Shown here: positions 1 through 64,000 of the stretch, one piece after another
Numbering within the stretch: position 1 is the stretch's first letter
How the letters are laid out: every line of letters starts with the position of its first letter
Origin: Eutreptiella sp. 'Long Island Sound 2002'
Taxonomy: Eukaryota > Protista > Euglenida
Reading direction: 5' to 3'
DNA: 64,000 nucleotides
NCBI GenBank assembly: GCA_964036045.1
Contig: OZ038378.1
Coordinates: forward strand, 22,444,001-22,508,000
Notes under the pieces: generated by a model
What the model was told of the DNA's origin: nothing
Databases searched by the model: none
What the model saw: only the letters and a program-made list of their open reading frames with translations
Made by a program: the position numbers and the translations under genes

Positions 1-2059
1 TTGGTGTTGACTGCTATGATGAGATGATGGTGACTGCAGAAGCACCATCCTCTGAGCAGTCATTTTGAATTTTAATTTGTGTCTGACTTTATTTGATTTG
101 TTATTCTGACACACCCTTTGTGGGTATTGGCACATGGAATTGCCTTTTGTAGGCAACATTTGGTAATTTCTTTGATGTATGTTTGTGTATTGATTGATTG
201 TAAAGAGTTCCTTATGGTTCGAATCGTATGCCTGTGATATTTTGTATCAATCTTGTACTGTGGCAAGCAGGCAATGCACTGACAGTATTTCATACCTCAA
301 TATACTGCATTTTGCCAAATGTGGCGAAATTTCGCATCTCATTGAAATTCCCTGAAAATGGGGGTCTGTTTCAACATACATCAGTGTACTGTTTCACAGT
401 GTGTCATCTGTACACAACAGAACCCCTTTAGTGGACAATGCAATTTGTCCTTGAGTGCTATTTCTTTGAATTTTAATGCCTGTTTTGGATGGTTTGCAGT
501 GTCCTCAATTGGAGGCAAAATGGTCCAATTGGACAATATGGGGCATGATTTCAGTTCAAAACTTCATACGTTGTGCGCTGTGTGCAATTAGGGGGTAGTA
601 ATTCACCATTTTTTTCACACCATGAATGGCCTTCATTTCGCAGACCCCCCCCCCCCCCAGGCAATTAAGGCCTCCTGAGACCTTGAAGAAGATGGCACGT
701 GGTGACCCGCCCAACCAATCCAAACCCAAGCTTGCCCCCGCACCCGGGAACGGTGCCACCCCTATCGCCGCGGTCAACCGCACCCAAGAGCCATGCTGCA
801 TCGTACCCACCCAGCAGTGGCGCCGAAACCCGTCCGTACGTATTTCAAAACATAAACAAGGTTCCATTCCTATGTCCATTGCTTGCCACGGCCGCCGTAG
901 CATCTCTGTAGTGTCTATCGATCCATGTCCCAGAAGTCTGCCTCGGATTGCGCCTCAAGTGTGTGGCAGTGCGCTGTGGACATTGTAGACAGGAATGTCT
1001 GCCCCGCCATAGAGGTTGGGGTGAATGCCGTACCATGAGTGATGAGGAGGATATAGCGGGTACGTTGAAGTGGGATTTGCTTCGTCCAATTGCAAGACTC
1101 TGCTTCGCGCCAAAGCCGCCGTGCTTCATCTCCACTGTCGACCGCGCCATTTTTTTGCGAACTATCGTGCCGAGCTAGTATCTACCAGCAAAGTATGACA
1201 CCACGCTTGAAAGGATGGTCAACAAAAAGAATTGAAAATGGAGGAAATCAGGGCAGTTCAGGCCCAGCTTTGGAATACGCCTTCTCGGCACCGCATGGCA
1301 CCGGGGATGATCTGGCGCCATGTTTGACTCTGTTGCCCCCCACCCGTGGCGCAGTTATTCCTTAGGGATTCCGATACTCCGCGGGACGCAAAAAGCAACA
1401 GGATGTGGCAGCTACTCAAGTCCGTGCTCAGGGAACCTTACGGCGAAAAAGCCGCGTGGACGCACGACCAGGTGAAAGATTGGACAAAGAACGCGAGCAC
1501 GTGCGCGGTGGAAAACGGTGGCTCATCCAATATCCACCAATCGTCATCATAGTTGAACCCGCCGAGGGATGACAAGCCTGGTGTGCCCCGTCTGCTGGTG
1601 AATGATGTGTGTTCCGACGATATTACGGGAACCATCCTGAACGCCCATACAATTGACATTGAGGGAGTCCACACCCCTCTCGGGGGCTGCAGCAGTGCTG
1701 TGCGCGGCGACGATGATTTCCCTAGGGGAGCGCGGAAGCGCGTCCTGCAGATGGCAGAGCAAATTGATCGGTCGATCCGCCCCGTACCACATGATTGCAA
1801 CGGCCTGGGAGGAATGGAGGTCCGTTTAGCAGTTGCTGGTGCCAAAAATGCCCCCTTGCGACTGTCGCACCCGCAAGCAAAACTGGCCAACTGGTTGGTG
1901 CGTGGGAGGGCCCGCGAGGTGGACAGGGAGGAAATCTGCATGACATGGCATAGGGGCTGCAGACCCCACTTGAGCCGTGGATGTTGTGATTCACAGCACT
2001 CGTACACAACAATGTGGGACAGACGTGGGGCAGAGCCCGTACCACTCCGTACGCCATAC

Positions 2060-2500
2060 TCCATACTGTAGCTACTCGGGCCGTGGGACGATAACGTATG
2101 ACGATGACGGAATTACATGTGTGCCCACACACATGACATCACAGAGCATACAACAACATACCACAACACACACCACAGGGTGCAGACACCAACAACATGC
2201 CCCAACCGGCTAAACACCCAACAAATAACCCAAGCGGCCAAACAACCCAACCACCCAAGCAACCAACACACCATTCAACGAACCACACCAACCACACCAC
2301 ATGAAAACACAACACACCACAACGCACGTCACGTCATATGACCACAACACACTACCCCCCCACACAGTACAACACACCAGAGCCAATCACACACTACAAC
2401 AGACCGCAGCGCAGCACGGCACACCACAGCACACCACACCACATGACACCTAATGAGACCACAACACACCACAACATTGCACAGCATTGCATTGCATACC
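2060..2500. repeat. CA-rich low-complexity tract
   Basis: Dense degenerate ACAC/CAAC/CACCAC repeats; overlapping ORFs are T/H/Q low-complexity artefacts. Confidence 0.75.
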
Positions 2501-2896
2501 TGCAAATTGAAATTGTAGTTTGTCAGTCAAATATCCAAAAAATCCAATGAGAAACCACCCGTGAAACAAAGAAAAGAACACCCTCCCAGACCCCTGAGTT
2601 CAACCCCCCCCCCCGCCCAAGGTAGTTCTCAAGCCCCCCATGAAAAATCTGTGACAAAAGCAAAGACGCCCCCCCCCCCCCCCCCAAACCAACGCTTGAA
2701 GGGAGGGCAGCCCCACAGTGCCCGTGCGTACGTCAAAATGTGTGCGTGCATGTGTGTGTGTGTGTGTGTGTTTGTGTGTGTGTTTGTGTGTGTGATACTT
2801 TGTTTTTTGTGTTCTACCTAGGCTATTATATCGTTGTAGTATTGATCTAATCTAGGCTAGAACATCTAGGCTAGAGTGTTCTAGGCTAGAACAAGA

Positions 2897-4750
2897 TTGG
2901 GTGTTCTAGCGTGTACCAAGGGCACTAGGGGGGGGCGCATGAATGTAAACTTGCAAGTAGCCGTCATAGATTGTCTGGGAAATCTCATCCCCCACATGGA
3001 CATCAGTGTACCTAGCAGCACCATGCTCGTTACGTGGTGGGAAATGTCAAAGAAGGCATTTAATGCGTGGCGCATGGAGGAACACATAGAGGAGTTGAAC
3101 CTTCTACAGAAAATCAAATTTCCGATCTCAGAACCCACCGCCGTAATAACCCTTGATTTCATGTGTGGTGACCACCATTATATTTGATTTGAGACCCGCA
3201 CCAACGGTTTTCACTATTTGACTGGTCTCGCACAGATCACATGCGAAAGCTCTTTTGGGGTACACACAACCTCCCCACCAATCCCGGTTTCCGTCTAGGT
3301 GCCGTTGACAATGTTGAGAACATGCAATTTGTGCTGCCCATCCTGCACAACTTCAAGGGCACAGTGTGACGCTTTTTTGGTATATTTGGGTGTGCCTTGG
3401 ATGGCACCCAGCAAGTTGCATTCGTGGCCATGCTTTCAAAGGTGGCAAAGTGGTATGTTGTGTCTGACAATGCACAACAAGCAGCTACAGAGGCCCGCAA
3501 CGCTTTGCATCTCAATTGAGTCTCACAGGGCGTGAGTCGCGTGAGCCGTTGGCTATTGTTTTGGGCATGATTTTGCCTGTGTCATTCGACTGGGCTGCCT
3601 TGTCACGGTGCCATGTTCGCGGTGCTGCTTTATGCAAGTGACCCGAAAATGCCTCCTGTTCATTGGAGAGCAGCGGGTGCACTACACACCTTTCTGGCAC
3701 TGCTAGTCATGGAGTTGGCAGAGGCCGGGAGTACATGCACATTGTCTTGCCATTCTTTGTTGCACACATGGGGGTTGCCCGTATTGTCACTATGCACCAG
3801 CGATGAGGCAGGTGAGAGCAACCTCCGTCCCAGCAAGCACTTTGCCCAAGTAACCTCAACAGTCCCCGACGACACGATTCACGAATGCCTGACTCATGAA
3901 TTATACATGAAGCTGTTGCACACCAGTGCAACTAGGCGGCAACTAGGCGGCATGGTCGCTTATGGCGCCCACAACGGCGGCCCATCATTCTCGAGTCTTG
4001 CATTTTTGGAGCTGCTGAAGTGTGGCGCCATGCGCATGGTGCATGTCCTAACATTGTGGTCGGTCATTGGGGATGCCACCATGTACATTGATACGAGTGC
4101 CCACAATTTGAAGTTGGGACTGCCAGGGGTCCAGGGTCGCAGTGACGTTCGCCGTGTGTTTGCGCAATGTGCGCAGGTACAGAGCACCAAGCGACATTCG
4201 GAGCCATGTGATTTGAGCATGTTTTAGGCTTGGCCGATGGCCCCTTGCACACCAAATCGTGTGTTTCAGTCCAGCAAGATAAGAAAAAGGTCCACAACGG
4301 TGGACGACCGCCCGGCCAGCACTCAGCAACCGGTGGCATCGGATGTTGAATTCCGTTAGGCTGCTTCAGAGTGTGACGTCTTGCGGAAATGCACAAAACC
4401 CTGTGTGCAAGTGCCGTGTGGCCTTGAAGAGCACAATATATAAAGAGGAGCGAAGTGATCGCGACTCTGATCAGGGCAGTAGTGGTGAGGAGTTTCCTCG
4501 TTGGCCTACACAACGGTGCAAACACACCACCATCGTTGGTGCAAGTAACAGTAGCAGTAGCAGTAGCAGTAGCAGTAGCAGTAGCAGTAGCAGTGATGGT
4601 AGCACTAGCAATGACACAAATAGTGAATCAGTCACCACCAGCGATGGCGACGATGCATCTGCAATTCTTTTTGACGAGGCAGGTTGGTGCAATATGTCTT
4701 CGGCTGTTTACATGTTGTCAGAACTGCAGGAGTTTGAATCGAAACACTGA
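2897..4750 (+). pseudogene. Degenerate DNA-transposase-like coding remnant (possibly CACTA/EnSpm or Plavaka-like)
   Basis: Broken co-oriented ORFs (2897-3187, 3613-4227, 4343-4750). YIDTSAHNLKLG at ~4084-4119 resembles the D-x-M-H-x-L-x-L-G motif of CMC/Plavaka transposases; acidic Ser-rich tail. Family assignment is from motif memory only. Confidence 0.3.
4549..4594 (+). repeat. (CAGTAG)n microsatellite
   Basis: About 7.5 perfect CAGTAG units; poly-Ser in one frame. Confidence 0.95.
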
Positions 4751-4790
4751 TTGGTGGCAGCAGTACATATGCTTTTGCTTTGTACTTTGT

Positions 4791-5160
4791 GTAGGTGGGG
4801 CCGCCGCAAGGGACCCCCCCCCCCCTTGCGGTGTGTGGTACCCATGGCCACACATACCCAAGCCGATGGTACCTTGATGGTAATCATGGGCGCTGCGAAC
4901 TGTCAGTTATTACCTTGTCCTCATACCCAACAGTTCGGAGGTGCCGGGCACTTTTTTTTGTTTCAATTTTTCGTGTCTTCTCGTGTGCATGTGTCCTACC
5001 ATTTGGTTCTCAGACAATGGTGTAAGTAGGGCCGCCGCAAGCACGCGGTGTGTGGTACCCATGGCCCCTGCGAACTGTCGGGCCGCATACCCAACAGTTC
5101 GGAGGTGCCCGACACTTTTTTTGTTTCTTCTTGTTTTGCCTATGTCCTACCCTTTGGTTC
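4791..5160 (+). repeat. Two imperfect tandem direct repeats (~220 and ~140 bp)
   Basis: Blocks gggccgccgcaag / gcggtgtgtggtacccatggcc / tgcgaactgtc / catacccaacagttcggaggtgcc recur at 4791-5010 and 5022-5160; may be the 5' region of the downstream LINE. Confidence 0.8.
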
Positions 5161-6349
5161 TTCCTACCCATCAAGGGTGTCCGTACTTTTACCCGCAGCT
5201 TGTGTAGGCTTCCCCTACACGGACGAGCGGTCAAGGGTGCTCGTAATTTTACCCGCAGCTCGTGTAGCTGCCCTTACACAACCCACCCGGAAACCCACGA
5301 GGAAGCATCCCAGCGAGTTTCACAGGCAAAATCAGAAAGTGTTGTGGCATTTTCCCTCGTAAAAGGTGTTCCCAAAGTGTCCGACATAGGACGAGCGCCA
5401 CGGTTACATATGTGGCAGCATCTACACTTGAAAATCTCACCTGTCTCCCGCCATGCCAAGTTTATGGATTGTTTTCGCTTGATTTCTACATTTCTTGCAG
5501 TTACAAGACTCAAGCAGGGCCTTCTTTCTATCACCACGTCTCTCATGCCAGAGCACAGACCCACCTTGGTAAAATTGCTGGAATTCTTGAATGAGACAGA
5601 TGAAACTCACCACCAACAGTCACAAAAAGTGGAAGGCTCTCTTAGGCATCACACACAGGCTAGGTCGCCACAACTCACAACAAAAACCCCAACGCCCATG
5701 TACCTGCGGCTCACTTGGAAATGTGAAGTTGGGGCTCAGCTGGGGCTAAAACGGCTCATTTGGGGCTAAGTGGTGTTTTTCAAGGGGTTTAATGTGAAAA
5801 GTTGTGGCTTTTGGGGGTGGGTTGGGGTTTTGGAATGTCCCCAAAGGGACACCAATCCCTAGGCCAAGAGGATTTGACCGGGGGGGTTTCTTTTTTTCGA
5901 CGGCTCAGTTGACTGAGCACCCCGACTGAGCCGTCACTGAGCCGTCGCTGAGCCGGCCCACTGAGCGCTCACGGAACGCGCCAAATGGCTCAGTGAGCGC
6001 TCACTGAGAGCTAATTAGGGGCTCACTCAGGGCTCACTCAGGAGTTTCTCCCCCTTTCCGCCCTCTCTTCCCACCCTTGCCGGCCCACACTTCACCCTTT
6101 TCACACCAACATTGGTCCGCAGTTCTCACCACGTCTTTTCTCCAAGAACTTGAGCGTGCATGCACACATACATACTTACATACATGTACCCGTGGCGACA
6201 AACACACAAACATCCAAACACACACACTTCGTCAGGGACACAAATATCCAAACACATACACACACATACACCATACACGCGTCCACACGCACATGCACAT
6301 GCACAAATTGACAACCACTTTCATTCGTGTGTGCAATTATCTTGCAATT

Positions 6350-7015
6350 TGTAACACAGAGTGTGCAGTGTGCAGTGTGCAATACACAGTATGCAGTGTG
6401 CAGTGTGCAATACATAGTGTGCAGTGTGCAGCGTGCAATACACAGTGTGCAGTGACAGCGTACAGTGACAGTGAACCATGAGTGAGCCCTCACTGAGCGC
6501 TCACTGAGCCATTTGGCGCGCTCACTGAGCGCTCACTGCGCCGTTTCGCGCGCTCAGTGAGCGCTCAGTGAGCGCGCCAAATGGCGCAGTGAGCGCTCAC
6601 TGAGCGCGCCAAATGGCTCAGTGAGCGCTCAGTGAGGGCTCACTCATGGTTCACTGTCACTGTACGTTGTACGTGTACACTGTCACTGTACACTATCCAT
6701 GGACACTGCCAATGGTGTCACTGTCTACTGTCAATGTACATGGTACACTGTACTCTGGCACCGTACGTTGTCACTGCACACTGCACACTGCCACTGCACA
6801 CTGTCACTATACACTATCACTGTACATTGTCACTGTACACTGTACACTGTACACTGTACTCTGTACACTGTACTCCCCAAGGTCTCATAGAATGTATCCC
6901 CACACACAGTACGTCCGCCACAACGCCCAAGTCTCTATACTAGCACTCTACACTGTCACTCTACACGCACTGTATGCTCTCACTATACACCGTCACTGTA
7001 CACTGTCACTGTAAA
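6350..7015. repeat. Inner palindrome: ~210-bp hairpin core (6459-6667) flanked by CAGTGTG-type and CACTGTA-type repeats
   Basis: cgtacagtgacagtgaaccatgagtgagccctcactgagcg... mirrors ...cgctcagtgagggctcactcatggttcactgtcactgtacg. Confidence 0.9.
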
Positions 7016-7232
7016 CTTGGTGCGGTCTTTTTTGGGAGGGGGTGGATGGTGATTTGAGCCCCCCTCTTTGTAGTCCTTTACCCCGCACCACCCCCCCCCC
7101 CACCGCTACAGCCAGAACCCAAAGAACAGCTGCAGCCACAGTGAAAGCTGCAACTGCAGCCTTCGCCACAGCCAGGGCCACACACACTGACACAACCACA
7201 ACCAAATCCACACACAACGCAGCTTGCAGACA

Positions 7233-7306
7233 CACACCCACACCCACACCCACACCCACACCCACACCCACACCCACACCCACACCCACACCCACACCCA
7301 CACCCA
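7233..7306 (+). repeat. (ACACCC)n microsatellite
   Basis: About 12 perfect hexamer units; source of PT/GV/WV dipeptide ORFs. Confidence 0.95.
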
Positions 7307-10300
7307 CAACCAAAGCCGCAACCACAGCCACTAGCATAACCACACCAAGAACGACAGCTACCACAACAACCATGGCAACAACCTCACGCAAGCCCAGAAC
7401 CACAACCACAACCACAAACACAACCATACCTGCATCTGCAGCCACAAACACAATGTTATGCGCACACAATCAAAGCCTATGCCACACAACACCAAAACCA
7501 ACAACAACATCCAAAACAACAGCTGCAAAAGCTCCAACACACACACACACACACACACACACACATTGGCACACACACACACACACACACCTGCGCGTAC
7601 ACACATTCACAAATCCACATACGCACACAAACCTAGACAACCAGAGACCAAAGAATGCAGTCACACGCTCACAGTGACGCACAAGGACACCTTCACCCAC
7701 GCATCGATCCAAGCAAGCCCCCCCCCCCCGACTCACACACAAACATACATACAAGCACACTAAATGAGAGAAACCAAGAGGGAACAAACCATCCACACTT
7801 GTGCACATGCGCATGGGCACAAGCACACACCCACAAACACACACAATAGCACAACATACCTGCAAAGGTCATCGTCATTGCCGCCACCATCATACACTCG
7901 ATGCCATGGCCAGCAAAAAGGGCAGGGCAAGGGGACGCGACAGGCAAGATAAGAGAAGGGGTTGGCATGGGGTAAGCGGGGGGATCAGGCATGGCAAAAG
8001 GGGACGGGAGGGGATAAGGAGGGAGGGGAATGACTGTGTCATGGTGTAGGTCAAGATGGTTGTGTGATGAACCTCACAAAAGCGAGCAATATCCTCTGTG
8101 CCCTATTTGTGCTTCATGGCGCGCGTGCCCGTGTGTGTGTGGGGTGGGTGGGTGCCATTGTGATGAGGCAACAAGGAACACCCTTGCAAATGGTTAGGTT
8201 CATATCCCCGAACCCCAACCCCGTAACCATCTCTCCCTAGCCGTTCACTTCACATGGTTCAATGTGGCCATGTGTTTATGTACACGCAAGATAATTGCAC
8301 ACACGAATGAATGTGGTTGTCAATTTGTGCATGTGCATGTGCCTGTGGACGTGTGTATGGTGTATGTGTGTGTATGTGTTTGGATATTTGTGTCCCTGAC
8401 GAAGTGTGTGTGTTTGGATGTTTGTGTGTTTGTCGCCACGGGTACATGTATGTAAGTATGTATGTGTGCATGCACGCTCAAGTTCTTGGAGAAAAGACGT
8501 GGTGAGAACTGCGGACCAATGTTGGTGTGAAAAGGGTGAAGTGTGGGCCAGCAAGGGTGGGAAGAGAGGGCGGAAAGGGGGAGAAACTCCTGAGTGAGCC
8601 CTGAGTGAGCCCCTAATTAGCTTTCAGTGAGCGCTCACTGAGCGCTCACTGAGCCGTTTGGCGCGCTCAGTGAGCGCTCAGTGAGCCGGCTCAGCGACGG
8701 CTCAGTGACGGCTCAGTCGGGCGCTCAGTCAACTGAGCCGTCGCCAAAAAAAGTACCCCCCCCCTTGAACCTTGACCAAGTGAGTATCTAAAACTTCTAA
8801 AAACATTAAATGCACATTACCTAGCATGCAAAACGCACAACAAACAAGCACAAAGACATCGCAATGCACAACTGAGCCCCAAATGAGCCCCAACTTCACA
8901 TTTCCACTTAGCCACCAGTGAGCCGCAGGTACACAACTCACCCCCTATGCATGGACTACTGAGATGGATAAACATGGAAAAATCAGAGAGTCTGGCAAAA
9001 TAATTACACATGGCGGTGTGTCTCAATATGTCAGAAGGTCAACATTTCTCTCCTAGTGATTTACATGCACAATGGAACACGCTAAATACTCATGCATCAC
9101 ATCCCAAGTTGGATTGAATCATACAAAGTTTATTCACACAGGCAGAGCAGGAAGCACCATAGGATACACAATCGGTAAGCACAAGTCACAATGCAGCCAA
9201 GCAAGCTGAGCAAAAAAATCAACAAGCTAGACAAAGCTCACAGGCAAAATCATCAGATCCAGCAAAATATCCCATATGCATATTGGTTGCATGGAATGCG
9301 GTGTCAGATCCTCAGGAGCAGGACATTTCTGCTCGTATATTGGGCACGGCCCTAAGGCCAGTTTTTGGCAAGAATTTCTGTTCAATCAATGATGACTGAA
9401 TGGAAGGCACCGGAGCCTGTTGTATGTTGGGAGTCGTAGAGGAAGGAAAAGATCAGGCAAATACACTAGGTATGTCCATGATTTTAGGCCGGAGAATAAA
9501 TTGGAAAAAAGCAACTCATCAACCCTGGACCCCTTTGGTCCCTCAAGGATTTTATCACAATTCACCACAAGCTCAAGAAACGAATCAATCAGCAAGCAAG
9601 AAAAACATAAGAAGAAGGTCACACCTCAAGTGGCTCTGTTACATCGGACGATCATAGACACAAAAAAGACAATAAACGCAAGCGAAAGACAGATACATAC
9701 AATTGGAAACGAAGCCGTTGAAAGTCAAGATCATGGTGTCCACAACACTCGAAAACCGACAGAAGACATCGCTCACGCTCTGATTCTAGGTCAAGATCAC
9801 CGGTCCGCAGAACACCAAAGAACACTCCGCAACACAGCCAACGGGCAACCTCAGCAAGTTACCCAGCATCCTTGGACACCACAACACACAGACGTCCATA
9901 ACCATACCTACCTATTTACACCTGAACAAGAAAGGTGGACCTACAACTGGCCATCCTGACCCACTCCCACGAGCTCTTCCCGTGCCGTCAGACTTCCCAA
10001 TTCATCAAGTGAGTCAATATGTATTCCCATCGAATGGAAAAGAATTGGATAGCCAATGGGGCTTCTAGATCTAGGGTACTCAGTGTGTCTCATTTCGTGA
10101 AGTACCAGCAGATGTTCTCTCCCTTTTGCCAGTTCTTGCTAGAGTTGGCCCATTTTTGTGTCAGTGGGCGGATGTGTTCTATTAAATCCAACTACAAGGA
10201 GCCTTGCAAATCTCAGGTCAATCTAAATCTGGTACTCGGTATTGTTCTCGTATACCAACTAGTCATTCTGTTGTATTGCTGATGCATTGGTTTACACAGT

Positions 10301-10553
10301 TCTCAGTAACACACGCATCACTCACCAACACATCCACTACCCTTCTCATGGTACTCTTCAAACCTCGCACTATATGCAGAGCACTCAGGATCACAGGCTC
10401 AATACCAGCCCGTTTATATAGTTCACTGTTCAAAGCAATAGAATGTACCATAGTGCCTCAGACGATGGATGCAAAATACCCACGTGTATATGACTCAATA
10501 CACAAATCAGCATCAAGGAAAAGGTAAGACATCTGCATGCGTGGACCAAGGAA

Positions 10554-11282
10554 ATGAACTTCCCGGACATCATGTTATTACAGGAGGTTGCAAAATTGCC
10601 CCGTGATTGCATGTTTCATCCCCTGTATATGGCCTTTTGTACAAGCAGAGATGGCAACTCATTGGGTGTTGCTATCTTACTGTGTAGAGTTTCGGGCATG
10701 CCGTTTCAAGAACAACATGTTTCATGGGATTGCCGAGCCATTGTGGTTCGAGTCTTATACAAGTCACAACCTTTACAAGTCTTTAACCTCTATCTCAAAT
10801 CAAAAGTGGAGGCCCACGAGATACGGACAACCTTGGAGTGGGTCACCCCCTTTTTGATACCCAAGCACTGGTACCATATTGTAGGTGGAGATTTCAATCA
10901 ACAAGGTGAATGGGATAAAGAATGTCCCTTTGCAAGTCCAGCAATCACAGGAGCCATTTTGGATACATTTCAGGACACAAATATTAGTCCGGTGGAGAAG
11001 GACAAACCTGGACCCACGTGGGTCGGAGCGCAGGGACATGTCAGGGTGCTACATCATTTCATGACATCTTGTACGACTGTCAATCCGCGTGAGGCGCATG
11101 TATCTTATCAGTGTTCCTTTCCCACTGAGCATTTCCCAGTGGTATTATACTTGCACCATATGAATCTTATTGTACAGGAGTGTTTTAGGCGCTTGCGCAC
11201 CAGCACCTCCTTTGATGAAAGTCAAAGAAACCCACACTTTGTTTTCCAACAAAGTCAAGTCCCATGCTTTCCAAATTTGTGA
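10554..11282 (+). pseudogene. AP-endonuclease domain of LINE ORF2
   Basis: Motifs MLLQEV, LGVAIL, VFNLYL, IVGGDFN, PTW, EHFPV in the expected EEP-domain order. Confidence 0.85.
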
Positions 11283-11755
11283 TGTATATTCTTGTACCTG
11301 TTGTGCTTGTGCTATATGTTGCCACCACTGGGGGTGTCCCTTGACATAGACTTGCATTCTGTGCATGGCTTTCAACACCAACGTGGGGATAGAATATGCA
11401 TCCTATGGTTCCCCAAATATGTCAGTGATTGTGTCCAAAATTGCTTGTGTAAAGTGTGCCTTTGATCGTAAATATCTGTTGAAAACGTGCTAACTGTGCA
11501 GAGGTGATTTCAATGGGCATCTCATATCTACATGTGGCCTCTGTGCATGCTGACGGTGGTAGGGTTCTCTGTCGACATCCCAATACAATATTGGAACCTA
11601 CATATGTGTCCCAGCATAAACCATAGGCAGACATGTTAGGTTTAGTTGCTTTGGATCAATTCCGGCAGCGACATTTGTCACCACCTCTAAAGGTGAGTTG
11701 AGGAGAAATTTTACGGTGGATACACTAGAATCCGCCGAAATTTCCTACATTTGTA

Positions 11756-13700
11756 TTGACTGTTGGCTGTTTTCGACATATGCTGAAAAAAGCCCCCCGA
11801 TCTACCCCTTTTCGGAATCTAATGGAAGCGAGAATGGTGAATTTACTGTCTCATCAACAGTTACACGAATTGGCAGAGTTGTATAATCAGTGCCTTTCTG
11901 GGGAAAACATGTGTAGCAAAGATTGGGGAGATTTCTATGCACTTCTTTATAAAGTGCCCCATGGCCCCATCGCAAATTGTAGACCATTGTTAAATTTCCA
12001 TGCGTTATGGAAATTGTTTTCTGCGTGCATGAAGCAACATGTTTCTTCCTTGTTCCAACCGGAAGTCATTCCTGTCACGCAATTTGCATTGTGGAGAAAA
12101 TCCTCTGCAAATGATGTCCTTTGGGTCATTCATGACCATATCAATGACAGGTGGTTTCACAATCAAGGGATTCGCCTATAGGCGAATCACAGGATTCACC
12201 CCATAATACCACTCATATGCACTTTCACTATAGAATCTTTTAAAGATTTTTGGGTTCTCAGGCCCGTCAGGCCAAGTAAAGAGATCCAGACCAAATGTCA
12301 GCCATCAGCATGGAGTCCCTCACCTTCAAAGATTTCGTCTCCAAGGGCCAGTTCGAGGTCTACAAGAGCACCCTCCCCGCAGACCACTTGGCGAGAGCGG
12401 CAGTGGAAATCATGCAGCGCATCAGAGATGCGGGGGTGGACCATGACAAATGGCTGCAGGACCTCAAGGTGGCCTCTGGTTGGGACGAAGATCCACTCAA
12501 ACTCCTCCACGCCATTGCTGGCTATGAGAGCTGCTGTCGATGCACAATTGAGGTCCAGACAGGGGAGTTCAAGGCGAAAAAGGAGACGGAGCTGGCGGTC
12601 AGCGACGAGATCAGGGCTCGCATCAAGTCGTTTTTGGAGTCGCAGTGGAGCACTTTTGTGAAGCTCTGCTCCAGTGCCGAAATCGCGAAGGCGGGAATGG
12701 AGGTGGCACAGCTGGCAGCCAAGCACCGCCTAGCCATCCGAGAGTTTGCTGAGGACATCCCGGAGACCCGAGAGCCAGAAGACCCCGAATTCGTGCTAAA
12801 GGCAATGGGAGCGCTGGCCCTCTTCGACAACTTCAAGTGGATCATCATCCGGGAAGGCCACAAGCTGAATCTGGTAACGGCAGATGCATCGGATGTGGGA
12901 AAACCAAACGCATCTGTAGACCCGGAGGAGCAGGAGATCTCAAAACAGTGCGCCAGTGAAGGAGCAAGCATCAGTGTTGGCTTTGTGTACTGTGTATGTG
13001 TGAGCTGTACCTGTCAGGAGGTTAGGGGGGAATCGTACAATATTTTTGGTGCTTGATGACATCCGACATGCCTTTGGCTGTGTACAGCATACCACATTAG
13101 AACATGTATTAAGATTAGCAGGCTTTCAAGAAAGATGGATCAGCATCATCATGGGTGCAGCACAAAACTCTTGAATACACACGGGAGGAAAAAGGGTAAT
13201 AAAGCTAGCCATTACAATTTTCCGGGCTGGGATTGCCCAGGGATGTCCGATTTCAGCATTAATATTTTGCCTCTTGCTGGAACTATGCATTGCAATCATT
13301 AGGCATCAGATTCCCATGCCAACCAGTCCAGGAGGTGCTTTTTTTTCTTAGAATCTCATACTTGGATGACACAACGTTTGTCTTGGATAATGTAGATGAC
13401 ATGCAGCAATTATTAGACAAATAGATGATTGCAGGCCTGTATACGCATCTGCATACTTCGGTGGTAAAACTCACACCCAGAGGCACATCCATGACAGGTG
13501 GCAAGGTACAATATCACACTCATGTTTTCAGGGCGGGAGGGAGCACACTCATTTTGCTCAATGCAAATGATTATGGCCAACTTTTGGGGAGACATGTTTT
13601 GCCTCATGTGTTTCATAGACAGGATTGCAGAAAAGCTTTTGTCGGCATGCAAGAGAGCCGGTATAGCTCTCAGATTAGAAAGACTTTCAACCAACTATCC
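11756..13700 (+). pseudogene. LINE reverse transcriptase, interrupted at ~12169-13034
   Basis: ANCRPLLNF..WKLF, TQFAL; after the insert IFLVLDDIRHAFG, GIAQGCPISALIF (13229-), YLDD (13359-13370); internal stops and frameshifts. Confidence 0.88.
12295..13056 (+). CDS. Orphan ORF (253 aa, predicted helical) inside an insertion that splits the LINE RT
   Basis: Uninterrupted ORF with G/C-ending codons, unlike the surrounding AT-richer decayed LINE; ttttgggttctcag acceptor-like site upstream. No family recognised; last ~25 codons may be read-through into flank. Confidence 0.55.
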   Translation: MSAISMESLTFKDFVSKGQFEVYKSTLPADHLARAAVEIMQRIRDAGVDHDKWLQDLKVASGWDEDPLKLLHAIAGYESCCRCTIEVQTGEFKAKKETELAVSDEIRARIKSFLESQWSTFVKLCSSAEIAKAGMEVAQLAAKHRLAIREFAEDIPETREPEDPEFVLKAMGALALFDNFKWIIIREGHKLNLVTADASDVGKPNASVDPEEQEISKQCASEGASISVGFVYCVCVSCTCQEVRGESYNIFGA

Positions 13701-14349
13701 TCTCCTCATGTATAATGCGAATGCTGGGGGTACCCAAAGATGGATAGCTGGAGTCCGCCCCCAAGCACATGCCACAATGCGTTTATGTGATTTTGCAGCA
13801 GCCTCAGCTATCAAGGCCACAACGAACTGTGCCCCCGTTCCCTCAGCTACTTTCATGCGCCACTACAGTTTGGTTGGACTGGAATACTCCTTGCCACGGT
13901 GACCATTTTGCATATTTTTGTGGTTACCATCGTCAGATGAGCAGGACATCTCAATCCTTTAGTTCGTAATTTTGTGATGCATGGGCTTTGGAGAGCAGTG
14001 CACAATTTCCATCCTGACATGCCATGTATACAGGAAATGTTTGGGAACATTTGTCCCTCTCACAGCACGGATTATGACAGATTTATCCAATACACACACC
14101 TCATGGACATTAAAGTCCATTTGGCCCCGCATACAATGAAATCGGACGATCACATTAACATGCATAAGTGCACACACAGTTGGCAAGCAGTACAGATGCA
14201 TGCATGGATGACAGCAGGAGGCAGAAACTTGCACTCCGCTCGAAAGGCTAGGTGGCCCATACCGGATTGGATGTTCCACCTTCCAAGCATGGTATCAAAG
14301 CCTGCAGTAGCATGTGAAGCCATTTTGCTGCACATCACGTTTTTACCAG

Positions 14350-14650
14350 CAAACCCGTTTTTTGTCACAGATGGGTCCAGACTATCTCATGGGAGGGTAG
14401 GAGGGGTTGTGGCTATCTGTGACTCCGACACTTTGGTGTATCAAGTGTATCCTATACATCGCCCCATCTACCTAGACCACTCCTTCGCCATTGAAATGTA
14501 TGTAGCATGGATCACTTTGCGCATGTGAATAACCCCGGGTACACAAGATGGAACATGGTACACTAAGTCACACACTAAGACACATACGAGGATTCACAAT
14601 GGTACATCTTAGCACTATAGTCCGATTCAAATCGGACAATACCAATCCTT
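14350..14650 (+). pseudogene. RNase H domain of first LINE
   Basis: FFVTDGS..G..GGVVAI, SFAIEMYVAW, then FKSDN in a shifted frame (D/E/D pattern). Confidence 0.7.
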
Positions 14651-16399
14651 CGGGACTTGCTTTCCGCATGCAGACAGCTCTCCTCGAAATTTCCGGTTCC
14701 TATACATATCTTCTCACATTGAAAAGGTACTGTGCTGGACACCATCCTGGACAGCGTTGACCACTGTGCAAAGAAAACTGCTTTATCTCAAAGACCAAAA
14801 CTTGGATGGAATTCTGATCTGCAGGACCCACAAGCAGTCTTTTCATATAAGGTTAGGCAACAACATGACATGGATTCATACATACATGCAAAGATGCTGG
14901 AACTGTACTGCAAGGTACAGAATACAGATTTCAGAGCTCACGTTCTAGAATATGCATTGTTTACGTCAATAGTCATGAATGGATATATCATGTGGAGTAC
15001 ACATCTTCACATAGTTGCATACAAGCAGAACATCTAGCAGCCGCAGCCATCCAAGTGTAGTTGGTGTGAAAAGAAAAATGATGCACGTCACATGCTGGAA
15101 GAATGCCCGTACCGAGATGTGGTAAGATATGTACTGTACTTGAAACTGGCAGTTCTGATACCGGATATCCTACCGTCTTGGAAATAATGCATACCCACCC
15201 CCTAGGGCTTGTGGGTACGGCGAGGTGCTACGACCATTCTCCTGCATGTAATCGGGCAACCTGGTGTGCATATCCCACACATTTCGCTTTGCATCACACC
15301 AGATGGGGAAGTAACCACGGATATGACACATGCCATGGAAAAACTGGGTGTAGAGGAACCTAAACAACAAAAATTGTTGGGTTTCATACTCGCTACCATC
15401 CATCGGTTGCGAACTGCAATAACGCTCCCTTTAATGTTGCAAACACAGGACTTTTGTGCACCCAATGATGCGCCCATGACTTTGTGGTAACAAAACAAAA
15501 ACAAAAAGTTCAACCGGATTGTTTCTTGGCTGTCTCACAGCCAAAATGTGACCTTGACTGGCTTCTAACTGCTCAAGAATGGCCCAAGCAAACACACCTG
15601 AATGTGCCATGGAGCCCGAATATCTCGTGGGCTGTATGGGAGCAGATTCAGGAGGGAAGGAGTGGTAGGTCAGGCTCACATCTCTCAACATATCCTGCAC
15701 CACCCCCTTGCCCATTCTGATAGCAGCCTGTCCACTACCTCATGCATCTCGACGCCTTGTGGTTGTTTATTGATGCTCCTCTGTGTTGCTGTAGGCCCAG
15801 CAAAATCAGATGTTCCCTACCCTTTTGTGACGCCGTGTCGCGTTGATATCCCTGCTGTAGTCTGGACTCGAACCCTCGTCATTCTCCTCACCATTTTCTG
15901 AGTCACTGGGCACCATGCCTGCACACAATCCTGACTACTGTGAGCCCGATGAACCTTGACTGTCAGCTGACTCTCACAGGGGGGGCTACAGCTCTATCAA
16001 CCCTAGCGACGGGCACGTGGATGCCCAACCACATGCACAGCACCTACAGCTCCTGGACCCGAGGAGAACACAACAAGCGGTGCGATATTGGGTGCTTGAT
16101 AAAACGAAGCAAAAAAAATCTGCTGGGCGTTGCAGGACATGGCATCATCTTCTTCCTGCTGTTGTGCATGTGCAGTGGCCATACTATTGTCATCTGCTTG
16201 CGGTGGCTGTACTGTTGTTGCCCAAAAGTTGGGGGCTACATATCCCCTGCGGTCACCCCCTCCCCCCCCAAAAAACGTGCATTGTGGTGCCATGGGTCCG
16301 GTCAAGTGAGCCCCCTTTTTCCCGGCGCACCTCTCGCCCTCTCGTTGGTTGGCACTTGGGGACTATCTGACAACAGATAGGGCAGGAGGAGGAGGAGGA

Positions 16400-17560
16400 G
16401 GAGGAGGAGGACCTGCGACCCAGGCCTTGCTGGACGCACGACTAGCACTGCAAATGGGACGCATATGCTAGCTGGTTCCCGTTAGCTCTGCCTCGCTGAG
16501 AAGCCAAGGGACTTTTGCGGCAAGTACAGGAGTTTGCCTCAGGGCCCATAGGCTCACACTCCCCTGCGCACCCTGCTCATAGGCACCCCAGTTCGAGCCT
16601 GCCAGGTGGTAGTCAAGTGGGACTATATGCTAAGCACACACGGTCCTAATCTCAACTTAGTCACCCCGGCAGTCCGTCCCATAAGCTGACTTGCATGAAA
16701 TACGAAAGCAAGAATCAAAACTTCACCAGGGTTCCTCAACCCATCTGTCCACAAGCGACTGAATTAGACGGTCCGTACAGATATCTTTTGGATGTTTATC
16801 ATGTCCATCCCCTCATGTGCCTTAGATGGGGAAGGGATTTGCTTGAGATGTGCACTTGAATGAGTGTAACAAAGAGGGGAGGATCAAAAAGGCCATTTTT
16901 GGGGGGTGTTTTCAGGGGATGGGAGGGGGGGGCGGAATGAGGGACCAGTGATGGGGGATCTCATATTTGGGGGAGGGAGGCGTTCCGCTGAGGGCAAACG
17001 ATGAGGTGGGGCTTGGCTGAGAGTGGGGGGGTGGACAAAAGTTCTGATGTCTAAAGCCAAATAGGCCTTCCAGCCCTTTCATGAAGTTCTGGTGGCCCTG
17101 TATGCTAGTTTAGTCGTCCATTTGGGCCATTTGCCATTGAAATACGTGTCCCCAGAATCGGATTTTGAGCCACATGGCCTAAGATGGTGCCGCCTGTGGC
17201 TGCCTAGTTTGCATCCCGCAAGTTCAATTTGTTTGTTTTCGGGCGATGACTTGGGTATAATGGGAAATTGCAGGCGAAGCAAGGCATACAAGACACGAGC
17301 AAAGCAAGCCACTTTGTTTTCTCAAATCAGATGTTCATGTGGGCTTTGGTGCTATTTTGGGGGGGAAACGGCCATCTTCTGCCTAAACTGAGCCAGAATA
17401 GCATCTCAGTCTGCGGCTTGTGCGCTAGGCCGCTGTTGAGCTTTTGGATCAAAGTTGGGATTTGGCAAACGAACCTGTGGGGGTATGAGACGCTACACTT
17501 GCGATTGGTGGCAGACCGCTATTTTATGGTAATGATCAAAATGCAATCCACCTTGCAACA
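16400..17560 (-). pseudogene. Highly degenerate RT remnant, DIRS/YR-retroelement-like
   Basis: Minus-strand RVLYALLRLQFPIIPKSSPENKQIELAGCKLGS resembles the post-YxDD segment of DIRS-type RTs; multiple stops. Confidence 0.35.
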
Positions 17561-17899
17561 AGCCTAGGAAAGTAAATGTGAGGTGAAGCATTGAGGACTA
17601 GTGGGGGTTCCAACTCCGGGGCCTGCCCTGGCCGAGTGGTCAGACAGATCTGGTTCAGACAGATCTGGTTCACTGATCCTCCTCCTCCTCCTCCTCCTCC
17701 TCCTTCCCTCCCTCCCTCCCTCCTCGGCCGGGGCAAAAGGCATACTGACTCCCGGGTCAACCCGGTTTTGCTGGTCGGCCTGATAACCCCCTACTACGTA
17801 AATATCTCCTGCCTCCGACGTCCGCATGTGCTGCGTGGCCTTTTTGTGCCGCACTGGGTGTAGCAGCCGGTGCCTAAGCCGTTCCTCTTGTCGCCTCCT

Positions 17900-20400
17900 C
17901 CTCCTCCTCCCTCCTCTACCTCCTTCCTACCCGTGGTTATGACCCTTCATTTTCATATGTTGTGATTCCGTGTTTTGTCCCCGACTTTTTTCTTTGGGTG
18001 AGCCGCAGGTGCAAATCCTCTGGTTTCAGGTACCCCAGCTGCACATATGTTGGCCAATGGGGAATGCAAGTGTGGCCGATGATTGTGCCACGGTTGCCCA
18101 ATTTTGTTACATCCATTGGGGGCAAGTGGATGAACTACCCTTTTCAGTGGTTCACGTATGGCAGCCTGGCGGGTAGTGTTGGTTTGTCGGTCTATGGCTT
18201 TAAAGGCCCATATCCTCAGGTGCGTTTACTTCCTGCATCACACCCCGCAATCTGTTTAAGCTGCACACCCACAAATGCCGCCAGCTTGTCGTAGTCGCTT
18301 AGCAGCCCCGCCGGCCATGCAACTTAGCTTGCAGACTCCGTTGCAATTACCACGATTTGCTGTGTTTTTGTCGATACCGTACAACCCCCAACAGACGTTC
18401 AACGTTTTGCTTCCCGCTACTCCTTGCCTGATCCAATTTTTTCACATTTTTGGGCATATCACTGGGCTGAGTTTTGAGGTGCTGAGGACACTGCACGGTC
18501 TTCAGGTGTCAACAGGAATTATACCTGCAGCCAGAGGCTCGGTCATTTGCAGCAGCATCCATGTCCCCAGAGGTGAATGAATAAGTAATCCACCATTCGT
18601 TTGGTTGCTGTGGATCCAGTTAGGGCCAGCTGACGTGTCAACGTGTCATTGAGGTAATCATTGCTGTTTCTTTGCACTGTATCCTTAAGCGCAGGAGGAC
18701 TAACATGTCTCATAGCGCCCGGACAACAAGACAATCTTTCCAGGGGGCATTTCTCGGCGCCAAGGCTGTGATTGCTGCCATCTAAGGTCTACAGTCCTAT
18801 GCAAGTGGCTACTTCTTCTGGCTTTTCATGGAAAGTAGGTGGATCTAGGATGCCGTTGTAGTTTCATTGCTTGCTGCATGAAAGAATCTATATGGAAATG
18901 TGCATAGCCAAGTCTCCTGTGATGTAACAGCTCCGACTGCAGTTACTGGTCGTTGATGTGTAGCCTGTCGGTTGTAGAGCCCAGCAAGATTTGCCATGTC
19001 CCATTTTGTACTCAGGCATGGCTGGTGAGATCAGCCGCCGCTTGCCTTGGGCCGTACACATTTCTCCCTTGTTACCTCATTCTGAGGGCAGAAGCAGGGC
19101 AATTGTGGTCCTGGGCTGCTACAATCATTTCATTGGCGATGGTTGCGGAACCAGCTGCTACAAGATGGGCTGAAAAAACGTGGCTTGCAGATTGGATATG
19201 TAGTCCAACAGTGAAGAGGCCAAACTCTGCCAAAAAGGTAAGCGCCAAGGCGCCTATTGGCCTCTGAGTAAGAATGTTTTGTTTCATGTGGGATTGGCTA
19301 GGAGATTATTGAAAGCATTTCCATTTTTGATTTGGGCTTTGGTTCTTCTTGCCTTGCCAAGAGTGAGTGCACGTACGAGGAGCAAGAATAGCAGACGTTT
19401 CTGGTATTACCAGAATTGTTTCACTGTGCTGCAGGACGCCTCCATGTACTCTATGATTTTTACTGCTTTGCGGTTGCTCAGGTCGTCCCTGCACATTAAC
19501 AACCCGCTGTCCAATTGCACGATCGTGGCTGTATCAAACAATGAAAAGAGAATTCATTCTGCTCGTAGGTTTAAGATCTGTATCTACAAGGCATCTCCTG
19601 TTTTTAGCTCAACCCTTGCCTGTGTTACAGTGATACCCTATAATTGGCTTCCCGAACTCCATCCCAGGCAGGATTTAAGCTTCCAGACAATCAGAAGTGT
19701 CGAGGTAGGTTGCTGGGATTGTTTGCAGGACCCCTGATCACTTGTGGAGAAAATGTTTCCTTTGACACAAAATGGTTTGGGTGATAATTGTACCCCGGCC
19801 TAATTTTTTGCCCCCTTAGGGTCGTGGTGTGTATCTTCCCTTTTAGGATGGAGCTTTTATCACCCCTTTTGGTCAATTGTGGCCTCCAAAAAGCAGCGCA
19901 CTCTCCCCCTCCAACATGATGACCCCGATATGCAGTCGTAAACCATGCTCACTTTGGGTGTGGTCCCAAGACAGCAGGGCTGGCAGGGGAATGGCAGCCA
20001 CGATTCGCGCCCATTTTGGTGTGGCGCTGAGAATGCAGGGGCGTGCAGCCACAATCCACATTCTTTTTGGTTTGGGCCCCAAACGGCAGTGCTTACGTGG
20101 CCAGACACCAGGTTTTTGTTTGGTTTTGGCCTCGAGGCGGCAGGTGATATGCTCTAGGGCAGTGTAGCCTGCAAGGGAAGGCATATGTAGCCACATTCCA
20201 TCGCCAACGGAAATCATTGCTTTACACCTGCATTTTATGGGTTGGCGTCTTAGAACTGCTATGATGTAGAAATTCTGCACCGTTACATACGGTGCGTGAT
20301 TGTTTGGCCTTTTTTTGGCCTCTGTTGGAGCCACCTTCATAGGCAACACGTCCAAATTGGCAAATTTCTCCCCTCCCCTGGGCAAGAGTTGAGTCTATCG
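17900..20400 (-). pseudogene. Degenerate retroelement remnant (DIRS-like RT suspected)
   Basis: Minus strand ~19300-19530 reads GLLMCRDDLSNRKAVKIIEYMEASC..QKRLLFLLL, a decayed xxDD motif with RT-like spacing; the rest is fragmented. Confidence 0.3.
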
Positions 20401-21102
20401 AAAGTAAGTAAGTTGGAAGGTGGTGGTCACTGCCATACTGCAGGTAGAGTAATGTTGTCCGGTTTCCGTTTTTTCTGTTCTGGTCGTTTCATGCCACGGA
20501 GAGAGAGACCCTGGCTGGTACCCCCCCCCCCCCCGCCAATTGTTCCATTTTGAGTCGATAACTCCGACGTGATGGATGCATGGCATGGCTGGTCTGATGC
20601 GTTCAACTGACACTGAACAGGGGTGATGGGCACAATGGTTTGAGGGGTGTGTTGTTTTTAGGTCATTTGCATCTAATTGGAGGCATGGACTAATATTGTT
20701 TTAAAGCAGTCCGATTTTCTTGCCCCCATTTGAAGCATTTTCTCCTTTCTCTGACCATGCATGATTGGGACAACGAAATGCGAGTCAAATGTATTATGGA
20801 CCACTAGTTAATCTCTGCCCCACCTCCACACTGCACCAAATTGATATTGCCTGCTTTTGTTGAGCTGAAGCTTTTCAATTGGAGGAGCCGTTACCTATTT
20901 TTCTCAGTTGGGTCCCACCAAAGTTGGAATATTCGTCAGTGAAGTATTTGTGGCAATTGTGGCATCCGTAAAGCTGCCCAAGCATGTTTGGTAGAACATC
21001 AGAGTATGATGCACAATGCATAGTGAACACTATTATGAGGATGGATGAAAAAGATAGTCAAGGTTTTCGTCAAGGTTTTCGTCATAGAATTAAATATTAT
21101 TA

Positions 21103-23440
21103 TTGCAGTGTGCGCGCCTTTCAAATTTTGCAAAGCAGAGCGCGCGTGTACCACTACAATGTGCTGTGGTCCATTACACTCCCCCCACAAGGTCTGTGCT
21201 GGGTTCAGTGCCCAACAGAGGCATCTACAACCAGCACGGGGCTGATAAAAGGACTCATGGCCTCAGTAGTCCGAGAGAAAGCTGCATTAAAAAAATAGAC
21301 ACTCAGAAAGTGTGATGAAAATACTCAAAACTCTGGTTCAAACGTACAAAAGCTGACATGTTATCTACTACCACACACAAAACGAACGGTCCTTGCTTAA
21401 AAAAAAAAATCAGCCCGCTGCAACAAGGGCTGCAAAAACCCACTGCAAGAAGTGTTTAACAAAAAAAATATGTCCCAAAATCCCGTGGCAGAATGAGAAG
21501 CATTCAGAGCAAAAAGACCAAGCAGAATTGTCATCACTGAAGCAACAAAATCAGTATGGAACCCGAAGTGATGAACAAAAATCACTCTGGCGAATAGTAT
21601 AAATTACTTCTTTCATTCTTTATTTTGATGCTTCTGCTTGGCCCTCTGATTCCCAACACTGCACAGAGCAAAGGAAGAAAAAGGGTACATACAAGAAAAA
21701 CGGCGTAGTGCGCTCTGAGCCGTATCAAACGTGCCGTGGCCCGTGGAGCTCAACTTGCAAAATCGTGAACCTCAAAATACTCTTCTTTTGAACACTCCAT
21801 CGAAAACCTGACGAAGGACGTGGATGAAGACAAACAGCAAATGAGGTTCGAACACCTCAGAGACCCTGTGTGAGCGCCGATGCACAACTCAATTTCTGAT
21901 GCACAAATCATTTACCTGCATTGCAATATATCAATCACATCACATCAACAGAAACACTCGTGTGTACTACTGTACTCACCCACTCACTGTACTTAACCAA
22001 CAAAAAAAAACAAACACAAAAAGAATCCGCATGGGGTATAAGACGAAAGGCGGACACTCCAAAGTCGCGCTTGGCTTGGAGCGTGCAGGGCGCGAATACA
22101 GCACACACAAAGCAACGCTCAACGTAGTGACACAGCACACGTTCGGATTCTACTTCCAGGTGTACCTTAGCCCTACATAACACATTTTCAGCTTCAAAAA
22201 CCAGAAAAAAAATTTTCAGGGTGCACACCACTGTGGCACCACCTGACAGGCTGCGGTGGCAGGCTTCCACTTCTGCCCCAGCGCTTTGGGCCAATACGGC
22301 GCTGCTACCTATAAAGGGGTCCCGAGGCCTCACGCCTCTATAAACGAGGGGGTTCCCCATAAAAGTTCCATGTTGGCCAAGCAGGCCGAAACGGACATTG
22401 TGTTACATAAATGGCCCTCAGAGCCACCACCATGCACTGCAAGCTTCAGAGCTATAGCCATAGAAGGTCAAAGCAAAAAAAATTGCACGAAAACCCAACA
22501 AAACAAACAAAGTCATACCATTGACTTGAATTCACCCTCACCCTGTCTCACACCCTGTCTCACTGTCACTCGGCCTCCTTCTAATTCGCGAACTCCACGT
22601 CATGTCCTCGGCGGCGCGCTGCTTCCTTGGCGCGCTGAACACGACGCCCTCCTCTGCGGGGCTGTACGGCGCTCGTACTCTTGTTGGGCGCGATAAGCTG
22701 GGCGCGCAAGGCCTGTAGGCGACTCCGTAGTTCCTCTAGCTCCTGCTTTTGTGATTCTCCGCGGTGCTCTAGTGATCGCACTTGCTGCAGCGCCGAATCA
22801 CGTTCCTCACAATGTTGCTCCACTCTGGCACGCGCTAGCCGTAATTATTTGTGTAATCTCTTGCTCAACTTGTCACTGTGTCGCCGCTCCTGCCGTAGCG
22901 GAATCTCGAGCTCTCCTTGTTGGTCAGCGAGGCGCAACACTTGGTTGCGCAACTCCCATACCTCAACCTTCACACCAACTTCAGCGGGTTCGTGATCTGA
23001 CGACCCTCCATGCGTTGCAGCCGTGGATGAATACCTGGCAGACTCTGGATATGCCTTACTGGATAGTGTCGTCCCACTGGATCGCGTCGAACTCTGCTCG
23101 TGCCGTTGGCTTCCCTGACGCGGGGAGTTCGATCCCATGTGTCTCCTAGATGAACTCGATGGATGGGATTGTAATCAAACTTATGCTTGTTTTTATGAAA
23201 TCTTCCAAATCAGCATTGATTTCCCAAATCCTATGTTATCAAACACAACAAACATTAATTCGAAAACGTAATTTCATCCCATCCATCTGTAACAATGCAA
23301 TACAGTATTTTATAATAAAATACAGAATCAAATTGTGAACTACTCACAGCGGTGCTTTAAGTTTTGCAGTGTGCGCGCACTTCAGATTCTGCAAAGCAGA
23401 GCGCGCGTGTACCACTACAATGTGCTGAGGTCCATTACAC
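21103..23440. mobile_element. ~2.2-kb segment bounded by 77-bp direct repeats (21103-21179 and 23364-23440)
   Basis: ttgcagtgtgcgcgc..gcaaagcagagcgcgcgtgtaccactacaatgtgctg(t/a)ggtccattacac occurs twice with few mismatches. Confidence 0.6.
22581..23138 (-). pseudogene. Coiled-coil ORF (~185 codons) with one in-frame TAA at 22845-22847
   Basis: ORFs 22845-23138 and 22581-22823 share a frame; heptad-like E/Q/R/L-rich sequence; GC-rich codons. Confidence 0.5.
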
Positions 23441-23877
23441 ATTTCAAGTAGCTTAATACTAACAACTTAACTATGATAGAATATCAATAAATGAGAAGGA
23501 CAAAACAATTTAGCTTCACTGCGGAGTTAGTAATTCGATGTTAATGAGTGAGACATTCAACCCTCGACAAAGCGGGCAAAATGAAGGTCCGTGAGGGGAA
23601 GCCACAACACATTGGCTCGCATATGCGCATTGTTTGTCGAAAAGATTCACAATACTTGTTAACGACATTCAAACTTCATTGTTGCATGTGTGCCGTGATG
23701 GCAAAGATCAAGGTAGATTTTGGTGTTTTTTGACAAGGAACCTAAAAGAAGCATAGGATGACTGGAATGCCAAATTTTGATTTATTTGGTAATGTAGGAG
23801 GTGTGCTGTCATTTGGCCCAACGACATGAAGAACCATCTGATGTTGGAGTTTTATGAAACAAATAGGATGGTGTAGA

Positions 23878-24052
23878 TACTTACGTCTACTAGAACAGCC
23901 AGCTCTGTTACTTACGTCTAATGGCCCCTATAATGTTCCGGCAGACACACAAGATTCTACTTACGTCTAGCGGAATGAGTGTTACGTCTAGCGGAATATT
24001 ACAACCGGACCAAATTGAACATTATAATGTTCCGCTAGACGTATCACGACGT
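23878..24052. repeat. Clustered TTACGTCTA(GCGGAA) motifs, direct plus one inverted copy
   Basis: acttacgtcta x3, ttacgtctagcggaa x2, inverted ttccgctagacgta ~24030-24043; resembles transposon subterminal binding sites. Confidence 0.7.
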
Positions 24053-24999
24053 ACATCCTCCGTAATTGCGACATATCGTATCTAAAAAGACGGACATTTT
24101 CTATCATTTTTTAATCTTTTTTAATTCATTGTGGTATTTCAAAACTTGCATTGAAGTAGACGCCAACTCAATGGGACAATCAAGACGAACAAGGATCGTT
24201 TGTGCCGCCCTCCCAACCGGCGCCTCCGTTACCCCATCATGAAAAACGAGAACATCGTATTTAATACTACCATACTTAACTGCAATCTCAAAACCGCAAA
24301 AAAAGAAGAAGATGTGTAGTTGGGGTAGCGGCACGCTCAAAGGTAGCACTTTCAACGTTGTAACGGTAACTATACGCATACAGTACAACCGTTTGTGAGA
24401 CCAAAAATTCACATAACATTGCAAAACCAATGTTACGATCCCATATTTGAATCTCAAGTAATGACGGTGCACTACACCGCAGAATTATAATCTTAATGCC
24501 GCTAGTAAACATTAACATCATTGTAGCTTTACAAAGCAACACCATCACCCCTTTACAGTAATGCCAAAAAGTAAATAATTCAACTTGTACTTTAGCTTCA
24601 AAAGGCATCATAGGCGGAGGGTACATAAGTAAAGTCTTGCCGATAAAAAAATCTAATTCTTCTAAAAACTTGTCAGCTACCGTACAGTAAGCACAATCAA
24701 ACCTCACCACGTTAGCCAATTTACCCAAACCATCGGAAAACATCGCACATTGCCACTTATGCTAACGGTTCACTATAGCCAGACTAATCTCCGATGCCAA
24801 CGAATTCGTGTCATCATTAGCGCTCGAAATAACAAAGTTAATTGCACATACGAATTCGTTCATTCTACCATGGTGCACAATCCAAGTGTTGAGGTCTCTA
24901 GAAAGCGGCGTTGCCACATTACGTTTGGGTTGTAACCGCATCAGTCATCGCTACCAAAGTCGAACTAATGCAAAACAAGGTTCAAATTATAAGAATCGA

Positions 25000-26300
25000 A
25001 GGGAAATTATGCTTTTGGCACGCAATTGAGATCATGTCTTCTACTCCTACCTCCTAACCAACAAACCATCCAACCTCTGCTTGACACGCCCATCCTAAGC
25101 GAGCTTGGGTGTAGTTTTTGCGGAACCATGGCATTGACTTTGCATCACATTGTCAGCAAGCAGCTCCTTTCCCTCTAGGTACTCTTCGGTCCACTAACCG
25201 CTATGGTGGGACAGTATTTTAATACCCTACGGACTTCTTTCAAAGGAACCAACATATGAGAATGGTGTACGTAGAGGCCTCTATGACGGCAAAGCGGTTC
25301 TCTTACACAGCTCGCATCATACACAACGGTGCCATATTCTCTGCAGCATGAAACCGGAGGCATCGGTTCGTAAACAGGGACCTAACGTTCGAGTCCTCTG
25401 CGAAGCACAAATTGACGGAACTTTTGAAAAAGAGAGTACCAGCCGCGGAGACGCCAGAGAAAAGGGAAAGAGAGGGGAATCACCTTGCTTTTTTGCAAAG
25501 TGATGACTTGATATCTGGTTAAGTTGGGAAGTTGACTATGGAGGTTCTGGAGGGGGAAGCAATGACATGGCAACAATCGAACCCTCACAAATCTGATCTT
25601 CTACGCCGCAATGGGACCAAGGAGGCCCCCAGGTTGACAACGTATATCGACAATTAAAGACATCTTCCATGTGGCTATGCACACTATGAGACCCATTTTT
25701 AGCCCCGGTTTAAGCCTGTTTCAGTTCTCCACACCCACTTAACCCCGCCAATGCTCTAAATTTTGCTCCGCAAACAGCCCTCCACCAACCCCGTACCACT
25801 ATTTTAGACCCACACAGCCCCCAATGGTCCCCGGGTGCTGTTTTAGGGCCCTTTCTCTGGAAAGAAAAAAGTGTTCTTTGGTTAGGCAATATCGGACCCG
25901 CAGTCTGCATACCGTCACCGCCTTGAGCCCCCCTGAAGGGGGTAAGGTACGCAGGCGGCTTGGTCACTTATGAGACAGCATTGCACATGCGACGAGGGCC
26001 ATGATCAAGCAGCGTGACATCTGGTCTTCTCAGACCAATCCTCGTGGTTGTTGCTCCGGCTTGGTCAAAGCGGTATTAAATGTGATAGGGGTCCTAAATG
26101 TACCGGTACATTGCCTTCCAAATGTACCGCCCAATGTGACACCAATCTGATCAATCATTCAAATCAACCATTTGAACCGGTTCCATTTCAAGGATGGCAA
26201 AAGTAAGCATGGTGGAGGGAGGGATGGACCAAATCAAACCATTTGAAGGAATTCCACTTGAAAGATGGCCTGCTGGAGGGAGGGAGGGACAAGTGCAACC
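25000..26300 (-). pseudogene. DIRS-like retroelement remnant (methyltransferase-like segment)
   Basis: CHCFPLQNLHSQL...VIPLSFPFLWRLRGWYSLF (ORF 25382-25588) fits the FPP...P-x-W...W pattern of the DIRS MT domain. Confidence 0.35.
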
Positions 26301-27035
26301 AAATGAAACCAATTCTGACCAATTGAATCTAATCAGGGCACGTGGAGGTGGAGGCAAGGGCAGAGGGAAGGGACAGCCAGCAATCCGATCATGACCTGCA
26401 AGCGCGAATAGCTTATAGGGCCGAGTGCTCACTATCTCACTATCCTTGGTTGCTAGCTACTGGTTTCTACAATTTGTTTGGGCACAGTGTTGCCGTCCAT
26501 CGCTACGTCTATGGACCTATGTAACCTGCGGTTCACGGTGTGTGTATGGTGTGTGTATGTGTGCACATGTACATTCGTGGTACAACGGTTATGGAAGCAG
26601 GGCGCACACAAAGTCGGCAATGCATCAAATGGCTAAATCCCGATCCAGCAAGCAAGCAGCGATCCAGCAAGCAATCAGCAATTGGTGGCGTATTCCATGA
26701 GTTGCGCCAAAGTGATAAGCAAGACTCAGAAGCGTTCGCTTGCGTGGTGCGTTGGACGACATCAACAACTTAAAAGGTAATTTGGGCAACACTCCCTCAT
26801 TCTCACTCGAGGGTGCCGGTGAGAACTTGTCCACGCTCCGAAAAAAAAAAGGACCCTAATAACTTAGGAATTCCATTTCGCATCAAAAGAGGCTAAAAGG
26901 CTTTTATTGGGAGTATCCATATTTCAACGCGAAAAATAACTATAGTATCTTGGTTTGCGCCTTTGACATGCCACAATTTGTGGCACAAAGGCTCAAATAG
27001 CAAAAAGAAAAGCGCTGTGGACTAGATTTCATTTG

Positions 27036-27190
27036 TACAGTAAAACCCCTATCACATTTAGGCAATATCCGCGGCCTGTGATAGATTGCGCGCTCCAATG
27101 TGCCGGCCTATCGGCCGTCACATTGGGCGCGCAATCTACCACAGGCCGCGGATATTGGATATAAAATGCGATAATCGATCGAGGTCTTTA
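27036..27190. mobile_element. Small MITE-like element with a 95-nt stem-loop (27063-27157)
   Basis: 40-bp arm pairs with 27119-27157 (1 mismatch, 1 bulge), plus inner cggcc-tatc-ggccg stem; preceded by TA+CAGTAAAACCC, a Tc1/pogo-like terminus. Confidence 0.6.
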
Positions 27191-27847
27191 GGAATCATGA
27201 ACTGGCACTCGAAAAAGGCCGCCAAAGCCTTAATTATGGTCCACTTGTAGTTCCTTGTGAAATGCTCGCTTTATGGAGTTACTTTGCACTGGGAGGTTGA
27301 TTTGCCTGTTAATGTTACTTGTGCCCAAATATTTGGCTGCTGCATTTTGCCGAGGTGAATTCCATTTTGGTTCATTGTTGCGTGGTGACATGCAAGCTCT
27401 TGAAGCCAACTTGGAGGTGTTTTGCCGTATGATGAGTCAATGGTAGAAATGGGACGCATTGTTGACCAAAGCCGGTTTGTTGAGCATTGATTCCCCTTTC
27501 TCCTTTGCCTTTTGGAGCCTTGCTCCACTCTTAAAGATGTGCCGCTTATTGAGGACTTCCATGTTAGCCACTAGAAATGAACCATCGGGGCAACACTAAG
27601 CTTTTCATGGGCGCACATATGGATGTTGGCAACAGAAGGTCTTACGGCGGGTTACAATGTTGCCATTTTGTAGCTTTATCGATGTATGTTCTGATATATA
27701 CAAACCCGCCCAGAGGCGCGTTGATTTCATTCAAGGTGAAATGGTCGTGGTGTTTCATTTTGATGTCAGACTTGTAGTGCACCACCGAAAACGTCTCGTT
27801 GGTAACACACGCACTTGCGAGATCAATCACAAACAATTGCACTAAAG

Positions 27848-27944
27848 TAGATCTGGTAGATCCCGTCGATCCCGTAGATCCTCTAGATCCTGTAGATCCT
27901 TTAGATCCTTTAGATCCCGTAGATCTTGTAGATCGTGCAGATCG
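27848..27944. repeat. 9-bp tandem repeat (TAGATCCxx)n
   Basis: About 11 units; reads DP(V/L) on + and (G/R)S(T/K) on -. Confidence 0.9.
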
Positions 27945-28769
27945 GAAATTGCCAATTGTCTATTCACGGTGCAAGCGAAAATTTTGTACTCGCATTCACG
28001 CACTTCCCATTGCCTTCTTGACAACCCTTGTGCTACCGAATTGCACGTTATGTCTTTTTGACACTGTGGCTTTTGCTGGTTGCTTTTGGCATGGCGTTGC
28101 ACACATAAACCATCACACACAAGCAAGGGCCCGGGTCATCATAATAGAGTAGAGCTGGAACACCTATTTTCATAGGCATGTGTCAACCTGTAACGGCCCC
28201 AAAGTGCACAATAGGACCAAATTTGAACGGACCCCACGGAAACACTCAGAGATGGAGTATTGAGAGGAAATATTCGGCAACTAGGCATTGCAAACAAATC
28301 CGTGATTGTGAACTTGTACTTGTTGTGGATCTCTTGTATGAACCCTCCCAGCAGGTCGATTGTTGCTTACTGACAAAGCTGGCGGAGTGCCCCTAAACAT
28401 GTCCCTGCGCAATATTGCCAGGTTTTTGTGTAGCACCCCTTTGGCGGGCTGAACCATTTTTGTAGCAATAGTGCTCATGCTTGCGTGCCCTTGCTTGATT
28501 GAGTTTGTAAGTAGGGTTTGCATATGTTGCATCCCGCCACCCCCCAACATGGCAATCATCCAAAACTAAAATTGTGAATTGCGCTGTTGGGCACCTCCAA
28601 GAACATTTAGGCCTTTTTTCCTCACTACAATTTTGGTGGCCGGCTCCGGGTGTGTGCACCCGTATGATGATCTATTGAGTTGTCTCAGTTCGCTAAGCTA
28701 CATTGGGGGGGGGGGGGCATCCCCTTGACCCCCCCTCCTATGTTGCCCCTTTTCGGGAGAGCTTCGCTT

Positions 28770-29090
28770 TTTTAAAAAATTGCGAGCAACTTTAACTTTT
28801 TTCCAAGCCATCCCAACGTTAAATGGTGGCACTTTTCGCATTCGACACTAGATATCAACAGCATGCCACTAAATTTCACAATAGCCATGAATTGTACTCT
28901 AAGGTGCAAGCCATTTTCATGGTTCCCAAGTGCCATCGCTTGCGGAACGTTGTCCATTGACAAGTTAGGGGCATTCATTATAATGATCAACAATTCCTCA
29001 TGGCCAATCTTGGGCCAATTAATCGTTGTTAGTTGCCGAAATCCATTCATTGGAGTCCACGCTCAATTAGCCTTTCACATAAACACATAC
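28770..29090 (-). pseudogene. Possible hAT transposase C-terminal dimerisation remnant
   Basis: Minus strand IERGLQ*M ... EELLIIIMNAPNL..D..QA resembles ERxFS..RNRL..LL.I..N.P; frameshifted. Confidence 0.3.
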
Positions 29091-32000
29091 CCACGAGGGT
29101 TCAGCGGGCATGTGTTTTGTCCCTTTGCGGAACACCACCCTTCCACAAACAATCGGTGAACATGGTCTATGATTACCCGACACCGGGGACGTGCCCGATA
29201 CCGCCATTGAGCTGAGGTAAAATAGCGTCCGCAAAGAGGACAAAGAGTGCGATAGGACCATGGTGGCACCGAGGGCATACCACCCTCAGAGTTCCATGGT
29301 TGCATTGCACATGTTATGCCTTCGATTAGCTAATTGGATTGCATGATGTGTATGCACACGAACACTGTCATTTGCACCGACACCGACCCAATCATAGACA
29401 CCTGCACTACGACAACCACCGACCACAAACACACCATCACGGCGCCCAAAACGCCCAAAAACACAACCTACCCCACCAGCCACACATCCCAACACACCAC
29501 GCACAACACCACCACCGGAACCCGTGGAAAACACACTGACCCCAGACGACGACACCCAACAGACAGAAGGTGACCCACACAGTGCATCACTGAGTGACAA
29601 TGACGACTCCGTCACAGCACTTGCACATGTCCCTGTTGGACCAACAGTGGCCCCGGAGCACACACAATCTGTCCACCATCGGTGGGATACAGAAATTGCC
29701 CCCTTGAAATCACTAGTGTTAGGTCGTTGGGACGCCGTCCAATTTGATGCTATGACCCCTGAAGCGAAGTGGATGTACATCAAATACAGATTCGATGCAC
29801 ATGTGCATTACAGGGGTATACCCCCACCACCCATTGAGATGTGGCAAGAAGAAATTTTAGATGTAACATCACCGGAGGCAAGTGCATGGTTTGTACGACG
29901 TGACATCCTGGAGATGCAAAATGAAGTGACAAGTGAATCCGATGGGTAAACAACAGACACATAGAGTACACACACGCCAGAACACATAGGACAAGACACA
30001 CAGAGCACGTCAAGGACACTGCCTGAGTAAGTAAGAACCTCCGTTGCTGCCATACACTGTCTACAGAAAATATTTGTGGCATTGGATTTGTTGCTTTGTC
30101 TCCTATCCTTTGTACCAAGTCCACCTGACGACGTGGACCGTGTGCAGCAATAGAGCCTTTTGGTTGTTTTTTTGAAGTGGATGAATTGAGCCCTACTGGT
30201 AAGGGAGTGCTAGCTAAGTAGGTGAGTAGAAGGCCTAGGCCACATACCCAACTGTTCTGAGGCCTTTCCGGCGCCCCCTTGCCTTGTATCTCATGTGTCC
30301 GCACTCATCTATAGGAGCGCGGGACTTGTGAAAGGTTAAGGAACCACGTCACGAGTGAACAATTGAGGCACCGTGTGATGCATTTGTGGCCCTATGTGCT
30401 AAGAGTTACTGGCGGATCGTGCGGACCTTTGGCTGTGTGCCATTGCTACGTGTTGCACTCGTTGACTTCAAGGCATGAAGTATCATGTGTGCTTGTGCTT
30501 CAAGAGGGGAACATTCATGCATCTTCACCTCGACCTGTTGCCCTCTGTGAAAGCCTCTACCTTTGCTAGACTATTCATTCGTGACAAATGTGTGATACTG
30601 TGAGCAACTAATCTTGGGACCCAACGTGTGCTAAGAATCCTGGAGCCGAGGGCCTAATGGTTTGCTTGTAAAAGGTGGTTGTGGTCACAATGACAAATGT
30701 CATGGAGGAGTCCCATGTTCAAGAGACTGTGCAAAACATTACCGGACAATTTCATGGGTTATTCACACAATGTTTCAACATGGAGACATCGGGTCACATT
30801 CTATGCACTTTGTCTCCATTAGACTGCACATACGCCATTCAACTTGTCCTCACAGCATTCTGCTACGTGACCGTTCCCTCACAAGTCCACCTGCATAGCT
30901 ACATTGATTCCCACAAGTCAAGAGGAATTTAAAAAAGCAACCACATTCGTTTGCCACACCAAAGATTGTGATTAATGATGGCACTGAAGATCAAAAATGA
31001 CCAAAATCAAAATTTGGCTATCGTAACGCACCTTGATTAATGCGAAGTGGAAGAGATAGTGACGGTTGTTAGTGTGGGTTGTTTGTTACTTGAAACCACT
31101 CCGCCAGTGAAAGAAGTTCTTGCATGCCGAGCCCCATGTGTGCAAGGCATGAACGAGAAGCCAAGTAGTTGGTTTACTTTTGCAGCAACGAACCTTGTGT
31201 TGCATGGAGTGCTGCGAGAAGAGCCTAAGAAGAAATAGCTAAGGGACAAAAAGAGAACAGGTTTGTAAGTTTATACGTTGACTTCTTTGATTGAATGGAC
31301 TTGAAGTCCATCAGCTCCGGGTCACTATGATGCATCAAGTTCGCCTTGAAACTTGCAATTTTGGTCCTGAAGCGCTTGCACAGTTTGTGACAATGACACA
31401 TGTTTGTGGGAGCGTATGCATGGTGCATACGAATGTGGCGCCTAGATGAGTAGAAAAGCGAAAGGTGAGGGCGGGAGAGATATGCTGGATGTAGCATTGT
31501 TTTTTGAAACAACATGAAATCAATTTGCTCATGTCACTCTTAACCATGAAGCACCTCTGTCGTCAACGCTCTTTAGACCCTCTTTTACGGCATTCCACAT
31601 TTTGCTTGCCACCTTATGAACCAATCAAAGGGATCTATCTACCACCCAATGGGATCACAAAGCACCGCAGTTTGCTTTGACCTGAAGAGTGGTGCTTTTT
31701 CATGAAACATCATTGTTTGATCGTAAGGACATTGTGATGAGCATAACCTGGCATACCAGGAATACTTGGGAGTATACGACAAAAGGGGGGGTATTGGGAA
31801 GTAGGACTACGTGTGTAACCGCGAAATATAGGCCCAATGCGTTCCTCAAGTAAAAACCAAGTAAAAAGGGTGAAAATTCAATAATTTGCCTTGTGCGTGT
31901 TTGCTCACCTTGTCATGGGTGAAAATGGATGCATTTCGCAACTTGTATCTCTCCCTCACCCTCTTACCCACTTATGGACGTAAATACTTGCTTTTTGCAC

Positions 32001-35000
32001 ATGTAAAAGGGGGGTTTTTTGTGTGTTGGCCTTCGCTTAGGTTGCAAAAGGGGTTAATTTATGCTACTGGGCTCCGCTAACGCAGAAACCACACCACAAG
32101 GAACACAGGCCACAACGGCCGTCGGAAAGCATTGACCCGACACCACACGTGAAGGGAATAATGGGTAACTGTCTAGGGCCTGGTAAAGAAACTGCAAACC
32201 AACGGACTGTCACACGGCAGGGGGGGAACCACTGGTCATGTATTAATTTTTGAGCATCGCGCTAGCAGAAGACTGGCGCGACCCCACCTGTGCCTGTTTT
32301 TGCCCCCCCCTCACCAAACAATTTGGACTACCTTCTCGCCGTGTCTAAGAATCTGGTCCAATCCAGACCCCATCTGAAACTTGTCCCGAGCCACGTCAGA
32401 CATCCTGCAACACACATACAAAGAGCAATGTGAAACAAAACACTGAGTGTACAATCACATGTGGTTCCGTGACCTTCCATCACCTCTCCTATGTCTAGAC
32501 CTGAAATGGAAATGGGGCAAGCCCCCCCCCCCCTTTCTGAAGGGTTTTCTGCATACAGTATGATGTATGGACATAAGGCAACCCATCTTCCGGTACCGTG
32601 ATTCCTGGAACACATAGAGATGGGCCATACCCCGCCGCCCCCCAAAATGGTGACAACCCCCCTGCCCAACGGGGGGATAAAACCACCCCCGACAAGGGGG
32701 GATATAACCACCCCAAAGGGGTGAAACCCCCCCCAAAAAAATTGGGGCGAGAAAACCACCCCTTGGGGGGGATAAATCCACCCCCAGGTGGCATAAAACC
32801 AACCCAGGGGTCAAAATGGCCAAAAAGGGGGTTGGGGGTGGTTTTATCTCCTGGTTGGGGGTTGGTTTTACACCCACGACCACCCCTAGACCCACCCCCC
32901 CACCACCCCCACCCCCCCTTAAAATATTTGGCCAAATTCTCTTTTGGGCCTTTGGCCGTTCACAAATTTTCTCTGGCGCTTTTGGGGACAATTAGTTTAC
33001 ACCAAATTTTCTTCAGCGCATTTGGCACCTCTAAAAACTCAGCACCACCGGGGCTGGAGGGGGGCTCCCTGAGACCCAAGCCCCTCATAAAAAAAAAGCC
33101 CTGGGCCTCGGACGCTACCTGGGCCTCGGATGCTACCACACAATGGATGCGGCCACAAAGGATGGCCAAGAGGTCAAGCTCACTCGGCTACTTTGACAGC
33201 CCTACTCATTCCCCGCCCCGCACGCAACAAGTACAAGAACCAGTGCAAACTAGCCTTGATGGACCTGTAGGACTGGTTCCATGACCTCGTGGTAATCCTG
33301 GTGGAGGCACGCGACAACAGCCGATGGGGTGGGAACCATGAGCTGGGGATGAGGCTGCCATCGGACTGGTTTCAGGGGGCCCCTAACTGAGACCAACAAT
33401 GCATCATGGCTCACCGCCAACGAACATGCCTACAATGTCAGTGCATGGACAGACAGACCTAAATACAATGTGCCTCCTATGCAAGGCATCCTTGGAGACA
33501 GCTGCCCACCTGTGGGCGTGCAGCACGTAGTTCCACGAGGGGTGGCTGGCTGGGCAGCATCTTGTGGTGTGGCTACATACCCACATGGATCCTGCGGCTA
33601 GTCCAGTCCGTTAGTAGTTGGAACACAATAGGAGGCGGCCACATCCCCCCCGTCCATGTGCAAGTGCTCAGCCTCATGTGCTCTGAGGTTAGAGTGCTAT
33701 GCATCGGAAACCAATTTCATTGCACAATATGGTATGGGATACAAACATAGCTATGGTCCACGCTCTTTTGGGCTTTGGCCTTGGTGGCAGCTACAGCTAC
33801 GTGTTTTCAAGCTTTGGAGTATAAACTTGTCATTAAATCAAAAATTTTGATGATGGCGAGTTCCATTTTCTTGGATGCAAGTCATGATCCATTGTATTGC
33901 AGTGCAATGTGTTTTTTCCACCAAAAGTCTGGGAACCTACTTCAAGCCTCACTTGTCGGGAGGAGCCGGTTTGCCGGGAATGTGCTGGGTGCCGCCGGGC
34001 ATCTATTTTGGCCTTTATGCCTGACCAACATTTTCCTGGGCATTACCCAAGAATTCCCCACCTTTGGGTCCTCTACATGGCAGGGGTTATGTGCCATGTG
34101 TCCTCCGTTTAGGGATCCCGATTATGTAGCCACTTTATTCCTCTCCACTTTGAGTACTTTGCACAGTTTTGTATCCAGAGGCAGGTCTGTTAGCCCCCTT
34201 GCGCACCATGTTTGGAGGATGGCTGATGCGACCGATGAGGCTGCCGCAAAAAATGATGGTGGGGATGAAGTCTGCACATTGTCCTCAGAAGGACGCCAAG
34301 ATATTTGGTGGTGAATGTAATGAAAACTGTTCATTGCGGGGTGTATTGACGCACACAATTGTGGGGACAAAACTGTTAATTGGGCTGCATAGAGTTCTGC
34401 AGTTAACATCGCTGTGTCCAGGCACTAATTCTGAAAATGCAACAACGCCATTCAGGCCCCATGATTGGTGCAGTTGGCGACACACCAGGCAGTGGTACAG
34501 GTCTGAGCGCGAGTTCCTCTCCACTTACCTATGCAACACCCACAAAGGTGTGAATCAACAAGGTGACATGCACATAGCACGATGCATGCAGCCCTAGAGC
34601 AGCAAAGGGGATAGTGTCCTGTTGCTCTCCGTGCTGTCTCCACTCATCCCCAAGATACCATGTTCATGATGACACACAATGCATCTACCCCTGACCCAAA
34701 TTCCTACAAGTGTTTACAACCTGCACAAACTCACACAAACACAAACACGAAATGTAGGCTGCACACCAAAGGGCCCAGCCGTGAGGAGTAGAACACTGTC
34801 ATCAGTTGCACTGTTCAAATACTGCAGGCTAAAAGAGTGTCATACGAGCGCAACACGTGGGTTTGATTGACCATACCACTAGTGTACAAACCCGCTATGA
34901 CATGTTTCATTGTTAACAGCAAAACAAAGAGCTTTGAGGGGATCACCAGATGCTATCAAGGCCGTTCCATGTGTCGCATTTACCATAGGCGGGTGCACTT

Positions 35001-36714
35001 TGCACAGAGTTTCATGGTCAATAGTGAAAATTATAGTTGCTAGCAAGCATACACATCATGTCTCACACTGTTACAGATTCCCAACTGCATGGATGTTTAA
35101 ATGCCACATGACTCAGTGTCAAGTCTGTGTTGACTGTACAATACTTCTACCATGACCATGCTGAGATGTATCAAGATAGAGATGCACTGGTGCAATGTGC
35201 TTTTGCTCTACCTCTGTGTAAAACGGCCCTTTGATTGCGGGTGAACCCATGCACAAGCTGGAATTTTATAGATTTAACAACATATTGGTTAAAAGACCCC
35301 TTAAGCAGTGGCTATTTCTCTTCATACGTGATATGGCAGACTGCACAAATCCTGTGGTAATGACTGCACTGTTTGGACAACAGTGTGAGTTACGAGGGAC
35401 CGGCATGGTCATGTATTAGCAACCACCAGTGGCATCAAGACTTGTGGTTGTCAAGGAATGATTGAGGTGGGGAATGAGCCATGGGTTTGCTGTGTTTTGG
35501 GTTGACCAATTTTGCAAGAGCAGGTACAAAAAAAATTAGATGGACCCCGAGACATCTTGTTGAATTGTACAGCACCTGGCGTTCTCACAGGATTGTTTAT
35601 AACATTGCCATATACAGGATTGCCAGGAGACTGACATTCCGGGTCAAGCATTTGATGGTGCACCTAACAGCCACGGTCGCAGAAGATTTTTTTGGTTGCA
35701 GTGAGTGACTTGGGATCAGAATGGTTCCCCTTCAGGCTTCTTTGTTGATATTCATCAAGGCAACCCAGGGATTTTGGTTTGGCAGCCTTATGAAATGTGG
35801 ACAATCACAGCACCAACCAAGACAAGTGGACTAGGAGACATCTTTATACAACTACTGCATGATAATCCTGGAACTAAACCTGCTGTTGTGTGACAAATGG
35901 TGGAGGATTGCCAGTATAGATGCGTTGAGTTTGTCGAATGCAATGATTGAAACCATGACATCATGTGGCATGTCACTCAAGAAAAACCATGACAACTAGC
36001 TCAAGAAACAACCACAACGACCCACATTGTCACCCACACCAAAAATGGTCCAATAACAGCATTTGCCCTTGCACACACCATGAGGGGGTGGTGGGGAGGG
36101 TTAAGGGGGGAGGTGGGGGGGTGAAGGCGGTTTGGGGGCGACTTCATGCGTGCTATCAGCATCAGTAGCAAATAGTCCTGAGAAATATCTTAACCACCCT
36201 TGTCCATGGGGAACACATTTTTACCCCGCACTACTTTGTATTCAAAATGCTGAGAATGCAACGTGGAATTCAAGAAATGCCCTCCAAATCCAAAACTTTT
36301 TGTGACGCCTTCCCCCCCTTCTGTACCTCCTGTCTCATGTTGTGGGTTTTGGGGTTTAGAACAGAACTGAACTAAACTGAATATCCCTGCCTGTGGCGTC
36401 GCCTCAGTCTGAGCCAGGATTCAAAGAATCTGCCCTGAGGTTCTCAACAAGCAACCATGAGGACTATAGGGTGAGTGGCACCTTTGGCCACTGGGTCTCA
36501 CAAGGGCCAGCGGTTGGCAGATGTGAAAACGGTCAAGGCGATGGTGGCCATAGCTCCCACCTTTGTGCATCCCCCTCAGTGTCTACATTTAGCAGCCGTG
36601 TCTATTTGTAGCAGATGGTGTCTACAACCCACAGAGGGTGTGATCATTACCCCCCATGTGATGCTTATCCCAATGGCCCCCTCAGTACTCACCACACGTG
36701 TCTGTCTTCGCCGC

Positions 36715-36725
36715 TTTCTGTCCAG
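36715..36725 (+). promoter_or_regulatory. Pyrimidine tract + AG splice acceptor 5 nt before the ATG (trans- or cis-splice)
   Basis: tctgtcttcgccgctttctgtccAG|aacaaATG. Confidence 0.5.
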
Positions 36726-36730
36726 AACAA

Positions 36731-37738
36731 ATGGTTGTCATCGGCGACCACGTTGAGATACATGGCATTCGCTCCCAAGCCGCCTACAATGGCCTGATAG
36801 GCATTGTGGAGAATTTCCAGGGCGAGCGTTTTCAGGTCCGTGTTTCCGGCGAAACCAAATCATTCAAGGAAGAGAATTTGCGCGTCGTTCCTCGTGATGG
36901 GAGGGGGCGCGAGGTGATGCGAACGCAAGCCCGAGGCGCCGGGGATGACGACAACCCAATGAAGGACCTCGGAAAGGTAATGCTGACGGGGGCTGCGAAC
37001 GTTGCGAAGCGGAACTGGAAGATCAGCTCGACGTGGGTCCTGGGTCTGCTGCTGGCCACTTTCGCGACTGGGTTCACTGTCTCACAAGCAGACGCTGAGG
37101 AATACCACAGGCTGATGGAGAACGTAAACACGGAAGCCTTGGAGCAAGCTGAAGGCCAGATGCGGAGCGTGTGCAACAGGTATCACAACTCTCGCGGATT
37201 CTTCAGCTGCAGTGGGGCTTGCGCAGAGTTCCGACGTCAATGCGAAGTTGCCCAGCAGAGCGTGTACACTGCGGAGCGCGAGGTCGACGCACAGATCAGC
37301 GAGGCCAAGAAGCACGTGGGGATCTTCTCCACGTACGGCGTGTCCGAGGCCCGGCAATTGTTCTGGAAACGCTTTGGGCAGGGCAAGGACTTCGCCAAAG
37401 AGCAGAGCTTCTGGAGCATGCTTTTCATGCACCGTGATGAGGGTTTGGCCAGTTTTGTCTTCCGAGTTCTGCTCTTTTTTACCATCGGCGTGGTCTCGGC
37501 CGCAGTCACATTCCTGTGGTCTTTGTGGGGGGTTGTGTCGAGCTATCAGGCAGGTTCTGTGCAGGGCCTGCTTTTTATGGGCTTGGCTGCAATTGCTGTC
37601 TGTGCTTTCATAGCCACGTGGTTGATTGGCCTGTATCTCGCGGGTGCTGGGGGCTTGGTGTGTGTCGGCATGACCACTCGCCAGCTTCACCTGGGCGAGG
37701 GCCAACAGCGCCGAAGGCAGCATGTACGCAACTACTAG
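36731..37738 (+). CDS. Intronless multi-pass membrane protein of unknown function with N-terminal SH3/KOW-like domain (335 aa)
   Basis: Uninterrupted ORF with coding-like composition. N-terminal G-x-x-V-x-I-x-G..NG..G.V..GERFQV..K..NL module; hydrophobic segment ~WVLGLLLATFATG; Cys-containing helical region; 3-4 C-terminal TM-like segments. ATG 36731 preferred over 36698 because it follows the acceptor. Confidence 0.85.
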   Translation: MVVIGDHVEIHGIRSQAAYNGLIGIVENFQGERFQVRVSGETKSFKEENLRVVPRDGRGREVMRTQARGAGDDDNPMKDLGKVMLTGAANVAKRNWKISSTWVLGLLLATFATGFTVSQADAEEYHRLMENVNTEALEQAEGQMRSVCNRYHNSRGFFSCSGACAEFRRQCEVAQQSVYTAEREVDAQISEAKKHVGIFSTYGVSEARQLFWKRFGQGKDFAKEQSFWSMLFMHRDEGLASFVFRVLLFFTIGVVSAAVTFLWSLWGVVSSYQAGSVQGLLFMGLAAIAVCAFIATWLIGLYLAGAGGLVCVGMTTRQLHLGEGQQRRRQHVRNY

Positions 37739-40169
37739 ACTTGCAGGTGGTTGATGACTCCAGGGTCCCATTGCGGCACTTTGCTGCAGTTGTGTGTGGC
37801 CTTTTTTTGCATGCACCTGTTCCGTTCCCTGTTGACGAGCAGGGTACAAAGTCCAGCACACTTGCTGAATGGGGGAGGGGGTGTTTTGAAGGATAAAATT
37901 TTGTTTGGACAAAAATGTGAACGCCCGCTGTTGTTCCGGTTAATTTGTTTTGATCTGAGGATTGGTTTACTACGTTGCGCATGGTGAAGGTATCATGATT
38001 TGTGTGTTCCACCTTTATTCTGCAGTTCCCCTTGGGTCGCAGGGAATTGTCTGGTGGTGGATCCAGCAGCGGTTCAGCAGAGGTTCTTGCCAAGGCGAGG
38101 TTGCAGGTGCGGGGACCGCGGATCTGCAGCCCCCCCCCCCCCATAAACAAGGCCTGGCTCGTATTGCCTACCTGACTCCGGAGACCCATGCTGGTCTCCC
38201 TCCTTAATACAGTTTTGCATCACTCACATGCGCCCACACACACACGCACGCACGTGTAAGCACCTTGCGAGTTGCAACACCTGGCAGCATCTATCATCTG
38301 GCAAAGACTACACATGTGTACATAGACTGTTCCGTGCCCTTTTCTGACCAGTTCATGTGCCTTGGCGAATGGGGATGGGGATGGATCACCATTTGATGCC
38401 GTTAAAGTCCCGCAACGGAAACACACGCAACCCCCTTCTCCCCTCCTGCTGTTGCCCCAGCACCTGCTTGTCCACCAGGGTCTGACCACAGGCGTGTGCT
38501 GGCATCCCTGTCCAAAGCATTATGTTGAATTGCGCTCATGCTTTTGGGCAGCTCGACAGCGGGAGATATTTTGGAGCCCATGAGCCCCTCAACCGACAGC
38601 CCCTCAAATGGCTGTTTCAGGCACTTCGCACGTCCAATTTGGGCGCATCAAACCATCAAGGGTGGGCCAGTGGGCCAAGTGCACTGGCACTGGCCTAGTT
38701 CAGCCGTCCGTTTTTATTTATCGCTATGCTGACCCTCAGTCACCCATCGACGGCCGCTTCAGGCACTAGTTCCCGATGACACATGAATTCTTCAGCATTT
38801 CTACTGTTGCCGAACGTTGCTCTCTGCTGCCCAAGTGTTCTGCAGTGTTGCCCAAATGATGCTAGTTGTGATTTGATCTGTGGCGCCGTGTACTGCTGAG
38901 CATTGCGCGCCGGCCCCCGCTATTGCGGCACAAGACTTTTGCCATACGAGGCAAGGAGGCTTCCATGGTTCACAGCACAAACGGTTTCATCCGGTGCGAA
39001 TTCTGAATGTGGTACTGTTTTCACGTTAGAGCATGCACTGCCTTCGACAACTCTCCACACTCTGTAATCATCGCCATCATTCCGGAACAGGTTGTCACAA
39101 CTTTTGCCGATGCTCAAAGACCTGTAGCATGCCTCAACACTGCACAATTCTCAAAACTGCTGGTGGGCTTTCAACGATCCGGTCATTGCCCCCCCTTCCT
39201 CAAAATTACTTCCGAAAAATGAACCATCCGCTGGAGATTTTGTGCAAACAGCCAACAAAGTGACTTGTAAGATTCCCCAGCTCACCAAGTTGAAATGGAT
39301 TGCGACCTTTCTTGGCGTTGGATTCATGTATCCTGGCTCCTGAACAATTTGCAAATGCACGGCTCAAGTATCTTGTGAAGTGCCACTGCACTGCTAAGAA
39401 ACTTTAGAAAGTGCCACAGCACCGCTTAAGCATCATGCAAGGTGGTACAGCACCACACAAGAACCTTGGGAGGTACCACTGCTCATCGTCCACCAGCAAC
39501 GGACATTTGACCATCCCCTCTCCCCACTCCCCACCAGCCCAGACTGAGCCACAATCAACATAGACAATTATGATGATCATTGCGCTATGGCAGGACAATG
39601 ATGAATTGGAGAGGGAGTGTTCCATCATCAGTGTTGGATGCGGTGCAGACGACTGAGGCTGTTTGGTTCATACATGGCAGCGTGCCCTATGATCAGGACC
39701 TGGTATAGCTCAAAACAACAATAACAAAAGGGTGGCTGTGTGAAGGCCTCAAATAGATCTGTGATTGTTTCGCCTGTATCACATAGATGGGCACTTTCAG
39801 TGCTGTGCTCACACACACTGTGGAGCCCCACTATTTTGCTGCTGGGGTAGAGTAAGCACCAATAGTTTGCATCACTTGTGGGAAATGAGTTCTCCCACTA
39901 CCACCTAAGAATGGTTACAAATGTAGTGTTGCATTTTTAGTAGGGTATGCTTGGCTATTGGAATTTCTTTCTTTCTCCAGGGCATTGTTTACTTCTCCAT
40001 GTGTTCCTCCCTCCTCTTAGGTGCCATGGTATTTCATGGCGCCCCAAAGAAGGCACAGTGTTAGCTACCCCCTGGGGTACCATCACGGCCATCATCAAAG
40101 TGGTGCAATCCTATGAACACCAAGCACAAGTGCATCTACATGGGTTGGGGCCGCGTGTGCAAGCTTAAT

Positions 40170-41530
40170 TTACAGCGGGCATTGTGTGCGCAGGGGCAGG
40201 GAAGCTGTCCCTCTGCCCTATGCTCGTGTGCAGAATGGTGGGGGAGTCATCCCTCCTCCCTGTGCCAGTGTGCACTGCGGAGAGGTAGATGTCTCTCCGC
40301 CCTGCGGTGCGTAGAGGAGTGGGGAAGCTGTTCTTCAGCCCCAAACTGGTGTGCATGGGGGTGGGGAAACCATCCCTCCGCCCCATGCGTGTGCACATAG
40401 AGGGGGGATGATGCCTCCCTTCTTGTGCACAGGGTTGCAGGGGTGCACCATCAGCATCTATGCATGTCACCGTCAATCCCAGATCCTTGAGCGACCTACA
40501 ACAAGCAACCGACCGGCCGTGAATTCTACATACTATGCGGTGGTAAGTGGTTGGCCCAGAGTGGTGTCCATCCCCCCCCCCGCCCGGGGGGCAACCGTAG
40601 GCCCTGGGGGCTGGACAAAGGGGGGGCAGGGTACTTGTCCCTGCGCCGTGCGCAAGTGTGCCATCCCTCTGCCCCGTGCTGGTGTGCGCAAGGGTGGGCT
40701 CACTGTTCCGCCGCCGTATGCCACGGTGCACAAGGGGTGGGGATTGCAACCTTGTGCCCTCTGCCGGTTGAAACCGGGGTGGTGAACCTTTCTTGCCGCC
40801 TTGTGCCGGTTAGCATCGGGATTGGGTACTGCCCCGTGCTAGGGTGCGCATAGGTGGGGAACCCTGCCCTCCGTCCAGTGCAATTGTTCACGGGGTGGCC
40901 CTATGCTAATGTGTACAGGGTTGGGGAATCCTTTGCCCTGCAATAGTGCGTACAGGGGTGGAGAATCTGTCCGCTTGCCCTCATCCGGATGTGCACGGGG
41001 GTGGAGTGCCCGTCCCGCTGCTCTCTGCGGGTGTGCACAGGGGTGGGAAAATACTTCTTAGGACCCTTCAACATCTACGTAGTACCGGACCCCATAACGC
41101 CGCAGTGCACCAGCTGCAACCTCCGATGCACCCATCCGTGTGCAGGCGCCCCCCAGCAACCCCGACCCACGCCCACCTACCGAGGAGGCATATTTCTCTG
41201 TACCATACCTTGGGACCCCAACCCCTACCTCCTACCCGCAGCGGATCGAAACCAAGCATACCGTTACACCACATTGAAACACAAGCACAGGGGTGGGCAT
41301 GCTGTCCCTCTGCCTTGTGCTGGTGTGCACAAGGGTGGGGCATCCGTCCCTCTAGCTTTCTAGTGTGCATAGGGAGGGGGATTCCGGGGTCATGCCTCAT
41401 GACCCACCCCCCCACCCCCCCCGCCACCGGCGAGGTAGGGTGTGGGCACATCAGGGAGTGGGGGGTCCGGTGTCCGGGGCTGGGCATTGAGCTGGCCAAG
41501 CGTAGCGTGATCTTGCGCTGCCATTAGCCC
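40170..41530. repeat. Degenerate GC-rich minisatellite
   Basis: Recurring gtgtgcaca(g/a)ggggtggg..ccctccgccc..tgc units of roughly 45 bp. Confidence 0.7.
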
Positions 41531-41544
41531 TAGGGGGGTGTATT

Positions 41545-41975
41545 GCGCCTTGTGCACAAAGTTTGTACAGGCTCGTACCCAAGCTGCATAGTAGTGCCAA
41601 GTACCAGTAGCAACGAGCCTTGTTATGCATCTATGAGTTGCTTTTATGCTTTGCCCTCTTTTCTAGTGTATTGGTGTATGTGGTTTTGCATCTTTTCCTC
41701 TCGTTTCGTGGTATCAATCAAGAATTTGGATTTGGATTGGCCTTTCGGGTTGGGGATATGGAATGGCCCTTTTGGCGTACATTGTGATTTTGGCGATGGC
41801 CTCTTCTCCGTACCTTTGCAGCCGTGAGGACGAAAAGAATCTAGATTGCATTATGGGGCTGTCCAACATTGTGGCGCTGTAGTATGGTCTGTATAGGCAA
41901 GAATATTGCCAATTGTATCAAAAAACCTCCATTTCTCCTTGTCATGTGCGCGCTGTGCGTGCAATGTGCCGACAT
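41545..41975 (+). repeat. Dispersed repeat family member
   Basis: ttgtgcacaaagtttg..tagtagtgcc (41545-) recurs at ~54565-54710; gcaagaatattgccaat.gta.caaaaa (41897-) recurs at ~55692-55720. Confidence 0.7.
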
Positions 41976-43127
41976 GCCCCCCAGAGGCGCCCGAGGACGT
42001 GAGCAGGGGAGGGTCCGTCGAGGGTCTGGGGAGTGCGGCCGTCTTGTGGGGGCGCAATGCGACGATTTGGGTGCCTTGCCGTACTAGGTTGGGTGCTTCA
42101 AACACAAACACATGATTCAGCACATCTGGAATGTGCATGGAGAGTGGTCCACAGAAGACACCATGGTGCTCCTCATTATGGATTGCAGTAATGCCTTCCC
42201 CACGTTGTCTCACAACTTCGCCAGGGCAGTGCTGGACTTCATTCCGCTCAAGCAAGGGTTCGTGGACCTAATTTTGTCCTCACTATTGTCCTCTTGTTTC
42301 TTTCTAGTGGGCAATTCTGTCAACAAATCACATGTTTTCCGGCCAGGGGCCGGAATTCGCCCAGGGGACCTGTTTTCCCCTCTCCTTTTTTCGTATGTGC
42401 TTCCCAGCTATGTGTATAGCGACCTAGTCGGCTATCAGACATCAGACATCAGACTTTTATGGACCATTACCCCCCCCCCCCCACCCCAACACCCTTTCTA
42501 CCCCCCCCCCCCCCGTGTCAGACTTCGCCCCCCCCCCCCCGTGTCCCCCCCAATATCAGACTTGTCCCATTGTCACCACACCCTTGAGCTGTAGAAGTGG
42601 GTTGTGGTCTCGACCCTAGCGTCTGAAACCCAACCAGTGCTTGCAACCCCTTCAATGATGGTACGTGCCCCCCCCCCCCCCCCACCCCACCCCACCCCAC
42701 CCCACCCCATCTCTCTGACTCAAACCGATCGGGGGGCTCATATGTGACTGAAGACAAGTGGGAACAGAATCCTGATGTCTGGCCCCAGCAACCTCACCTG
42801 AGCTAATCGGGTCAGTTTTGCTGGTGGGGTGGGTTGGTGGGGGTTCATCGGGTTGGGCCGGAACTGTGGAGAGGGGGGGTAGTGGGTTTCGAGCACGGCA
42901 CAGCACAGCACGGCACAGCACAGCACATCACAGCACATCACAGCACAACACAACATACAGCATAGCACAACATATTACAGCACAACACAGCCCCTACGGC
43001 CGCCCAAGAGAGCCTCCCTCCCTCCCTCCCTCCCACCCTCCCTCCCCTCCCTCCCTCCCTCCCACCCTGTCATTTCCCTGCTTGTATGGTTGAGGTTAGG
43101 GAGGGTATGCCTGTTTTTCTTTTTCAG

Positions 43128-43436
43128 GTTTTTTTTTCTAGTTGGTTGGCGTACGTGTTTGGGTTGGTGGGACCCTCTATGACGATTGACACTGCATGTT
43201 CATCCTCGTTGGTGGCAACGGATGCTGCATGCAAGGCCATGTATGCGCATGACTGTGAGGTGGCCGTGGCGGTGGGAGTAAACCTGCTCTTCAATTTCGA
43301 GGTGTTCATCAGCTTTCGTGCAGCCGGGATGCTATCCAGGAAAGGCCGATGTGCGACATTCTCCGATGATGCGGATGGGTATTTGCGCGAAGAGGGGTGT
43401 GGTGCGGTGTTGCTAAAGCCACTATCGAGTGCTTTG
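43128..43436 (+). pseudogene. Type I polyketide synthase ketosynthase (KS) exon, captured fragment
   Basis: GPSMTIDTACSSSLVA (catalytic Cys codon 43197-43199), AVAVGVNLL, GMLSRKGRCATF..ADGY.R.EGCGAVLLKPL; preceded by ctgtttttctttttcAG acceptor (43126-43127). No further PKS exons seen in the window. Confidence 0.9.
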
Positions 43437-45876
43437 GGGGTGTAGACCCCCCAAATATTTGACGGACATACATCCGTCAAATATTTTGGGGGTCTACACC
43501 CCCCAGATAACTGACGCATGGGCATGTGTCAAATATTTGACGGACATACATCCGTCAAATATTTTGGGGGTGTAGACCCCCCAAATATTTGACGAGGCCC
43601 CATCCGTCAAATATTTTGGGGGTGTAGACGCCCCAGATGACTGACGCATGGGCATGCGTCAAATGTTTGACGGACATACATCCGTCACATGTTTTGGGGG
43701 TGTAGACCCCCCAAATATTTGACGGACACACATCCGTCAACTATTTTGGGGGTGTAGACCCCCCAAATATTTGACGGACATACATCCGTCAAATATTTCG
43801 GGGGTCTACACCCCCCAGATAACTGACGCATGGGTATGCGTCAAATATTTGACGGACCTGCATCCGTCAAATATTTTGGGGGTGTGGACCCCCGAAATAT
43901 TTGACGGACACACATCCGTCAAATATTTGGGGGGTCTACACCCCCCAGGTAACTGACGCATGGGCATGCGTCAAATATTTGACGGACATACATCCGTCAA
44001 ATATTTTGGGGGTGTAGACCCCCCAAATAGTTGACGGAACCCCATCCGTGAAATATTTTGGGGGTCTACAGCCCCCAAATATTTGACGGAACCCCATCCG
44101 TGAAATATTTTGGGGCTGTAGACCCCCCAAATATTTGACGGAACCCCATCCGTGAAATATTTTGGGGGTGTACAGCCCCCAAATATTTGACGGAACCCCA
44201 TCCGTCAAATATTTTGGGGGTCTACAGCCCCCAAATATTTGACGGAACCCCATCCTTGAAATATTTTGGGGGTGTACAGCCCCCAAATATTTGACAGAAC
44301 CCCATCCGTCAAATATTTTGGGGGTGTACAGCCCCCAAATATTTGACGGAACCCCATCCGTGAAATATTTTGGGGGTCTACAGCCCCAAAATATTTCACG
44401 GATGTGGTTCCGTGAAATATTTGGGGGCTGTAGACCCCCCAAATATTTGACGGAACCACATCCGTGAAATATTTTGGGGGTCTACACCCCCAAAATATTT
44501 CACGGATGTGGTTCCGTGAAATATTTGGGGGCTGTAGACCCCCCAAATATTTGACGGAACCCCATCGGTGAAATATTTTGGGGGTGTAGACCCCCAAAAT
44601 ATTTCACGGATTTGGTTCCGTGAAATATTTGGGGGCTGTAGACCCCCCAAATATTTGACGGAACCCCATCCGTGAAATATTTTGGGGGTGTACAGCCCCC
44701 AAATATTTCACGGAACCCCATCCGTGAAATATTTTGGGGGTGTAGACCCCCCAAATATTTGACGGAACCCCATCCGTGAAATATTTTGAGGGTGTAGACC
44801 CCCCAAATATTTGACGGATTCCCATCCGTCAAATATATTGGGGGTGTACAGCCCCCAAATATTTGACGGATGGGGTTCCGTGAGACATTTGGGGGCCGTA
44901 GACCCCCCAAATATTTGACGAAACCACATCCGTGAAATATTTGGGGGCTGTAGACCCCCCAAATATTTGACGGAACCCCATCCGTGAAGTATTTTGGGGC
45001 TGTAGACCCCCCAAATATTTGACGGAACCCCATCCGTCAAATATTTTGGGGGTGTACAGCCCCCAAATATTGGACAGAACCCCATCCGTGAAATATTTGG
45101 GGGCTGTAGACCCCCCAAATATTTGACGGAACCCCATCGTGAGAAGTTTTGGGGGGTGTACAGCCCCCAAATATTTGACGGAACTCCATCCGTGAAATAT
45201 TTTGGGGGTGTAGACCCCCCAAATATTTGACGGAACCCCATCCGTCAAATATTTTGGGGGTGTACAGCCCCCAAATATTTGACGGATGGGGTTCCGTGAA
45301 ACATTTGGGGGCTGTAGACCCCCCAAATATTTGACGGATCCCCATCCGTGAAATATTTGGGGGCTGTAGACCCCCCAAATATTTGACGGAACCCCATCCG
45401 TGAAATATTTTGGGGGTGTAGACCCCCCAAATATTTGACGGAACCCCATCCGTCAAATATTTTGGGGGTGTAGACCCCCAAACATTTGACGGAACCCCAT
45501 CCGTGAAATATTTTGGGGGTGTAGACCCCCAAAATATTTCACGGATGTGGTTCCCTGAAATATTTGGGGGCTGTACACCCCCCAAATATTTGACGGAACC
45601 CCATCCGTGAAATATTCGGGGGCTGTAGACCCCCCAAATATTTGACGGACACACATCCGTCAAAGACTTCGGGGGTGTAGACCCCCCAAATGTTTGACGG
45701 ACATACATCCGTCAAATATTTTGGGGGTCTACACCCCCCAGGTAACTGACGCATGGACATGCGTCAAATATTTGACGGACATTCATCCGTCAAATGTTTT
45801 GGGGGTGTAGACCCCCCAAATATTTGACGGACACACGTCCGTCAAATATTTTGGGGGTGTAGACCCCCCAAATATT
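43433..45876. repeat. 52-bp palindromic satellite (~45 units)
   Basis: Unit tttgggggTGTAGAccccccaaatatttgacggaACCCCAtccgtcaaata; period 52 (gacccc at 45421 and 45473); occasional third palindrome tgacgcatgggcatgcgtca. Confidence 0.95.
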
Positions 45877-48800
45877 GTGGGGGCCTATGGGGGCCTGTGG
45901 GGACCTATGGGGACCTATGGGGGCCTATGGGGCTCTTTGGGGACCTATGGGGGTCTATGGGGGCCTATGGGGGCCTATGGGGGCCTATGGGGACCTATGG
46001 GGACCTATAGGGGCCTATGGGGGTCTATGGGGACCCATGGTGGCTTATGGGGCTCTATGGGGACCTATGGGGGCCTATGGGGACTTATGGGGACCTATGG
46101 GGGCCTATGGGGGCCTATGGGGACCTATGGGGACCTATAGGGGCCTATGGGGACCTATAGGGGCCTATAGGGGCCTATGGGGACCTTTGGGGGCCTATGG
46201 GGGACTATGGGGGCCTATGGGGGCCTATTGGCATTTTTGGGGACCTGTGGGGGCCTATGGGGACCTATGGGGACCTATGGGGGCCTATGGGGGCCTATGG
46301 GGGCCTATGGGGGCCTATGGGGACCTATGGGGGCCTATGGGGGTCTATGGGGACCTATGGGGACCTTTGGGGGCGTATGGGGTCCTTTAGGGGCCTATGG
46401 GGACCTATGGGGGCCTATGGGGACCCATGGGGGCCTATGGGGGTCTATGGGGACCTATGGGGGCCTATTGGCACCTATGGGGACCTATGGGGGCCAATGG
46501 GGGCCTATGGGGGCCTATTGGCACCTTTGGGGACCTATGGGGCTCTATGGGGGCCTATGGGGGCCTATGGGGACCTATGGGGACCTATGGGGGCCTATGG
46601 GGACCTTAGGGGGCCTACGGGGGCCTTTGGGGGCACGTGGGGACCTATGGGGACCTATGGGGGCCTATGGGGCCTACGGCGGTCTATGGGGACTTATGGG
46701 GGCCTATGGGGGTCTATGGGGACCTATGGGGGCCTATTGGCACCTTTGGGGACCTATGGGGACCTATGGGGGCCAATGGGGGCCTATGGGGGCCTATTGG
46801 CAGCTTTGGGGACCTATGGGGCTCTATGGGGGCCTATGGGGGTCTATGGGGACCTTTGGGGGCCTATGGGGGTCTATGGGGACCTTTGGGGGCCTATGGG
46901 CGCCTATGAGGGCCTATGGGGGCCTACGGGGGCCTATTGGCACCTTTGGGGACCTATGGGCATCTTTGGGCACCTTTGGGGGTCTATGGGGACCTTTGGG
47001 GACCTATGGGGACCTTTGGGCACCTTTGGGGACCTATGGGGTCTATGGGGACCTACGGGGACCTATGGGGGTCTATGGGGACCTATGGGGACCTATGGGG
47101 ACCTTTGGGCACCTTTGGGGACCTTTGGGGACCTATGGGGGTCTATGGGGACCTACGGGGACCTATGGGGGTCTATGGGGACCTTTGGGGACCTATGGGG
47201 ACCTTTGGGCACCTTTGGGGACCTTTGGGGACCTATGGGGGTCTGTGGGGACCTACGGGGACCTATGGGCACCTATGGGGACCTATGGGGACCTATGGGG
47301 GCCTATGGGGGTCTACGGGGACCTTTGGGGACCTATGGGGACCTTTGGGCACCTTTGGGGACCTATGGGCACCTATGGGGATGGGGATCTATGGGCACCT
47401 ATGGGGATGGGGGCCGATGGGCGACTCATCGGCATCTAGGGGGGCCTATGGGGGCCTATGGGGGCCTATGGGGGCCTATGGGGGCCTATGGGGGCCTATG
47501 GGGGCCTATGGGGACCTATGGGGGCCTATGGGGGCCTATGGGCACCTTTGGGGGTCTATGGGGGCCTATTGGAGCCTATGGGGGCCTATGGGGACCTATG
47601 GGGACCTATGGGGGCTTGGGGGGACCTTTGGGGGGCTATGGGGGCCATTGGGACCTATGGGGACCTATGGGGAGCTATGGGGGCCTATGGGGACCTATGG
47701 GGGCCTATGGGGGCCTATGGGGGCCTATGGGGGCCTATGGGCACCTTTGGGGACCTTTGGGGGCGTATGGGGTCCTTTAGGGACCTTTGGGGACCTACGG
47801 GGGTCTATGGGGACCTATGGGGGTCTATGGGGACCTATGGGGGCATATGGGGGCCCATGGGGGTCTACGGGGACCTTTGGGGACCTATGGGGACCTTTGG
47901 GCACCTTTGGGGACCTATGGGCACCTTTGGGGACCTATGGGCACCTATGGGGATGGGGGCCGATGGGGACTCATCGGCATCTAAGGGGGACCTATGGGGG
48001 CCTATGGGGGCCTGTGGCGGCCTATGGGGGCCTATGGGGACCTTTGGGGGTCTATGGGGAGCTATTGAGGCCTATGGGGGCCTATGGGCACCTTTGGGGG
48101 CCTATGGGGGCCTATTGGGGCCTATGGGGGCCTATGGGGGTCTATGGGGACCGATGGGGGCCTATTGGCACCATTGGGGACCTATGGGGGCCTATGGGGA
48201 CCTTTGGGGGCCTATGGGCGCGTATGGGGGCCTATGAGGGCCTATGGGGGCCTACGGGGGCCTATTGGCACCTTTGGGGACCTATGGGCATCTTCGGGCA
48301 CCTTTGGGGGTCTATGGGGACCTTTGGGGACCTATGGGGACCTTTGGGCACCTTTGGGGACCTATGGGGGTCTATGGGGACCTACGGGGACCTATGGGGG
48401 TCTATGGGGACCTATGGGGGCCTATGGGGGTCTACGGGGACCTTTGGGGACCTATGGGGACCTTTGGGCACCTTTGGGGACCTATGGGCACCTATGGGGA
48501 TGGGGACCTATGGGCACGTATGGGGATGGGGGCCGATGGGTGACTCATCGGCATCTAGGGGGACCTATGGGGGCCTATGGGGGCCTATGGGGGCCTATGG
48601 GGGCCTATGGGGGCCTATGGGGACCTTTGGGGGTCTATGGGGACCCATTGGGGCCTATGGGGGCCTATGGGCACCTTTGGGGGTCTGTGGGGGCCTATTG
48701 GGGCCTATGGGGGCCTATGGGAGCTTGTGGAGGCCTATGGGGGCCTGTGGGGACCTACGGGAACCTATGGGCACCTTTGGGGACCTACGGGGACCTATGG

Positions 48801-48984
48801 GGGCCGATGGGGACTCATTGGCATCTAGGGGGACCTTTGGGGACCTATGGGCACCTCTGGGGACCCATGGGCACCTTTGGGGGCCTATGGGGGCCTATGG
48901 GGGCCTATGGGGACCTATTGGCACCTTTGGGGACCTATGGGCACCTTTGGGGGCCCATGGGGGCCTATGGGGGCCTATGGGCAC
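45877..48984. repeat. G-rich ~10-bp satellite (GGGGCCTATG / GGGACCTATG) with higher-order structure
   Basis: Roughly 300 units; marker gccgatgg..gactcat(c/t)ggcatcta at 47413, 47959, 48532, 48803. Confidence 0.95.
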
Positions 48985-51099
48985 CCTTTTGTTTGCCACT
49001 TTCCTTGCTCCCACATTTCCCCCATTTTCCCATTTTGGTGTTCAAAGTCTTTTTTACTTTTGTACTGCCATGTTTCTGATTGTCCAAGGTGGTTCCCCAA
49101 TGATTTTTCAATTGTGTCCTCCCTTTTTGTTTTTTTCATTTGGGGGGGGGGGTTGATTTAGATTTAGGCATAGTTTCTCCCAATTTCCTTTGGGCATTAG
49201 ACCCCTAGACCCACCTCCAGTAGATAAGAACATCAGACATCTTCTTGGACAGACCGCACACACAACATCCCTTATCAGACATCAGACATCAGACTTTATA
49301 CACATAGCTGGTGCTTCCTTTGTAATTTTCCCGTTGAATCACACCCCGGGGGGGGTGGGTGGCATTTATCTGTATCTGGACGACCTATTGATCACCATCC
49401 CGTAAGGGTGCATAGACAGGGCTGTTACATTTGTAATGAAATACCTTAGCCGTTTTTCGGCCATTTCAGGCTTGCACATCAACCTAGGCAAGTCGGCATT
49501 TGTACTAAAAGGACACATAGGTCCCGACGTGCTGCAACAGTTCAAAAAGGTTGGACTGCAGCAACAACAATATGTCAAACATGTGGGTGTCAAGGTAGGA
49601 CACCTTATGGTCAAGGAACCCTATTTAGGCCCCCTTCCAGGAGGCATTCTGTAGAGCATGCATCTTCTCACACTTAGGTCTCAGTGTAGCAGAAAAACGT
49701 ATACTGCTTAAGGTGTGGGTCTTGCGTACACTACCGCTGACTGCAGGTACATATGTGGCAGACAGGTCAATCATATACACAGTGCACCAGGTATAACATG
49801 TCCTTTTTGGCTTTGAGAGTCGGGGGCTTACCTGCCATCAACGGTCACAAAGCAAGGAAAGCGTAGGTTATGAGCTACCTCTGCCTGAGCCCTAGCTCCA
49901 AGCCCAAGGGGCACTGGCCAGTGTCTAGTTTTTCTCATAGCCTTTGCGCTTCCCACATAACGTGCGAGCACACTTCGAACATTTTTGTGTACGCCATGTC
50001 GTGCTGCCGCAAGCCTCAGGCCTAGTGTGGCTTCGCCAGGGAAAGTGCCACAGTTCACCCTGGGCTACATTGCTACCTGCCTACAAGCCCATTCTCACTA
50101 ACGCGGCGCCATGTTCGGGTGTGCTCCACAGGGGATATCATGGAAGCACTGCTGTGGCATTGTTGCCTTTTTGCCAATGAACACGACCACACATATTTCA
50201 ACACTCCCCTCCTTCGGGCAGGTGTACACAAGGTGAAGTGTCTATTTTCAGCGGCAAGCTAGCCCCACCCACAGCTCATCAAGCACCTCCCACCCTGCTC
50301 ATCAAGCACCTCCCACCCTCATGGAGGTCCTTTCAAGCTTTCCAAAAACTCCCACTCAATGACCGGTCCGTCCTGTCGGTGTGGGTAGGGATGTGGGCCA
50401 AAGCCCAATCCCTTGCACTAGTGGCTCCTTCCAAGCGGGTAACGCACAGCCTGGAGTCGGACGCATGGGCCGTGTTTGGAATACCCCCCTTCCTCCCTCA
50501 TTGCGGCACTTCATTTACCAGAGTATGTGGTGTAAGCTGTTGGTTAGGGTTAGAATCTTCCCTTGGTTGCAAGTTAAAGGCTGTCCACGGTCGGGAAGGA
50601 AGAAATAGTTCGCCATGCCCTCAAGTATTGCAAGTTTTTCAAGCATGTGCAGTGAGCAATGCAGTCGTGTTTCGGGGACTGGCACATCCAAGGTAAGACA
50701 GGACCATGGGTACAGCTCCCCATTGGTCAAACCCTGCGGATAGTACGAGGCATTATGCTGTGGTGTGCATGCAAGGCGCACCGGGGTGCCTAGTGTGCAG
50801 CATCTATGGGGGCCTCACCTAGCATTGAGGACTTTGTCACCAAGTGGGCCGGGGAGATTCATTTGGCAACCCGGTGGGGGCCACTCAAGCATCGCGGTGA
50901 GGAACTCGCGGATTTTCACGGAATCCTCCTCTTTTTCTTCACGGAGGAGGCAGTGCCACAACGACATGTTAACTGGCGGCAATACTGCCCCATCGCTGTC
51001 CCCGATACGTCTTTTGATCTGAAGCGACAAAGACGGGAAGAGCGCAAGCCCACAGTTGCGGAACAAGTAAAGGCCTTGGTCCGCACTTGCCTCAGGGAG

Positions 51100-51510
51100 G
51101 GGTGGCATACTTTTTTTTTCGATGGGTCTGCCAAACGCTATGATAAATGTGGTTACGGGGGGATATGGATGCTATTTTCCGGGCCAGTGGACTCGCGGCA
51201 CCCCTTGATGAAGATCAACGACAGACCAACGACATGGCGGAACTCAACGCGGCCATCGCAGCCGGCCTCAAGGTTACACAGCGCACAGTGATTTTTGGGG
51301 ACTCTGGATGTGTTCTAGACAACGTTAAAAGAGAAGCGTACAAATGGCGTTGCAATGGTTGGTGCAGTCCAAAAGGCAGAGTACCAAACTCCATGTTATG
51401 GGATGCATTGCTCCAGGTCATCGACTCGAACCCCCATCTCATCAAGTGGGTGTGGTCCCCATGACACCAGGGTATTCCAGGGGACGAGCAGGCAGACGAA
51501 CGGGCTTCAG
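51100..51510 (+). pseudogene. Cellular-type RNase HI domain at LINE C-terminus
   Basis: FFFDGSAK, QTNDMAELNAAI, IFGDSGCV, KWRCNGW..KG.VPNSMLW..L, WVWSP*HQGIPGDEQADERA; one frameshift and one TGA. Confidence 0.85.
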
Positions 51511-51992
51511 GGGGTTGTTGTGTGCACCCCTTCTATCTCATTGCTAGGTCAGCCCCCCCCCCCCCAAGAAAAAACCAGTAGGTTCACCGCTGAGCCTAGA
51601 TGTGCCACGCAAGGTGGCAACCTCACACATCCTCCTCTTGGACGAGGAGGATGTGTTTTGCCTCCAGGCATCGCTTTTCACAACCCCATCGTCTGTTACA
51701 CGGTCCCCAGATACACGGTCAGGCAACTGTTTTGTGTAGCCTAGTCCGTGATACTCTTCAGTTGAAACCCGACAAGTGAATGTGTTGAGGTGTTGTTTTG
51801 TTGTGCCATGTTTAAGGGCAGGAGGGATGTTTGCACAAGTGCGGCACCCAAGGGTTATTTGTCCCTAGGGGGCATTTTGCGAGGTGTGTCAAAGCCAGCC
51901 CCTTACGGGTAAACACGTTGGAAAAGTAGCGCACGACGCGCACGCGGCGCAGATACTCCCCCAACACGGAGGGGGCGACTCCGCGGGTCCCA

Positions 51993-52632
51993 GGACGCCA
52001 ACTACCCCTGCCCCCCCCCCCCCCCCCTAGGGGCCTTCGGCCAACAGTTAGTTGCCAAAGGTGTCGCCCTCAGGCGTCCATGGGCGCCAAAGGCGCCCGA
52101 TGCTCCATGAACACCAAAGGTGCCCTAAGGAAAATTTTGTCCAATTTGCACCCCAACACTATCCTTAAACCCAACCTTGACTCTAACACCCACCCCCAAC
52201 CCTCAGCCTACTCCTATCCCTACACCTAACCCTAACCCTAACCGTAACCCTAGCCCTAGCCCTAGCTCTCACCCTAGGCTAGGGTCAGAGAGAGTGTTGG
52301 GGTCCAAAATGGAGAGCAATGATGTGGCAAAAGCAGCCATGAACGAAATTGGGGGGATCTTGTTCAGCCCAATCAACATGGCTGGCATGGCCAAACCAGC
52401 TGGCTGCAAAGGTTAGGGTTAGGTTTATGGTGATGCTATGGTTAGAGGGAGGGCAAGGGGAGGTAAGGGGAGCCTGTGCCCCCCCCCCCCCCCTCCACAC
52501 CCCAAATCGCCCCACCTGGACCCCCCCCCCAACCGACCCTCCCGGAGTCCCCCCCCCCCATCACCCCTCCTAGACCCCCCCCCCCCCAAGGGGCCTCCGG
52601 CCAACAGTTAGTTGGGGGGGTAGTTGGCGTCC
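51993..52632. mobile_element. MITE-like element with 16-bp inverted repeats and internal telomere-like repeats
   Basis: ggacgccaactacccc (51993-52008) / ggggtagttggcgtcc (52617-52632); CCCTAA-like run ~52170-52270 and GGTTAG-like run ~52411-52446. True termini and TSD not identified. Confidence 0.5.
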
Positions 52633-52919
52633 AAAACCGAGGGGTTGCCCCCCCCGGGTCCCCCAATGGATACACTTGAACACCGTGTGCAGCGTTGAAA
52701 CCAGCTTGAGAGGCTAGAGTAGCCGAAAAAATCTCATGATTTGGCTGTGCTAGAAACCCATACCTTGTGATACTGGGGGAATCATTGTTGTTTGATAGCA
52801 TGTTTGATGCTTGTTCCACATTGGGAATATGGCATTTTTGGATTTCCACCCAATTTCACCCATATCAACCCCTCTCTTCACACATTTTTTGCTCGTTTCC
52901 ACCAAATGTACTCCTTTCT

Positions 52920-53070
52920 AGGTTGGTGGTCTCCCCACCATGGGGACCTGAGAAGGCAAGGGTGATGTAGCCATATTGATTTCTCCCCACGATGCTGACC
53001 CCGAGAAGGCAAGGGTGATGTTACCATCTTGATCTCTCCCCACCATGGGGACCCTGAGAAGGCATGGGTG
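52920..53070 (+). repeat. ~55-bp tandem repeat family; second cluster at ~56955-57060
   Basis: ccccaccatgggga(c)ccgagaaggca(a/g)gggtgatgtagccatattgat(c/t)tctcc units in both clusters. Confidence 0.8.
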
Positions 53071-53084
53071 ATTTTCCCCCCCTT

Positions 53085-53762
53085 CCCTGAAATCTCCGCC
53101 CCCTTGCAATCCCCCCCCCCCCCCAGAGGGGGGAACTCACCTTGACAATAGTTTTTTCTGCCGTGCTCCCTTGTTCTTCCTTTGCTGGTGCCCCCTGCTA
53201 GCCTTGACTCCTCTTTGCATTGAGACGCAAACTTACGCTATAGGCGCGCATGTTTAGTACCACTCTTGTAGCAAGGGTGCCCCGCTTTTGGCAACCGTCA
53301 TTGGTCCCTGGCCCTCTGGACTTGAGTTCCTACATGTTCAATACTAGGGTGTTGGGGACAAGGTGGTGGATCATGCAGCAGCCAAGTTATCTCAGTTGCA
53401 GGCAGTATACGATGCATCTCCGAGTCGCCAGGATCTCCCGATGTTGCAGCCCCTGCTAGTTCAGCAGGAATTCTTATTTTTTAGTCCAACGTCACCCACG
53501 GGCCCAAATTATGCACCTTGCAGCAACTGCTGGTACACCAGGATTTTTTCATTTTTCAGTGTGATGCAACCCATGTCACCCACAGCCGCCAATTTTGCAC
53601 CATGCAGAAAACCCATAGGGGCACACCGGCGAAAAACTTGATGTATAGTCGCAGCTATGAAGTGATATGTTTTTGTGGTCCCCCCCCCTGAGGGGGGAAC
53701 GGTCATGTTGTGCCCATCCTCTCCCTAGGGGGGGGACGACAAAAGGGGGGAGATTTCAAGGG
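53085..53762. mobile_element. Probable MITE inserted into the 55-bp repeat cluster
   Basis: ccctgaaatctcc (53085-53097) vs ggagatttcaaggg (53749-53762), imperfect inverted repeat; gccatattgatttct resumes after 53762. Confidence 0.4.
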
Positions 53763-54939
53763 CGAGGAGTCGCCATATTGATTTCTTTCCACTATACCTC
53801 TACCCTCCATATGGCTCATGGGAACACGACCCTGCGCATTTATGGGCCTCACTTATGCGGATGACAAAGATGGTGAGGGTGTTGTAGGTGACGAGGGGGA
53901 TGTATGTGCCCTTTGTTGCACCAAGTGTGGCCGTGAAAACATGTCCGTATGTGGCAAGTGTTAGCTACATTATTGAGCTAGGGTAGTTGGGGTCGCCAAA
54001 TTTTAAGGACTTCTGGAAGGGGCGTGCCTCGGGGCTCTTCAGGGCGAATCTAGTCTAAAAGTACTGTGCAGTGTGCATGCAGTGCAAGGACGCCCCATGT
54101 GAGCCTTAAGATTGGCCACCAAATCCAAAATCCCCCCCCCCCCCTTAGCCCCCCCCCCCTGTGGGGGCCTCCTATCAGCTCTGATGGTTTTAGCACCGCT
54201 GTTAGTGAAACGCAGCTGTCCTAAGGTCCTAAGGTAGTCTACAACTTTTGAACATTGGCCTGCCTTTCTTTTGGATGATCCACAATCCACAAGGGTTCAC
54301 ACACACAGTGCCCCTAAACATACTTTTAAAATTTTTGCCTGAATTCTCAATCTACCCATCTCACAGGCCAAAGCAGTGCCGAGATAAGGATGATGAGTTT
54401 TTCAGACTACTGGTCTTGCATTGACAGTTGTCCATACATGTTGTCTAGCTGGTATCAAAATTCCATTGTTTATAGCTGTTGGCAGTGTGATGGATTGCAC
54501 ACAACATATTGGACAAACGGTTGAAAGTGCCTATTGGGGGACGTATTGCGCGTTGTGCGCGCGTTGTGCACAAAGTTTGCATAGGACCATACCCAAACTA
54601 CATAGTAGTGCCTAGTATCATCAACAATGAGCCCCGTTGTGCATTTATATGACTTGCATGCCTAGCCCTCATTTCTAGTGCATTTTGTGTGTGTTGTTGT
54701 GCATGTCACTCAAAAAGGGTACCCGATTCGGTGCTATGGTGATACATTCGGGTACCCTGTTCGGGGGCCTCCACTAGTTTGCTGTCTCTCAGACCTTCAT
54801 GTCCACATCCATGGAAAGGGATGACCGGGTGCGGTCACCTTCACCGCCGCCCTCTCCCTGTCAGCCCGGCCGTAGTCTCCTCGCTTCGTCGGAGGCTAAG
54901 CGGCGCGATCCTCCGCCATCGCGGTGGTCGTTATAATAT

Positions 54940-55500
54940 GGGACAAATATGGTCCATCAAGGAAGCTGGGTCTATTCAAGGATTTTGAGGTGCTGAATCA
55001 TGATGGTGCATATAAAGGCCGCATGCATTCACAGACTCCTTTTTCATCGGCCGCAAGTTTCTTACAAAATGGGAGACTCCTTTTTCATCGGCCGCAAGTT
55101 TCTTACAAAATGGGAAAGAGAGTATAATAATGTGCATGGCTATTATCATGCTCGTATTGAGCACCTCTTTGCTTGTCTATGGCATTGGAAGGTCATTCGA
55201 GACATTTGGATGGGTTCCGCCCGTGACCATGCCAATACCCGCATTCTTTTGCATTCTACACAATTGTAGCGCCATCGGCAGAAGGTGTATCAACCCTACG
55301 GACCTTGGGAGCATTTCCCTTCTTCCATTTCGCGTGACGAGGAAGCACCTCCTTTGGAGCTTGACTCGGATGATACGTATTTGTGCCAATTGTGTGCACA
55401 CAAGGAGGCTTCAAAGTGCTGCCAATGCCATCTATTTTTGTGCAATAAATGCATGGCAGATCACTTGTGTGACTTGCCACATGATCAGCCATAATTATAT
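54940..55500 (+). pseudogene. PIF/Harbinger-like (DDE_Tnp_4) transposase C-terminal remnant followed by a Cys/His finger
   Basis: HDGAYKG ... EREYNNVHGYYHARIEHLFACLWHWKVI matches DGAY..E..YN..H...R..IE..FG.L; then CQLC..KCCQCHLFLCNKCMADHLC. Frameshifted by a 41-bp duplication. Confidence 0.65.
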
Positions 55501-58182
55501 TGTCATGTTGTCCACTTAAAACAGTCAAAAAAACTGCATATTTCGAATGATTTCTGTTCACGTGTGTTGATTGTGCATGTGCTTTCCACTATGTTATAAG
55601 GTGCTATTCAGGTTCCAATTCGGGGCCTTGGGTGGCTTAGGGAGGGGGTGAAACATCAGGTTGTGCAAAATTGTGGGGGTGTAGCACAGAGGCAAGAATA
55701 TTGCCAATGGTAGCAAAAATCCCAATTTCCCCCTGTAATGTACGCGCCGCGCGCATGCTGTGCGCGCGGCGCATGCGCCGCGCGCACACTGTGCACACAC
55801 GCCCCCATTCAGTCAATTCAGTCACTGAGAACCGACCATTACTCTCTCTCCAAGGTGCCTCCGGCCAGCAGTTAGTGAAGCTGTGGTCCATGTCCAGGAG
55901 TCGGCCCCCCCATGATCGCGCAATGCATGGCACAACGTAGAGGGCACAACACAAATGGGACCATACGGCTCATGCCATACCACAAGGATAGTGCTGAGGT
56001 CATTTGGCACTGAAATTGCAACACACAGTCAAGATGAGAGAGGGCGCACCTGATTTGCGGCACATAGCCCCTTGTGAACATAGTTTGTAGCATACAGCTT
56101 GCTCTAGACACAGTCTCCATGGCACGCCTCCCTTTGGACTCAGCAGTGTGTAGGTTCCTTTGGACGCAACTTTGAGTGCGCACCTTCCTCTTGGGTGTAG
56201 TCTGCCGTGTGCAGGTTCCTTTGGACATAGCTCGCAGTGCGCAGCTTCCTTTGGATGCGAATTGCAAGATAACCTTTCAAGCACACCGTCCAACCAAGCC
56301 TTCCACGCGATGCATCACTCAATGGCATGCCTCCTCTAGGAAGCCTCACATGTACGCAGTACCCAACTCCACCACAACATGACACATGGGCCGACACGCA
56401 TGGTAATGCTCATAGCCCTGCGGATGCGACCAGCCAAAGGTCCGCACAACCAATTGCCCGTCTAGGTATGTGGGATGGTTGGCCAAACCTCCACTACGTT
56501 GGCACCCCTCCAAGGGTGCACAGTGGACTATGCGAAAATTCGGCTATTTTGGACCCATTTTCCTTGGTGTCCAAGGTCACCATGGTAACCCATGTGTTCC
56601 CACACAGAGCACTGCCCCAGATTCCTACTCAATCCCAAAACTCAGCTAATGAGTTACCAGGCCCAAGCAACTGCGATACCCACTCTTGACAAAAGTGAAG
56701 GTTGCGTTTGATGTGCATTGGTGGGGAATGCTAACCCACGAGCCGTTGACATATTTGCAAGCATTCTACCAAGCTCATTGAAGAAAGGAAGTGATGTTGC
56801 CCCTTTCCGGTTGGGGACATGGGGAACACCCCTTTCCACAAGTATTTTGTTCCATACCAGGTTTTTTTTTTTTAGCTTCTTATGCATTTTGGATGTGGCA
56901 TATTTGAATTGTCACCCATTTTTATCCATTTTTCATCCCTCTTTTCTCCGCACCATGGGGAACCCGAGAAGGCAGGGGCAATGTAGCCATATTGATCTAT
57001 CCCCACCATGGGGACCCCGAGAAGGCAGGGGTGATGTAGCCATATTGATCTCTCCTTGTACCCGTGGTGATTTCTTTGATTTTGAGGTTGGGGGCCATGA
57101 TACATCTACCGGTCCAGAACTGTCCGATGGCGTTGTACTGTGCTCTATACTCTTTTGATCCACCGTTCTTCCGTTTCTTTCCGTTCCATCATACATCGCC
57201 TCAGTCTGGCAAGCGCATGTGCATTATTTGCAGGTTGCTGTGGCACGGGTAATGGCGGAATGAGTGGGGGTTCCAGTGGCTGGGAGAGTACATAGTCGGT
57301 CCAATGCCCGGAGTTTTTCGTTCTGCAGGTGAAAGTGTAGACGGCGCTTACAAGGCTAGATTCATGTCATTGTGCCATTAATCGGAAGAAAGAATGGAAC
57401 TTTGGCGGCCCGGCAATAGTCGTACAATGATCTGCATGGGTGGTATAGGGCACACAATGAGCATTTGTTTGGATAGTTGTGGCATTGGCGTTTGGTTAGG
57501 AACATTTGGTGTGGTGGCCCTAATGAGTTGCACCAGTCAGTGCTTGTTTTGTTGCATTTCATGCAATTTTGCATTCGGAGGCAGGTCTGTCACCCTCCTT
57601 ATGGGCCATGGGACCATGTCCCGCCTCATGTTTGGATTGATAAAAGCAACTGAGCCACCGCGCAAGAAGAGGGAGAGGATGAGGCAGATATGTATGCTTT
57701 GTGTTGTCAGACGCGCTCCACCATCACAGTTTGATGCCCACACTTGTGGGGAACAAGTTGTTTATTAGCCAATACATGATGGATACAGATTGTTGAATTC
57801 AGCTATTTCGAGTTATATAGCGTGCTTTACAGTCCACTCTGGTCGATTTGGGGGGCTCCTATCCTGATTTTCTAGCCTGTAGCCTGGTCCGTGACCATTG
57901 CCTCCCCTGTGGTGTAATCATGAACGTGTTATGTTGCTTGAAGGCTGTGCTGCAGTGCTTGTATTGTGACTGTGATCCTCCTGGTTGGTGTTAAAGTGTT
58001 GTGCGGATATATATTGACAACGGCTTTGTCCAAACATACTGAATAATATTTTGGTTTTGCAGTAGCCCGCAGTCAAATCTGCATCTGTTGATTCCCATTG
58101 CCCACTTTTTTGTTCTTGGCTCTTTCTATTGGTTCAGTTGGTTGTTTTGGTCAGGGCTGAGCGTTGCATTTGCTACAGCACA

Positions 58183-58299
58183 ATGGCGCCAGTGTTCATA
58201 ATCGGGGTTGCTGGTGGCACAGCCTCTGGGAAGACCACCGTGTGCAACAAGATCATGCACGACCTTCAGAAGAGTGGTGAAGTTGCATTGATCAATCAG
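58183..58299 (+). CDS. UCK: Uridine(-cytidine) kinase, exon 1
   Basis: MAPVFIIGVAGGTASGKTTVC P-loop; 39 codons ending INQ then GT donor at 58300; pyrimidine tract and AG upstream. Confidence 0.93.
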
Positions 58300-58415
58300 G
58301 TCTGCAGCAGATGTGCTGTGTGTGCGCATGTGTGTTATTTTGCGTGTCTGCCTGCTTGTTGCGTCTATCATGTGTGTGGCTTTCTCTCTCTGTTGTGTGT
58401 GTGGGGGGGGGGGGG

Positions 58416-59190
58416 CAGGGACTTGCTTTAATTTTCATTCCGGCAGGGGGGGGGACCCCCCCCTGGACCCCCTCCCCCCCTCCCCCCTCAGCTCAAGTGC
58501 AGCTGAAAACCTGGGTTTTGGGAACCTTTTTAGTCATGGGAAAAAATTTTTCGGCGCATGCCATACACTGTGTACATATTGCTCCATGTGTGCTCCATAT
58601 TACCTTGTTTTCCAGACTGCCATGCCCCAACGCTCGTTGTCTGTGTATTTCAGCTCCCCGGTCCCACTGTTGCCACGCGCAAAACGCGAAGACGTAATTG
58701 ACGCGCTGCTCTATTTTAGGTTTAAAGTTAGGATCACCAGTCATAAAAGACAAAAGGCCTACAACGAGGCACAAAAGGCATGTGCCACACTTTTTTTAAG
58801 CATACCAATGGCCACACTGTGCGATAATTTGTCTGATGTCTCCCATTCAGGCAGTCACTCAGGTTCGTCATCATCATCAGGTTCCAGTTGCTCCAGTTCT
58901 AGTTCTGACCGACAAGAAAGGTCACTGTCATTTGGCATGAGATGGTGAATGTCCCGCTTTGTTGTAGTTGTTGTGTATTGGTGAGATGTGGGAACCCTGA
59001 ATTGACATTCAATGATGAATTTCGTTTGTTTACGGCCAACAACATGACATTTCCATGTGCTGAGTTGTTCATTCTCCAGTAATTTTTCTGTTCCCTGTGG
59101 ATTGGGTATGTTCCGGCAGGGGGGCTCCCCCCTGGACCCCCTCCCCTGGACCCCCTCCCCCCCTCCCCCCCCCGCTCAAGCAAGTCCCTG
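58416..59190. mobile_element. 775-bp non-autonomous hAT-type element in uridine kinase intron 1
   Basis: TIRs CAGGGACTTGCTT (58416-58428) / AAGCAAGTCCCTG (59178-59190) are exact reverse complements; flanked by G13 and G11 (compatible with a G8 TSD); direct-oriented subterminal ttccggcaggggg..ctggaccccctccc at both ends. Confidence 0.8.
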
Positions 59191-60884
59191 GGGGGGGGGG
59201 GTGCATGTCTGCTTTTCCTGTTGTCTGGTATATGTGACTGAAGGGCTGGCCATGTGCACCTCAGCAACCAGGATGGCCATCCTGAATGGTATTTTGGCGA
59301 TTTTTTCAATGGGGCTTCAGACATGGGGCGTGGAGGGAGGGTAATGCGCTGGTCTGAGGATGTTTGACGCAGAGCAGGCTTTTTTGGATGTCGGTGGACG
59401 TGGCAACGGGCTCCCTACATTCCAGGCTTCTTTTTTTCTCTCCAAAGAGATCTGTTTGTACTCATCCATAGATGTTGAGGTAGCATCATGGTTGCTGTTC
59501 TTCAGCACATTTTATTCAGTGGAAGCGCATCAAACACCCTTGAATACGCCAAGTTCATGCGTCGCTCCACTGATGTTGCCTCTGTGGCATCTAGAACGCT
59601 GGGGCATCTCACTGTCAGAGAGGGTCGCCATGACAAGGCCTTGCCAACAACCCAGTTGCGTGATCCTGACATTGGATGAGATGAGGCGGTTTTTCCCTGA
59701 CCGCAATCTTTGTCGCCGAGACTGTACCCCGAACACACCCTGTCCAAGCTGTGGCTTGTCCCTGGGGCAGTAGGTGTACAGACTGTATCAAACTGGGACA
59801 TGGCTTGTAGTGCGGTGGCAAGTATAGCTGGATGATTGGTGGGTGGCATTTCACAAACGCTAGCTCATCCCCTAACGCCACGTGTGCTCCTATCAGCGAG
59901 CACGCAGGGGCCACGACTCTCATGGGAGTGGGTTGAGTTCAGGGTGAAGGGGAGAAACATGCATGTGTTTTACTCATGTTGGCTCTTCTACCCCATGCGG
60001 CAAGGCACAGCTTTGCCTGACGTGCAGTCGCCTTATGGACCGTATGATTTTGGTACTGTGCCACACGTTGAACAACCGTGGGCACGCATGCACCTCCGAC
60101 GCCGCAGAAAAAGCATCCCCAGTACAAGTACGGTGTCACGCCGTTTCCCTCGTCTGTCCTGCTGTGTGCTTTCCTCCAATGCCCCATGGGCCCCTGTGCC
60201 AGTTGCTGCCTCTCGCCTGCAGCGGCGCTAGTTGCTGCCCACAGGGGCAGCCATCAGAAACCTGCTCAATCGCACGCCCCACGGCACGTGCCATGCACTC
60301 GAGCCGCCGCTCTGCAGGTGTATCAGCGATCTCAGAGGTTGTATGCAACACATATGTCTTCAACTGAACTGTAATGTGCCTTGGGAACTCTCTTGGTGGA
60401 GCCCTGACCATGCCTGGGGAAACAGGGGCCAAGGTCCCGGCGATGGAATGGCTTGCGCCTGCGACCAACGTGGGTGCCACCCTCTGCCAACCATGCGGCA
60501 TTGCCCCTAGGGATTTTCGAAGCCTGGAGTAGTTGACTATCGCCGGGCCAGTCAAAGCACAGGAGAGAGAGGAGAGGTTGGATGGTCCTGGTTGTGACCC
60601 GAGACCGTGGCACATCTGATGGCCCATCGGGTTATTGAGGGCATAACTCGGTAGTTTGGTGCAGTGGATGATCAACGGTGCGTTAACTTCTTGTGTGCAA
60701 TCGACGCACTAAGTGTTTCTGGCATGAGTGTAGGATCATGCTGCGTATTCCAGAATGTACAGAATGAAGACGGATGTGGGGCATTTGGCATGCGCAGGTA
60801 ATAGATCCGCCCACGCTTGCAGGGAACTGCTCAGCGCCATATTACAAGTGTCTCGTTGCCCATGCATTGGCTTCTTTCTTTCAG

Positions 60885-61004
60885 GACAGCTTCTACAAGG
60901 CCCTGACGGAGCAGCAGCGCGCTGATGTGGTAAATTACAATTTTGATCATCCTGACGCGATGGATCATGATGCTCTGATCAATGTTGTGCAGGAGTTGCG
61001 AGAG
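60885..61004 (+). CDS. UCK: Uridine kinase, exon 2
   Basis: ttctttctttcAG|DSFYKALTEQQRADVVNYNFDHPDAMDHDALINVVQELRE|GT; 40 codons, phase 0 join gives NQDSFY and NFDHPDA signatures. Later exons not found in the window. Confidence 0.93.
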
Positions 61005-61939
61005 GTGGGCCCCCGTCCTTTGCGAAAGCGCTTCCAGGGGACCCCAGAGTTTGTGCACAGACACTCTGCAGCTGGAGGACAAGGCAGACAATCAGGAAGA
61101 CCAACTGCCCGAGGTTCAGCCGGGGACATGGGCGGCGGGGGCGACCAGGGAGAGGAAGGGTGTCATGGGAACCCCCAAGAACTGGGGAGGAGTGAGGTGG
61201 GGTGGTGTTGGGAAAAGGGCTCCAATGACAGGGACCATCATTTCCATTGGCGCCCAAGTCTCAGAAGCTAAATCACCTCGAAGAGAGGTTGTTAGATCAA
61301 GTGCAAGCGCACGTGTTGTATACCCCCCCTTTTTGGGGGTCGTTCGCGTAGCATACCCCAACGTATGGTTTCTGACGTCTAACCCCTTGTAAATTCATCA
61401 TTTTAGGACCAAAAATGATCCCCTGATGATGCTTTGGATTTTGACCCCTGTACCCCCCCGTATCTAGGTACCCGCTTTTTGGGCGGGGATGGGGTGGGGG
61501 GTCCTGAAGAACTTTTTTCTTGTATATGGACCCCCTAACCCCCCAGTCGGCGCCTCCCATAGGGCCCCTTGCCAGTGAGGACTTAAGCGTTTTCACGCTG
61601 GATAGGCCGTTTAGTGGCACGTGAAAATCACCTCGCAGAGGTTGTTAGATCAAAGCCAGGCAGGCGTATTTAGGGGAAAACGCCGCATACCCCCCCATTT
61701 TGGGCCTTTTTGGGCCTATTCGCGTACCCTACCCCATGTGGTTGAATGTTTTGCGCTACACTCAGGGGGGGGGGGCGAGAAAAAATTCCCCCTGGTAGGC
61801 GAAATTTCAACCCAGTAGGAGGGGGACAAGTGTCGCGGTTGGAAAAAAAAAACTCCCAAAATTTAAAATGTTCCCGGTTGGGTGGGGTTTTACGGGGACC
61901 GCTGTTGGGGTTGAAAAAATGCATGTTAGTGGCGCAAAG

Positions 61940-62930
61940 TTAATTATGCAGTTTTTCACCCTAGGCAACTCAAAAATCGAAGTTTGTGAAACTTTTTTTT
62001 TTTGATATTCTGATCACCTTAAATGACCATTCAAGGTATTTAGAGCATGTTTCATTCCGTATGTATGTGCTTTTCACCCTAGTTGGGTATTGGGCGTGCG
62101 CACGGGGGGGGGGGGGGGGGCTCCCAAGGGACTGGTACACAACCTGCTTATGCAGTTTTTCACCCTGGGCAGCTCAAAAATCGAACTTCCTGAAACTTAT
62201 TTTTTTGATACCGCGATCACCTAAAATGACCATCCAAGCATGTTTTACCCCGTATTTATGTAGTTTTTACCCTATTTTGGGTGTGTGTTGCTTGGGGTTG
62301 ATTCTTTGCGAGGTGGACTTGCCGAAGGCAATAGAATATGCTATGTAAAGCTTGTTCTAGCCCCTCTATATATGTTTTTCACCCTTTTTTGGTGTTGGGG
62401 GGGGGTCCCATCGGGGCTAGGGCACAACCTGCTTATGCAGTTTTCCAGCCTTAGTAGCTCAAAAATGGAAATTTCCGAAACTTATTTTTTTGATATTCCG
62501 ACCATCCATGATGATGAAATATCCCTATTTCAAGCATGGTTGCACCCCCTCTTTATGTGTTTTTCACGCTATTTGGGTGTTGGGGTGGGGGGGGCTCCCA
62601 GGAGGGCTGGGGCGCAACTTGCTCATGCACTTTTACAGCCTCAGCAGCTCAAAAATGCAAATTTCCGAAAGTGATTTTTTTGACACTATGACCATCCACA
62701 ATGATGAAATATCCTATTTAAAGTAGGTTTAAGCCCCTCTCTATGTGTTTCTCACCCTATTTGGGTGTGTGGGGGGGGTCCCAAGAGGGCTGGGGCACAA
62801 CCTGCTTATGCACTTTTACAGCCTCGGCAGCTCAAAAATGGAACTCTCCGAAACTGATTTTTTTGATACTCTAACCATCCAATATGATGGAATGTCCTAT
62901 TCAAAGCATATTTCAACCCCTCTTAATGTG
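61940..62930 (+). repeat. About 5 tandem degenerate units of ~190-280 bp
   Basis: atgca(g/c)tttt..gg/agcagctcaaaaat(c/g)gaa..ttttttga..gaccatcca recurs near 61945, 62150, 62435, 62625, 62805. Confidence 0.8.
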
Positions 62931-62999
62931 TGTTCCAGGCTCTTGTTGTGCACCTACAAGTGGTGAGGCTGTCTGAGCCGAGCCACAACCCCCATTTTT

Positions 63000-64000
63000 T
63001 TGCCCTGGGGGGCCCCTCGCGAAGGGGAGCTCCCCGTGCCGTAAGCCGCTACCTCTGCGGCTATGACGATCCCCGCGGCGGGTGGGTACTACTGGGGGGC
63101 AGCCGGGACGGCTGCTCTCCATATATGCAGCCGAACGGGGCATCCCGGGCAACGGTTCCGTGGCCTTCGTTCGCCCGGGTGTGGACCCTCCGGGCCTTCG
63201 GCGCCTCCGCACACCCGACTTGACTACTTCGACTACATTGATGACATGGACCAGGTCGATGACTCCGACATCAAGGACAACGCGGCGGTGGCACCATCGC
63301 CGGCACCGGGCTTCCGATCGGGAGCGTCAGGAAGCCCTGGACGCCCACTGGCATTCCCTGCCCCTCGCAACGGCGGCCGTTCCGGCGGCATTAGAGATGT
63401 TGGCGGCCGCGAACCGCCGCCAACGCCGCGCAGCAGCGGCCTTACACTGCAACGCCCCCAGGGTAGCGGCCGCACTAGCTGCCGAGTTCTCGGGCAGCCA
63501 GCAGGGGACATTTGGGGTGCCGCGGACTGGAGGGGGCGCGTCCCTCAGCACTTTGGCCCCACAGGCTCGGCTCGGCATGGAGTCATGGGCCGACCGCATG
63601 GACGCCAACGATGCGGCAGCAGAGACGGCCGTGGGGAGGGGCGGTGTCGCCCCCAGCCGCCCCGGGCTGGACATTGTTGACTTTTGGGGCGGCCATCGGG
63701 CAGCAAATGACGCCGTCGCCAGCGCTCCTAGGGCACCTGTGGCTGGAGGGGATGCCATCCCCCAGCCCCCGAGGCGCCGTCCTGAGTTTCTGGGGCAGCT
63801 GTCAGGCTGCAAGTGGCTTTGTTGGGGCGCCCGGGGCTGGAGGGGATGCATCCCCCAGCCCCCAGGGCGCCATCCGCGACACTTTCCGCAGCTATCGGGC
63901 TGCATGTGGTGCCGTTGCCGGCGCCTCTCGGGTGCTTGGGGTTGGAGGGGACACGTCCGCCACCCCCCCAAGGCGCCATCCTTGATATCTAGGGCAGCTG
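63000..64000 (+). mobile_element. GC-rich segment, probable end of an unidentified element in uridine kinase intron 2
   Basis: Abrupt GC/CpG rise; acidic open frame RLDYFDYIDDMDQVDDSDIKDN; ~95-bp repeats each containing ggctggaggggatgc(c)atcccccagcc. Confidence 0.35.

Follow-up and report, generated by a model that had tools for sequence, protein, structure and literature searches.

The question raised by this locus is how a piece of a polyketide synthase (PKS) gene came to lie, beside several kilobases of satellite DNA, between the ends of a transposon, and whether it is a working exon or dead cargo. In the window, i.e. the whole 64-kb stretch of euglenid DNA analysed here, positions 42405-49310 very probably represent a non-autonomous, hAT-like cut-and-paste element inserted into a dead retroelement, carrying a neutral ketosynthase (KS) piece captured only once, together with older satellites, and having among its relatives a likely USP-fused partner. 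The core of the preliminary description, namely a non-autonomous TIR element with hAT-type 8-bp target duplications (TSDs) and a fragment of a host PKS, is supported. The features concerned are the following:

42112-42396, + strand: left half of the RT region of a decayed retroelement, the insertion target (RVT_1, E 0.033, profile positions 67-131)
42397-42404, no strand: left TSD, GTGCTTCC, exactly 8 bp
42405-42418, + strand: left (A-end) 14-bp TIR, CAGCTATGTGTATA, by sequence match
42405-42467, + strand: A-end terminal block, common to the large transposase-encoding relatives (type-2 copies L011 and L025 match 63 bp at 98-100% by BLAST)
42419-43142, + strand: backbone of the type-1 (non-autonomous) copies, 88-96% identical to the KS-less copies L002, L005, L013, L022 and L027 up to 43131-43142
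43143-43440, + strand: captured KS fragment, short form (PF00109, E 2e-35; 97% DNA homology to contig C21)
43433-45883, no strand: 52-bp palindrome-rich satellite with higher-order periods of 104, 208 and 312 bp (Tandem Repeats Finder)
45878-48985, no strand: 10-bp satellite (TGGGGACCTA), about 313 units (Tandem Repeats Finder)
48986-49296, + strand: B-end subterminal region (~49142-49310 also in transposase-encoding relatives)
49297-49310, - strand: right (B-end) 14-bp TIR, CAGCTATGTGTATA, by sequence match
49311-49318, no strand: right TSD, second copy of GTGCTTCC
49319-49654, + strand: right half of the RT region, with YLDD and SGLHINLGKS motifs, a one-base frame shift and one stop

The element inserted into an old, dead retroelement, 8 bp of which were duplicated in the process. 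The RVT_1 match of the left half is weak (E 0.033); the RT motifs PGDLFSPLLF, YLDD and SGLHINLGKS are visible across the two flanks, and an RNase_H domain lies downstream of the right half (51147-51461, E 7e-8). The earlier proposal that the RT reads on across the empty site with a shift of one base is confirmed, the frame shifting by one base between the two halves at the TSD. Empty-site copies of the retroelement, whose existence had been suggested as a check, are present in the genome: two paralogues (C3:139145334-139145824 and C6:3206685-3207232) are uninterrupted at the site, their flanks adjoining with offsets of about 8 bp and about 26 bp, as taken from the coordinates of separate searches with the left and the right flank. 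Both are older and show 72-79% identity to the flanks in the window.

The 6,906-bp insert is bounded by 14-bp TIRs and an 8-bp TSD, both perfect, as in the preliminary description. With up to two mismatches allowed, CAGCTATGTGTATA has only two matches in the window; genome-wide, with up to one mismatch, it has 2,595 (1,303 + 1,292), against 119 (59 + 60) for the reversed control, an abundance far beyond chance. The TIR family comprises ~1,240 copies in a genome of 2.28 Gb (copy numbers given here are lower bounds or first-look counts), and the comparison of end pairs proposed at the outset yielded exact 8-bp TSDs in nine of eleven neighbouring pairs, i.e. the window copy and eight of ten others, delimiting elements of 1.4-31 kb; the two pairs devoid of a TSD are not true partners. 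Each end carries three tandem ATCAGAC heptamers (42434-42454 at the A-end, 49274-49294 at the B-end), and these triplets recur in the large transposase-encoding relatives. In a BLAST of 48960-49318 the type-1 copies are 97-98% identical over 351 bp, and B-end homology is common to L001, L003, L017, L021, L028 and L030; in the type-2 copies the match to the 5' part of the element is limited to the 63-bp terminal block (L011 and L025), and that to the B-end is restricted to the last 120-170 bp (L010, L012 and L026, by BLAST).

The type-1 backbone contains poly-C, CCCCA, AGCAC and CCTC tracts and ends, on its 3' side, in a pyrimidine-rich stretch, 'ctttttcagg...ctagt'. Here, at a fixed internal position in the family, the cargo varies from one copy to another, the junction series comprising copies with no KS, with a long KS, with a short KS and with a 121-bp repeat; in other copies, homology begins exactly at the TIR and continues from backbone to KS to satellite with identical junctions. 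Capture breakpoints and junction microhomologies are those given by alignment coordinates.

The presence of a KS-coding stretch inside the element, as originally claimed, is borne out: positions 43143-43436 match PF00109 with an E of 2e-35 over profile positions 150-252 of 252 and include the DTACSSS active-site motif. The fragment covers roughly the C-terminal 100 residues of the KS N-terminal domain, active-site Cys included, i.e. about 40% of one sub-domain. A protein search with this 98-aa piece retrieved multi-module PKSs only, at 39-52% identity (ranked by summed score), and did not reveal the parent; the search for the parental gene from the KS stretch, recommended in the preliminary description, did identify it on contig C21: an intronless modular PKS of giant size, whose 44,620 codons form a single frame without a stop. 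Of its KS modules, 31 show 91-95% protein identity and 97-98% DNA identity to the fragment; in particular, C21:9185088-9185384 is homologous to 43144-43440 of the window (97%), and the homology to the parent is confined to the coding piece. In the parent, the KS C-terminal domain (PF02801) follows 22 nt downstream in the same stop-free frame, and hence there is no exon boundary there.

The left edge of the KS in the window copy has a different explanation. Long-form copies of the family contain 157 bp of additional KS and 63 bp of additional backbone, and by sequence comparison the edge is a 220-bp internal deletion of a longer (~475-bp) capture; we infer that the long form precedes the short one. 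The KS cargo occurs at about 48-52 loci, as short open frames on many contigs; since ~50 of these loci have one and the same set of backbone/KS/satellite junctions, a single capture is indicated. Of the KS-bearing copies, the window copy and L003/L004 were each shown to have a TSD of their own. An 11-bp sequence common to the KS and the 121-bp repeat (ATGACGATTGA) was considered as the capture junction and rejected, given that the KS starts 36 bp upstream of it.

The two satellites, together about 5.55 kb, form arrays whose lengths vary between copies. The first 8 bp of the 52-bp satellite (TTTGGGGG) overlap the end of the parent homology; in L005, which lacks the KS, this satellite comes after the 121-bp repeat, and in L006 the same 10-bp array lies ahead of the B-end. 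To judge from such copies, the two satellites occur throughout the family and predate the KS capture. The suggestion that exon and satellites had moved as cargo holds in that the whole unit was transposed together, but the satellites did not enter the element together with the KS; both arrays also occur in relatives that lack it.

Two readings that would deprive the KS piece of its status as captured cargo have to be weighed at this point. According to one of them, it is a functional exon with its own acceptor, delivered to genes by a family that actively shuffles PKS domains; indeed, the reading frame is still open in 28 of the 31 copies sampled, and a pyrimidine tract with CAG lies upstream of the KS. 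The copies, however, differ by 39 synonymous and 87 non-synonymous changes (dN/dS about 0.71) at a divergence of 1.4%, so low that the open frames are explained by youth alone, while the pyrimidine/CAG stretch, which had been taken for the splice acceptor of an exon, is part of the backbone and is found also in KS-less copies and in those with other cargo. Furthermore, the parental frame runs unbroken through the supposed exon boundary, a fragment of this size cannot fold as a KS, and no other PKS domain is present in the 64-kb window. This reading is highly improbable, and the route for PKS domain shuffling envisaged in the preliminary description is unsupported and is not shown by the present finding; the KS piece looks like neutral, dead cargo and not like a functioning exon. 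The chance that the structure is an artefact of assembly, with collapsed satellite arrays or sequences joined into a chimera, or else a resident KS gene cut by satellites, is smaller still: 5.5 kb of satellite poses difficulties for assembly and the structure was judged from the assembled sequence, but the order of backbone, KS and satellite recurs with identical junctions on many contigs, the two TSD copies are identical, and in the paralogues the flanks run on without a break.

The element thus regarded as a cargo-carrying transposon contains no transposase, as had been noticed from the start; neither canonical Euglena hAT ORFs nor the transposase-like protein of the family itself gave a tblastn match in the window. 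That protein is encoded by larger, multi-copy elements of 20-45 kb with the same ends, whose transposase-like ORF has an N-terminal USP/UCH domain. The ORF is intronless and 3,279 bp long (1,093 aa), with the same TIR 0.67-0.70 kb from its stop, and the USP domain is present in a 1,549-aa version of the protein; the 42 copies scored are 96-100% identical, and 25 of them are without a stop. Several of these ORFs lie inside TIR pairs on contig C1, where the coordinates of genes and TIR pairs coincide; four copies, each on a different contig, have the exact 14-bp TIR and a near-identical B-end of ~130 bp next to the ORF; and one element of 29.5 kb has a perfect TSD. The USP-fused elements are likely to be the autonomous partner of the window element, which would most likely be mobilised in trans by the protein encoded about 0.7 kb inside the B-end of these relatives. 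As for canonical hAT transposases, none was found near such ends: 12 PF05699 loci are without this TIR, none of the PF05699 matches listed on C1 falls within a TIR pair, and 60 loci, like the window, gave no tblastn match to canonical Euglena hAT ORFs.

The assignment of the family to the hAT superfamily is complicated by the observation that the partner protein is not recognised as hAT by Pfam, by sequence or profile searches of the PDB, or by hhalign to canonical Euglena hAT ORFs. The search for an autonomous hAT with the same TIR, suggested earlier, has thus led to transposase-like elements that share the ends but whose protein is not recognised by profiles. The family might represent a new superfamily, or another TIR superfamily with 8-bp TSDs, for example a P-like or a Zisupton-like one, and this would agree with the failure of every HMM or profile method, with the fact that relatives of the partner were found in Euglena data only (word-index searches, the second with the core region and E up to 10), and with the TSDs themselves. 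The target preference of hAT elements is a weak consensus, nTnnnnAn; in the eight TSDs, a small sample, T occupies position 2 once and A position 7 four times. An AlphaFold model of the partner, from a 10-sequence alignment, was unusable (mean pLDDT 32.7). Against a non-hAT origin stand the exactly 8-bp TSDs, the short TIRs beginning with CAG and the subterminal short repeats, as well as the protein motifs LLD, VDGASN, C-H..LQ, RW and VER.IS, which follow the hAT order, and the layout D-72-D-374-E, close in order and spacing to that of a PF05699-positive Euglena hAT. In addition, a purpose-built HMM of the hAT dimerisation domain from Euglena gave an insignificant score, but its weak alignment falls on the hAT dimerisation motif, and the named language-model neighbours of the partner (0.84-0.89), to be taken as leads only, are all hAT-derived families. 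A non-hAT affiliation is accordingly rather unlikely, and would leave the Pack-type behaviour of the element unaffected; the label hAT-like, as used here, rests on TSD length, TIR type, motif layout and those neighbours as leads.

As to the history of the hAT-like element, the KS piece was very probably copied once, in a form of originally ~475 bp, from the giant PKS on C21; the 220-bp internal deletion would then have produced the 297-bp form, which spread to roughly 40-50 loci. Capture probably occurred by template switching or end joining in the repair of an excision gap, as suggested by the short microhomologies at both junctions and by the fixed internal site with differing cargo. A bolder proposal, which we regard as decidedly improbable, is that of a family whose fixed 'cargo site' is repeatedly written in gap repair and whose KS pieces act back on the giant PKS; were it true, the ~50 pieces might serve as sources of small RNAs tuning the PKS, or as partners of gene conversion or recombination among its 31 or more modules, and the transposon would have a genuine part in how a PKZILLA-scale gene evolves or is regulated.

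The significance of the captured, neutral KS piece is that TIR transposons capture and amplify gene fragments in a euglenid too, a process for which most of the documentation comes from plants. In this case the parent gene, the capture breakpoints, the subsequent deletion and a candidate for the mobilising element can each be identified. To our knowledge, such capture, well known in plants, has not yet been described in this protist. The ~1,240-copy family is now linked to giant USP-fused hAT-like elements of the same genome; a practical consequence for annotation is that about 50 short 'ketosynthase' matches in Euglena assemblies are transposon cargo and not PKS genes. The stop-free modular PKS frame of 44,620 codons merits a separate study.

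Among known systems, the closest are the Pack-TYPE elements of plants, to which the Pack-MULEs of rice belong. Maize Pack-hATs and rice Pack-MULEs resemble the window element in being non-autonomous TIR elements with superfamily-typical TSDs, without a transposase and with a host gene fragment, amplified after capture. The differences lie in the host, here a euglenid protist; in the cargo, which in plants consists of exon-intron pieces and here of a single piece from the middle of a domain, derived from a giant PKS without introns and set beside kilobase-scale internal satellites; and in the putative mobiliser, here a USP-fused protein unrecognised as hAT by Pfam. Clusters of maize Pack-hATs can exceed one hundred members (Gisby & Catoni 2022, PMC8903248). 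Within its own genome, the window element is the short, transposase-less, cargo-carrying relative of the 20-45-kb USP-fused giants. A comparable relationship exists in the Ac/Ds pairs, in which short TIRs and subterminal repeats are common to both members, TSDs are 8 bp long and the non-autonomous member is supplied with transposase in trans; the sharing of the ends only and the 8-bp TSDs are found here as well, and a supply in trans is likely. Unlike Ds, the window element is not a simple deletion derivative, the shared parts being the ends alone (about 60 bp and about 150 bp), and the autonomous relatives are as long as 20-45 kb. Finally, Tetris of Drosophila virilis is a DNA transposon whose internal tandem repeats seeded a satellite (PMC4079207); it likewise is a TIR element with an interior made up mostly of tandem repeats of variable length, and its satellite arrays, too, have been spread through the genome, but Tetris is a foldback element with no captured gene fragments, whereas the window element combines two unrelated satellites, of 52 bp and 10 bp, with a piece of a gene.

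All the components that a preliminary description had assigned to the 6,906-bp hAT-like transposon at 42405-49310, namely terminal inverted repeats (TIRs), a target-site duplication (TSD), a ketosynthase (KS) piece and two satellites, were confirmed in the sequence, and no transposase was found within the element, as it had also stated.

42405-42418 (plus) and 49297-49310 (minus): 14-bp TIR, CAGCTATGTGTATA
42397-42404 and 49311-49318: TSD, GTGCTTCC, on both flanks of the element
42434-42454 (A-end) and 49274-49294 (B-end): triple tandem ATCAGAC heptamers
43086-43445: open frame with the KS piece; its residues 14-116 correspond to the final 40% of the N-terminal ketoacyl-synthase domain
43433-45883: 52-bp palindrome-rich satellite
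45878-48985: 10-bp satellite
51147-51461: RNase_H domain (E 7e-8), downstream of the right retroelement half

The termini differ from each other, giving a distinct A-end (left) and B-end (right), and the window holds no further match to the TIR with up to two mismatches allowed. The KS frame matches PF00109 (E 2e-35, profile positions 150-252 of 252, DTACSSS active site included); no other polyketide synthase (PKS) domain was found in the 64-kb window. The flanks are those of a decayed retroelement, with a weak RVT_1 match on the left (E 0.033) and the motifs PGDLFSPLLF, YLDD and SGLHINLGKS readable across both; as had been noted for the reverse-transcriptase halves, a one-base frame shift separates them at the TSD. 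The flanks were searched separately, the halves not being joined, as a joined sequence would be without reference. Uninterrupted target copies, whose search had been suggested, are represented by two retroelement paralogues, 72-79% identical to the flanks, elsewhere in the source genome (C3:139145334-139145824 and C6:3206685-3207232, about 8 and 26 bp off perfect abutment, respectively); since both flanks lie side by side in them, the 6.9 kb is an insertion.

The genome-wide search for TIR pairs with TSDs, proposed in the same description, brought out a family: over 2.28 Gb, CAGCTATGTGTATA has, at ≤1 mismatch, 1,303 forward and 1,292 reverse matches, versus 59 and 60 when the sequence is reversed as a control, corresponding to about 1,240 elements; all copy numbers given here are lower bounds or counts at first look. 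Thirty termini were fetched, and their homology with the window copy begins exactly at the TIR. Eleven neighbouring plus/minus pairs of ends were compared, ten from separate loci and one the complete 1.4-kb element in locus L018: nine have an exact 8-bp TSD and enclose elements of 1.4 to 31 kb, and the other two are not true partners. Further subfamilies with the same 14-bp TIR (L015, L016, L020 and L023, at C1:34280029, 35833599, 50424062 and 53430127) carry subterminal repeats of the GTCTGAA type and, internally, satellites of their own (about 40 bp). The A-end L029 (C1:60827878) and the B-end L030 (C1:60834743) of one KS-bearing element lie in the same orientation with mutually reverse-complementary flanking 8-mers (ctatgggg and ccccatag), a layout consistent with an inversion after insertion, one of its breakpoints falling within the element. 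In a further variant, the termini L009 (C1:25327663) and L014 (C1:31923989) share 97.8% identity across 2.5 kb, of which about 1 kb is flanking DNA, and have an identical flanking 12-mer, which indicates a segmental duplication, not two insertions.

A candidate autonomous partner with the same TIR, as had been sought, is offered by the type-2 subfamily (L010-L012, L024-L026), whose hAT identity is judged separately; it shares about 60 bp at the A-end and about 150 bp at the B-end with the window element, and its interior is unique, non-satellite sequence. One such element, of 29.5 kb with a perfect TSD (C1:28551232-28580786), has an interior with 753 first-look candidates, the 40 scored (its own locus included) being 97-100% identical; in four fetched copies an exact TIR lies about 0.7 kb past the stop of a long ORF reading toward the B-end. 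Database relatives of the protein come from ENA (Euglena) data only: P0151 (1,093 aa) heads a cluster of 215 sequences and P0157 (67% identical) one of 231. The transposase-like gene spans 3,279 bp of the genome without interruption and has 1,916 first-look candidates; the 42 copies scored show 96-100% identity, 25 being free of stops, with open frames from 1,144 to 1,635 aa. On C1 the copies lie 0.67-0.70 kb inward of B-end TIRs, in TIR pairs 21.8, 26.2 and 44.3 kb apart. The family looks young, and some gene copies may be intact. A 1,549-aa version carries a USP/UCH domain at its N-terminus (PF00443, E 4e-6, 26.9 bits, cut-off 23.9).

L078:1501-6147, minus (C9:22751691-22756337 of the source genome, G000): intronless transposase-like ORF with N-terminal USP/UCH domain, of an ORF family of 1,093-1,635 aa

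The transposase part has no detectable relative in Pfam, PDB or non-Euglena databases. The putative type-2 transposase would mobilise the short element in trans.

That the family is hAT or hAT-like is quite probable. The TSDs are of exactly 8 bp, the short TIRs start with CAG and subterminal repeats occupy the ends; P0151 has its motifs in hAT order (LLD338, VD410GASN, CH454VLQ, RW520, VE784RAIS), with a spacing of D-72-D-374-E, compared to D-64-D-352-E in a PF05699-positive Euglena hAT, and the named language-model neighbours of its core are all hAT-derived families (scores 0.84-0.89, leads only). Searches of Pfam, PDB and by hhalign with the partner protein gave no match; a home-made HMM aligned the right motif at E 0.5 only, the AlphaFold model is unusable (mean pLDDT 32.7), and no hAT target consensus is evident in eight TSDs. 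PF05699 has 1,760 first-look candidates in the genome; elsewhere, matches to the hAT dimerisation domain (profile positions 17-84) recur in 302-aa frames at a spacing of 1,690 bp (C5:75623820, 75625510, 75627200 and many other places), a truncated, hAT-derived unit in tandem array.

As to the KS cargo, a DNA query of 43090-43440, including 54 bp of backbone, gave 569 first-look candidates, the 40 scored places (42 matches) being 91-100% identical; the KS coding part alone gave 107. A protein search separates the matches into dispersed loci (about 48, open frames of 84-265 aa, 69-100% identity, residues 1-98 matched) and 31 places on C21:8,986,299-9,185,382 (minus), 91-95% identical over residues 2-98 and mostly within one stop-free frame.

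C21:8,986,299-9,194,067, minus: giant modular PKS frame, 44,620 codons, stop-free, with at least 31 near-identical KS modules

In this gene, found by the proposed search for a parental PKS, modules repeat every 4.5 kb or so, PF02801 (the KS C-terminal domain) starts 22 nt past the matched piece and the best modules share 97-98% DNA identity with the cargo; the remaining PKS genes are at most 75% identical, except a few 86-92% fragments (C8, C23, C27). This identity, together with junctions identical in all sampled transposon copies, identifies the C21 giant PKS, or else a near-twin since lost, as the parent, and the capture as a single event.

Past a common backbone stretch (...ctttttcagg...c(t/c)agt) four junction types were distinguished.

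Type a (L027): 63 bp (agagtg...aggtatgtt), followed by unrelated sequence that contains a 26-bp repeat
Type b, the long form (L004-type copies): the same 63 bp, then about 475 bp of KS
Type c (window, 43142/43143): ctagt joined directly to tggttggcg
Type d (L002, L005, L022): 121-bp tandem repeat after the backbone

Relative to type b, type c has a 220-bp deletion. The type-b-specific stretch finds full-length matches in eight or nine long-form copies; the C21 modules match it only from query position 68 on (93-98%), which places the original left breakpoint between aggtatg and ttttgtcaaag. On the right the parent match reaches 43440 and the satellite unit starts at 43433 (TTTGGGGG), an overlap of 8 bp; these breakpoints are alignment coordinates. 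The capture may have proceeded by a repair-based mechanism. The reading of the cargo as a KS exon with its own splice acceptor does not hold: the pyrimidine/CAG stretch belongs to the backbone, no intron interrupts the parent at the KS position and the left KS edge here is that of the secondary deletion. The 63-bp backbone piece (L027:2270-2350; L004:680-745, minus; the backbone stretch of the window ending at 43142) is framed by an acceptor-like ttttcttttccag and a donor-like ag/gtatgtt and looks like a captured mini-exon or an element-gene remnant; different cargos follow it directly, a pattern that suggests an internal site of recurrent cargo insertion.

Changes from the consensus in 31 KS copies are 39 synonymous and 87 non-synonymous (dN/dS about 0.71, mean divergence 1.4%), and the cargo decays neutrally; 28 of the 31 frames are still open, as expected because divergence is low, and the window copy is two bases off consensus. 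In copies devoid of KS the 52-bp satellite likewise follows a cargo of their own and the 10-bp satellite precedes the B-end, so that both are family components older than the capture. Much of the 4-31 kb range of element size stems from their variation in length.

Further giant PKS loci lie at C3:76282534-76323003, C7:77351318-77388664, C11:63948406-63974202, C21:25738016-25763812, C8:22234691-22273808 and C8:43660682-43724980, other giant frames having 16,441, 14,181, 11,573, 11,534 and about 8,600 codons. The Euglena spliced-leader sequence has 5,458 genome matches, against 0 for the control, on which ground the genome is read as that of a Euglena (gracilis-like). In the literature, we found neither work linking giant modular PKS genes to Euglena nor any account, for that genus, of hAT families or transposons that capture genes; in the chromosome-level paper on Euglena gracilis, repeats left unclassified make up about 32.7% of the genome (PMC11252322). 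Elsewhere, Pack-type elements are established, with maize Pack-hAT clusters of more than 100 copies (PMC8903248), and DNA transposons with internal tandem repeats, such as Tetris, are known (PMC4079207). The giant PKS genes found here are of the same scale as the PKZILLA genes.
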